From Basidiobolus meristosporus CBS 931.73 (taxonomy: Eukaryota > Fungi > Basidiobolomycota), in assembly GCA_002104905.1 (NCBI GenBank), contig MCFE01000122.1, forward strand, positions 1 through 64,000: a stretch of DNA of 64,000 bases, written 5' to 3'. The stretch's first letter is position 1; every line of letters starts with the position of its first letter. The notes beneath the pieces are model-generated. The model was given only the letters and a program-made list of their open reading frames with translations, was not told the origin of the DNA and did no database searches. Position numbers and translations under genes: made by a program. Positions 1 to 64,000 of this stretch are shown here, one piece after another.

Positions 1-346
1 AGAGAGTTGCGTGTCCGGCAGAAGCGAAGAACAGGCCATAATCAGCAGGGTTTAGATCAGAAGCCTTATGAAGCTGACTGTTCAACTTGACATTGAACGG
101 ATGCTTTGGGTCGTGATAGATCTTCTCGTCGTCCCCAGATAGAAAATCCTTTTCCAAAGAATGATCATCTATCCCGTAGTGGCCAGTCTCGGAAGCAAGA
201 TCCACCTCGAATCCGGCCTTGACTAGCTCCTCGTAAGGATGCAGGGCTTCTGTGTAGAACAGCCCAGTTTTCGAGCCGTCAGCATAGAGCGGACCATGAT
301 AACTGGTAATGGATAGCAAGGCTTTGCGAGGGACGTTGGCAGGCAT
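1..346 (-). CDS. HSP31: DJ-1/PfpI family Hsp31-like glyoxalase (5' part; runs off the window)
   Basis: Manual translation from ATG 346: MPANVPRKALLSITSYHGPLYADGSKTGLFYTEALHPYEELVKAGFEVDLASETG...FFASAGHATL. The TG-x-x-x-x-EALHP and SAGH motifs are typical of the Hsp31 class. Confidence 0.85.
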   Translation of the reverse strand, partial: MPANVPRKALLSITSYHGPLYADGSKTGLFYTEALHPYEELVKAGFEVDLASETGHYGIDDHSLEKDFLSGDDEKIYHDPKHPFNVKLNSQLHKASDLNPADYGLFFASAGHATL

Positions 347-807
347 TGGGAAGTTAATGATGGCCACCTAAGCATGATCATCGGCTTTTATAGATTAGCA
401 GAAGGGTGATGACACCATATCTTGGATAGTATTCGTGTGGACGAGAGCAACTTATCCTCGGTTTATCGTGCATGGGTCTTACATTCCTCATCGACCCACA
501 GCCACTCCATCCCTAAAATTGACTTGATTAGAGGGGAAAATGAAACATGACTTGGTGAATCACCGCTTATCAGAGAATACCCACTTAAATGGCATTAGAA
601 ATGAGTGCTGAAAAGAGTGCTCACCCCTTTGGCAAATCGGACGCCTACAAATTACATGGATGCATCAACACTCATTCCAGCCCCAATGCCGAAGAGCCCT
701 CCTCATTGCCAACTCTGTTCCCCGGTAGATAGTTACGTGTACCCAGGGAATACCGAGGGTGGCGTAGTAAGAGTTCTATAGCTTTTTCCAACAAGTAAGC
801 AACAAAT

Positions 808-863
808 CTGTGAGATGTGTTGTGTTTATGGATGACTGTGAGATGTGTTGTGTTTATGGATGA
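808..863. repeat. Perfect 28-bp tandem duplication
   Basis: CTGTGAGATGTGTTGTGTTTATGGATGA occurs at 808-835 and 836-863. Confidence 0.95.
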
Positions 864-1067
864 ACTAATGGTTTTGGCAATTCAATCGTCACTTTCTGTA
901 GCCATTTATTCATCCCAACATACCAGCATGTTGTTTACACCAAGTACCATTTATAGCCGGACTCGTCGGGCCGATGTGCTATTTATGGAATAATCTCCGA
1001 TCTTGGTCATTCATCATGCTGAACAGAGAATGTTAACTTCCCGCGCGTTTATTAAGTTTATAGAGGA

Positions 1068-2052
1068 TCAGATTGCTGGTCCCTTGTATCCTTCTTGTCT
1101 CAAATAGGTCTCTAGATCGACGAAATCTCCGAAGGCTTCATGAGTTGGCTTCAGGTCAGCATGAGCAAAGTATCCAAATTCATGCCAAAATTGATACATT
1201 TCAACAAGTGGCGCTAAATTGTATGGGGCAACTTCAGAGCGCTCCTCTGCTGATAGACAAATGGCACGTGTGGGGCGTCCGGTGGTTTTTGTAAAAATGT
1301 CAGTAAACTCGCGAATGGTCATGTAGTTGCTTGCGAAATAATAAGTCTGGCCGATAGTTTTCTCCGGATTCAAGAAGCATTTCAAGACGCTTTTGCCTGC
1401 ATCCTTGAGATGAATAGGTGCAAGTTGAGTATCGTCTGGAACAGGGTACAAGAATTCCAAAGTGCCATCCGCAGCTGTTCGCATGGGCAATAGACCACTT
1501 GTGGCGTTGGACATATAGTATCCGTACATAACCACTGTTACTGGCAACCCTAACTCCTTAACGTACTCTTCGATTCTTGCCTTATTTGAAAAGTGATATA
1601 TATGACGGTATTTTCCATTGGAAAGTGCAGTCGAATCTAGCAGAGAGCTGTGAATAAAATGCTTAACATTAGCCTTTTTGGCGGCGTCAGCGATGTTGCG
1701 GCCTTGTGTGATTTCGTGCTCTGGTTGGTGAATCTTGTAGCTTTCCATGGTGTTGGTGGTCGAGAAAACCCCGTAAACACCTTCAAATGCTCTGTCAAGT
1801 TCTGCGGGATTGTCAATATCGCATTTGACCATCTCTACGCCCTGACTTATGAGCTGCTTTGAAGCAGGGGAGTCAGGATTTCTGGTAAGCCCTCGAACTT
1901 GGAATTGGCCATCCTCCAATAGTGCTTGGACTACGAAGCCACCTACAGAATAAACGATATAAGTTGGCGATCCACTATTCAGTCAGAGGAAAACTATACT
2001 TACCTTGGGCACCGGTGGCACCGACAACGGCAATTAGTTTCTTGGAACTCAT
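1068..2052 (-). CDS. NmrA/HSCARG-like NAD(P)-binding protein (2 exons)
   Basis: Exon 1 is MSSKKLIAVVGATGAQG (Rossmann GxxGxxG). A GT-AG intron spans ~1943-2003. The protein continues VRGLTRNP...EITQGRNIADAAKKANVKHFIHSS...HFSNK. Confidence 0.9.
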
Positions 2053-2552
2053 CAAGAAGGAATCAAAGGGAAGAAGAAAGGTAGCCGTTTGAAATAATGC
2101 AGTTGCGAGTTTTTGGGCCACATTATTAAGGGCGGGTAAGCATGTTCTGATCGGCGCACTGATTATACCCACTCACAGGCAGCCCCGCTGTATCGTAGTA
2201 CTGTCATATCAGTCGTAGCTGGGGTCCATTTGGGCCTAGATTTAATCAAGGTGATGGAAAACTCGCTAGAATATTTAACAGTGGGCACGTCAAATAATCA
2301 GCCAGCCTTCAGACTTTACCCTTCGATATTGGCGGACTGTCTGTTGTTTCCTTCAGAGAATGATTGGTGTTCAATTTCCCGAAATTCTCGGGTAATCCTA
2401 TGGCGCTCGAGGATCAAGTGACCATGTATAGAGTTCAGCCAAGAATCTCGAAGCATTTATCCTTTTACGTGCTATAACCTCAACTTGGCTTCCTTAACAA
2501 AAATTTCTCTACCTCTGACCAGACACCAATTAGTTCGGTTGATTCCCAACAC

Positions 2553-4338
2553 ATGATTGCAAACGCAAATACCCCTTTTGTTTCTGGCACACTCTATGGA
2601 AATGGAGGGAGTAACTCAGACAAGATCATCGAACTAACAGCTCCCAAAGGCCAAGAAGAAGGCTCAAAACTAGGCGTAGAAGTGGATTATTCTTATTTGC
2701 TCCCCAAATTCTTATCTTCGGGACATCCACACACCTCGCTTGATGCCTATCCCACCCCTGTCGCTTCCCCTTCATCAAGTAAACCTAAATCAGATGATGA
2801 CGTACCGACTATTCCTATGACGAAGGAGAATATTCTCAACTATGCGTCAGATAACTCGAACGATTCCAACAGTTCTATTGGGGAAGCTAGCACATTTTAC
2901 CCCAAGGTCTCTGAGCATTACCTCAGGTTTGATTTGGTATCATTAGAGAAAAGCAAAAAGGAACTCAAGTTGACTTTTGACGCAAAGGTTGGTATTTGTA
3001 TTGTTCAAGGAACCTCGGAACCATGCTAAGAGTGAACTTCCCTGCTTTAGACCAACATTCCAAAATATGTTCGCTCGGAGTTTACTGGGGTTGAAAGAAG
3101 CTACTCCGAATTCGAGAAGCTGCATAAACACTTGATTAATGCATATCCAGAATGTATAGTCCCTGTTCTTCCACCAAAAGAAGTTGAGCTGGCCAATGAC
3201 GACTTGGCCAATACTTTGATCAGGAATGGCTTTAGTCAGTTTCTGGCCCGACTCTCCGCACACCCCATCCTACGAAGAGACGATGAGTTACAATCCTTTA
3301 TAGAAACCAAGTTTGCGGTTAGAACATTTGCTGTGGATGTTCCTGAATATAAGATATTAATCCAGTTGCTTCAATACTAGTATACCCCAAGGATCAAGAC
3401 TGGTACTCTCAAATCTACCCGTTACAAGGCCAAGGGTCATAGTGATACGGCGGATCCTTTGGATGCTGCATATGAAAGCCTGACTAGCTTTGAGAAGGCC
3501 ATTGTTCCTTGCAACAAACTGATAGGGAAAGTCCACTCGGCACAGAAAGGTACATAGCGGTACACACAGCTGCACGTCTTCATTCATGAGGTTCGCCTTC
3601 TTATAATCGTTGTAGTGTTTTTAAATTCTGAGAACGAGCTTCGCCAGAAGCTTTCAGATTGGTCAGAGAAGGAAAAGGATGTTCTACTCTCGCGGTAAGC
3701 TGGCTTTGCATCCAAGTTGAGAGCTGTAGACTAATCCGCACGTAGGTCACTGTGTGACTTCATGAAGACCCTAGAGATCAGTACCAATATCACCCAAACA
3801 CAGGTTAGTTGATGTTGATGAAGACGCATTGAGGTAGCGTGTAGCTGATCGAGCGGGAAATGTAGAGTGAATATGAAGCTGGGCACCTTAGTTATTTATT
3901 TGGGCAATACCACAAAAGAACTCTGTACATTAAGGTAATTGACCACTTTCCTTGTATGCGACCGCATCAACCACCAACTCTTTGACGGATATTAGACTCT
4001 TCTTCAAAACCGCCTGAGTGTCGAGAAAGAGTACGAGAAATCTGTGGATACCTTAGAGAAAAAGAGACAAGCATTGGTGGTTTTAAAGGCATCAGGGACT
4101 ACCAAGTCCGAGCAGGTTCAAGCTGGAATAGATGAATTTGAAGAGGTAAAACACTTACGGATACCCCACCACTTCCACCCTACTAAGCATCCACGACATA
4201 TAGGCCAAGCAGTTCGAATCGTACAAAAAGGCGCAGTTCCAAAAAGTAGACCGGCTTCTACGTACTGAACTTGGAGTTAACGACAAGACCAGGGCCTCGG
4301 ACTTTTATGAATGCCTGTCAACTCTAGCCAGGCATACT
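2553..4338 (+). CDS. VPS17: Vps17-like retromer sorting nexin (PX + BAR), multi-exon
   Basis: PX motifs VERSYSEFEKLHKHLINAYPECIVPVLPPK and FLARLSAHPILRRDDELQSFIET are followed by helical BAR exons (MDTLEKKRQALVVLK...EQVQAGIDEFEE). GT-AG introns separate the ORF fragments. Confidence 0.75.
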
Positions 4339-4857
4339 ATTAGAGCAGAGAGAGCGAAGCTTAATTCATTGAAAGAAATCATGGATGGTTTGAAATGAAC
4401 AAACCCCCTTGTATTTTGGGAACAGTCTTATAACCCTAATGTAATCAATGCGTGTACTCTATAGTTACTTGATCCCGTTTGTCCACCTACCTCGACAGTT
4501 GGGCCTTGATTGTGTGATCTAGCACATCTGATCGCACACAGTCGGCTTCTATTCGGGTTCGTCAGGAAGTTGTATGACGATAGCAACATCACGTCCCTTA
4601 ATCATTCTCGTTCACAACTTTATTTACTGTAATTTGGTAATTCACTAGGTTTTTGTGTGTATTCCCTTTTCTCTTGAAATATTTGACTTGTAATAAATAC
4701 TTTGAATCAGTTGGAATGCTCCTTTCGATCTTTCAGCGGTTATATTTACATGGACACAATCACATAAGCTATACCAAGGCCAGATATCTCTGTAGTGCCT
4801 GATGAAAAACCTGTAATATTAGTCAGACGTACATCCAGCCTAGTAGACAGTTGGTTG

Positions 4858-6167
4858 TTAACCCAAGTTCCAGGGTAAATCAGCAACTCCGGGGAATATG
4901 GCGGTGCGTTTCTCCGGGCAATAACCGATTAGTTGAGCCATTTCGGGGCAGCTAGCTGAGTAGCCGTGGCTGTGAAGGGAAGTAATGAGCAACAGTGCTG
5001 CATTGAAGCATTACAGTTTACTTGCCTTTGTCTGAAGGGGTTCCTAGACAACTTCTTGTCTAATAGAGAACCATGGCATCCGTATAGATCTCGTCTGAAT
5101 GGCTCTAGCGAATTTACACTCTAACAATGGGATTAATCAGGGAGCGGGCTATTACTTGCAATAAGCACTCATACCTCGCCAACTGTAGGAAGATTGTTCA
5201 AGCTACCATCTATACCAACATAGTGGAATCTAGGGCGTCCACAGGTCATCAAATACAAATCTTCAACAACCGAAAACCTAGAGCTCTTACCTCTCTTCTG
5301 GAATCCCCAGTGCTACTCTGTGAATTTCAAAGAACCTCGTTCTTTTAAATTCAAAACCAACGACCGTGATATTCTTAGGGTAGCTCCCAGTTACTTCATG
5401 AAATCTGCACAGACTAAACAGCACGTTCTCATACGAGTCCCTAGCGTGCTCCTCAGTTGTGGTTCGATCCGAAATTTCCCGGGTATCCAGCAATCCCATC
5501 CTTTCTGCCAACATCTGAGCATCAAGACAACGTAAGTAAACAAGTAGTAAAACTCTCGTCAAGGGGCTGCTCGCGAAAGAATATTTCGCCTCAAGCGACT
5601 CGGATAACTACTACTTACCCAGTAGCTTTGCGCCTCGCTTCGTGCACCAGCGTTGTTTCTGGTTTGCCCACTAAGAAGGCGAAACAAGCTTTAGTTACAA
5701 TGCGCCAAGCTAGCTTTTGGCTGAGATAAGCGTTTCACAAACCCGCTAAACACCAACAACGAGTTACTTCTATCCTTAGCGAGAGAAACGCCTTTTTCGA
5801 TATGTTTCAAGAATACGCTCACTTGGCCATTTTTTTGGAACTCCTCTAGTACCCAATTCTTATCCGATTCTAGCTGCTTTCCATACTCGTCACCTTTATA
5901 AATAGCGTGACCGGCAACAATAATAATTTCATCTAGATCACTGTATCTCGGTGAAGTCTTGGAGTTCTCTAAGCCGTTTACGAAACTGATTTGGTCCGGT
6001 CCCCTTGTTTTATCGTTAAGGAGGAATACGTGGATTAGAACAGTAAGAATCAACAAAGTCGCGAGAATAAGTATCAGAGTGATGCGCTTTGTGGGTCTGG
6101 TGAGAGGCCTAGAATATTCGGATATTGGTGGGATGTTAATTCGTATGCTTTGCGCTTTCTGATTCAT
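4858..6167 (-). CDS. DUF218-like (YOR238W-like) single-pass membrane protein, multi-exon
   Basis: An N-terminal TM helix is followed by IIVAGHAIY, LLVFSG, TTEEHARDSYENVLFSLCRF, ITVVGFEFKRTRF and DLYGCHGSLLDKKLSRNPF...HGYSASCPE. Confidence 0.75.
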
Positions 6168-6519
6168 CTTTAGTTGCAGCTACTTGGTAAGAATCAGAGC
6201 AAAGTTGCATGTACGCTATGTGAGATGGTTATATTTCAAGACAGTTTGTTTAGAATCATATGACAATATTGCATCAATGTAAGATGATTTAATACGGACA
6301 TTAAACAACCAGAATGACCAGAATGATTAGTCACGTGTAAAAACCAACATACAAGACACGTGGTAAGGTAGGGATTGTCAGAAAGAAGTGCTAGGTAATT
6401 CATACTCATGAAGGCGAGTAAAACACAAATAAAACTAAAGCAACAATGATAACCAAGAAATGACGGGGTTCGTATCTAGCGTTGAAGTAAAACACTCCAC
6501 AATGTCGGTAAGATAAAAT

Positions 6520-7232
6520 CTAACTGATAGTGCATTTTTCACTCTTGGTGCGCCGTTTGTAGCTCTCAAGATACCGGAGCTGTTTGTTGTTGATAGCTCC
6601 CCGACGTCTCTCACGTATGAATGAGACACTATCTAGTGGTGCCATACCATATTCAATCAAAGCAATCGCCACTAATACCGGAGCTCTATAACCGAGGTAT
6701 CAACAAGGTGCTACTGAAGCGAGGGAATATTGATATACGAACCTTCCAAGGCCAGCGACACAATGGATCGCTATCGAGTGGTTATCACTCTCATCATCGC
6801 TTCCAAACCTCTTCTTGACCAAATCCATCCAATTGTTGACAATATTGAGAGGAGGTGCATCTCCATCTGGATAGCTCCAGTCCTGATAAGATGTATCACA
6901 TTGTCAGCTCTGCAACGTGTAACAGCATATAACCTATTGTGACAGGTGTACTTACGTGCACAGCGATATTTTTTCTTTCGAGTGGCTCCTTGGAATAGGT
7001 TGGTTCACATACTCGTACTACATCAATCACATGATATTTCTCAAATTCCTACAATGCATGCTTAGATGATGCGCTAAGATAAAGAGACACCAGGACATAC
7101 CTTCAGATAAAGTGGGAGGTTGTTGTCTGAGGGGGCGTCAGCAATAACGAACCGAAGGTTTTTATATTCCACTAGCGTAGGCGGATTGATGAGGCGAGGA
7201 TGGGCAAAGTTTGTACTGGTGATTCTGGCCAT
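6520..7232 (-). CDS. PRL: PRL/PTP4A-type prenylated protein tyrosine phosphatase (4 exons)
   Basis: Spliced translation: [39 protein letters not shown]...VVRVCEPTY...[11 protein letters not shown]...[24 protein letters not shown]...[11 protein letters not shown]...CTIS*. It has the CX5R loop and a C-terminal CaaX box. Confidence 0.92.
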
Positions 7233-7742
7233 GGCGAGATTCTTTCTTTAGGTGAGGTCGGTTGGTCTGAGTGGGTATAGCTTGATTGAGGGAAAGCACC
7301 AGTATTGAAAATATCCTTAGTAAGAAGATCAGCCGAGAATGGCGTGGTGGCTCAAGGAGAAACTTACTGTGAGTTAGAGAGGTTGATTAAGCTTGATTAC
7401 TATAGCAAAGCTTCAAAAATGGCAATGGACAGGCTGAATTCAAGGAAAAGTAAATCGGATGGAGAAAATTAGCCAGGATCAAACATTGGAGGAGGTTTTG
7501 TGAATCGAAAATAGAGTGTCAGTAAAGTTGTTGGCGCTAGGCAACAAATTTGGCACTGATTGTTCAATAGGAAGAAGCGAAAGAGAAGGAAAGAGGAAGG
7601 TTCACAGGCTATATGAACACAAAAGTATCATAAGAATTTGCAGAAATCAATGAAGATCAAGAGAACATTTAAGTTCTATGCTTAATTAAAAGAGAATTTA
7701 TCTTGCTAAGAAATCCTTGATCGGGTATTAAGATACGTCAAA

Positions 7743-7856
7743 ATGGAGAAGAGATCCATGCGAGCGAATAGGATGGAGCTCCCCAGTTACTTGGAAGTGA
7801 AAAACTTGCGTTTCAGATTACCAGCTGTCGATCACCAAGGTGCGCTTCACAGGTAG
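7743..7856 (+). pseudogene. Possible degenerate inverted copy of PRL exon 1
   Basis: The short ORF MEKRSMRANRMELPSYLEVKNLRFRLPAVDHQGALHR* matches [11 protein letters not shown] of the neighbouring PRL gene. Confidence 0.4.
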
Positions 7857-8345
7857 TAACTCATGTAATCAGCTTCGAAACCATATTGATCCAGGCTTGC
7901 TCATCGAGGAATTCTCTTTTGACATATAGACGCGTTGACTCAGGGGCCGTGGTCGGGTTGACATCTCTGGTAGATTGCTTGGAGCTTTTGTTTATTGACT
8001 GGGAAATTGGCTTAGGTCATCAATAGGGGAGCAATACTCTCATAAATGGCAATTGGAACACGGAGTAATCATTCAGCCAAATGAAGATAATGACTATCGG
8101 AGCAAGAACACTGCTGAAGACCTGGAAGCTTGAGATCACGGGATGCAACCTGAACCAACCATCCCATTTGTGGAGTGATTAAGTTATGAGCCCAGTGTAG
8201 AATCGATAGTTATATAATTGGTTGCCTCCATTAGCTCTGCTGTTACTTCCTATCTCGAATTAGCATTTACTTGGTTTTGATTGTTCATTGGAAAGTAATC
8301 AGTCACGTATCTTCAACTTGAAATTATCCAGAGTGCAGCCAACAT

Positions 8346-11300
8346 ATGATACCAAGCCCGCCTAACTTGAAAGATGCCTTTCAAGATTCCCCCCAGTACC
8401 GCACACAGCTCGAGGACACTCACTTCTTCATCCAAAACTTCGAAGCAATAATCTCTGTTTGGGTAGAAAAGGCCAGAGATTTTATAAATGTTATTAACGG
8501 TATGTTGAAGAATATGCCATGCATTATCATCGACCTTTATCAATATTCCGCTTCTGCTAACCGGCCGATAGACTTTAGCACTTCTACGAATGAGCTTATG
8601 GCAGAAGCCTCTAAAATCCCTTCAACCATGAGCGTCGAATTTGGTAGTGTTTCAAGAATTTTGCTCGACCAAGTTTAGATATCAAGCTAACGTTTTATAG
8701 CCGATACTATGTCGAAATTAAACGATTCCTTAGTCTTGATGGACGAGCATTTTGTAACGACTATGGAGGCTGGAATCATCGGTAACAGCTAGTGGGTGCT
8801 TCCTAATAGGCTTCCCAGCACTTATCACGTACTCCATAGAGCCCCTTCAGAAATTCCAAACCTCGCTAAATAACATGCTGGCCGTATATATCAATTCGCC
8901 CATCTCAAACAAGTACTCTTGTCTAATCATTTACTTTTACAGGATGCCAAAAATGGTTTGTTTAAAGCGTCAGAGGAATACGAAGCCTCCCTGAACGAAT
9001 ACGCGAGCACACCAAGTTCGAGCTGTCTTCGACGAGACGAAGTTTGGGAATTAGTTCAAGGTTTTTTTCAAGAGCTGCATTCTTACTGGCTTTATGTGTA
9101 GACAGCGAAGGCATTGTATTTGGCCAAGGAAAAGCTATGCCTTGCATCGGTGCATTATGCAACACTTCTTAACGAGATCCCAGCCATTCGTGAGGCGTTC
9201 GTCATGGACAAGGTAGTCTAATGTGAGAAAATATCGTAGTCTTTCCCAAACTCAAGGTTCCTTCTTAGATAAGCAATCTACTCTCGAGCTTATCTGCTTG
9301 GGCGACCCAAACTCAAATAAACATCGAAGCATCGGTCCCACTAGTCAAAAATGCAATAGAATGCATCGAAGAGGTAAAGAAAATCCACTCTTGCAACTCA
9401 GAGCAGCTTTAACAATGGTCGACAGAATTCTTGTATTGTGGACTTGAAGAGCCTAAAGACCGATATGAAAAATATTCCAGACTTCGTTGAGGTATCGTCT
9501 CCCGTGACTATGGTTTATCGTATATCCTTGGGTTCACTTACAATACGATGAAGACCGAATTACTCAAATTTCGGCATTCTCTTGGGATTTCGAGTCGGTG
9601 GAGAGGCTATCGCTATCGCAAATATCGGACTCATCGTTCGAATTAGATCTACTAGGATATCAAAAGAAAGCAGGGTATCTGCTGCAGAGAAAACCAAACT
9701 CTCCTGGCGGATGGGCCCGGTACTCCAGTTCTTCCGGCGAGATGAGGCTCCAACTTCGACTAAATCCAAATATTGCTATAGGTTCTATTATCATATACAG
9801 CTACCAGAGGGGCTGTTCATCCAAGTCGCAGAGGTAGGCCCCAATTCCAATTGAACATGAACTGTAGAATAACAAATTGTCAATCAGGAGCATCCGTTGA
9901 TTATTGACTTGCGATCGTCCTCAATTAGGGAAGCCGAGTGCGAAGGAAGGTCATTCGTTTTTGAAATAAGCACACCTCCAGTTCTGTAAGTGGCTTGGTC
10001 TGGTTTTTTACTGCAACCTCTAATCCAGCGCGACAGCACAAATTATTTCCAAGCAGAAACTGAAGCGGACATGATGGAATGGATTTATGCTCTACGGATG
10101 CAGCAGAAATCAGATTCGCTTACTAAAGACTCAAACTCGGACTCCGGGCTGGTAGCAGGAGTTTGTTATTGACTTTCTCACCGTCGACTAATTAGTAATC
10201 TCTAGTCCTTTCCGCAGAGACGCCCAAGTCTTTATAGATCGACTTCTTTTGGATCCACAGCTTCGCAGAAGAACGGATCCGAGGTACGAGTTAATCCCTG
10301 CTTATGTATGATCAATGTACTGTCATCGTATTCAATATTCTCCCTATGTATTAGATGGGATCCGAGGCTGTGAAATCCGGGAGTCTTTTGATTCGTGGTG
10401 AGTACGGCATAAGTTGGTCAGTGCGAAACATTGTCCGGGCTTAACTCTGTACATGGCAATCTAGATCTTAAGAGCTGGAAGTCCTCGTCCTCCGGAAAGG
10501 ATCCCCTTTCTTTACCATCGAACTGGCGCAAGGTGGTACTGATTGTAAGATCCAACGGGATTCTTTATCAGTTCAATGCGCAGGTATTATGAATTAGAAC
10601 CAAGGTTTTAAGCATAATACACTAATGCATGCTATTCTGTTAGGACAAAACTGTGATTGAGAACATCAAACTTCGCGACGTCTATAGAAATCAAATCCAG
10701 ATGATCGACGAATCTGCATTGAAGAAAAAGAACTGCTTCTATCTTCGAACAAAGCAACGGGTCTGCTTTTTCATGGCGGAGAGTCTTAGCGAAAGAAACG
10801 AATGGGTGGCGATTCTGAAGTCGTTTGCACAACCAGAGGTTCTTGGGTTCTCGGATGGTTCTCACTTTTGTTACCGCTTGGACAGGTCACTCTGGATTCG
10901 AGTCATCGATGCCAGAAACATTGGCCAGTGTGATCCGTATTGTATAATAGAGATGGACGGAGAACGGCGTGCCAAGACAAGTGTCAAAAACCGGACCAGT
11001 GCACCTTACTGGCGAGAGGATTTCCACTTCAGGTGCGTGCAAAGGAAGAAGCAACGAAGGATAAGAGCTAATTTCGTGATTCATGTTTAGCGATATGCCA
11101 GTGCTTAACCATGGAGTAGACATAACGCTCATGAACCACAACAAGCTGCAAAAGGATGCCTATATCGGTAAGTTATCTCTTTTCGTCTCCTGCAAGTGTC
11201 CCACGAACTCAGATTGACGCACAACCCAGGGAAAATCACCATTCCTCTCAGCACTATCAAACGTGGAGAATACTATGAGGGCTGGTATCCTATCGTTCAT

Positions 11301-12997
11301 GAGTCAAAAGCTTCTCATTACCCTCCAGACCACGTTGGGGATATTAGGTTGAGGCTCCGCTACGACGAGGTGGTGGTTCTACCCTCCGCGAATTACGAGG
11401 AGCTTGTGGGGGTATTTATGTCTAGTTTCATTCTGTCAGGCCCCAAATCGCTTACCAAGCCGCACAGATACTCCTCGATGTTGAGTCTAAGGTTGTTTTC
11501 GATCTTGTGGGCATCTCGAAGAACCTGGAATGGTTTTCTGAAAACATGATGCGGATTTACGAGGGCCGCAACTACGCCCTTGAGTGGCTGACATATTTGG
11601 CGTACCACGAGGTCAACTCGACAGGTTCGGATGCATCAGTTTGGTCGCAACAACTGAAGTAAATCTAATGGCTTGTGTCGCTAGATGACTCCAACATTCT
11701 GTTCCGAGGGAATTCTATCCTCACCAAAGCCATCGATAGTTACATGAAGATGATTGGTCTACAATACGTTGATGAGGCAATCGGTAGCATAGTGCGATCT
11801 ATCTGCGAAAACAAGATCGTTTGCGAGGTAGGGATTGTTCTTAGAATCTGGCATCGTCGGGCAACCATGTAACATGGGTATTGGTAGGTGGATATGACAA
11901 AGCTTGAAAAGAACCAGGATATCCGCGGACAATGGAGAATTCTTCTCACCTATACCAAGATGCTCTGGCAGGCTATAGAGAAATCGAAAGCGAAGTGTCC
12001 CGCGTATGTATAGCAATAGACGAGCATTCGTATTTTCGCAATTCTTTCTAATTCTTCACCAGAGAATTTCGCGTGTTCTTTGCGAATCTAAGAAAGATAA
12101 TCACCGACAAGTTTGCAAGCGAACTTGATAAATCTCTGGTTCGCTACACCTGCGTCAGGTAAAGATAGATTCTCGACATTTTTCTTGAAAGGCGCGCCAT
12201 ATTAATGACATGGCAGCGGATTCCTATTCCTGCGTCTCTTTTGCCCGGCAGTCCTATCCCCGAAATTGTTCAATCTGGTCAAGGGTAAGAGTCGCCACCC
12301 CTAGGAAACCAGCATGCTCTGATCCCCCGATTTCATTAAATAGAACACCCCGATGGTAAAACCCGAAGAACACTGACCCTGCTGGCCAAGTCGCTGCAAT
12401 GCCTGGCCAATCTCGCTGATTTTGGCTCTAAGGAGCCGTACATGATCCACATGAACGAGTTTATTCGGGTAATCATCGTCCGGCAATACGCTTGATCTGA
12501 ACTCAACTTAACCATTTCTGCATCCAGCATAACGCCACTAGTCTTATGGAGTTCATTGATTATGTCTCGGTAAGGATAAATCCTCCACGGATTTTGATTT
12601 TGGACTAATCCCACTCCAACCCCAGGTGAAACCAATCTCGCTTACTCCTTTGCCTAGAATCCTGCCATCTTACCAAAACTCCGAGTCGTTCTTTCTGCCT
12701 CCTCAGATCCCGAATCTGGTGGATATTGACAAGGAGCTTTCCAACTTCAGCAACTTCATCTCCTGTCACCGGGAAGACATACAGCAGCTGGTTAACGAGG
12801 GCAAAGTTATTAGTACCCCAGGTGTTCTTGAAAGGCTACTTGCCATATGCTGCCAGCTTAGCGAAAAGACCAACCTGATCCAGAACTCGGGTATGGCCAC
12901 AAACGGAATCAGCATTCCTGACAACCTTGACTGCAGAGCGGAAACTCCTTGCTCAAGCGACATATCACAGCCATCCAGATCGATTGGGGAGGACTAA
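8346..12997 (+). CDS. Ras GTPase-activating protein with BAR-PH-PH-C2-RasGAP architecture, many exons
   Basis: BAR start: [15 protein letters not shown]1: [10 protein letters not shown]...[19 protein letters not shown]2: [18 protein letters not shown]2: [19 protein letters not shown]...PYWREDFHF. RasGAP: [51 protein letters not shown]. Confidence 0.8.
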
Positions 12998-13024
12998 CTA
13001 GCCGTAATAGTTGGTCATTCATAG

Positions 13025-13136
13025 TTTAGTAATCGTTGTCTGGCCTAGCGAATCTTGCATAATATGATCTGATGAACACATTTAGTAATCGTTGTTTAAT
13101 TTAGTTAATCTTGCATAATATGATCTAATAAACACA
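13025..13136. repeat. Imperfect 56-bp tandem duplication between convergent genes
   Basis: TTTAGTAATCGTTGT...AATCTTGCATAATATGATCT...AACACA occurs at 13025-13080 and 13081-13136. Confidence 0.9.
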
Positions 13137-13233
13137 ATCAATTTACACACAAGGCGGGCTGTAGAGGGTGAGCGGTGTGCACGTGGATGTGGATGTGGGT
13201 ATGGGTACAGGTACGGGTATAGGTGAGCAACAG

Positions 13234-14221
13234 TTAAGGATGGCATTTGATCTCCAAGAAATCCACTTTCATGTCGAGTCTGCCGTCGTCATTGATATGT
13301 CTATCCTCCCAATTCACCCTGCCACCGGCCCACTCGCTGGTCCCATCCTCGTCACTATCCCCGCCATCCCAGACTCTGCAAATTCGTGTGAGCAGTCAGT
13401 ACAATACTTGATACACAAAACGTCCTGACACTTACGAGAACTCCACCTTAGCTGGGCTGGAAGGGAATCTATACGCATTGATTCTTCTGTCGTAGGTTTG
13501 GTCCTTCCTCAAAGTGCGTACAACTTGGCCATTAATCAACCAACTGGCCTCATAAGATGTTTAGGGATGGTTCCACTCGAAAGCTTTGGGAGAGTCGCTT
13601 ACCTGACTTGATCTGGGCGCCAATCTAGTGTATAGTTGACGAATTGCTTCGAACTGTCCACATTGATGTTATGCTCCTTGCTGTTGGTGAAGATCAGGTC
13701 ACCCTTATAAAAGAAATTGCTCAGCAGCTGCCTTGGCCGACCACCTAACCATTCTAGGTCCATTTCGTCCTTGTCGTTCGCCATGGTCTGGGAATATCAG
13801 GTTAATCAAACGTGTAGTAGGCTCCCAGTACGATGATCACTTACAAACATCGCGCTAACAATTCCTCTGGTGCCAGCTGTTCTCAATCGAGCGGTGATTC
13901 TGGCATACTGCAATTGTTGAGTCATTGTGGCTCTGGCCCCATCACCAACCCACCCTCCAGATGGGTGTCGGTCTCCCTTGACCACACGAAGCACAAGGTA
14001 CCCATTCTCTCGACGCACATCCCCCTCGGTGCTTAGTGGGATGGCGCTTCTACCGCTGAAAGTGTCTACGGCTTCCTTGCATATAGCAGCATCTGAGCGA
14101 GAGAAAATTGAAGAGAGAGTGAACGCAATCAGAAGCTAAATATCGTGGGAAATGTCAGTCCCAGTCACTTGGGAAGCAGTCGTTTAGAGTTCGGAGCGCT
14201 TACCTTGGCCGTGAGATGCAT
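13234..14221 (-). CDS. Secreted glycoside hydrolase family 16 (Crh-like transglycosylase), 5 exons
   Basis: Signal peptide MHLTAKLLIAFTLSSIFSRSDA; YARITARLRTAGTRGIVSAMF; catalytic DEMDLEW; YTLDWRPD; WLINGQVVRTL; FPSSPAKVEFSVWDGG...EWAGG. No GPI tail. Confidence 0.88.
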
Positions 14222-14505
14222 CGAAATAAATCCTGGAGAAAGAGAATGAAGGAGGGACTAATGTGCCAGGTATTCGAGCCACTTCCTTATAAAGTCCTGG
14301 AATAGGGGGCAACAAATCTTCCTACGTAGGTACGGGAGATTCCCCGAGAGCCTTGGGTAACCAAAGCTAGATGGATGTATGCAGGCTCAGCTAATGTAGC
14401 TAGATGTAGGTCGGAAAGGCATTGATCGATGATTGTGGCGTAGGATTGTGTACGAATTGCAGGTAATTCAAAAATCAGGAAAACTTTATTTACAGCTGAT
14501 AGCAG

Positions 14506-15465
14506 TCATTTGGAGGAAGTAAAGGTATTCCATGTGGCAACCAAATTTACAAGAAACCCAGCGGCCTCGTTCTTACGCTCTGATGGGTCGTGCGATACAC
14601 TCTCTATTAAGCAATTCCAGTTCTTCGCCCCTAAGCTGTGGTTGAATTGCATAAGAATGTGTCTATTCCAGTGGACCAAGTAGTCATGGATGTATCCTAA
14701 ACAGTTTCTATAGACCTTGCCAAATACAAGCCATTCACGGATATATGGATCCTTGGTTTGTGTTGGCATGGGCCTCTGTGGAGCAATTTTTAGCGGTAGG
14801 GGCTTAATCAAACATATTGGGGATTTTTCGGAAAGCATGGCATGCACTTGCACCGGCAAGTAGGTCTTCTCACCCGAATCGTCTGCCCCAGTCTGCCATC
14901 GAACTGTGAAGTCGGCATACATCGATTTCAGCATAGTACTCAAGCCATTACAGAGGGTTTTGATGTCTTCCGGGTGAACAAACATCATCATGGGTTTATC
15001 AACGATTTGGCTAGCGTTCAACCCCATAAAGGATGTTGGAAACACGTGCTCCACTATACCAAATGGGCTGATACTCAGCACGTTTCCAGCATTTGTTTGT
15101 TTCGGTGTGGGCGATGAGGTCAGGGAAGTGAGGAGTTTCTGATGTGTGATATCGCGAAGGCTCCAGTGTTGTCGTTGATGGAGTTGGTGAGCACATGCGT
15201 TTAGCCATATTGGCCCATGACCGAGATTTTTACACTTCAGTGTGAGGACCTCATTGGTATCGCTCAAATACTCCACCACTTCGAAGATCTCATGAAGGTC
15301 GAGACATGCAATCTCCGATATGTCCATATATCCAAACAGCCTCAACGCCTCACCTGTGGCCTTCGTGATGTGCAATCGCCCCCCCTCCATTTCTATCCAT
15401 ATGGTTGCTGTTGCGTGTAACGAGCAGTGACCTGACGTGTGATTTGCCAGATATCGAGGGGACAT
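14506..15465 (-). CDS. PAS-domain-containing protein
   Basis: 319-aa ORF with the PAS-like segment LSISPFGIVEHVF...MGLNASQIVDKPMMMFVHPEDIKTL...FTVRW and a more degenerate N-terminal PAS-like segment. Confidence 0.65.
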   Translation of the reverse strand: MSPRYLANHTSGHCSLHATATIWIEMEGGRLHITKATGEALRLFGYMDISEIACLDLHEIFEVVEYLSDTNEVLTLKCKNLGHGPIWLNACAHQLHQRQHWSLRDITHQKLLTSLTSSPTPKQTNAGNVLSISPFGIVEHVFPTSFMGLNASQIVDKPMMMFVHPEDIKTLCNGLSTMLKSMYADFTVRWQTGADDSGEKTYLPVQVHAMLSEKSPICLIKPLPLKIAPQRPMPTQTKDPYIREWLVFGKVYRNCLGYIHDYLVHWNRHILMQFNHSLGAKNWNCLIESVSHDPSERKNEAAGFLVNLVATWNTFTSSK

Positions 15466-15536
15466 GTAAGATAAACAACTCTATCAGGGAAAACCAGTTT
15501 GCCGGTTGTTGTGTTGACTGGATCTCGAGGTAGCTG

Positions 15537-16394
15537 ATGTGAGTATGCTCAATCTAGGTGGACGGAGTAAGAATGAAAAATCAGCCAAACCAGCAATTTG
15601 GCCCACTTAAATAACATCCCTAAGGTATTCAGGGGATGTGAGTTACCAATCATTCCAAGGTTCAGCGTTTCTACAGCCAATAACAACATGTTAAAGATCG
15701 GGTAACCCTAACCTTAGGGACACTGAACATGAATGACTTGCGAGTGTTGAGATTGGTCTTCGTTCATTCACTCCATTATGTAATGAGTGATCGACTCGTA
15801 CGTCACATCCACTGGAACTCTACTTGTGGTAGTAAATAAGCTTTCCCAGAGGAACCAGTCACATCAGGTTTCATATTGGCGACTCTGTATTGGCCGTTGC
15901 CCATGGTCACATGAGGGGCTCTGTAACAGTTCGCAACAAAATGTATAGCAATATTAGCAGATCACATGACCTTGGCCATTTGAAACCATATTAATATCGA
16001 TACCGCTATGCGTTCCAGTGATAGGTCAGGCAGAACGCTAAACAGCCATACAAACCTGTAGACTCCCGATATTTAGAAACTGTCACATTAAATAACCAAG
16101 ATGTATTGGCACATTAGCCAACAATATGTTGTTAATGAAGCAAGTGATCTCGGGAATAACATGTGATAGCTGTCAACGAATAAAACGCTCATGTGATACT
16201 AGTGGAAGTTGGTAAGGAGATGTATGCCTAGAATGTAGCTCCCACAGTAATATAATCAATGGAACTCTGTCTTGACAGAATCTGGATATCCCTAGCTACA
16301 CTAAATTCTCCAGCCTGCCGAAGGGACAGTGAGATGCTATGGACACGTGATTTCGAGGTGGTTCTCAACTGATGGCGGATATATAAAGTCACAT
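15537..16394. promoter_or_regulatory. Cluster of TCACAT(G)/ATGTGA E-box-like and GCCAAT motifs in a divergent promoter
   Basis: Ten TCACAT/ATGTGA hexamers start at 15537, 15636, 15803, 15859, 15907, 15962, 16083, 16161, 16191 and 16389. CACGTGA is at 16344, and several TATTGGC/GCCAATA sites are interspersed. Confidence 0.5.
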
Positions 16395-16512
16395 TAGCTG
16401 ACAGGAATTCCTCCTTATAGTATCCATCATATTAACCTTCAATTTTTTATTTCAAGCAACCTGATAAAGCTTGTACATACTTCTGTATCAATATCACTCT
16501 TCCCACCCTTAC

Positions 16513-17135
16513 ATGGCGAATTCATACCAGTACATCATCAGAGACTCGTCTGTACCTTGGCAAATCACCGACACCACAGACCCAAAATACACCCAGGTAG
16601 GCGCTTAAACCTTTTGTTCTTGTCATGTAAGACGCGAGGCTAAAACATATAATGCATTTTAGATATGCTCAAGAAGTAACTCTTTAGGGAGCTGCTTCAG
16701 CGATGATGAGAGCGAAGATGAATATTGGGGCAGATATGACCAAGGACAGATTCAGACTCCAATTAAACAGCAGAGCCATGAGGAATCATCCGATGACGAC
16801 TATTGGGCACAGTATGATGGAGTTGGTACTGAAACTCCACCACTGCCTGTAGAACAGTACAAGCAACCTCCGTTGAACCCTACAACCTCACACAGAGAGC
16901 CAAAGGAGAAAACAAATGCCGCACCCGAGGTCATGCGCAATGGTACCAACCGGGATATGGCGTCCGAATTAACGAAAAAACTAACCGACGTCCTTATTGA
17001 GGAAAAAAAGCCCTGATCAAGAAGGAGATTACTCGCGAACTGCTGAATGCTAGGAATTCAGCTACTGAGGCAGGCTTTTCTGATCGAGAGTACGAAGAAC
17101 TTGTATTTGAATGTTTGAAAGAGCTTTCCTTGTAA
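16513..17135 (+). CDS. Uncharacterised acidic protein with repeated D/E-YW-x-x-YD motifs; frame break near 17004-17016
   Basis: Exon 1 is MANSYQYIIRDSSVPWQITDTTDPKYTQ, followed by a GT-AG intron and ...EDEYWGRYD...DDDYWAQYD.... The zero frame stops at TGA 17014-17016; the -1 frame continues KALIKKEITRELLNARNSATEAGFSDREYEELVFECLKELSL* to 17135. Confidence 0.7.
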
Positions 17136-17719
17136 ATATTATTAACTGTGTTCTCCACACCTAATAGTTGGAAATATTGATATCTAAATAATGGCTCCCA
17201 ATAAGATTATCATATTCACTCAGTCAAGATGGTATTTTCAGCATTACGTACTTTCATAGAAAAAGCAGTGTACGAGTGCATGCTGCTTCGGATTTCCAGA
17301 TCATACATGTTCGAAACAAAAAAAATTGGAGTGTTGGCGTCATGCCTTTGTTATGGCTTGACTCTGAGTCATGTAGTTTCAAGTGGAGATCATTACTCAA
17401 CCGCGCGGAGGACAAATAGAGATGTTCCAGCGGTCGGAAGATTCACCTGAGTGAAGGGGTGCACGATGTATATACCACTACAACCGCAGTTCAACCGTAA
17501 CTCGCGTTTGGATGACACGACAACGTGAAGGCATCAGCACATTGATCGATCATGATAAAATTAAGTTCCACGAAATTTGACAGTCCCATCAGAGAAGTGG
17601 CAACTGATGAAGCAAATAATTGGAGAAATATATGTGGAGTTGAGAGGAGGGAAATCAATGGCCAATAAATGGCCACTGGACTAGCATCCATTCATACTCG
17701 TTCAGAGAGACCGCATCCC

Positions 17720-17806
17720 CAGAGCATTCATTGAGAGCACCCATTCTCATATACAGAGCATTCATCGAGAGCATCCATTCTCATATACAGAGCATTCATA
17801 GAAAGC
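17720..17806. repeat. 34-bp tandem repeat, ~2.5 copies
   Basis: CAGAGCATTCAT(T/C)GAGAGCA(C/T)CCATTCTCATATA occurs at 17720 and 17754, with a partial copy at 17788. Confidence 0.92.
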
Positions 17807-18149
17807 TACCATCATCATAGTCAGCACGATCTCACGTCTTTCCTTTCACATGATTTTGGAAATTTGTTTGAGGTCCCACGGGTGAATAATACCACAGTGA
17901 AAATTTTCTTGATGACGATGGTGATGATGATTAAGCCTCTTTTGAAGATTTAATCAATTTAATATCGAAAATATATAGATTATTTTGGTGAATTTGGGAA
18001 CCCCCTTTCAATCGAAGTTTGTATACCCCTCCCCGGAGTAGTGAAAAATTAGCTTTCCTTAAAGTCAACCTCAATACTTGTTTTTCGCCTTAACGCATCT
18101 ACCTCGTTCCCTTATTATCGGAAACTATCTTGCGTTTGTATTTGTGAAT

Positions 18150-20417
18150 ATGAAGAGCTCCACTGCCGCTTGGATTGCTGCCGGTTTGGTCGTTGCCACC
18201 GGTGTTGGTTATGCCGTCTACTTTGACCAAAAGCGTAGAAACGATCCTAAATTCCGCAAGCAACTCAGTATGTTTATTTTCCTCGTTGAAATACTCTTCT
18301 CCTCTTCTCCCCCCCCCACTAACCACACTGTGATTCGTTGCCACGATAGAGAAGAGCAAGAAGAAGGCTGATAAAGCCAAGAAGGCTGCTGAGGAGGATA
18401 TGGCTTAGCCAAGCCGCACAAAAGATTGCCGATTGCTTGGCCAAGGTAGCCAGTGAACCTCTTCCTATCACTCCCGAAGAGAAGGAACAATACTTCATGA
18501 CCCAGGTTGGCAAGGGAGAGCAATTGGCTGCTGTTGGTATGTACCTTACTCTATGCTTGATAATATCCCAAATAGCTTATGCCCAGTTGTTTATAGGTGA
18601 GCAAGGTTACGACGAAGCTGCTGTCTGTTTCTTCAAGGCCTTGAAGGTTTATCCCAGCCCCATCGAGCTTGTCATGATCTACCAAAAGACTGTTCCCGAA
18701 CCAGTCTTCAACCTTGTCATGGGAATGATGAGTTTAGAAGTCAGTTGCCATCATTGAGAATGACGTCATCGATTCATTTGCTAACATGTGGGCTCATATT
18801 TTAGCTTAAGCAAAAGCAAGAGAAATTCTATGAAGTCTTCCCTCCTAAGGGCTCTAATGTGGAGCTAAAGGAGCTTATCGAAACCGTTGAAGAAGGAAAG
18901 AAGATTGCCAAGAGAATCTCTCCGTTACCAAGGATTTCGCTGAGGGTGAGACCATCTACACCGAAGAGCCTGATGTTGTTGCTCTCGAGCCTTCCCTTGA
19001 AGGTAAATTCTGCAGCAACTGCCTTGTCAAACTTGGGGAGAAGAAGATTCCCTGTGATAGCTGCAATGTAGTTGCTTACTGCTCAGAGGAATGCCAGAAG
19101 GTCGCCTTCACTGATCATCATCAAGCTCTCTGCACTGGCAACACCTCCGATCCTGACTCCAAGGCCGAGGAATTCTTCAAGCTTTCCAAGGAGAACAAGA
19201 TTCCTATCATGATTGCCAAGTACTTGACTCACATGGTGTACGAGGAGAACCAAAAGCTCGCCGCCGGTGTTGAAGATGAGTACAGTGCCTGGGACCATCT
19301 TGAAAGATTGAAATACCTTGAGATTGTTCCAACTGAAAAGGAGGAGCAGGAGCTTCAAGCTACTCGCGATTTGCTTAGCACCAAGGTTCCTGGTATGGAA
19401 GAATTCCTTAATGACGAGCGATTCCTCTTACTTAAGGGCAAGATGATGTACAATGCCATCGGAATTACCAGTCAAGATGAGGAGGCTGTCAACGATGGCG
19501 ATAACTTTGCCCGTTCCGACCGTCAAGGCCACGTAATTGGAGCTGGCCTCTACAAGATCTCCAGCTATGCCAATCACACCTGTGAGCCCAACGCACGTGT
19601 CACTTTCCCCAAGGGTGACCGCAAGCTTGCTTTGGTTGCTACCAAGCCCTTGAAGGCTGGTGATCAACTCTTCATCACCTATGTGAAGATTGATGGCCGC
19701 AAACACAGCGAGAGAAAGGAAGAGCTTGTAAAGAAATACCGCCTCAAGTGTGAGTGTGACTTGTGCAAGAACGGTGTCGATCCTGAATCTACCTCCGAAG
19801 AAAAGCCCTCTGAAATCGAGTCACTTGAGAAGGAAATCGAGAACGCTTTATACGCTGAGGCCGAGCCCGCCGCTGAGAAGCCCGAAGAACCTGAAGTTCA
19901 AGAGAAGCCAGTAGTCAGTGATACTACCGAATTCCCAGCTGTCACTGAGGCCTATGCCGACGTTGTATCCGAGACTCCAGTTGTTGAGATTTCCGAGAAA
20001 CCTGCTGAGGTACCAGAAACCAAAGATTCAGAGTTCCCAACTCTGACTGAGGCCTACCCTGAGGTAGCTGAAGCCGAGGAGCCCATCAGCTATGCTGAAG
20101 CCGTCAAAGAGCCCGCCACCGAGGAAAGCGAGCCCGTTCCTTCTTATGCCGAGGTAGCTAAGGAGGCCGAGGTTGAGGCCACTGACGACAAGAAGGAAGA
20201 AGCCTCCCAGCCTCTTTCTTTCGCTGATGCTGTCAAGGAGGGAGTTCCCGAAGCCACTGAGCCTATTTCCTATGCCGATACTGTGAAGGAAGGATCAGGT
20301 AATGATTCCCTAAGCGAGTCTATTGAATGCCTAAAGATGACTGAATCGGAATTTGAAGAGGTTGGCGCTGAGTCCAGCGAAGAGCTGATAGCTGAACAAC
20401 CCGCCAAGCAAAACTAA
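18150..20417 (+). CDS. TOM20: Tom20 (MAS20) fused to a MYND/SET (SMYD-type) methyltransferase and an acidic repetitive tail; two 1-nt frame breaks in this sequence
   Basis: Tom20: GYAVYFDQKRRNDPKFRKQL, EEKEQYFMTQVGKGEQL, AAVCFFKALKVYPSPIELVMIYQKTVPEPVF. MYND: CSNC...CDSC...YCSEECQKVAFTDHHQALC. SET: GAGLYKISSYANHTCEPNA...GDQLFITY. Post-SET: CECDLC. Confidence 0.85.
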
Positions 20418-20805
20418 AAGAAAGCACTTTTTGAGTAACTCTTCCACATAACCTCATATTCATCGAAGTACACCGTTTCTCATTCCAAATCAGTTGGCGT
20501 TAACATTTTTCATTGATTTTTGTCTTTCTGTTCCATTCATAATGTACCATTTACCTTAAGGAGACACCATTAAAGCAATAAATAACAAAGCGCGTGTACT
20601 TTGTTCATGATTCCCATCAACCCACTGCACTGATTGGCATTTGGTATAGTGAAGCCTTGCATTGAATTTAATCGAAAAATTTTGTGGTCCTCAAATGTGG
20701 GGATTGAAATCAGAGGGGAAATTTTTGTCATGGCCTCTATTAGAGAGGGTGGTTTTTCTTTTGGCTTGTGGAATTGTTTAGAGCTTCTGTACCAGTATCA
20801 CGACA

Positions 20806-21332
20806 ATGTCTTTCTCCACCATTTTCTCTTCCGGTAATGATTCCATATACGAAGAGCCACCAGGCCCACTCTTGACGTGTTCAATGAAGCACTTGGCTAA
20901 TGCGCGGATTGTTTCTTTATTATTTTATAGTTAGAAATGCTTTCTCCACCCACCTGAAGCTGGTGACCAGTCCAGTGGTTCAAGCAAACACCCGCCTCGC
21001 TGCCGCTTCGGCTGCCCCTGCTCCCGCCACCGGAAGCTTCCTATTATCTGTGCCTATGCGTTTTGTGCACAACTACAAGCTGAAGACTCACAAGGGAACA
21101 CAAAAACGGTATGCACTCGTTCTCTATCCGCCAAAAACTTCTGTACTCACCAAGAACAAACTTAATTTTCAGCTGGAGAAAGACCGGTAACGGACTATTC
21201 AAAAGACAGCAGGTTGGCAAAAGACACTTGAATACCTCCATGTCACCCAAGCGCGGACGTCACTTGCGTAAGACCGCCCATTCCAATACCACTCAAAGAA
21301 GAGTCCTCGAGAAGTTGATGCCTTACGCCTAA
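20806..21332 (+). CDS. Mitochondrial ribosomal protein bL35m (3 exons)
   Basis: A presequence-like N-terminus is followed by YKLKTHKGTQKRWRKTGNGLFKRQQVGKRHLNTSMSPKR...LEKLMPYA*. Confidence 0.88.
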
Positions 21333-21758
21333 ACTCACACTCCTATCTATGCATTCTTTCCTGTACCCCGTAAAAACTGTGGTTCCCCTTCTTTTAGCAT
21401 TTTCCATTTGAACTCGTGAGACTTGTTTGTTCAAGTAGACTTTGAAATAAATCCAAATGTCTCTTTAATTTCTGGATAGTAGGGTCTTTGGGGCCATCAT
21501 GCGGGGAGTGTCGGAGTCGGATATCGAACGTGACCCAAGACCCACCGAAAACTTCGTCTGGCGTCGAACCAGAACTTAACTCATTAAATGATCATGTTGC
21601 ATAGGAGCATGATTACCTAAATCGAACATCAACGATCTTATGATCGTGTTGATTTTTCGTCCAAAAGTGACGTTGGCCCAACCCGAGCGAAGAGTTATTC
21701 CCAGCTCTCTTTCCCACCTCACCTCACCACACCTCCCTTTCCAGACGTAGAGAACAAA

Positions 21759-22528
21759 ATGTCCTACCGTAAAGTTGACATCGACGCACTCGACGAGGAG
21801 AAGTACGTAGAAGAAAACGTCCAGACGAAATCCAACGAGGAGATCGCCTCCTCGGTGAACTCCAAGGTTCACGAGGTACGCCAGATTTTATCCCGGTTAG
21901 TATACGTTTCTTTGACTTCTCGGGTCATCTCGTCTCCCCGCCCACACCGTGGTGGAAGATGACGGCGGTTTTACCCTTGGGACCGCTGTGGGTTCCCCCG
22001 ACTCCAGATGCCTCGAGTGGGCCACTTCGATTCCTTGGCTTCTCGAATAACCTTTCTCCCCTTTCGTTGCCATCCCACACAGAGGCCAACACGCCCAAGC
22101 GTTGAGCCGCGCCCTCGACGATCCCCCATATGGTCAAGATGTCCAAGAATTGAAGGTAGGTGCTCGTTTGAGCTGACGCATGGAAAGTGACCCCAGCCAA
22201 CCTAGACACCCCCTCTCCCCCAACCAGGATACCACGACACAAGTTGTCATGGAGGTGCTCAGCTCCACCAAACTCTCCGACATTCCTAACGTGGTGAAGT
22301 CCCTTGCTCCCGAGGAGTTGGACGTGCTGATGAAGTACCTCTACCGCGGCATGGCCTCCCCCGAGCAATACAACTGCAGCGTGATCCTAAGCTGGCACGA
22401 GAAGGTAAGCCAAGTGTGGAGAGAACTTGCGAGGTTCGGTCGACTCACCTCGCCCTGTTTATTAGGTCATCGCCACTACCGGTCTGGGCTCCATCATTCG
22501 TGTGTTGACCGACCGTAACACTGTTTAG
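21759..22528 (+). CDS. ARPC5: Arp2/3 complex subunit 5 (ARPC5/Arc15), 4 exons
   Basis: MSYRKVDIDALDEE...QALSRALDDPPYG...LDVLMKYLYRGMASPE...VILSWHEKVIATTGLGSIIRVLTDRNTV*. Confidence 0.93.
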
Positions 22529-22794
22529 CACCGGTCTAGTGAGCAGCAATCCCCCTGTTATATTTCATCGTTGGTTCGCCGAATAAAGCATCTCGGGCCA
22601 TATCCCGCACAGCGTTCGGATTGGGTAGAAATCGGGGTTCTATTTATTTGGTCAGTGAACGCTTATAGAATCGGCTATCGGGGAAAATTCCAGCAAGAAG
22701 TGGAGTAACTGACTCGGCAAACTGTTCGACATCGGGGTAAATGGTACAATCTGAGAATAGAGGTGAGGGTGGGGATGGGGATGGGGATGGGTGT

Positions 22795-28785
<5,991 letters not shown>

Positions 28786-29308
28786 GAACTAAGCAAGGAA
28801 TGGTTGGGTATGAGGGAAGAGCAGGAAACCGAAGGAAAGGGAAGGGAAGAAATCGAAAGACAAATCGACCGACGTTGGTGGGAACGCTTGGCGGGGTGAA
28901 AGGAAACCTTAAGGAACAAGGGGCCCAAGTGGTACGGGTAAAGGTCGCAATGTCGTAGGAAGAAAATTCCGGAATTTGGAATGGAATCGGTTGGCGATGG
29001 ATATAATGAAATCATGGATGGATTTTTCAAGGATCAATAAACCAGTGGAAATTGCGAGCCATTCTTCGGGATCAACAAACAATGGCCCAAGGAATGTTGG
29101 GCTACGATCAACCCTCTGCAGAGCTGTTATCTTACGCTTCTGCAGTCGAGGGGTGTTGTGTTTCTGCTGGCGGTGTTGATCGGAGATATACCAGCAATGA
29201 CCATCACCGCCGGAGGTTTCTGATTCTAAATGTCCTTCAGAGTCTAGGATTAAAGTTGGCCAATCACCAATCGATTGCTAATTTAGACCGCCGCCCATCA
29301 CCACCACC

Positions 29309-29382
29309 ATTGCAGGTGATTTCTTCCCTCCAGCCCTCCAGCCCTCCAAGCTGGGCTATTGCAGGTGATTTCTTCCCTCCAG
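29309..29382. repeat. 25-bp direct repeat with 49-bp period
   Basis: ATTGCAGGTGATTTCTTCCCTCCAG occurs at 29309-29333 and 29358-29382. Confidence 0.9.
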
Positions 29383-29534
29383 GCTTGGCTATTGAAGGTT
29401 ATTTATTGTCTCTACATCCATTGATTCACTACTCTCTTGAGCTTGCACTGTACACGCTTGGTGCTCTAGTTGAATGTGTAGGTTGGTTGATAGTTATTTA
29501 GGTTGCATAATCTATGGCTAGATGCTGATGGTGG

Positions 29535-31116
29535 CTACCACTCGTCCTCGTCTTTGGTTCCCCCAATGACGTTGTTTGCGAAGACAGCTAGATAGCCAGC
29601 GAACCTCATGCTGCTCCCGCGATACAGCCCCTGCACCCCCCAGCGCTGCCACCAACTCTTTTTGGCTGTCGGGTGGTCGCTCTTGCGCTTCAGCGAGCGC
29701 CCATTCTTAGCCTTCTTGCTGCGCTTGGTTCGACTGCCGCCCTCCTCGGTGATGATGCGGTACGCACAATCAACAACTCCATAGTAAGGGGTCGATCTCG
29801 TGCTGACGATGGTGACCAGACGCTCGCTGGACTGGCTCTGTATTTGGCACTGAAGGCGCTTGCGAATGGTATCTACAGGCATGGTGATTATCAGCTGCAG
29901 CGTGTTCAGCCCTAACTCCGCCAGGCTGTACAGCAAGGGGGAGTCGGCAGGGGACAGGTTTAGGAAGCGATCGATCACCAAAGGGATGGTGTTTCCGATC
30001 AGTGGTGTCAAGGCATGGTACAGGATGGTGGGGAAGAGATTGTACGACCAGTAGAATGTCGCAAGCCCTTCCTCTTGGATTATGGTCTTTAGCGCATGGA
30101 AGAATCCTTTGTATTTTTTGTAGTGGGGGGATGAGCTCTGGACCATCAGTCTGGTTCATGGAAAGTCTGGGTTAGCTGCTGGAAGTGTGCCTAGCTAGAC
30201 GAATGCACAATACCTGGTTCGGATGATTTCCAAAGGGCTCAGGACGACTCCGGTCACCACATGGCTGGTCACCATGGTCACCACGTTTGGAAGCGCGCTC
30301 TCCAAGTGAACCAGTGGGATGGTGTCATCATACAAATCAAATGTGTCGTTTAGCACCGCTTCGATGGAAGGCTGTAGAAAGATTTGCCCCATATCGTGGA
30401 CCCAGTTTGTGAATTGACCTTGAGAATGGATTTAGTTTGACTCCTTAAACCAACTGAGCTCTACCAACAAAACCTTTCCAGAGGGACAGCCACCCCTCGG
30501 TCGGATGTCTCGCTAGCGTTTGCATGGAATCCCAAACGCCCGCCTCAAGGGGGGGAAGCGCATGTGAGAGGCTAGTGTTGGCCAGGCCTCGAGGCTGGGT
30601 ATCGTAGCCAAGGTTTACATCGTAGAACTCCGGATCATCTGAGTCGGCATGCTGTTCGTTTATACACCGGGTTAGTATGCAATGGAAAACACGCGACAAG
30701 GGGGTAAAGCGCAATGACGTTGATCAAGGCAGTAGAACCTCTTGTGATAGTACGTTTAAAAGCCACCTCACCTCTTGTTGATGCCCTTCTTCAAGCGAGG
30801 CTCTCAGCAATTGCTCGTCACTAGGCAGATATTGGACCTGGAGCAAGGTCTCGCCAACGGCGAAGGGAAATACGAGTCCGGTGGTCAAATAGCGGATCCC
30901 GGCGTATGTGGAGAGCTCCTTTAGAGTTAACTTTTCGTCAAAATCCAATGCTTTCAGGTCAGCTAAGCTACTTAGGTACGTTTTATTTGCCTGGGTCAGC
31001 GGGAAAGTATCCTCACGAGGGTCCAAGGGCACCTTGTGTGCGTAAGGGCGATACTTGTTCTCCGGTGAAGGCATGTAGGAATTATGGGAATAACTAAAGG
31101 CCTGACCGTGTGGCAT
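29535..31116 (-). CDS. UGO1: Ugo1/SLC25A46-like mitochondrial outer-membrane fusion protein (carrier fold)
   Basis: PFAVGETLLQVQY, EGWLSLWKG, VVLSPLEIIRTR(L), ITMPVDTIRKRLQCQ and YYGVVDCAYRIITEEG are degenerate carrier motifs typical of Ugo1. Confidence 0.82.
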
Positions 31117-31408
31117 GGTTATTAGGGTTCACTGGACGACGTTTGTCCAAAGACAGATGATGTAGAATCTCCAGATCAGTGAAGCAATATTTTTGTGCTG
31201 ACGATCCTATCCCATTGGATTTATTCACGAGCACATTTGAATCAGTTTGGAATATCCTCTTATTTGCTTGATTAAGAGGTGATTCAAAACATCCATAATA
31301 ATATATTCCATTACCCACTTTAGTACGAAATTTCATTACTGCTCGCTCCAATTGCTTATCCTTTTTGCAACTGTTCCTTTTCTTTTTCCTACATCCCCTC
31401 TTGCTACG

Positions 31409-34400
31409 ATGGCAGGTGAGTGCTCGTTTCCCGCTTCTCCTCGACGTCCTGCTGCTGCTGTTTAGGTCCTAAGGTTGCTAAACCACCGTAATTGTAGATC
31501 TTGGCCTATCATACGAAGTATTGGATCAGCAATTCGACTCGGAGATGCTCATGGAGCACTTGGAAAATCCAGAAGGTTCATCTCTCTCGCTTGTGTTGAT
31601 GCGTTCTATTTGACGGATAGTAATCCCCTTTGTTGCCATGGCCCAGTCTCCGACGATGAGCTGAATGATGAATTCGAACCAAAATATTCGCCCCTCGAGA
31701 AAGTGTTTCTCTACTCCAAGAGCGACCTCACTGCACATCGGTATTCCTCCCCTCCTTGTCTCGCGGCGCCTCAGTCTGCTGATTGAATTGTGTGTTGATA
31801 GAATTTGGATTGCCCAAGAGCTACCTGATCTTGTTCGAGAAATCGAGGCTCAGGAAGCCATTGAATATGTTATTCCTCTACTATACGAGCTCGGAAGTGA
31901 CGACGGTAATCTTGCTTCGCAGCTTGTGCTATGCCGCATCAACCTAACGTTGACCATTTCTAGAGGACAAAGTCCGGGAGATATTTGCGGAGAACCTGGA
32001 TCAGGTTCTATTGTACTTCTACCAGGTTAGGGCTCTTGTCATAATCCACTTAATCCTAACCGAGCCGAGCCAAACTGAACGGCGTTGAATTGGTGAATTT
32101 AGACCTTCCCACCCAGTACAACCGGCGAGTCCTGCGAGGTGAACCAGTTGACCCCAAACTCCTTCTCGCTTCTTTTACGCACCCTGATCCTAGAATGGAA
32201 CACCATCATAGCCTCGGCTGCCCAAAAGTGTATTGTTTCTCTCGCAAAGAATCTACCGAAGGACCTTGTTGATCAAGAAATCGTCCATGGGATCATCATT
32301 CAGCTCGGGAACGGTGAGGGGTGTCTACGAGTCGAAGAGAAAGACCAAGGCAAAGCTGCCATGCTGAAGGTAGACCCTGGATGCTGGAGTATTCGACCGA
32401 CTAGCACTAACGGCTCAATTGGTAGACCATGGCGATATTGGCGGAAGTTGTGGATGCCAGCTCCATCACGGATATTTTCATCCCAACCTTATCACAAGTG
32501 GTGGCCGATCCCACATTTGGCGTTCGCAAAGTACGTTGCCTTTGCGGAAGAAGCGAACCAACTTTACTAAACCAGAGCACTTTTCTAGGAGATTCCAGCG
32601 GTTATAAGCGCAGTCATCAAAGTGGTTTCCAAAGATGTTGCCGTCGAGACCTTGGTATTTCTCAATCTTAGATTGCGTTGCGGCTGTGGCGTCTGATCGA
32701 GTTACGTTTAGCTACCGTTGTACGAACGTTTGGCCGGCGATGACATATGGCAGGTTCGCAAATCCTGCGCCCTTGTTTTGCCAGAGATATGCGCCTCCGT
32801 CCCAACCGCTGCTCAGCTAGAAAAGTGCCTTCCAATCTTCGACGCCATGGCTACCGATGTGAGCCGGTGGGTTCAGACATGTGCTGAGGATGGACTGGGA
32901 AGGCTAATCGCCATATTTGATGGCCAAGAGGTATGCATCTTCTTATACACGCTTACTTGAATATTAGTCTTATTCAAACCAACATTCTAGGTTCCTGAAG
33001 TCTTAATCGATAAATACATGTCTATGTTCCCATCCTCCAACAAAAACTCGATCCGCGACCCCGATAGAACACTCAGGTGCGCGTACAACTTCCCAGGTAC
33101 AGAAGGCGTCGAAGCATCCTTCCCAACCACTCCCTTCTAATGGTGCCCGTTTCTTTAGCTGTCCTAATGACCCTAGGCTCAAAGAAATGGCCGGATCTTG
33201 CTGAAGATTACATCGCCCTCTGTAGAGACACTCAAGTACGCTTGGCTAATCAGCAATCATGGGGATGTGCGAGTAACTAAAGTTGTGTTTATAGTTGAGC
33301 GTGCGTCGAACATTGGCCTACTCTCTCCACGAAGTAGCCAAACTACTGAAAGACAACTCTGATGCATGTGACCGACAGCTTGCGCCGCTCTTTGGCTTCT
33401 TCATGATGGACACGGACGAAGTATGTCGATGCTTTGCGACCTTTCTTAGTATCTTGCTAACTGGGGGTGGGGTTTCAGATTAGGATAGGTGTTCTGCAAA
33501 ATGCATCTGCTTTTCTTGAATGCCTAAGCCCATCCACACGGGAGATGTACCTATCGGTATTGGAGGACATCTGGGAGGCCGAATCTCGAAATTGGAGAAT
33601 TCGTGAGCATGTTGCACAGTATGTATCCATTTATTTCGACGTGCACCTCGGCAGTTCTCAAACAACTTTGCGATTAGGCAATTACCTGCACTATGCAACA
33701 TATATCCCGACTCAATTGTAGTGAACAGCATCTTGCCTATCGCAGTCAAATGTCTGAACGACCCAGTTTCCAGGGTGAGAGAAACTGCAGTCTCCTCGGT
33801 AAGGGCAAAAGTTCTGTTGACTCCGAGCCAACTGCTTACCTTTCATCATCAGGTGCCCATCATCTACACAAAGTCCAAAGATGAACTGGGGCTTTCCTCC
33901 AAGGTTTTCGAGACAATCCTAAAATTCGGGCTGGCCTCATCTTTCCGTGACAGAATGATGTACGTATCCAGCAATTAGCGTAGCACCATTCCCATCCACT
34001 AAACGCCTATCACCCCTCCCCCAGATTCGTCCAAATTTGCCAAGCCTTACTCGAGATCCACGATATCGACTTGTCCAGATTCGGCGAGGTCTTGATGCCA
34101 GTCTTCTACCAGCTCAGCAACGATAAGGTGGCTAATGTCAGACTTCTGGTTGCGCACACCACAAAGCTGCTGATCACCTTGATTTATGGTATTTGCCTAC
34201 TATCCCCCTTTCTTCGACGAGCCTTATCTTAATTTACCGCGCCTACCCAGACAACGACAAGCTGAGATGTTCAGAGAAATTCCTGGAGCAAGTAGAGGGC
34301 TTGGTTGCTCGTTTGAGCAATGACTCCGACCCCGAGATCAGATCCCTGTTGTCTGAGTCGCTTCTCAATCCACACTTCAGCCACATCGTGGTCAAAGAGA

Positions 34401-34714
34401 GCAATGGAGACAGCGAGAAGGCGGAAAGCCCCATTGTGACTCAGAACGGAACCCACGAAGCAAACCCCGACTTGAAATCGGAGGCGGAAGATCAAGTCAA
34501 GGATGTTGCCAAGCAGACCGAGAATATCCGAATCTCGGAGCCGGTTAAAATCACCCGTGTCGTGTCCGCATCGAACAACTCCAAGCCATTGGACTTAATA
34601 GATTCCGATCAACAGGCGACTCATCTTCAGAACGAGCACCCCAACCTGAACTCCACATCTCACTCGACTCTCGTTTCATCAAATGGCATTTCTCCCGTGG
34701 ACTTGGAAAACTGA
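31409..34714 (+). CDS. HEAT-repeat protein phosphatase 4 regulatory subunit 1 (PP4R1)-like, many exons
   Basis: PLEKVFLYSKS, DPTFGVRK, LAGDDIWQVRKSCA, DVSRWV, VRRTLAYSLHEVAK, NWRIREHVA, CLNDPVSRVRETAV and DKVANVR HEAT repeats. Confidence 0.8.
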
Positions 34715-35113
34715 CTTTCCAAGCATGACGAAGCTGCATGTTAGCGATCATCTTTATATACATTGACAGTCATCAACCATTATGTAAACCTCCCCTACAC
34801 GTCTTTCGCGAGCTCGGTTCACTTTCCTTCTTTACTAGACTTCCATCTTGGATCCACTAAAAGAAAACGAGGGCGGAAACCACTCGATTGGGTACTCTTG
34901 TCTTCTTCGTCATGAAATCACTAGTTTTGTCTCATACCACTCGATTTCTTCCACCGCTTGTGGTCCATCCTTTTTGTTAGATAAAAGAATGACTTGATAT
35001 TTGCTTACACGTTGTTTATATTGCCATGAATCTCACATAAAAGATGGGTCAGACCTAGTTCACATGGTTTATCAGCCGCTTTGGCAATTCACATTCTCTG
35101 CCCCAACTACCGA

Positions 35114-36111
35114 CTAAAGCTTCCCTTGCAACTTCAGCAATGGTCTCGGGGAAAGCTCGTTTCTGCACAAGAATCGAGCAGTAGGGGCCCAGAGGCAGTC
35201 GCGGATCTCTGGGACCCTGCCAAAGAAAAATCCCATGTGACCCACCGAATCCAAACCTATGTCCTGTGGCTTCAATCTCCAATGTGCCACCTGGGACCCA
35301 CGGAAGAATTCCAGAAAACTGGTGAACGCCCGCTCTGTTGCGTAGGCATCGTCGGTGAACGATACATTCAAGATGGGCTTACGGAACCGCTCGAACAGTT
35401 CCTTCCATTCGGGGTTCTTGTCACAGAAGTAGCCTGGATACTCGGACCATGTGGACCATTCTTGCAGCACACCTGACGGCAGGTCTTCCATGACGCCGAT
35501 TTTCTTCCCTGGGAAATAACCGTACCACCTGGTAAGGAACCTACCTAGGTACTTCATTTGAAAGGTGCTGGTGAAGCCTGGACGGTACCCGTAGTAAGCG
35601 TTGTTTGAGGACACAAACAGAGTGCGGGTAACCAGATGCCCGTTGGGTGCCAAAGGAACCAGATGGGCGCCAACACTGTGCCCAACATACGCCAAGGGGA
35701 GTTCTGGGTATGCTGCGTGCATGTAGTCCAGAATGGCAGGCAAATCCAGGAAACCCCAGTCTGAGATGGTTGCCTTGAACCCAACTAGAGGGTGTTGTTT
35801 ACTTGAGGGGTTGGGAACAATAAACAGGTGAGTTTCTGGCACCGTATCGGCAAACACCAACCCGCTTACCTGGCCTCCGCGGCGGCAGGGAACGAGTCCC
35901 CAACACCGCGATAATCGTAAGTGATAACGGCACACTTGAAGTTCGTGACAAGGTACTTGCTAAACGAAGCATAGAACTTTCGCAACACTCCAGTTGCAGA
36001 GCTGACTACCACCGCAGTCTCAACCGCTGGGGACTCGGCTGCTGGTGTGTATAAAGTTGCATGGATGGGGAAGCCGTCCGCGGCATTTATTATAATGTCT
36101 GCACTCTCCAT
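35114..36111 (-). CDS. Bacterial-type alpha/beta hydrolase (COG4757-like), one intron
   Basis: AADGFPIHATLY, ATGVLRKFYASFSKYL, TYDYRGVGDS, DWGFLDLPA, nucleophile elbow VGHSVG, SFTDD and GHMGFF. The C-terminus ends GKL. Confidence 0.88.
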
Positions 36112-36696
36112 TTTGTCTACGATACAGTGCCCACTGGTCCTCTATAAATGCATACATCTGTAACTACCTGGAGATATTGGTCATCGTAAACTATGTGATT
36201 GGCCAACAGTGGAGATTCACATGAAGAACGTATTCAAGTGGAATATCATGGGATTTATATTCAAAGCCCCCCCCCAACTCACTCTCTTGGGAGCAGTCAC
36301 GGTCGCTGACTGCTTTGACAAGTTGGTGCCATTGCCACACTTATAACCTCAGGATAATCAAATGGCCGGCTATCTTGATCATTGGCCTGTATGGTGTTTA
36401 CCCAAAACCAATCCAGCCTATAGCGTCTGCTACCAACCCAAATCCGAGTGGAATCGCGGCATATAATCAATATCGGGGTGGGAGCTGAGGCATATGGGCA
36501 ATAGCCAAGTTGATATAAGTCAAGAATGGTGTCGAGTTCCCTTATTAATTCGCAACCTCGTTGACCAAAGAGGCTTGATGGGTTTGTACGGAAGAGAATT
36601 CTATCGAACCGATGAAAAAAAATCCCGCGAAAATAGCAGCTGGCATGGATATATATAAACCGTTCGCTGCGACTCGTACCAGCATCATTTTTGAAT

Positions 36697-37324
36697 ATGA
36701 CCCGTCTTCTTCAAATTCTTGGTGCTGCTGCTTTAGCTTGGAACATTGTCTCCGCCAAAATCACCATTACCTCACCTGCGGAAAGTGAATGGTATGCCGG
36801 TAACGAACAATATGTCAAGTGGTGAGTAGGTAGTTTCATATGTACTATGATCTATCTTCCTAAATTGAATTTCTAGGGAAGTTAATGGCACTGCTCCACA
36901 ATTGATCACTATCAATCTGCTCTACGGGAGAAAAGATGACCTCGAATTCAAAGGCAACATTAGAACCGATATTGACTCTGACTTGGGTTCTTGTAAATGG
37001 TATGTGCCAGTGGATACCCGTAGTGGCACGGAATACGTGGTTCAAATTGTAGGAGGGGGGGAGTCAGCATATAGCCATTATTTCAATATTAGCAATCCTA
37101 CACAGCCGTCTTTGGCATCCCTTGTCAACAAACCGGAGACCAAAACATCGAGCTCTTCTTCCTCGACTGCTACTGGCTCCCACCATTCTGAGGCCACCCA
37201 ATCCCCATCTACTTCTGACATCAAGCCCAAGACCGAAGCCGAGCATAAGAAGAACAACGGACTTCGAGTTGGTGCCGGCCTCCTTGGCGCCGTCGGGGTT
37301 ATTGCCTCCACCTTGCTTTTGTAA
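36697..37324 (+). CDS. GPI-anchored Ser/Thr-rich protein with Kre9/Knh1-like N-terminal Ig fold (2 exons)
   Basis: Signal peptide MTRLLQILGAAALAWNIVSA; ITITSP...W...VKW; TINLL; KWYVP; YVVQI; YSHYFNI; S/T-rich stalk; hydrophobic C-terminal tail. Confidence 0.8.
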
Positions 37325-37584
37325 AAAAAACCTAGACACGTATTCATAGCCACCATAGCCACCACCTAAATTAATAAACAATTTAAAGAAACACTATCCA
37401 TCGTATCGTAGTTATCTCGCCGCCCTCGTTTTTGGCCAGGGTGATGTTTGATACAGCTTCCATCAACATCAGGTGCAGCATGTAGTAAGATAGGCACCAC
37501 GTGGATCATCCGATCATCTCTATAAAACGACGGTACCCATCGATGGACCGCACATCAGCCTTCTCTTCAATACCACCAGCACAC

Positions 37585-37851
37585 ATGAAATTCACTCAAG
37601 TCGTCGCAGTCGCAGTCATGGGAGCTTCATTCGCACAAGCTGGCCTTCTCAAGAGCATCAATCTTGACGGCCCAGGTTCCATTGTCGATGGAAGAACCGA
37701 GATTCCCAACCCCCAATCGGACGCCCCCATCGCAGCGGACACCTCCAGGCCGGATGCGGAAATTCGCCCCGAACAGAAGATCAACTGTGATGAGCTTACC
37801 AACTTGGACCTGAAAATTCTTGGGCTTCCACTCAGATCCTGCAGATCTTAA
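37585..37851 (+). CDS. Small secreted protein (88 aa, 2 Cys)
   Basis: MKFTQVVAVAVMGASFAQA is a signal peptide. The gene is intronless and TATAAAA lies ~65 bp upstream of the ATG. Confidence 0.65.
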   Translation: MKFTQVVAVAVMGASFAQAGLLKSINLDGPGSIVDGRTEIPNPQSDAPIAADTSRPDAEIRPEQKINCDELTNLDLKILGLPLRSCRS

Positions 37852-37993
37852 GTCGCCCGAACACTAACTATGTTACGAATGTAAACCGCCGATATACAAA
37901 TCAAGCGCATGCATTGATACGGCCATACCCAAATTCAACCAGATTCCCTAGATATGTAATCTGTTTATAGACGAATAAAGCTACAGATTCCAG

Positions 37994-38079
37994 ATATATT
38001 ATCTCGGTGGATCCTGTTTGGATCCTGTTTGCTATAGATTACATATATATTATCTCTGTGGATCTTGTTTGCTATAGAT
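37994..38079. repeat. Imperfect tandem duplication spanning the WD40 gene stop codon and 3' UTR
   Basis: ATATATTATCTC(G/T)GTGGATC(C/T)TGTTTGCTATAGAT occurs twice; the first copy has an extra GGATCCTGTTT. Confidence 0.8.
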
Positions 38080-41000
38080 ATTTCTGTAGATCCTGTAGAA
38101 ATTCCTGGACGAACCCTTGGGGATTCCGGGACTTCTTGAGCGTCTCCATGATCACCCGACGAAGCAGTTTCGCCTCCCTAAGAATGGGTTAGCATCCTCG
38201 TCCCTGGATCCGAACAGCCATGTGGAAACATACTTCTCTGCGGCCTGCGGGCCTAGCTGCTCGGCCAGCAAAGCAAGGGATTGGAAAAAGACGGATTGAA
38301 TTATCCTTATATGGATAAATTGGTAACCAAATACATATAGTCAGTTCCAGAAATGGTTTCCACTGCAAGTACATATAGTTAGCTCCAGAAATGGTCTGCA
38401 CTTACCCGAACTTCTCTACCCAATTTGTCGGGGCCAGATCTGGATGCTCCCCCACCCCTCCCTCAACCTGGCAATGCTCGATCAAATTGACCAACATCAA
38501 GAGTGTATCTCTGGATAGCCGCACCTCCGATTTGCTGATGCCCGTGGAGCCCTCATCGCCGTGCTGCAATATATCCGTCACCTCATCGAGATATTGGCTC
38601 AGTTTCGGTTGGGCAACATCCACACACTGCTTCCTAAGAGCCTTCGAAAAATCGAACTGCGAGTAGATCTAGTGTAGCCGGATTGGTACGTGCATTCCTC
38701 AGCGAGCCTAAGCAAAGACTGACCTTGATTAAATCAAGACTGTTCATCATGTATTCGTCGAACCGATGGAGCTGGATTAGGGCGTCTAGATACAGCTTGG
38801 TGGCTCCGGCCGAAATGGTTCTCTGTCCTCGCACGGTGTGCACCAGTTGGTCCGACAATTTCTCCCCTCCCTGAGTGACCATTCTCTGGATCGTCCTAAT
38901 GACCCGGTTAGTGTTCTGCTCACAGCCTAGATTCTCCTGTTCACCTACGCTTCCAACTTGAGCATATCCATGACGAGCTGGGGCTCCTTCATCAGCTTCC
39001 TGATCGCATTCTCCGGCGTGGCGGCTGCGGAGGGGGATTTTTGTGCCTCCAGCTTTCTGGCGCCGTTGATATAAAACGTGTTCCCTTCTTCGCCGACATC
39101 GGGGTCGAATATTGTTGGGTACAACAGCACATGGACCATGGAAGCAAGCTCGTTCAGCTCACTGTTCCCCAGAGCGTGGCACGTGCTCACAAAGCTCAGG
39201 CCTATCTCCAATGCCTTCAGGCAATCGTTTGGTAGGATCACCTTGACAATATCCTAGCCCAGTGTGAGTTAGAGTGCGGAATCCTCGACACACACAGAAA
39301 ATCTCACCTCGAGGTCCTTGGAGTTCAGGCTCATGGAACCATTCTTCATAGCGGCGATGATCATCCTACAACCAATCATACGTTAAATTTGTTGGCTGGT
39401 AAATGAAGTAACTCGCATGTACTCTTCGTTGTCCAACAGAGCCCTCCAATCTCCGTGTTTGATAATCTCCACGACATCTATGAGCGAATAAAGCTTCTTC
39501 AGCTGCCCGTTCTCGTCCTGCGTGAATACCATGAGTGCCGGACGCCACTGATAAAATACCATCGATCCCACTAACCAGTAACGATATTTTCGAGTGCAGG
39601 TGGGCTGGTACCCGGCTGGAGAAAATCCTCAGATCCTTTCGAAAGGCGTTGATTGCTCTACTCGAGGCTGTGCCAGGACCAGTGCTTTGCTGGGAGAGCG
39701 GGTCATCGATCGTGTGCCGAGTGGTCGATGAAGCGATGGACCAAGAAGACGGGTCAATGTCTGGGGTTGGGCTTAGTATTTTGATCAACCTTCGTATCTC
39801 CTCGTTATTTCTACGAAGAGTCAGGTTATTCCCCCTCGCAAGAGATCATCTGTATATGGGCTTACTACCTGTCCCCGTCCATCTTGTTGACAGCCTCCAA
39901 CACCAACTTCTGTGCGTTCTCCAGGTGTCTCATGTAGATATTCTTCTCCACCTCTTGTTCCACAAAGCTCACATTTGGATTTGCTCTGAAATAGAAGGGC
40001 TGAGTAAACCCTGTAGGATGCCCCAACGGGTATTTCCGTACCTGTGATCTACAGCAAGACCGAATAGCTCATCTTGGATCGAGTGCAGGGCTAGCTCGCC
40101 CATCATAGACACCGAGTAGAACGTGTCTTCATGATGCAAAGAGGAAATTACTAAGCAAAGTGTTAGTAAGTGAGAATCCGGGCAGATGCCAAGTGATTGA
40201 GGCACCTGAGATCACTGGCCCACTGAAACCTCGCCCGTATTCGCCAATCTTTTTCCCGGTAGCACCGTACATGTCGTCCGCTCTACTCTCTCGAAGCCCC
40301 CATAAACGCCAGTTGCGGTCGGATGAGCCAGTAGCTATCACATCTGGGTGGGAATCCGACCACGCCAGCTATCAAAATGTTAGCGACATATGGGTGGAGA
40401 TGCATCGGCAAGAGGCTGCTTACCGATTCCACATGGTTGAAATGAGCATCGATTACAGATACGGGTCCGCCATTGAATCGAATGTCCCACAGCTTGACTG
40501 TATGGTCGTCGCCTTTGCAAACGTATTTAGAATATTGCCCACTGGTGCTGGAAGCTAAAGGGGTGTACCTCCACTGGCAATCCAATAGGGAACGAACGGA
40601 CTCCACTGAACCTCGTTTATTACCCCATCATGGGCCATTCTGGTCCTCCAAACCTACCAAGAAGATGGTGTGAATTACGCTTCGATAGGGACCAAGTGGA
40701 CGGATCAAGTTACCAGCGGCCTCCCATCTTTGCGCATATCCAGCAGCGACACGGATTTATCGGCGCTCCCGACAGCAAGCAACGGTGCCGAGTGCAGAGA
40801 CGAGGGCGCCCACGAAGCATCGAAGATGGTGTCTTTAGCCACCTTATCCGATCTGATGGGTGCACCGGCATTCTCGGTGTCCCAAAAGTACACCGAGGGC
40901 CCCATGACATCCATGAATCGCTCCTCCGAATGAAACTCCACCTTACGAATTCTGGATGTGCTTACGAAGTTCCCGGCTGGAGAAATGGATTTACCGACGC

Positions 41001-41589
41001 GGCGCTTGTACTGAAATCTGCATGTCATCTTGAACTCGTCGTTCTCCTCCTCCAGGGTGAACAGATTGGTCAACCCATGGTTTCCTCCTGAAAGCAGGGT
41101 TTTGTCTAGCCAGGAAAGCGAGTATATGGGCGAGGGGGTTGTGAAGCCGCTTAAAACCTAGCGTCCGCTGTTTAACATGGATATTGGCATGATGCTGGCT
41201 CGGATTGGCCCACACATACCCTAAACTCGGATTGCTCCTCTGAGAAGCCGTGCTCGACCAAGACCAAGTTATTCTCACCTGAGCTGTTCCCCACGGCGAT
41301 TAACGGCCGACTCTATCTCGACAAGTGCGCTTGAGTTAGGTATTCCTGGGTGGCTTTAGAGGTGGGCGGGATTACCTTGCATTCGGTTAGACAGGTTGCT
41401 CTTGGCTCCCCAGGTACCCGTCCCAGGGATACCTTGATGTGCCTACACGACGGTTAGAGGCTTGACGCCGATACATCCATTGTTGGAGGTTCCCTACCTA
41501 CGCCCTACTTTGTCCACTGAATTTCTCCAAGCATCATAGCCGGAAGGAATGGGAATGTAGCGTTGTCGCGGGTCATCTAACACTGGCAT
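38072..41589 (-). CDS. WD40-repeat protein with helical C-terminal region, many exons
   Basis: WD repeats: DASWAPS...LAVGSADKSVSLLDMR, GDDHTVKLWDIR...IDAHFNHVESV, IATGSSDRNWRLW. The C-terminal exons end ...FVQEFLQDLQKYL*. Confidence 0.75.
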
Positions 41590-41937
41590 ATCTATTAAAA
41601 CAGACTAGTCTATGGGTTGTTCACTTTTCTTTTGAAAGGCGGCCAAAAATTTCCCGCCAGAAATACGAGCAGATATGCTACTTGGATACAGTTATTCTGG
41701 AAGGCACTTTCACTTTATTGGGGCCCATGGGGGGGGTTTTCGGAGAATATGTGGCCGTCTAGGAAATATTACTGGTAAAGGGGCCAGGCTCTCCTGAATA
41801 GCAGCGGCAAATGAAGTGATCGTCTGGGTAGACGCACACCGTAATTGGCTTCGGGTCTAAATGATGGTATATGCAGGGTCGTGGACGGTAGGCGCGAAGG
41901 CACATACGCTCCATTGGAGCGGGGATACACCAGAAAT

Positions 41938-43222
41938 CTAGAGGCTCATGATTTGAATAACCAAACCTGGCCCATCCCATTAGTCCGACTGTACTCGAAT
42001 GGACAAAGTGGAGTGGAGGTCACTTACTTTTGATCGTCTCCGAGTTCGCCACTCCCCACATCTTACACCACTGGAAAGAAGAATTAGAAAACAAATTACT
42101 GCTGGTCACTCGTAAAATCTTCGCACCTCGTGAAAAGGCTGTGGATTCGTGGCGTTCAAGGACCGAATGGCCAAATGCACACAGGCAAGGGCTATATGGA
42201 TGGGAGGACTGGAGAGCATGATGCTCCGACTCCGTAAACTAGCGTCAAGTAAGAAAATCATCACTCATTATTCTCAAGGTGGGGGGGGATTCAATATGCC
42301 GATCATTACCAGTCATGAGCGAAAGCCCAAGCTAACTGAAAGATTGCCTGGATCGTCGGATGGGAGTCTATAAACTAACGGTGAGGGATGGCTCGAATCA
42401 TGCCTACTAGCTCAGGACACCAACCGTTGTGCAGCAATCGGTCCACGTCGTTCTCAATCTCTACATCTTTCCAATAGCACATCCCCTTGAGGATTTTGTT
42501 GATCCAGGGATATGGTAACTCCACGTCCATCTCAAATCTCAATATCCGAAGGACTATCAATTCTGAAGACGACAGCGAATCCTTCATCTGCCAGTATTCC
42601 TATTTACTGGGTGAGTATGGTGATTCCTACGTGCCCGGTCAAGGTCGAACAACTTCTCACCTCGTTGATACGTAGAGGGGGCTCCGTTGGATGCAATATG
42701 CTGGCAACGCAAAAATGAGCTTGGGTAATAGCGCGAAGCCCCTTCCCTCCGACACACTTACCGATAGCCCACGTTGATGATGTCGCGCACCTTGCGAGAA
42801 ACCTCCGTCGTTTTGCAGGCCAGGTTGATACAAGAGGTCAACAGTAACTAACAAAGCAAACCGACCAGCAAGGGGGCGTTATTGGATTGGTTTCGATTGG
42901 CTCAGAAAAATAAACGCATCGTTTACATAGTCCTCTAGCTCATGGCTGCTCTCTTCACCCTTCTCTTGTCGCTCTTTTTGCTGCAATAATAGTCGCTCCT
43001 GAGAGGTCTGCACTCGATAAAACAACACCACCGCGGTGGCGACAGTTGGCTGCGGGCTTACGAAGGAAACTCGTTAGAAACGTCCGATCTTAGAAGCAGT
43101 CAATGAAGCCCACTTTCTTACAGCTTGAGCTTCTCCCCTGCGAGGAGGATATACTGGTAGGGGGTGATTGCCAAAGTGGATGGCTGCGAAGCATCGTCAG
43201 CTGGGCCCTTTTGTTCGGCCAT
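41938..43222 (-). CDS. Transcriptional-type cyclin (cyclin L/Q-like), multi-exon
   Basis: Cyclin box: YILLAGEKLKLPQPTVATAVVLFYR...SCINLACKTTEVSRKVRDIINV...SSELIVLRILRFEMDVELPY...AWAFAHD. Confidence 0.8.
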
Positions 43223-43363
43223 GGTTGATGGAAATCAAGCAAATCCAAGCAAATCCAAGCGGATCCAATACTCAAATATCAAAGTTTTGGGACGACGAGC
43301 CAGCCAAATAATGGATCTGATTGATTCTAATCGAGGCATTTCTTTATTAACATCATCCTTCCC

Positions 43364-46300
43364 CTAGGATTTCTTGGTTGCTTCTTTGGACACCAATATC
43401 TTAATCAATAAGCGTAGCCACCATTCCTGCTCCTCGGAGAGCGCGGCGTTGGGCTCATAGATTCGCCTGGCAAGAATCAGGTCCAATTGATGTTGGATCC
43501 ATTTAAATATGACGGCAGTGCGAGCAAAGCATTTGAAATGAATCCAGCTACTAACGGACAATAGCTGGATGTCGTGCTGATATGAGCGGGGAAATCATTA
43601 GTGCTGGCTTCCAATGGAAGTTGGGTCAGTGACAGAGGGTTACCTTGATATCTAGCTTGTCCCCGAAGAGAACCACCGCGTATTGATCTACAGCACTCGT
43701 CTCCCAAACGAATACCTTACTGGACTTCATCAGGGTGTGGTACACAAACCAGTTACTAGAGTAGACGGGCTCAGAGCCACGAGGGCGGTAATTGATAGAG
43801 GAGGGGTGGATAAACACCGAATCCTCATTAGGCCCAGTCGTATATTGACGTGTATCCGTGTGGTAACGCACAATATTGGGGTATAAGCCAGCAGTGATCA
43901 CGGCAGTAATCACCGACACGTAGCCTGAATAAACATTGAGGCTGGCCGGGACTTGACAGAGCTCGATTCGTTTACTGTATCCACTTCTGTAGGAGATCTT
44001 AGTCCAAGCGCACGTGATGTGTAATGTAAACTACCAAGCACTCACCGAGCTAGGCTCTGGGTATGGCTTTCGTCCAGTTGAACGAAGCCGATAGATACGA
44101 GTAATCGGAGGAATTGATTCTTCATCTCTTCAATCATGCATAGCGTTTGATGGTTAAGGAAATATTTGTTGCAGAACGATATGATTGTCCCGGGTTTGTT
44201 CGTGAAGGCGTTCTTCCACGCGCAGTAGGCGTTATAAACGGTCATGAAATCCGAGTCATCTGAAAGAGGGGGTCAGAAATCTCCTGGAAATAGACTCGCT
44301 CGGACGAAAAGAAACTTACCGCTTTTGAAGGATTCTCTCGCAGCATCAGCCTCAGCTGCTTTATCGAAAGGCCTGTTGAACGGGCTTTTGAAACTCAAAG
44401 AAGCGGCTATGGTGAGGATAGGGTCCAGACACTTGAATATAGCCCCATACAGCATCATTTTACCAATATGAACGCTGACTGGCAAATGCGAGAGATGAAT
44501 CCCGAGCGTGGTGAGTTCATTACTCTCGGGTAGCAAGGCGCCAACCTTGATTGAAAAGGGACTTGTTAGGAAGCCATGATAGTTTCCTCGCTAAGCATGT
44601 TCTACTTGCCTCCTCTAAAACGCTGACGGCATTCAGGATGGCGACTTTGGAGGGCGGATCAATTGCCATTTGGAGGAATTCAACAATATCGCCAAATTCG
44701 TAGATTTTGACTCTCAAACACAGCTCTTCAAGTGGCAACCGCATAATTTCAGGGGCCTGGTAATCAGACATCTAGTGGCATTTTGTTAGTATGCTGGGCA
44801 TGTCCGTTCACAATCGATGAAGAGTTACCTTGCTCTCAAAACGATTCTTAGTGAAGAGGTGGTAGCACAAGCCCTCCTGGACTCTTCCAGCACGACCTCG
44901 TCTCTGGCGGGCGTTAGCCTTGGCTACAAATTCTTCTTGTAGACTGGTGATTCTACGCTTTTCGTCGAACCTTGTGGTAACAAATTGTCAAAACCAATCC
45001 GTAAAACGGCCATGACAACTACCTACTTGATGGCTTTCACTTTTCCGGTATCAATTACGATGGTGACATCAGGAATGGTGATACCTACAAGTAGCGTTAG
45101 TATACTCCTGTTTGGGGGGATTTCGGCTCTCAACTCACCAGTTTCAGCAATGTTTGTGGATATCACAATCTTTCGAATGCCTTGGGAGGGTACGTCAAAG
45201 ACGGCTTGCTGATTTTCGGACGAGATCGTGGAATGCAAAGGCCAGATGATGAACTTCGAAGAATCCGAGAATCTATGGTCAGCCATCAGCTGATCATAAA
45301 GTTTTCGAATTTCGGGCATTCCTGGAAGAAAGATAAGAATGGCCCCATTCGGCACCTCAGTCGGCTCGCTCTCAAAGCAAATCCGGCTCAATAGTAGAAG
45401 AATCAGCTCATAGTTGATTTTGTAGGGATCCATGCGTCGGAGGACACTCTTGGTGGTGGCAGAGTAGGTGGCGCCCTCCTCCTCATCTAAATCCTCGTTT
45501 TCAACCGTATCTCCAAACTCTTCTTCCCATTGCAATCGGATGGTCTGCTGCGATCCATGCTTCCCAGCGACGGTGATCGTACCCTCATCTACTATAGTGT
45601 TAGAAAGAATATCCAGGTATGACTCTAGCATAATACCAACCATGGCGTATTTTTTGAATCCTGCGAGCGTATTCTGATTCTTCCTCTAGCATGTATGCTG
45701 CGATCGATGTTAGAAAATAAGTGATTGAGCGGGAGGTTAGTACATACCAGTTTCTTCGATCGCATCCTCTAGAAATTTAACTTCGACTGGGAATGTTCTT
45801 CCAGGCACCTCAATGACCGGACAGTTGTTGAAATACTGGGAGAATCGAGGAGTGTTCATTGTGGCACTCATCAAGATAACTCTAGAGACGAGAAGCACAT
45901 TAGCAAGGCCCATGATGAACTAGAGTCTCCTTTGCTCACTTCAAATCCGGCCGAACACTCAGCAACTTTTTCAAAACTATAAGTAGGAAATCGGCTTCGA
46001 GCGTGCGCTCTTGAACCTCATCAATGACAATGTGAGAAACTCCATCCAAATTCCGGTCACTTTCTAGTCGTCGAAGCAAGATCCCGGTTGTACAGAAAAC
46101 GAGGAGATTGGCTTCGGAAACCTTGGACCCAAGTCGGATCTGATACCCTACATAGCCGTCCTTAGTCCCCAGCGAGCTCTTACCATCCCCTAATTCGTAT
46201 GAAACCCTCTGGGCAATAGAAATGGCAGAAATACGTCGGGGCTGTGTGCAGAATACTTTGCACCTGTCGCCCCTACCCGAAGCAACCAAGTCCTCAATGA

Positions 46301-48227
46301 TGAATTGAGGCACTTGAGTACTCTTGCCACAGCCAGTATCTCCACTGATGATAACAACTTGATTTTTCTCGATTAGTTCTAGAATCTCTCGACGATAGGC
46401 ATGCACCGGAAGCAGCTTGCGGGTTTCCAGGACATTTTGGTAGGATTTCTTGGATATCCGAGATTCGTAATTGGTTTGCAGGTGCTTCGCTGATCGAGCC
46501 TTTTCGCCATAAGCCGAATCTCTGCTTGTGGTCTTTCTGGACCGACTGGGGATTAAATGCTGAGGCAGTGGTGCGCTTGGTATGGCTAGGATTTCGTCCG
46601 CCAAATCTTGCAAGAATTCCAGGCGGGTTCTGTTGACTTCTTCATTGAGGTTTTTGCTCTCCGCTTCTTTCTTTTCGTCCCATTCCGCCCATATCTTCTT
46701 GAATGGAGGAGGGAGCACACGATATAATGGCAATTCGCTGAGTTGATAGAGAGCACAAGTGGCAACATAGTTCTCTGCCCCTTTGAATGTAGTGCAGCTT
46801 ACATCAGTCATCTGGAATTTGCGGGAGGTGCCGTTATGATATTTGATATCGACCCCGGCTTGATTTCCGTTCGGAGCGTTTTTGATACGGTGGAATGTTA
46901 TTTGGGATCGTTTGTCCTCCTTTCGACACATCTCAGTAAGCAAATCCTTGGGGGATTTGCCACTCCAGTTTGTATAGCCGACATCTAAGGTTGTGACGCT
47001 GGAGGTAGCTCCACTCACCTCAGGCGAACTACTCGGCTCTTCATCTCCATTGTCATCAAACAAGTCAAACATCTCATCGTTTTCCTCATCCTCCTCCACG
47101 TTTGACTCCGCCTTCTCATGGATTTTAGGTGGTGCCGCCTTTACCTTTTCTTTCATTTCATCCCACATCTTCTGCTGGGCTATCGAAAACGCTTGCTGGG
47201 CCTTCTTTTCGTCGAAGAAATAATCGCTTTGTAGCTCGTCCATATTGTCTTTCAACTTTCGAATAGTTTGGTTGATCGCCGCCTCTTCCTGTCTGTCTCT
47301 TGCTTTTTTGGCTTTCGCCAAGAGTTGTTGCTGATTGAGGAGTTCTACCTTAAGATTGGCATACCTTTGATGAATGTCCTCCTCTTCATCTTCAGAGCTA
47401 TCAATGTAGGCTGCATTAAGGATTCTTGATTTGAGGTCAGAATCGACCTTACTGCTAGCAGGCTTGACGTCCGTAACGTGCACACTATCTTCTCCTTCAG
47501 GCTCATCCTCTGGACTTGAGTCCTCCCAAGAGTTTCTCAACGTATCCTCAGATGGTGCAACTCTCGTTTCTTTTTTATGCTCGCTTGTCGCAGTAGCGAC
47601 AACACTCACTTTGAAATCTTCTTCGAAATGTGCTTTATCTCTAAACTTGAAAGGAAGATCCTCAAATTTCAAATGCAAACATAACCAATCCATAACTTTC
47701 GATAATTCGGTGGCCCTGGATTTTTTCATTCCTTCCTGTACGACCTCCTCCTTGAAGCCTAACTCCAGTAAAGTCAGGTAGATAAAGTTGAGATTCGACA
47801 GCACCTCCTCCTTGGACTGGACTCCATTTCTGGAGGAGGTCAATTGCTCCCAGGCATTTTTCTCGGTTGATTCCTTTATCGCCTTCACAGCCTCGTGCTC
47901 GATCTCCGAAGAAAGCTGGAGGATGGGCGGTGATAAGATCTTGCTTTTTTCCAGAACCCGAGCTTTGACGAAGGTATCCACCTTAAACTTGCTGAGATCC
48001 GCAAGCTTCTTTGCCAATAGGTTTATCTCGTTGTCAACCTTATTCTGTTTGTCCTCAACCAATGGAGTTTGGCTTTGGTTGGTTGGCTCCGCCTTTGGTG
48101 GTGTGGAAGGAACGATCTCGGCGGCAACTGGTTTAACCTCAGTTTCCTCCTCCTTAACAGCCTTGGCTACGCTTGTAGTAGCGTAGCCTCGATTTACAGG
48201 CTTGAGCTTGGATTTCTTCTTCGCCAT
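43364..48227 (-). CDS. DEAH-box RNA helicase, DHX29/DHX57 (Ucp12/YLR419W-like) family
   Basis: [75 protein letters not shown]2 and OB-fold (FIHPSSIN) segments, plus a UBA-like and dsRBD-like N-terminus. Confidence 0.9.
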
Positions 48228-48965
48228 TTAGCGCTAGGTACAAAGGTGAATTGTAGATAACCAGCCATTACAGCATAATCATATGATAACACTAAATAAA
48301 TCTCATCATCATATTGCTAACCTATTGCTATTCTATTGCTAACCATACATTTAGATAAATAAATATCTGATTAACATGAGGGCCAAACCAAGAATGTATG
48401 CTCATCAAATTAGCCAATCTCTGCTACGAGGCCACATAAAATATGCTCACGACTCCAGGAGTATGAACAGGGAGTAGCGAAGGGAGCAACAGAATTGCCT
48501 ACAGCAGTAGTTGGGAATTGAAGAGATTGTTCATAGCATGATCGACACCCCTGGGTAATTATAAGACTTACTATTAATAGCTTGAATAATGGATCAACAA
48601 CAGCAACAATTACTTGGGATAGGTTTCATGTGGATTTTCGGAGCTTAAATCGGTCGAAACAAATCTCTCATTAGTAAGAGAAGCTGGTTGAAACCAGAGC
48701 CCGGAACTGGAAACCAGGTATAAAGCTTTCCAGAGCCCGTCACCATTCAGTTTCGCGAATGATGCATTAGCATCTCTATCCACATTACTTTCCCTCACTC
48801 CAGCTTTCTACTCGTTGGCACTGCATTCCCATCTACACCAATCAATTAACATTGCCCCTGGCAGATTGCCCTAACCTCTTGCATCGTTCCGCTTACACCC
48901 ACACTCCTTTGATAAAAACTAACCGGCCACCTTGGTCGTGAAAGGTTCCCTCTCAATCTCACCAA

Positions 48966-49703
48966 ATGGCCAAGTACGATGGCTCACAGCGTCCTTCCCA
49001 TCTAAAACGACCTCAGCTACCCTACGGCTATCCAGAAAGGAGGAATGGGTCGAATTTCAATCCAAAAGATCCTTCGCTGGCTCCCACTTTCTCCAGCTCC
49101 ACTAGTTCCTTGTTAACCACGTATCACCCAACACTCAACCCAAAGATGCTGGAGTCGGTGACTCAGATGGAGCCCGCGTACGGACCAGGGTCGTATGAGT
49201 ACGAACTGGCGGCCGACTATATTCGCAGCTCCACCAAAACTAGGATACCAACCCTATGGGGAACCGACATCCCGAACGCCACCGTAAATTCCCTTAAATC
49301 CGTCTATCCAACGCAACCCAACTCTCTAGGCAAGCAATCGATCATAATCACCAATCCAGACAACACGTACCGCTCACGATCCACCACGTTTATCCCATAC
49401 ATCGTGAACCATGACGAGTCGCATTATTACTGGGGGAAGGATGCCAACGAGAACGATGAGACTGCACTGATATACAAAGAAGAGACGGATATCCCTAAAG
49501 GGGCCTTGCTCTTTCTGTTTGGATTTCTAATGTTTCCGTTCTGGTGGGTTGGTGCGGTCTACCCTCGAAACCCCCGGACGAAGCTCCAGCAGAGATGGAG
49601 GATATACAACCGTATGGCCTCGGTCTGCTCTCTTCCTCTAATGGGCTTCATCGTAGGCCTGCTGGTATGGAATATTGACAAATATCGAAGACCCGCATAC
49701 TGA
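48966..49703 (+). CDS. Uncharacterised protein with two C-terminal transmembrane helices
   Basis: 245-aa intronless ORF with LLFLFGFLMFPFWWVGA...RWRIYNRMASVCSLPLMGFIVGLLVW and a low-complexity N-terminus. Confidence 0.7.
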   Translation: MAKYDGSQRPSHLKRPQLPYGYPERRNGSNFNPKDPSLAPTFSSSTSSLLTTYHPTLNPKMLESVTQMEPAYGPGSYEYELAADYIRSSTKTRIPTLWGTDIPNATVNSLKSVYPTQPNSLGKQSIIITNPDNTYRSRSTTFIPYIVNHDESHYYWGKDANENDETALIYKEETDIPKGALLFLFGFLMFPFWWVGAVYPRNPRTKLQQRWRIYNRMASVCSLPLMGFIVGLLVWNIDKYRRPAY

Positions 49704-49760
49704 GCAGCCATCCACAAAATTCATGTATATTGATTCATTCGCCAAAACCAACCTCAAATA

Positions 49761-49838
49761 CACTTGTAATCATGGAATTTACTATGCACTTGCAATCGTG
49801 GAATTTACTATGCACTTGCAATCGTGGAATTTACTATA
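49761..49838. repeat. 26-bp tandem repeat x3 between convergent genes
   Basis: CACTTG(T/C)AATC(A/G)TGGAATTTACTAT(G/A) occurs at 49761, 49787 and 49813. Confidence 0.93.
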
Positions 49839-49871
49839 CACAAATCATATTTATTGGAATTTACATCATAA

Positions 49872-50949
49872 TTACATGGATTCGGAACCGCTGCTGTACT
49901 CATCAAAGTTATAGTATGGTGGCGGTGTACACAGGTCGTCCGAGGAGTCCGAAAGATAAGAGTTGTAATTGGGGGGCGATTGGGACAGTTCCAGCTGGGC
50001 GTCGGATTGAATGACGATTGGGATGTTGCTGTACAAGGTTTTCTGTCTGCGGTAGCAGTCGATCATGCAGATCTGCACGGACAGCTTGTGTGAGACGTTG
50101 ATGAAATTCGTGAGGCAATCGCTACGGGCGATTCTGGGAATAGGGACCTTGATCGTTTCGCTGACATAGCCAGACTCGGTATCAAAGCAATCATGTACAT
50201 TCTCCGAAATCTCCTCCACCCTCGTAGAGGTAGTGAAGCTCCCGCTTGGTCTATACAAGGTGTACTCGTTGAGGGTGGCCTTAACCTTCAATATCCGGAA
50301 TGGATAGTGCCCTGCCTTGGGCCGTAACGTCACGTTCACCGGAATCGTGTCTCCGAAGGTGTATGATGGGCTAGATGCGCACACCGAGTAGTCTAACCGA
50401 TGATTCCAAGTTCCCATAACTGTGCTGCTATTGGAATACTCCTCCATAGAAGGAAGTGGTGTGCGCTGTATGGTGATGTTTCGCTTTGTCTTTATATCTT
50501 TGAACAGCCCGGGTCTCTTCACAACAGCCACTAGTCTGTAGACAATCTTGCCGAAGTTGACCTTCACGGACTCCGGGAGGTCCCCGCTTAGGGGCAACTC
50601 GAAATCAAAGATGTGCTTGCTAGGGTGTAGAGTGTGCGGGTTTCTCTGTGGCTCCAGAAACGTCCATACGTGTTGTGTAACAGTCTTTGACTCTACTAAA
50701 ACATCTTTTGCGAATCGAAGTAAATATCTTGTTTAGAACAAATAGAGCCACCTTTTATGAAGACTTACCTTTCGCTCCTTTGATTTCAAGCTTTCCCTCA
50801 AACTTGAGTGAAAGCGATTTGACCTTGGTCAGCTCGGCTACGTTGAATACTAACGATCCACTGAGCACGGTACCAACTGATTCTTCAGGTGAGCCGTGCA
50901 TCGTTAATACGTCTTCTCGAAGTTGGATATCAAGTAGATTATCGATCAT
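49872..50949 (-). CDS. Alpha-arrestin (arrestin N/C domains with PY motifs), 2 exons
   Basis: LSGSLVFNV...VKSLSLKFEG, HIFDFELPLSGDLPESV...IVYRLVAVVKRP, YTFGDTIPVNV, INVSHKL, and C-terminal PPNY and PPPY. Confidence 0.88.
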
Positions 50950-51275
50950 AATGAGATGGTGGACAGGTAGAGTGTAGAATATGGAGGGTGGAGGGTGTAA
51001 TTCAGAAAATGTTGATTGTTAGGAGGAGACAGTGCATATTTATAACTAGGGAATCATCCCACACTTCTAAAACTTTAACGGAATTAGTATGTCGCACCGT
51101 TCGCCCGAACCTGTTCCGACTTCAATAGCCCTTCAATAACGATATGTTGCATTCTTTGGAAACCCGGTGAAAACTGTGGCTTCTTTGGTGCAATATTTAT
51201 CCAATATGTAAGGTGACACAGAGTCGGTAGAGATCACATTGGTGGTCGGTGGATATTGCGAAGCTCAAAAGAGAA

Positions 51276-52156
51276 TGGATTCGTCACTTCAATGGTATCT
51301 TGGTTGCTTTAGGATTACATATAAGGAACCTGATACGCCCGCCACAATATACGTAGCCATTTCCAATCTCTATTGAGTCTAGTCGCAAATTGATGCCGCT
51401 CTAGAAGACAAGGGGAGTGGTCTGAATGTTTGTTATTGTACACATACGAGTATGGCTGAGGTGTTGCGATGTACTGTGCCATGCTGTGGTGAATAGGCAT
51501 TGGGAAAGAAGAACAGAATGTTGCACATCGGAGGGAAACAGGAACCCGCTGTTCTGGGATATTCATTCCACGGGTTGTGAACATTTATTCCAGATCCAGG
51601 ATCCATTTAATGATGTCAAAAATTTGCATCCGAGATTTTACATCAACAAAGTGATCATACGTGATTACATCGTCAACCGATTATCGCCCCACTCGCCCTC
51701 CATAAGTGATGGACAAAGGCTGCTACATTGTAGAGTAAACGTATCCATATACCTGATGCTAGGCCTATTCGCTGCATCGAAGTCAACTATAAGACCCTGA
51801 TGTCCAAAAATGATTAGTGTTACGTTTGAAAAAATCCGATGAGGTCATTTTGTCGTCAATGACTCCATGCAGCTCAGGCTCCTATAAAATCTTAGAGGAT
51901 GGCAAATGTTCGGTATCCTCACCTTTAAACCTCAATCACCATGAAAATACAGCTTCGTCCCCACAACCACACAATATACAGCCGAGTCGCATACTCCAAA
52001 CACCCATACATACATCAAGGAAAAACCATCTCTAAGGAAGAGGCTGATTACCACGTCGCTATGGTGACGAAATACAAGAAGCTTATACTCTCGATTCTAG
52101 AGACCCCGAAGTTCGCAAAGCACAATGCGTTTGCACGTTTCGTAAAACGATTATGA
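51276..52156 (+). other. Unresolved coding-like region, possibly a degenerate PX-like gene
   Basis: Fragments RFYINKVIIRDYIVNRL and KTISKEEADYHVAMVTKYKKLILSILETPKFAKHNAFARFV resemble the PX C-terminal helices. No clean splice model was found. Confidence 0.25.
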
Positions 52157-52740
52157 AATGAATGGCGCCCCTTTGTAAAATAACGCCCACACTTGTACAA
52201 TAAAATCCATCCAGGTGACTCATTAGACGGGAATCCTCAGCCTATACCTAAACAAGTGATAGTTCAGCCTAATAATAGCCATACCAAAAATATCATATAA
52301 CGTGGTTCGGCGATCCCAATTGAAATAAACGCTAACTATCTCCTACACCAACCATTAGTGGAGCTGAATAATCGAGAATGTACTGTGATGGAATCTAGTC
52401 TCCAGCTAATCGACTAAATCTCACCGCAGATAGATCGATCACTCTTGTTGGGTTTAAACTTTGAGTGATATTGCGTAATTTGTGAAAGCAAATTTCCGAT
52501 TACTAATACAGGAATGGGCGATCCATCTCTGGAAGAACCACCACTCCAAACACCAGTAGAAGTTCTCTTCTTATGCCCAATATGGCTGACACACTGTATT
52601 GTCTCATTGATGAGTAAAATGGCGTGCTTGAAATAAAGTTTTTTCTTGTGTTCGTTGGGAGGGGTATATAAGACAAAGTGGTACCTGATCAACCATCATC
52701 CACCACTCAGTAATTAAATATCATTCACTGATCATTCGGC

Positions 52741-53520
52741 ATGGGTGCAGGTGAAGTAATTTCGCAAATTATCGGCTGGGTCTACTTCCTTGCCTGGACA
52801 GTGAGCTTCTATCCGCAAGCAATTAAGAACCATCGTCGACGCAGCGTCCAAGGCCTGTCCATTGACTTCTTGATGTACAATGTTCTCGGATTCACTTGCA
52901 TGACGATCTACAATAGCAGCTTCTACTGGAACCACTCCATCCAGGAGGAATACCGCCAGCGCAACAACGGACATTCCAACCTCGTGGCAGTCAACGATGT
53001 ATTCTTTGGAATGCACGCTATTGTGATTACCCTTGTAACCATCGTTCAAGTTTTCTTCTACAAGCGGAGCCCAGAGCAGAAGCCTTCTTGGTTTGGCATC
53101 GTAATTGTGGTTGGCTCCATCTTGGGCGCTGTTGGGTATGCCATCTATATTGGTGTCACTGGGTCTTTCTGGATTGATCTTCTGTACTACCTTTCCTACG
53201 TCAAATTGGGAATCAGCTTCATCAAATACTGCCCACAGATTTGGATTAATTATAAATCCAAGTCGACCGTTGGCTGGAGCATTCACAACATTCTGCTTGA
53301 TCTCACTGGTGGAACCCTATCGATTGTCCAGCTTGTCCTTGATGCTTACCTGAGTGATGACTTCAGCGGTATCACCGGAAACCCCCTGAAGTTTGGCTTG
53401 GGATTCATCTCCATTCTGTTCGATCTCATCTTCATTGTGCAGCACTATGTCCTGTACCGTGATCGCACCGATATCTATCAAGTTGAGGAGGGGACGGTGG
53501 AGGTTGACTTCAAGAAATAA
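52741..53520 (+). CDS. CTNS: Cystinosin/Ers1 PQ-loop lysosomal/vacuolar cystine transporter
   Basis: GWVYFLAWTVSFYPQAIKNHRRRSVQGLSIDF and KYCPQIWINYKSKSTVGWSIHNILLDLTGG...GNPLKFGLG; intronless, 259 aa. Confidence 0.95.
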   Translation: MGAGEVISQIIGWVYFLAWTVSFYPQAIKNHRRRSVQGLSIDFLMYNVLGFTCMTIYNSSFYWNHSIQEEYRQRNNGHSNLVAVNDVFFGMHAIVITLVTIVQVFFYKRSPEQKPSWFGIVIVVGSILGAVGYAIYIGVTGSFWIDLLYYLSYVKLGISFIKYCPQIWINYKSKSTVGWSIHNILLDLTGGTLSIVQLVLDAYLSDDFSGITGNPLKFGLGFISILFDLIFIVQHYVLYRDRTDIYQVEEGTVEVDFKK

Positions 53521-53960
53521 CCATCGTCGCCTGTATTATCTGTACTTTATTTTCCCAACTTCATATGCATATACATACATTTCCTAATTAATAAATATTC
53601 CCGCATACCCGATTCTGGAAGGAGTGACCAAACGATGTTTCATCTGTGCCTGTTGGTTGCATCAGTGTGCGTTCTGAGTGTCGAGTGGTGTTACGACCAA
53701 TGCCGAATATTCCGAGAAAAAGGGGCTATGGGACTTGTAGCTCGATCAGTAGGATCAGTACTTGGAACTCAAGGGATCACTTGATAAGAGCGCGATGCTT
53801 GTAATCAATGGCAGTTGTACTTGAAATTAAGTTTATCAATCACGGGCCGTGCCTGGGAAATCATAAATATCTTGGTTTTCCTCGCAACAAATACTCTTCG
53901 TAATTAACCTATTCACCCACCTTTCCTGCTAGTTGGCCCCTCCATATCTCTCTCTCAAGG

Positions 53961-55315
53961 ATGGCCAGCTACTTTAGCTTGGACGAGGAGAAGCTACAAC
54001 TGATGACGGATATTGACGCGAATATTTTGGAGAGAGTGGACGCTGCATTGGCCCTCATAGAAAAGAAATACGCCCAGCTCGAGGAGACCGGTAGGAGACA
54101 CGTTGATCACACTATCAGGCGAATCGAGGAAAAGTTGGAAAGTACCTCGTTGGCCGAGAAAGTCGATGCAGTGATCAGGATTGTTGAAGAGAAATGCATC
54201 GAGAAATGTATCAACCTTGGGGAGCTTTCATGGAAAACCCTTGAAGCAACCATCCGCCACATCGAAGAAAGATATGACGAGTTCGAGAAAATCTCCCTGC
54301 GCGATCGAGTCTTTGACACCATCAGGCACCTTGAAGAGCTCACCCCCGACCACTTCATAAAGACGGTTGATAGCTCGGTAGACTACACAGCGGAGGTCAC
54401 AAAGGCTGCCCTTTATGGAGCCAAGCGCTTATTGGAGTACGAAGAGCTTCCGCGGCCTTGGCAGCATAATGAACATATCACATCAGGGTACTGGCCTCAT
54501 CACGCTTACTGAATTCCCAAGTCGGTACTAACCCTCCCCACAGATATCGATTTCTCACTTCCAAAACTCAGTGTCTCCTCAGCGTGTTGCAGGTGCACAA
54601 TGAAACAGGCAATATCTGGACGCATCTCCTGGGGGTGTTCCTATTCTGTTGGCTGGGCTATCACTCGCTGAATACCCACCTTTTGGACGCTTCCTACCTC
54701 GACAGACTCGTGTTTTTCCTCTTCTTCGCCGCCGCGGCCAAATGCCTTATCTGCAGTACCTTGTTCCACACCTTCCAATGCCATTCCCGCCTGGGTGTGA
54801 TGCGCTGCTCGGCCGTGTTGGACTATGTGGGAATCTCCCTCCTGATCACCGCGTCGGTGCTTATCATCGAATACTACGGATTTTACTGTCGACCAATCAT
54901 TCGGAACCTCTATTTAACTTCCACAATAGTGCTGGGCGTGACCGGAGTGATTTTACCATGGTTTCGGTGGTTCGACCACAGGGATTATCGCTACGTTCGC
55001 ATCATGATATTCGTGTTGATGGGAGCATCTGGATTTGTTCCCTTCGTGCATATGGCCTTTCTCTTTGGATGGTCCAACACCTGGGCGGCCCTCTTGAAGT
55101 TTATACAATCGATCGCCTGCTACCTGCTAGGAACTCTCCTGTATGCTAACCACTACCCAGAGAAACTTTGGCCTGGAGCTTTTAATCTCTGGGGCCATTC
55201 TCATCAGCTATGGCATTTATGCGTCCTCGCTGGAATATACTATCATTACGTTTTTGCCCTGAACTTCTATCAAACCAGATGCATCTATGGCTGCAACGGT
55301 AGCTGTGCCAGTTGA
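53961..55315 (+). CDS. PAQR/IZH (adiponectin receptor/HlyIII) family protein with helical N-terminal extension (2 exons)
   Basis: LPRPWQHNEHITSGYR, HNETGNIWTH, CSTLFHTF, LDYVGI, YANHYPEK and WGHSHQLWH. Intron ~54490-54543. Confidence 0.92.
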
Positions 55316-55589
55316 ACCCTCTTATATCCGATCTATCGTCCTAAACTTAGATTTAATCACCCTAATGAACCAATTCGATTAAATGATCCCTTTAAATGCT
55401 TAATTTCGGTCGTTATGCTGGACATCCGTTTTGTCAGCTTAACCCAATTAAATCCAGTTACGTCGGTGCTATTTTAATCTCGCTCCCGCATCTAGTGAAA
55501 TTGATGGGATTGATGTTGCTTCAACTTCTCTAGTGATCTAGCAAACACCACCTGAAGGTTTCGTAGTTACCGTTTATCCTTTTGTAAGA

Positions 55590-56916
55590 ATGTCTAAAGG
55601 AGATTACAACGTGGTTCTAGAAGTAGACAATGTAGGTGGAATTTTGTCGTCATTCTCAGCCGAGAGTCCCCGCCTCCCCATCGTTACTCACCTCGTTCTT
55701 CTGGAAACTTTCTCGCTCTAGGATCTCCAATTCCAGGGTATTGTAGTGGTTTTGGGAGTTTTTTCTAGTCGGATGTTCTCGTTAGCTCACCTATCTTCAT
55801 CCAGATTTCCCTGATACTTCCGTTGGTGGAGGGTTAGGAAATACTGGCCCAGGTAAGCCTGCTGGCGTGTGCCCTTTGTCAGCTTGGTAGATTAATGTCG
55901 AATGGACCCATCTATAGCTCCAGATTACAGTAACCCCAACTATCTCCACAACCCAAGCCAATCGAGTGCAGGTGCCACCAGTAGCAACTCATTGTGGAGT
56001 GTCGAATACTACTCGCAATATTTTAACGTCGATACCAACCAGGTGAGCCAGCTCTTGCGATTGAGCCGACCCATTCAGACCCGTTAACTTTCTCCTGGTC
56101 CCTGTAGGTTAGCGATCGTATGATCCAAAGTCTGGTTCCATTCAAAACGAACTTCCTAGAAGTGATTGGCGACAACCCTGACCTTTATGGTAACCCCCTT
56201 CTTCCCAACCGAGTGAACCTTGCGATATCCCTTAGCTAACTTTCCTCAAACACATAGGTCCTTTTTGGGTCGCTACCACAGTGATCTTCACCATGTTCAT
56301 CACGTCCTCGCTGGCAGAGTCCATTGCTGCCTATATTAACGACAAGCCTCACGCGTACGACTTTATTAGCCTGTGGTTCGCTACCGTCACCATCTATTTG
56401 TACGTGTTATTTGGATCCCTATTGGTGTGGGGAGCGACCAAATACTTCGGCTGTCAACCGGCACTTCTCGAGGTGGCCAACATCTACGGCTACGGTATGA
56501 CCGTTTGGATCCCGGTGTCGGTAAGCGTTGCTCACGATTCTCAAGCTACTTGAGAGCCCCTTTGCTAAGCTCTCTCTCATCCTCCAAGATTCTGTCAGTG
56601 ATCCCTAGCAATATACTTCGCTGGATCTGCACCATGGTCGGTTTCCTGATCTCTGGTAAGTGGCGGTAGTTCTGCATTCATCCTTGATACTTCCTCACCT
56701 AGCCCCAACCCTCCCCCGCCAGGATACTTCCTCACCAAGAACCTGTACCACATCATTCTGAGATCTACCGCGAAGACTCCTAGACTCTTGGTGATCGGGA
56801 TTCTGATCTCCCACTTTATCGTGGCCTGCATCTTCAAGGTCAAGTTCTTCTCCTACGATATCAATCTGGGCGTGTTGCCCGACGCAGGGAAGAACATCGC
56901 TGACATCGGAAATTGA
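55590..56916 (+). CDS. Yip1-domain protein (YIPF1/Yip5-like), ~8 exons including a 16-nt micro-exon
   Basis: LWSVEYYSQYFNVDT, NPDLYGPFWVATTVIF and IYGYGMTVWIPVS. The micro-exon is 55722-55737. Confidence 0.88.
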
Positions 56917-57205
56917 TCCTGCGCCACTTCAACTCTCCTGCTTACCTACGGCTCCTCCCGGGTCCAACTTACACACTTTTAATCCCATTGAAGTTCAGCC
57001 TATACATTCCATATGAAAATTCTACCCTTGTTTGTGACTGGTGATGTTGTAGAATTAAAATGCTTTCCAAGTTATGAATTATCAATATGCTGAGCCCACG
57101 TCTCTTTTCATTTCTCTTGGTGTCTAAGTGACAACTTGCTAGCATATCTGTATTTGATTTAGCCCATCCCCTCCCCTCCCAAGTTATGGGTATATCCCTA
57201 GTTCT

Positions 57206-57534
57206 TGTAAAAATTCGTAATTCCACCTAAATATTCACCTAACTTAGTCACTTATATCATTGCCCTCAAATTCTAGAGAATACTGACCCAATTCCTTGTC
57301 GGGATTTACTTAGAATATTTACCCAGAACATGAAAATTAGATAAGTTGTCCACACAGCCCCAAACTTTGCACACATGTTCTTGGGACCTTCCTTAACCTA
57401 TTCTATGTGTTTGTAATGCCAAGACCAGGTAAAAGTATAAATACTACTTTTACATTCAATAAATCATTAAGTGAAAACCACATAATCTACTTGTTTTCCC
57501 AATCACTTCCAATATCTCCAAGACTCTTACAACA
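57206..57534 (+). repeat. 5' LTR
   Basis: Aligns with 61091-61421 with roughly 20 substitutions (manual count). It ends TTACAACA and lacks the first TGT of the 3' LTR. Confidence 0.93.
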
Positions 57535-57546
57535 GGTTATGAGCCC
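57535..57546 (+). promoter_or_regulatory. Primer-binding site complementary to the anticodon arm of initiator tRNA-Met (half-tRNA priming)
   Basis: GGTTATGAGCCC immediately follows the 5' LTR. It is the reverse complement of GGGCTCATAACC in fungal tRNA-iMet, as used by Ty5/copia. Confidence 0.85.
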
Positions 57547-60500
57547 CAAGCTGTCACTCTCTGCAATGTCTACTACTGATATTACTGGAATTTTTCCCTC
57601 TGCTGAAAAGTTGGATGGATCTAACCACCAAGTGTGGAAGGTGAAGATGAAGATGCTGCTGCAAGAAAGAGGCCTTTGGGATATTGTCATGGGAGAAGAA
57701 TGCCCTCCTAAAAATGTGGGAGAGGAAGCCTTGAAGTACCAGAAGAAAGAACAAAGTGCCTTTAACTGCATTTGCCTTAATGTTAAGGACAAATTGCTAA
57801 TTCAATGCTCAAGAGCAAAAAGGCAAAGAATGCCTGGAAGGCATTAGAAGACACCTACCAGTCATGTTCAGCTGCTAAGAAAATGTATCTGAGACAAAAA
57901 CTCTTTACTACAAAGATTCTGCCAGGAGAAGAAATGAAAAATCTAATTAACAGAATTACCCTGCTGGTAGATGAGATGGAATCTGTGGGCATACCAACTA
58001 CTGATGAGGATGTGATAGTAACCATCCTGAATAGCCTGACAGACAAGTTTCAGGGCCTTGTATCAGCCCTAGAGTCCAGAACTGAAGATTTGACCTTAAA
58101 TTACATATATGGAAGGCTCCTGGATGAAGAATTAAGGAAATCAAGTGCAAATAAGAAGGAAGAAGAAAATGCTTTAATAAGCAATGATAACCAACAAAGG
58201 AGGTACCCAAGACCCTACAAAGGCAACAACAACCTGTTTTGTAACTACTGCAAAAGGAAAGGTCACACATCAGACCGGTGTCTCAGAAAGAAAGATAATC
58301 AGCAAAAGAAGCCTGAATATGTAAATGCTGCAACAACTGAAGATAGACTATTCATATCTGCACTAAATATGACCACAAACAAGGATTATCAGACATGTTA
58401 TATTGACTCTGGAGCATCCCAACACTTTACGCATCAAAAAGATCTTTTTACCCAATATCAAGAAATTCCAATTAAGAAGGTTTTCATGGGTGACAATAGA
58501 ACACTTGATGCGGTGGGAGAAGGAACTATCCAAGTAAACCTAAGAAGCAGTGAATGAAGCCGTACACTGACCTTTAAAGAAGTACTCTATTTACCAGAGA
58601 TAGCCAAGAATCTACTATCTGTAAGCAAGGCCACTGCAGAAGGACTCAGTTTCAGCTATGACCATTCTTGATGCAAGATCACTGACCAAAATGGTGCCCA
58701 TATTGCTTCAGGTATCAGAGACCAGAACCTATACAAGTTGACTTATATTCCATTATATATGGAAGCCAATATAAGTGACTTGAATGAAGAAACACCAATG
58801 CTTTGGCACAGGAGATTTGGGCACATCAATTTTGATCATTGGCCCAAAATGATCAAAGATCAGCTAATTTCTGGAGTAAAAATTGACCCCCAGCTAATTT
58901 GGAGCACTGTGAAGACTGCACATATGGGAACCAAGCCAGACAACCATTCAAGAGCTCTGGGTTGGTCAAAACTAAGAAAAAATTAGATCTAATTCACTCA
59001 GATCTGTGTAGACCTATGCAAAATTTATCCTTAGGCAGGATGAAGTATTTAATCACTTTTATTGATGATTATACAAGATACACATGGGTCTACTTCATGG
59101 AGAGAAAGGAAGAATCTCTGTCAAAGTTCAGGGAGTTAAAAGCCATGGTGGAGAGAGAAACTGGCAAAAAAATCAAGAAAATATGCTCTGACAATGCTGG
59201 AGAATATACCTCAAAACTCTTCATCCACTTCTGCAAAATTCATGGGATAAAGCAAGAGACTACTGTACCATACTCCCCACAGCAAAATGGAGTAGCAGAA
59301 CATGCTAACAGATCAATAATTGATATGGCAAGATCTATGATCCATGGTCAAAAATTATCCTATGATTTTTGGGTGGAATCAGTTGACACTGCTTTATACC
59401 TTAAAAATAGGGTTATAACAGAATACTTCATGATTCTACTCCATTTGAAGTATGGTATGGGTACAGACCAAGTGCAGAACATCTAAGAATATTTGGGTGT
59501 ACAGCATATGCCAAGAAACTGCCCCAAAATCAATCTAAATATGAGCCAAAAGATGAAGAATGCATAATTTTGGGCTACTGCAATGAGAGTAAAGCATACA
59601 GACTCTGACAATACCAAAGCAAAGAAGCTAATCAAGTCCAGGGATGTGTTGTTTGATGAAAATTCAAAATTTTCACAAAAACCAATATCAGATGATGATA
59701 AAATTCTGATCTCAAGTCCACCAATTGTCAGGATTGAATAAGAGCAAAACAATGAAAGCTTTTTCACTCCAGAGGACTCTACAACCATGGTCCAGCCATC
59801 ATCAGTGCCCAGGAATATCCCAGAAGTGATCATTCCAGTATCAAATGCCTGGAGATCCAATCAGACAGGAAATAGCCCAAATTACTATATCAATGAGGGT
59901 ACAAACTTAGCCTATGCCTATTCAGTCCATATTGATGAACCCCAGACTGTAAAAGAGGCCCTAAATAGCCCTCAGACAAAGTTTTGGAGATCTGCAATGA
60001 CTGGGGAATATCAGGCCCTGATGGAAAATCAAACTTGGGACTTGGTTAAATTACCAATCAACCAAAAATCAATTGGATACCAATGGGTCTTATATATATA
60101 TATGGATGATCTTATTATAGCCACCACTAACCTAGAAACATTGGAAGAGACTAAATCCAGCCTATCTAAGGAGTTCAAGATGTCCAATCTAGGAGAACTC
60201 AGTTACTACTTAGGGATTAAGTTCTCCATAGACAGAAGTACCCAGACTATTACCCTAAGCCAATCCAAGTATATTCAAGATATACTAAAGAAGTTCCAAA
60301 TGAAAGACTGTAAACTGGCAGCTACCCCAATGGAGACAAACCTTAACTTGGTCAAAGCTCAACCAAGTCAAGAGGGCTTGGTGCCATCTGAAAGCCCTGA
60401 CTTTTCTTATCAATCTATGGTTGGCAGTCTGATGTATATCATGCTTGGAACATGTCCAGATATTGCATATTCAGTGGGAGTTGTCAGCCAACATAATCAG

Positions 60501-61081
60501 AACTATGCATCTGATCATATTGCAGCAGTTAAGCGGATTTTTAGATACCTAAAAGGAACTGCTGATATCTACTTAAGATACACTTATAAGGACTCAGAAC
60601 AGGATCTTGTGGGATACTCTGATGCAGATTGGGGACACAATTTGGAAAACACAAGATCCACCACAGGATACACCTTTCTTTACTGTAAAGGAGCAATTTC
60701 ATGGAACTCAAGAAAGCAACCAACCATAGCACTTTCTGCCACAGAGGCAGAGTATATGGCAGCCTGTGTAGCTACAAAAGAAGCAATGTGGTTAAGAAAG
60801 CTTTTTACAGATTTAGGCCTATGTCAAAAAACGCCTATTACTTTATTTCAAGATAATCAAGGATGTATACAATTAGGTAGAAATCCAACTTTTCATGCTA
60901 GAACCAAGCACATAGATATTAGACATCATTTCATACATGAAGCTATAGAGAATAACTTAGTTAGCTTAGTTTACTGTCCTACAGATGAAATGATTGCCAA
61001 CATATTTACCAAACCATTAGCAATAGACAAGTTTGAATATCTTAGGTCAAAATTAGGACTAGTCAGTATGAGCATTTAGCT

Positions 61082-61090
61082 GAGTGGGAG
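61082..61090 (+). promoter_or_regulatory. Polypurine tract
   Basis: GAGTGGGAG directly precedes the TGTTG start of the 3' LTR. Confidence 0.7.
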
Positions 61091-61421
61091 TGTTGTAAAA
61101 TTTGTAATTCCACCTAAATATTAACCTAACTTAGTCACTTAGATCATTACCTTCAAATCCTAGAGAATACTGACCAAATTCCTTGTTGGGATTTACTTAG
61201 AATATTTACCCAGAACATGAAAATTGGATAAGTTGTCCAAACAGCCCCAAACTTTGCACATATGTTCTTGGGACCTTTCTTAACCTATTCTATGTGTTTG
61301 TTATGCCAAGATCAAGTAAAACTATAAATACTACTTTTACATTCACTAAATCATTCAGTGAAAACCACATAATCAACTTGTACTCCCAATCACTTCCAAT
61401 ATCTCCAAGGCTCTTACAACA
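61091..61421 (+). repeat. 3' LTR
   Basis: TGTTGTAA...TTACAACA 8-bp inverted termini; homologous to the 5' LTR. Confidence 0.95.
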
Positions 61422-61429
61422 GTTCTTAC

Positions 61430-62239
61430 TCCACAGACAACAAGATCAAGGGTTTTTGACTGTATGGACCATAACCTGGTACGCAAGTGTCTCCATGTGC
61501 ACAACTGTCCTCAGTATTTTCCAACTCTACCTGGCTGTCCTCCATGTGCCAACTCATCACATCTATCATGAGCTTGAAGGTAAAATTCTTGACAAGATTG
61601 GGATATGGTAGTTCTTGCATTTTGACTTTTATTCTGCTAAGACTTGAATTCCTGATGGTCCCATGATATGCCAACCTTAAGGTGATGGTATGCTAGACTC
61701 TGTACAGCCTCTTGAATATTAGCCCACTCTTCATCATTGCACTCAACAGCTTCATGGATCTTCAATGTCTTTTGAATCTTAGGCTTTGGTATAAATATCA
61801 CAATCTCTTCCTACCATGCTGTGATAGGTTTTTCTGTGGGCTCTATTTCTGAGCACTGTAGCTGTGCTTTAAAGAATATACAGTGTTCCTCTGCTGTTAC
61901 ATTGAGAAATGGGTTGATTCTTGGCCATGACATTGAGATACCTGAGTTCCTTCTATGCAGCAAAGTAACTGCATTCTCTACTAGGGATATCAAATGTTCT
62001 ACTTGTATTTTCTGCTCATCCTGTCTCTGAGCTATTTCCTGATTTCCATGAGCCATTGCATCTATTCTATTGGCCACTGCACTTAATTGACTCTTTGATA
62101 TTTTGGTATGAGCTGACAATATCCTTGCTAATACTGGTGGTGGTAATGTTAGGTTGGTCATTTGCTGGTTTTCCACCAGAGGTACCACTTTTGCTACATT
62201 CTCATTTGCTTGATCATTATAGTCAGCTGGCAGCTTCAC
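61430..62239 (-). pseudogene. Degenerate transposon-associated ORF, disrupted by the Copia insertion
   Basis: CpG-poor ORF fragments (142 aa with coiled coil AVANRIDAMAHGNQEIAQRQDEQKIQVEHLISLVE; 82 aa ending at the TSD). CpG-poor DNA continues left of the 5' LTR. Confidence 0.45.
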
Positions 62240-62641
62240 AGAGCTTCACAATTACTCATTTGACTGAGATCCTGAGGAGTCAGCATTATTACCTTTGGTG
62301 GGCACACTGTCAATGTGACCTTTTTTGCACATAGCCCCACTTATTGCACAGAATATTAAAGCAAGCTGCAGTCCAGCTGCTTTTCAGCAGTTGTTTGTGG
62401 TAATGTTTGGTTGGGAACCATACAACTTTGCTTTATTTTTGGCAGCATATACATGGAAGTGGGTCAGAAAAGGGGAACTAGTGATAATTGCACATGTTTA
62501 TGTGATGCCACAGCTTTATTTATAATGCTTACTATAGTGAGTCATCATTGCATCTTACATTTGTGTAGATGCAATGTCTCATATACAGGACTGTATTACA
62601 CTTGCATGAATATTGACAAAAAAGTAATATAACAGTGCTAC

Positions 62642-62885
62642 TGTTGTAAGAGTCTTGGAGATATTGAAAGTGATTGGGTGACTTTCACTCAATGATTTAT
62701 TGACTGTAAGAGTAATATTGATACTTTTACATGGTCCTGGCATAGCAAATATGCAAAGTAGGCTTTGGAAGGTCCCAAGAACATGTATTCAAAGTTTGGT
62801 GCTGTTTAGTCAACTTCAAGAATTCTCATGCTCTGGGTACCTGATATTTTGGTGAAAATATTCCAAGTAAATCCCAACAAGGAGT
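62642..62885 (-). repeat. Inverted, diverged LTR fragment of the same or a related Copia family
   Basis: TGTTGTAAGAGTCTTGGAGATATTGAAAGTGATTGGG, GGTCCCAAGAACATGT, AAAGTTTG and AAGTAAATCCCAACAAGGA match the reverse complement of the LTRs. Similarity is lost after ~62885. Confidence 0.85.
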
Positions 62886-62989
62886 TTCCACTAATATCAG
62901 TAATGGGGGCCTTGAGGATTTATTAGTACTTCTTGCCAAAATCATTCTTGGATGCAACTTACCATGTACATGGTACAAGTGGACAACCA

Positions 62990-64000
62990 TCATGTGGCTG
63001 GCAGCATATGACCTAGAGACTGTCCATATTCCAGCATTTGTTAACTGCTACATGGCATTCACATCCAAAAATGCCACCATTGCAAGGTGTCCATCTTGTC
63101 AGGAATCCACCACCATTGAGTGGAAATATTATTCAAACCCTGGATATATTCCATTAATACCCTGTCTAAACAAGCTCATGCTGTCCAACAAGTATTGTGA
63201 AGCTATAAAGTACTCTACCCAGTATCAAGCAAGCACAAACATATCAGATATATTTGATGGCAAACATTACAAACAGCAAAGAAGCAAGAGCTACTTTCAA
63301 GGTATATATGACCATGCCTTTGCCTTAGCATTTGATGAATTCTCATTAAACAAGTACTGTACCAGCAAATCCTGCTGGCCACTGATTCTCATCAACCTGA
63401 GTCTGCCACCTATCCTACTGTATCAGAGCAAGAATATGATGGTAGTCTCACTGGTATCTGGGCCTAAATCACTGTTCAACCTGGATAGCCCCCTACATCT
63501 ATTGCTAAGTAAATTTTGTATGTTTTACAGTAGGACACAAGTAGATAACACTTATGTCAAAGTGAATATTATTATCTGCATTGTGGATACCTCACCATCA
63601 GCAAAGATAGCTGGCTTTTCTGGGTACACAGAAAGGTATTGATGACAAATGTGCAAGATCTAGGGGACTTACTGCAACACTGATACCCATTATATTTATC
63701 CAAGCACCAACATTAATAAGCTTATCTTCTTATGGAGAGAACATAGAGAAGTTGGTATACAATTGCAGCAAAGCAGGCAAGCTACCATCTACTACACAGA
63801 ACATGGAAGCAAATAGAATTGAGAGACACTAAACATAGTGGGGATCCATTGAAGCAAAAGCTTTCCACAAGGGGTAATGCACTTGTTCTGCAACAGTATC
63901 ACTTCACTATTGATCAGCTTTTCATGGATACTACAAGTGAAATGAGCACTTTGAGATACCAGAAGAACTTGAAGCAATTGTTAAGATATCACAGAGTAAG
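62990..64000 (+). mobile_element. CACTA/En-Spm (Transposase_21/Tnp2-like) transposase remnant; runs off the window
   Basis: VNCYMAF...CPSC, YIPLIPCL, SDIFDGKHY, ALAFDEF, SCWPLILINLSLPP and VSGPKS...LDSPL, then D..SAKIAGFSG...C.MC.I.G with in-frame stops. Confidence 0.85.

What the first reader, a model, noticed from the sequence alone, without database searches (positions are those of the whole stretch)
18150..19780. Mitochondrial import receptor Tom20 fused to a complete MYND/SET lysine methyltransferase
Seen: four GT-AG-linked exons carry the Tom20 anchor and TPR, then run without a new promoter-sized gap or a proper Tom20 stop into a SMYD-type module. That module has MYND Cys ligands, NHTCEPN, the xLxITY catalytic Tyr and post-SET CxCxxC. 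Established: Tom20 faces the cytosol and binds presequences, and SMYD proteins methylate lysines. Similar fusions appear in some non-ascomycete fungal annotations, but I know of no functional study. Inference: an outer-membrane-tethered methyltransferase could modify precursors, TOM subunits or mitochondria-bound ribosomes during import.
Basis: partly seen in the sequence, partly recalled or inferred. Interest (0 to 1): 0.75.

Follow-up and report, generated by a model that had tools for sequence, protein, structure and literature searches.

The report
Tom20 import receptor fused to methyltransferase
This Basidiobolus gene really does encode the mitochondrial import receptor Tom20 joined in one protein to a SMYD-type lysine methyltransferase, a layout shared by most fungal lineages except ascomycetes, already catalogued in one survey but never studied functionally.

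Summary
The fusion is real. The window is Basidiobolus meristosporus. One gene (ATG 18150, stop 20415-20417) has three GT-AG introns. It encodes a Tom20 membrane anchor and MAS20 core, then, with no gap, an N-SET / MYND / SET / post-SET module and a 210-residue acidic tail.

Contigs of four sequencing runs and the B. ranarum ortholog show both are assembly indels. The corrected ORF is 686 codons. The same indels corrupt the public protein model.

A spliced RNA-type contig joins the Tom20 exon to the SET exon.

The architecture is pan-fungal: chytrids, Blastocladiomycota, Zoopagomycota, Mucoromycota and Agaricomycetes. It is absent from Ascomycota. A 2022 survey lists it as SET "Group 25" with no function, and I found no functional study.

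New here:
- No separate Tom20 was found for Basidiobolus.
- The intron at the domain boundary is conserved. In Agaricomycetes it contains a conserved alternative Tom20 C-terminus, which implies two isoforms.
- Catalytic residues are fully canonical in Basidiobolus but decayed in Mucorales.

An outer-membrane-tethered methyltransferase acting at the import site is the most likely function, but this is inferred.

The parts
18128..20592 (+). Transcribed span seen in spliced RNA-type contigs (minimum extent of the mRNA)
   Evidence: table 8: X3 records 7, 8, 9 and 10 run from 18128 to 20592.
18150..18267 (+). Exon 1: start codon, signal-anchor helix (about 18165-18224) and a basic flank, the N-terminus of Tom20
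   Evidence: Pfam MAS20 positions 1-29, E 1e-10. The joint 18267>18350 appears in X3 and X4.
18268..18349 (+). Intron 1 (82 nt, GT..AG). The window has one extra C in the poly-C run at about 18309.
   Evidence: tables 4 and 5.
18350..18536 (+). Exon 2: Lys-rich linker and the first half of the MAS20 core. It contains the assembly error: one extra base at 18404/5 creates an in-frame TAG at 18406-08.
   Evidence: frame change. table 4 (one base left out in X1, X2, X3, X4). (gap against B. ranarum).
18537..18596 (+). Intron 2 (60 nt, GT..AG)
   Evidence: table 5.
18597..18739 (+). Exon 3: second half of the MAS20/TPR-like presequence-receptor core
   Evidence: Pfam MAS20 positions 80-131 of 132, E 2e-22. 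The ortholog model aligns to C. thermophilum Tom20 at Z 15.5.
18740..18804 (+). Intron 3 (65 nt, GTCAGT...CTAAC...AG), exactly at the Tom20/SET domain boundary. If retained, the protein would end five codons later as a Tom20-only product of about 150 residues.
   Evidence: Joint in X3 record 8 with 144 nt on its shorter side. Read-through translation. Same intron position in Gamsiella and Agaricomycetes.
18805..20417 (+). Exon 4: helical linker, N-SET, MYND, I-SET, SET core, post-SET, acidic tail and stop. It contains the second assembly error: one base is missing after 18916/17.
   Evidence: table 4 (C or T put in)..
19011..19133 (+). MYND zinc finger with all eight ligands (C4-C2HC)
   Evidence: Pfam zf-MYND, E 5e-7. 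Ligand table.
19572..19592 (+). NHTCEPN cofactor/active-site motif of the SET core
   Evidence: Aligned to NHSCDPN of SMYD3.
19680..19682 (+). Tyr of LFITY, equivalent to the active-site Tyr of SMYD2/3
   Evidence: alignment..
19749..19766 (+). Post-SET CxCxxC zinc cluster
19767..20414 (+). Acidic tail (25% Glu). It carries short motifs conserved with B. ranarum: three or four copies of P-x-S-[YF]-A-[DE]-x-x-K-E and two copies of E-F-P-x-[VL]-T-E-A-Y.
20297..20356 (+). Optional in-frame 60-nt intron in the tail. Both spliced and unspliced contigs are present.
   Evidence: tables 5 and 8 (joint depth 259; unspliced record 9 depth 850). The B. ranarum model splices it out.

Best explanation
The locus is one expressed gene. 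Its product (686 residues, or 666 if the optional tail intron is removed) is the Basidiobolus Tom20 receptor extended into a SMYD-type lysine methyltransferase.

Shown:
- An N-terminal signal-anchor and MAS20 core that keep every residue invariant among the aligned Tom20 sequences.
- A continuous reading frame, once two assembly indels are corrected, into a split SET domain with an inserted MYND finger and a post-SET zinc cluster.
- Splicing that joins the Tom20 exon to the SET exon.
- Orthologous fusions in Chytridiomycota, Blastocladiomycota, Zoopagomycota, Mucoromycota and Agaricomycetes.

Inferred:
- The anchor places the protein in the mitochondrial outer membrane as part of TOM. No separate Tom20 was found for Basidiobolus, so this is probably its only Tom20.
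- That placement holds the methyltransferase on the cytosolic face of the import pore.
- There it would use SAM to methylate lysines of arriving precursors or of factors docked at TOM, such as chaperones or ribosomal proteins.
- The precedent is yeast Ctm1, a cytosolic SET enzyme that methylates apocytochrome c before import. Ascomycetes, which have Ctm1, are the lineage that lacks this fusion.

My odds: real fused, expressed protein, about 0.9. Catalytically active in Basidiobolus, about 0.6. Acts on import substrates or TOM-associated factors, about 0.4.
For: - Domains.
- Frame corrections from four read sets and from the ortholog. The corrected length is divisible by three (2058 nt).
- Spliced contig record 8 covers 18596-18739, then 18805-20298.
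- Full-length ortholog P0001 of B. ranarum, 665 aa, is 85% identical over the SET module.
- 73 long MAS20-bearing proteins, nearly all with SET. 54 clusters below E 1e-30. The chytrid, Coelomomyces and Dentipellis SET-only models checked each have a fused Tom20-SET model from the same species or genus; for Powellomyces, Polyrhizophydium and Dentipellis a consecutively numbered MAS20-only model points to a split annotation.
- No short Tom20 from Basidiobolus among 110 hits.
- AF2 model of the ortholog: pLDDT 89, pTM 0.80, one helix running from the Tom20 core into the SET linker.
- Residues 163-477 match SMYD2 residues 5-274 at Z 23, rmsd 2.5 A. Residues 18-150 match Tom20 of the C. thermophilum TOM holo complex at Z 15.5.
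- All canonical SET/MYND residues are present in Basidiobolus, and the SAM-contacting Asn is invariant in 49 sequences.
- Ctm1 precedent, and no outer-membrane methyltransferase described in the field review PMC9006661.
Against: - There is no protein-level, localisation or activity evidence.
- The RNA evidence comes from assembled contigs of a run labelled only 'DNA?'. It behaves as cDNA: six GT..AG joints and no intron sequence. Contigs cannot prove single-molecule continuity or exclude minor isoforms.
- The active-site Tyr is Phe in about a third of the family (Mortierellomycotina, Blastocladiomycota, Coemansia, some Agaricales).
- The SET motifs are degenerate and post-SET is missing in Mucorales, Smittium and Bifiguratus. 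So catalysis is not the universally conserved feature.
- The Tom20 searches did not cover proteins of 263-365 aa and depend on shared 5-mers, so a second Tom20 in Basidiobolus is not strictly excluded.
- Substrates are entirely conjectural.
Confidence: 0.6

Rival explanations
1. The SET module is a non-catalytic pseudo-enzyme. It would be a structural or docking domain on Tom20, for example for chaperones, ribosomes or particular precursors through the MYND finger and the substrate groove.
For:: Tyr is replaced by Phe in many lineages, and the Asn of NH is variable. Mucorales, Smittium and Bifiguratus have lost His/Cys and the post-SET cluster yet keep the MAS20-MYND-SET scaffold. The best-conserved blocks (WDHxER, KVPGxxEF, LKGKxxYN) lie in the I-SET/substrate-groove region rather than in the classical catalytic motif.
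Against: In Basidiobolus every canonical residue is intact: NH[ST]CxPN, Tyr, CxCxxC and the invariant SAM Asn. Most lineages keep His, Cys and the post-SET zinc site. Mucorales, where decay is strongest, also have a separate stand-alone Tom20 paralog, so their fused copy may simply be under relaxed constraint.
Confidence: 0.22
2. There are two functional products and the fusion is minor. The main Tom20 would come from retention of intron 3 or early polyadenylation, and the SET part would be made mostly from its own transcript.
For: Retaining intron 3 gives a stop after five codons and a normal-sized Tom20. In five Agaricomycete loci the equivalent intron holds a conserved alternative C-terminus. 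Several annotations split the locus into MAS20 and SET genes.
Against: In Basidiobolus the RNA-type contigs show only the spliced junction. Depth in the intron 2 and intron 3 bins is fully accounted for by exon coverage. The read-through tail is not conserved between B. meristosporus, B. ranarum and Gamsiella. There is no gap or start codon context for an independent SET gene, and the linker is conserved and predicted as one helix.
Confidence: 0.1
3. The gene is a decaying pseudogene: the two frame breaks in the window are real.
For: The window sequence and the public protein model P0002 both carry the breaks.
Against: All contigs of X1 and X2, plus X4 and the cDNA-like X3, correct both sites. 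A third indel lies in a poly-C run in intron 1, typical of long-read assembly error. The ortholog is intact. The gene is expressed and spliced.
Confidence: 0.02
4. It is a chromatin (histone) methyltransferase like other SET/MYND proteins, and the MAS20 part is irrelevant or removed.
For: The survey that catalogued the family treats SET proteins as histone methyltransferases. SMYD enzymes can methylate histones in vitro (my own knowledge).
Against: The N-terminal signal-anchor and the complete, strongly conserved Tom20 core argue for permanent tethering to mitochondria. No nuclear-targeting feature was seen. Most validated SMYD substrates are cytoplasmic (my own knowledge).
Confidence: 0.04

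Closest known systems
Fungal SET 'Group 25' (MAS20 upstream of SET), catalogued in PMC9692433 (J Fungi 2022)
   Same: Same architecture and same distribution: present outside Ascomycota and absent from Ascomycota. This gene is an ortholog.
   Different: The paper gives only the domain layout and no function, gene structure, isoforms, catalytic-site analysis or link to the TOM complex. The Basidiobolus member also has a complete MYND finger and a long acidic motif-bearing tail.
Animal SMYD2 / SMYD3 / SMYD1 lysine methyltransferases
   Same: Split SET domain with an inserted MYND finger, I-SET, NHxCxPN, active-site Tyr and post-SET CxCxxC. Sequence E 1e-15 to SMYD3. Structure Z 22-23, rmsd 2.5 A over 260 residues.
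   Different: The TPR-like C-terminal lobe of SMYD1-4 is absent. An acidic disordered tail follows post-SET, reminiscent of SMYD5 (my own knowledge). The N-terminus is a membrane-anchored Tom20. Identity is only about 20%.
Tom20 of ascomycetes (S. cerevisiae, N. crassa, C. thermophilum; PDB 9i7s chain K)
   Same: Signal-anchor, basic flank and MAS20 core. 37-49% identity. All family-invariant residues are kept.
   Different: Ascomycete Tom20 ends in a short acidic tail soon after the core. Here the last helix continues into a methyltransferase of about 320 residues.
Yeast Ctm1 (cytochrome c lysine methyltransferase)
   Same: A SET-domain enzyme that methylates a mitochondrial precursor in the cytosol before import and promotes its import (PMC9006661). 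This is the functional precedent for methylation coupled to import.
   Different: Ctm1 is soluble and not fused to Tom20. I did not compare the sequences, and no relationship is shown. The idea that Tom20-SET and Ctm1 have complementary distributions is a hypothesis.

Membership tests
Tom20 / MAS20 (PF02064) | Significant match to the MAS20 profile over its whole length | tested here: met
   Exon 1 matches profile positions 1-29 (42 bits). Exons 2-3 match up to position 131 of 132 (80 bits). The cut-off is 27 bits.
Tom20 / MAS20 (PF02064) | N-terminal single hydrophobic anchor followed by a basic flank | tested here: met
   Read from the translation. The ortholog model has a helix at residues 3-31.
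Tom20 / MAS20 (PF02064) | Fold of the cytosolic receptor domain | tested here: met
   Ortholog model residues 18-150 against 9i7s_K residues 22-153: Z 15.5, 37% identity.
Tom20 / MAS20 (PF02064) | Residence in the outer membrane as a TOM subunit that binds presequences | not testable with these tools
   Needs localisation, co-purification with Tom40/Tom22 and binding assays.
SMYD-type SET/MYND lysine methyltransferases | SET domain split by a MYND zinc finger | tested here: met
   Pfam zf-MYND lies at residues 33-73, between N-SET and the SET core at 127-256. All eight ligands are present.
SMYD-type SET/MYND lysine methyltransferases | NHxCxPN motif, active-site Tyr and post-SET CxCxxC | tested here: met
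   Window 19572-19592, 19680-19682 and 19749-19766. Aligned to SMYD3. Tabulated.
SMYD-type SET/MYND lysine methyltransferases | Fold of the catalytic N-lobe | tested here: met
   Z 23, rmsd 2.5 A, 260 residues against SMYD2 residues 5-274.
SMYD-type SET/MYND lysine methyltransferases | TPR-like C-terminal lobe (SMYD1-4) | tested here: not met
   The structural match stops at SMYD2 residues ~274-294, before its C-terminal lobe. An acidic tail follows, disordered just after post-SET in the model, which stops at residue 505.
SMYD-type SET/MYND lysine methyltransferases | SAM-dependent lysine methylation | not testable with these tools
   Needs an enzyme assay.
Fungal MAS20-SET fusion family (SET Group 25) | MAS20 domain directly upstream of SET in one polypeptide, in a non-ascomycete fungus | tested here: met
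   Best relatives all carry PF02064 plus PF00856.

The most novel reading that the evidence does not exclude
Across most of the fungal kingdom the Tom20 receptor is itself a lysine methyltransferase, and the conserved intron at the domain boundary works as a switch. Read-through of the donor gives a canonical short Tom20; this short form has a conserved tail in Agaricomycetes. Splicing gives Tom20-SMYD. The enzyme would methylate precursors as they dock, for example apocytochrome c, taking the place of the ascomycete-type Ctm1, or lysines near presequences. That would make lysine methylation a built-in, regulated step of mitochondrial protein import that the ascomycete model organisms happen to have lost.
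Probability: 0.18. Interest if true: 0.85.

Novelty: new variant of a known kind. Interest (0 to 1): 0.55.

Why it matters
Nearly all mechanistic knowledge of the fungal TOM complex comes from ascomycetes, the one large fungal lineage that lacks this fusion. The evidence here suggests Tom20 in Basidiobolus and most other fungi carries a SMYD-type methyltransferase on its cytosolic end. If so, a post-translational modifying enzyme sits at the mouth of the import pore, an arrangement missing from the current review of mitochondrial protein methylation. This gives a direct, testable route to ask whether lysine methylation is coupled to import, what the substrates are, and why ascomycetes could dispense with it.

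Two practical points follow. The public protein model for this gene is wrong in three places: two indel-induced frame detours, which also delete the MYND finger, and a false merge with the neighbouring L35 gene. Several genome annotations also split the locus into two genes.

Tried and rejected
- Pseudogene reading of the two frame breaks: rejected by read contigs and the ortholog.
- The public model's C-terminal fusion to ribosomal protein L35: rejected. No joint links 20297 to the L35 exons. L35 has its own introns (20833-20929, 21108-21171) and is a separate gene in B. ranarum.
- A relic of the SET linker (FPPxxxNV) in the tails of ascomycete Tom20: the alignment gives no support.
- A functional short isoform in Basidiobolus: no intron-3-containing contig and no conserved read-through tail. 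It remains possible as a minor form.
- A stand-alone Tom20 in Basidiobolus: none found. Lengths of 263-365 aa were not covered.
- Literature searches for a functional study: only the one-sentence catalogue entry in PMC9692433.
- The search of earlier findings: nothing at this place and nothing on Tom20 in this genome.
- I could not inspect the predicted Tom20/SET interface, because no coordinates or PAE are available. The high pTM is only a hint of a fixed arrangement.
- I did not compare the module with Ctm1, because no tool-supplied Ctm1 sequence was available.
Pieces were searched by reference, and the B. ranarum ortholog P0001 served as the full-length proxy.
Full report
**What is in the window**

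Translation in three frames and Pfam scans of the pieces by reference give a plus-strand gene.
- Exon 1 (18150-18267) holds the start codon, a hydrophobic anchor and a basic flank (MAS20 profile positions 1-29, E 1e-10).
- Exons 2 and 3 (18350-18536, 18597-18739) hold the MAS20 core (E 2e-22).
- Exon 4 (18805-20417) opens with a short helical linker. It then carries N-SET, a MYND finger (19011-19133, E 5e-7), the SET core (E 2.5e-9), NHTCEPN (19572-19592), the Tyr of LFITY (19680-19682), post-SET CxCxxC (19749-19766) and a 210-residue acidic tail.

As given, the window is not one open frame.
- In exon 2 the frame set by exon 1 hits TAG at 18406-08, and the MAS20 core continues in the next frame.
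- Near 18916 the frame changes again, between the linker and N-SET.

Contigs of four public runs were laid on 17600-21600.
- Two DNA-type runs of one sample (X1, X2), a related strain (X4) and a run that behaves like cDNA (X3) all omit one base at 18404/5.
- All four insert one base after 18916/17. The inserted base is C in X1, X2 and X4 and T in X3, and either one gives Ile.
- X1 and X2 also drop one C from the poly-C run at 18309 in intron 1.
- B. ranarum DNA shows the same two gaps against the window.

With the two corrections the coding length is 118+186+143+1611 = 2058 nt, which is 686 codons. The breaks are therefore assembly indels, not a pseudogene.

The public protein for this gene (P0002, Basidiobolus meristosporus CBS 931.73) is 99% identical where it aligns and follows the erroneous frames. 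It detours through a wrong frame in exon 2 and skips the MYND finger through an invented intron. It is also merged with the downstream L35 gene.

**Expression and splicing**

Run X3 is labelled only "DNA?". Its contigs carry six GT..AG joints and no intron sequence, so I treat it as a transcriptome.
- Its 1667-nt contig (record 8) covers 18596-18739, skips 18740-18804 and continues to 20298. This joins the Tom20 core exon in frame to the SET exon.
- Joints for introns 1 and 2 are also present, and intron 1 is also spliced in X4.
- Depth in the bins containing introns 2 and 3 is fully explained by exon coverage, so no intron-retaining contig is evident.
- An in-frame 60-nt intron (20297-20356) in the tail is found both spliced and unspliced.
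- No joint connects the gene to L35. L35 has its own introns and is a separate gene in B. ranarum.
- Contigs cannot prove single-molecule continuity, so long-read cDNA remains the decisive test.

**Relatives**

- With the SET module as query, all 12 hits carry MAS20. They include B. ranarum (665 aa, 85% identical, uninterrupted), Blastocladiella, Allomyces and Agaricus.
- With the Tom20 part of the B. ranarum protein as query among long proteins, 73 hits appear, nearly all MAS20 plus SET. They come from Mortierellomycotina, Mucorales, Endogonales, Kickxellomycotina, Dimargaris, Harpellales, Blastocladiomycota and many Agaricomycetes.
- An exhaustive HMMER scan of 1.84 billion representatives gives 54 clusters below E 1e-30, mostly with the SET part starting at residue 190-230.
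- For the named SET-only models I checked, the same species or genus also has a fused Tom20-SET model: the chytrids Powellomyces and Polyrhizophydium, Coelomomyces and Dentipellis. In Powellomyces, Polyrhizophydium and Dentipellis a consecutively numbered MAS20-only model shows the locus was split by the annotator.

The fusion therefore reaches back to the base of Fungi. A 2022 survey of fungal SET proteins lists it as "Group 25", with MAS20 upstream of SET, absent from Ascomycota and function unstudied (PMC9692433). Other literature searches found no functional work. The 2022 review of mitochondrial protein methylation names no outer-membrane methyltransferase (PMC9006661).

**Is it the organism's Tom20?**

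Among 110 short Tom20-like proteins (82-262 aa), none is from Basidiobolus.
- True stand-alone paralogs exist in Mucorales. In Lichtheimia the next gene is unrelated.
- Stand-alone Tom20 is also found in Ustilaginomycotina and Ascomycota.
- In an alignment of fused and stand-alone proteins, the fused MAS20 domains keep every invariant residue.

The fused protein is probably the only Tom20 in Basidiobolus. The caveat is that lengths of 263-365 aa were not searched.

**Gene structure and isoforms**

The intron at the Tom20/SET boundary has the same position and phase in B. meristosporus, B. ranarum, Gamsiella and Agaricomycetes, but is absent in Blastocladiella.

The Agaricomycete "short Tom20" models share a conserved tail. 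In all three such loci checked, a SET gene follows within 50-290 bp on the same strand. In Collybiopsis, the one locus read base by base, the tail lies inside the boundary intron, ahead of the SET exons.

Reading through the GTAAGT donor gives a conserved extension of about 35-55 residues, then a stop. This holds in five loci from three orders, including Agaricus and Gloeophyllum, where the annotated product is the fusion. The extension is Ser/acid-rich and ends in a GPPSE-x-SS-[QH]-EWD motif. That conservation implies two products from one gene in Agaricomycetes.

In Basidiobolus and Gamsiella, read-through stops after two to five codons or runs out of frame, with no conservation. I see no evidence for a functional short form there.

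**Structure and active site**

An AlphaFold2 model of the B. ranarum ortholog (residues 1-505, 49-sequence alignment) has pLDDT 89 and pTM 0.80. One helix (136-160) runs from the Tom20 core into the linker.
- Residues 163-477 superpose on SMYD2 residues 5-274 (Z 23, rmsd 2.5 A over 260 residues).
- The SMYD C-terminal lobe has no counterpart.
- Residues 18-150 superpose on Tom20 in the C. thermophilum TOM holo complex (Z 15.5, 37% identity).

Across 49 family members:
- Basidiobolus has every canonical residue.
- The full eight-ligand MYND finger is kept in Zoopagomycota and Mucoromycota. It is reduced to one zinc site in Blastocladiomycota and Agaricomycetes.
- The active-site Tyr is Phe in about a third of sequences.
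- Mucorales, Smittium and Bifiguratus have degenerate motifs and no post-SET.
- The SAM-contacting Asn is invariant.

Catalysis is therefore plausible in Basidiobolus but is not the universally preserved property of the family.

**Mechanism**

The architecture, expression and conservation are shown. The rest is inferred.
- The protein is anchored in the outer membrane as the Tom20 receptor.
- It presents a SMYD-type methyltransferase, followed by an acidic motif-bearing tail, to the cytosol at the import site.
- There it would methylate lysines of precursors or TOM-associated factors.
- Ctm1 is the precedent: a soluble SET enzyme that methylates apocytochrome c before import and promotes its import.

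The main rival is a non-catalytic docking role for the SET scaffold.

**Verdict**

The architecture is already catalogued, so the novelty lies in the system-level reading and in three points added here: likely sole Tom20, a conserved boundary intron with a conserved alternative tail in Agaricomycetes, and lineage-specific decay of the active site.

Noticed in passing
window 18309, 18404-18405, 18916-18917: Three single-base indel errors within about 600 bp of the assembly, relative to contigs of independent runs. Other gene models in this genome are probably corrupted in the same way.
   Followed up: yes
window 20782-21370 (+): Mitochondrial-type ribosomal protein L35 gene with its own introns (20833-20929, 21108-21171). 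It is falsely merged with the Tom20-SET gene in the public model P0002. Synteny Tom20-SET / L35 / P16-Arc is kept in B. ranarum (L005).
   Followed up: partly
window 17720-17819: A 34-nt tandem repeat (2.6-2.9 copies, 87-92% matches) lies about 330-430 bp upstream of the start codon, in the presumed promoter region.
   Followed up: no
window 19767-20414; P0001 residues 520-655: The acidic tail carries two kinds of short motif conserved between B. meristosporus and B. ranarum while the spacers diverge: P-x-S-[YF]-A-[DE]-x-x-K-E (3-4 copies) and E-F-P-x-[VL]-T-E-A-Y (2 copies). No Pfam match. Possibly docking motifs.
   Followed up: partly
L001 5633-5749; L003, L004, L008, L009 at the equivalent place: In five Agaricomycete genomes the intron between the MAS20 and SET exons encodes a conserved alternative Tom20 C-terminus (...GPPSE-x-SS-[QH]-EWD...). 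This implies one gene making both a canonical Tom20 and a Tom20-SET isoform. Annotations report one or the other.
   Followed up: yes
L002 (Lichtheimia corymbifera) 5001-5747: Mucorales have a true stand-alone Tom20 paralog (the next gene is unrelated) in addition to a fused copy whose SET motifs are degenerate.
   Followed up: partly
window 18404-18537 (run X3): Several overlapping X3 contigs at 90-99% identity pile up here (summed depth 3451). This suggests allelic or paralogous copies of the gene in this duplication-rich genome.
   Followed up: no
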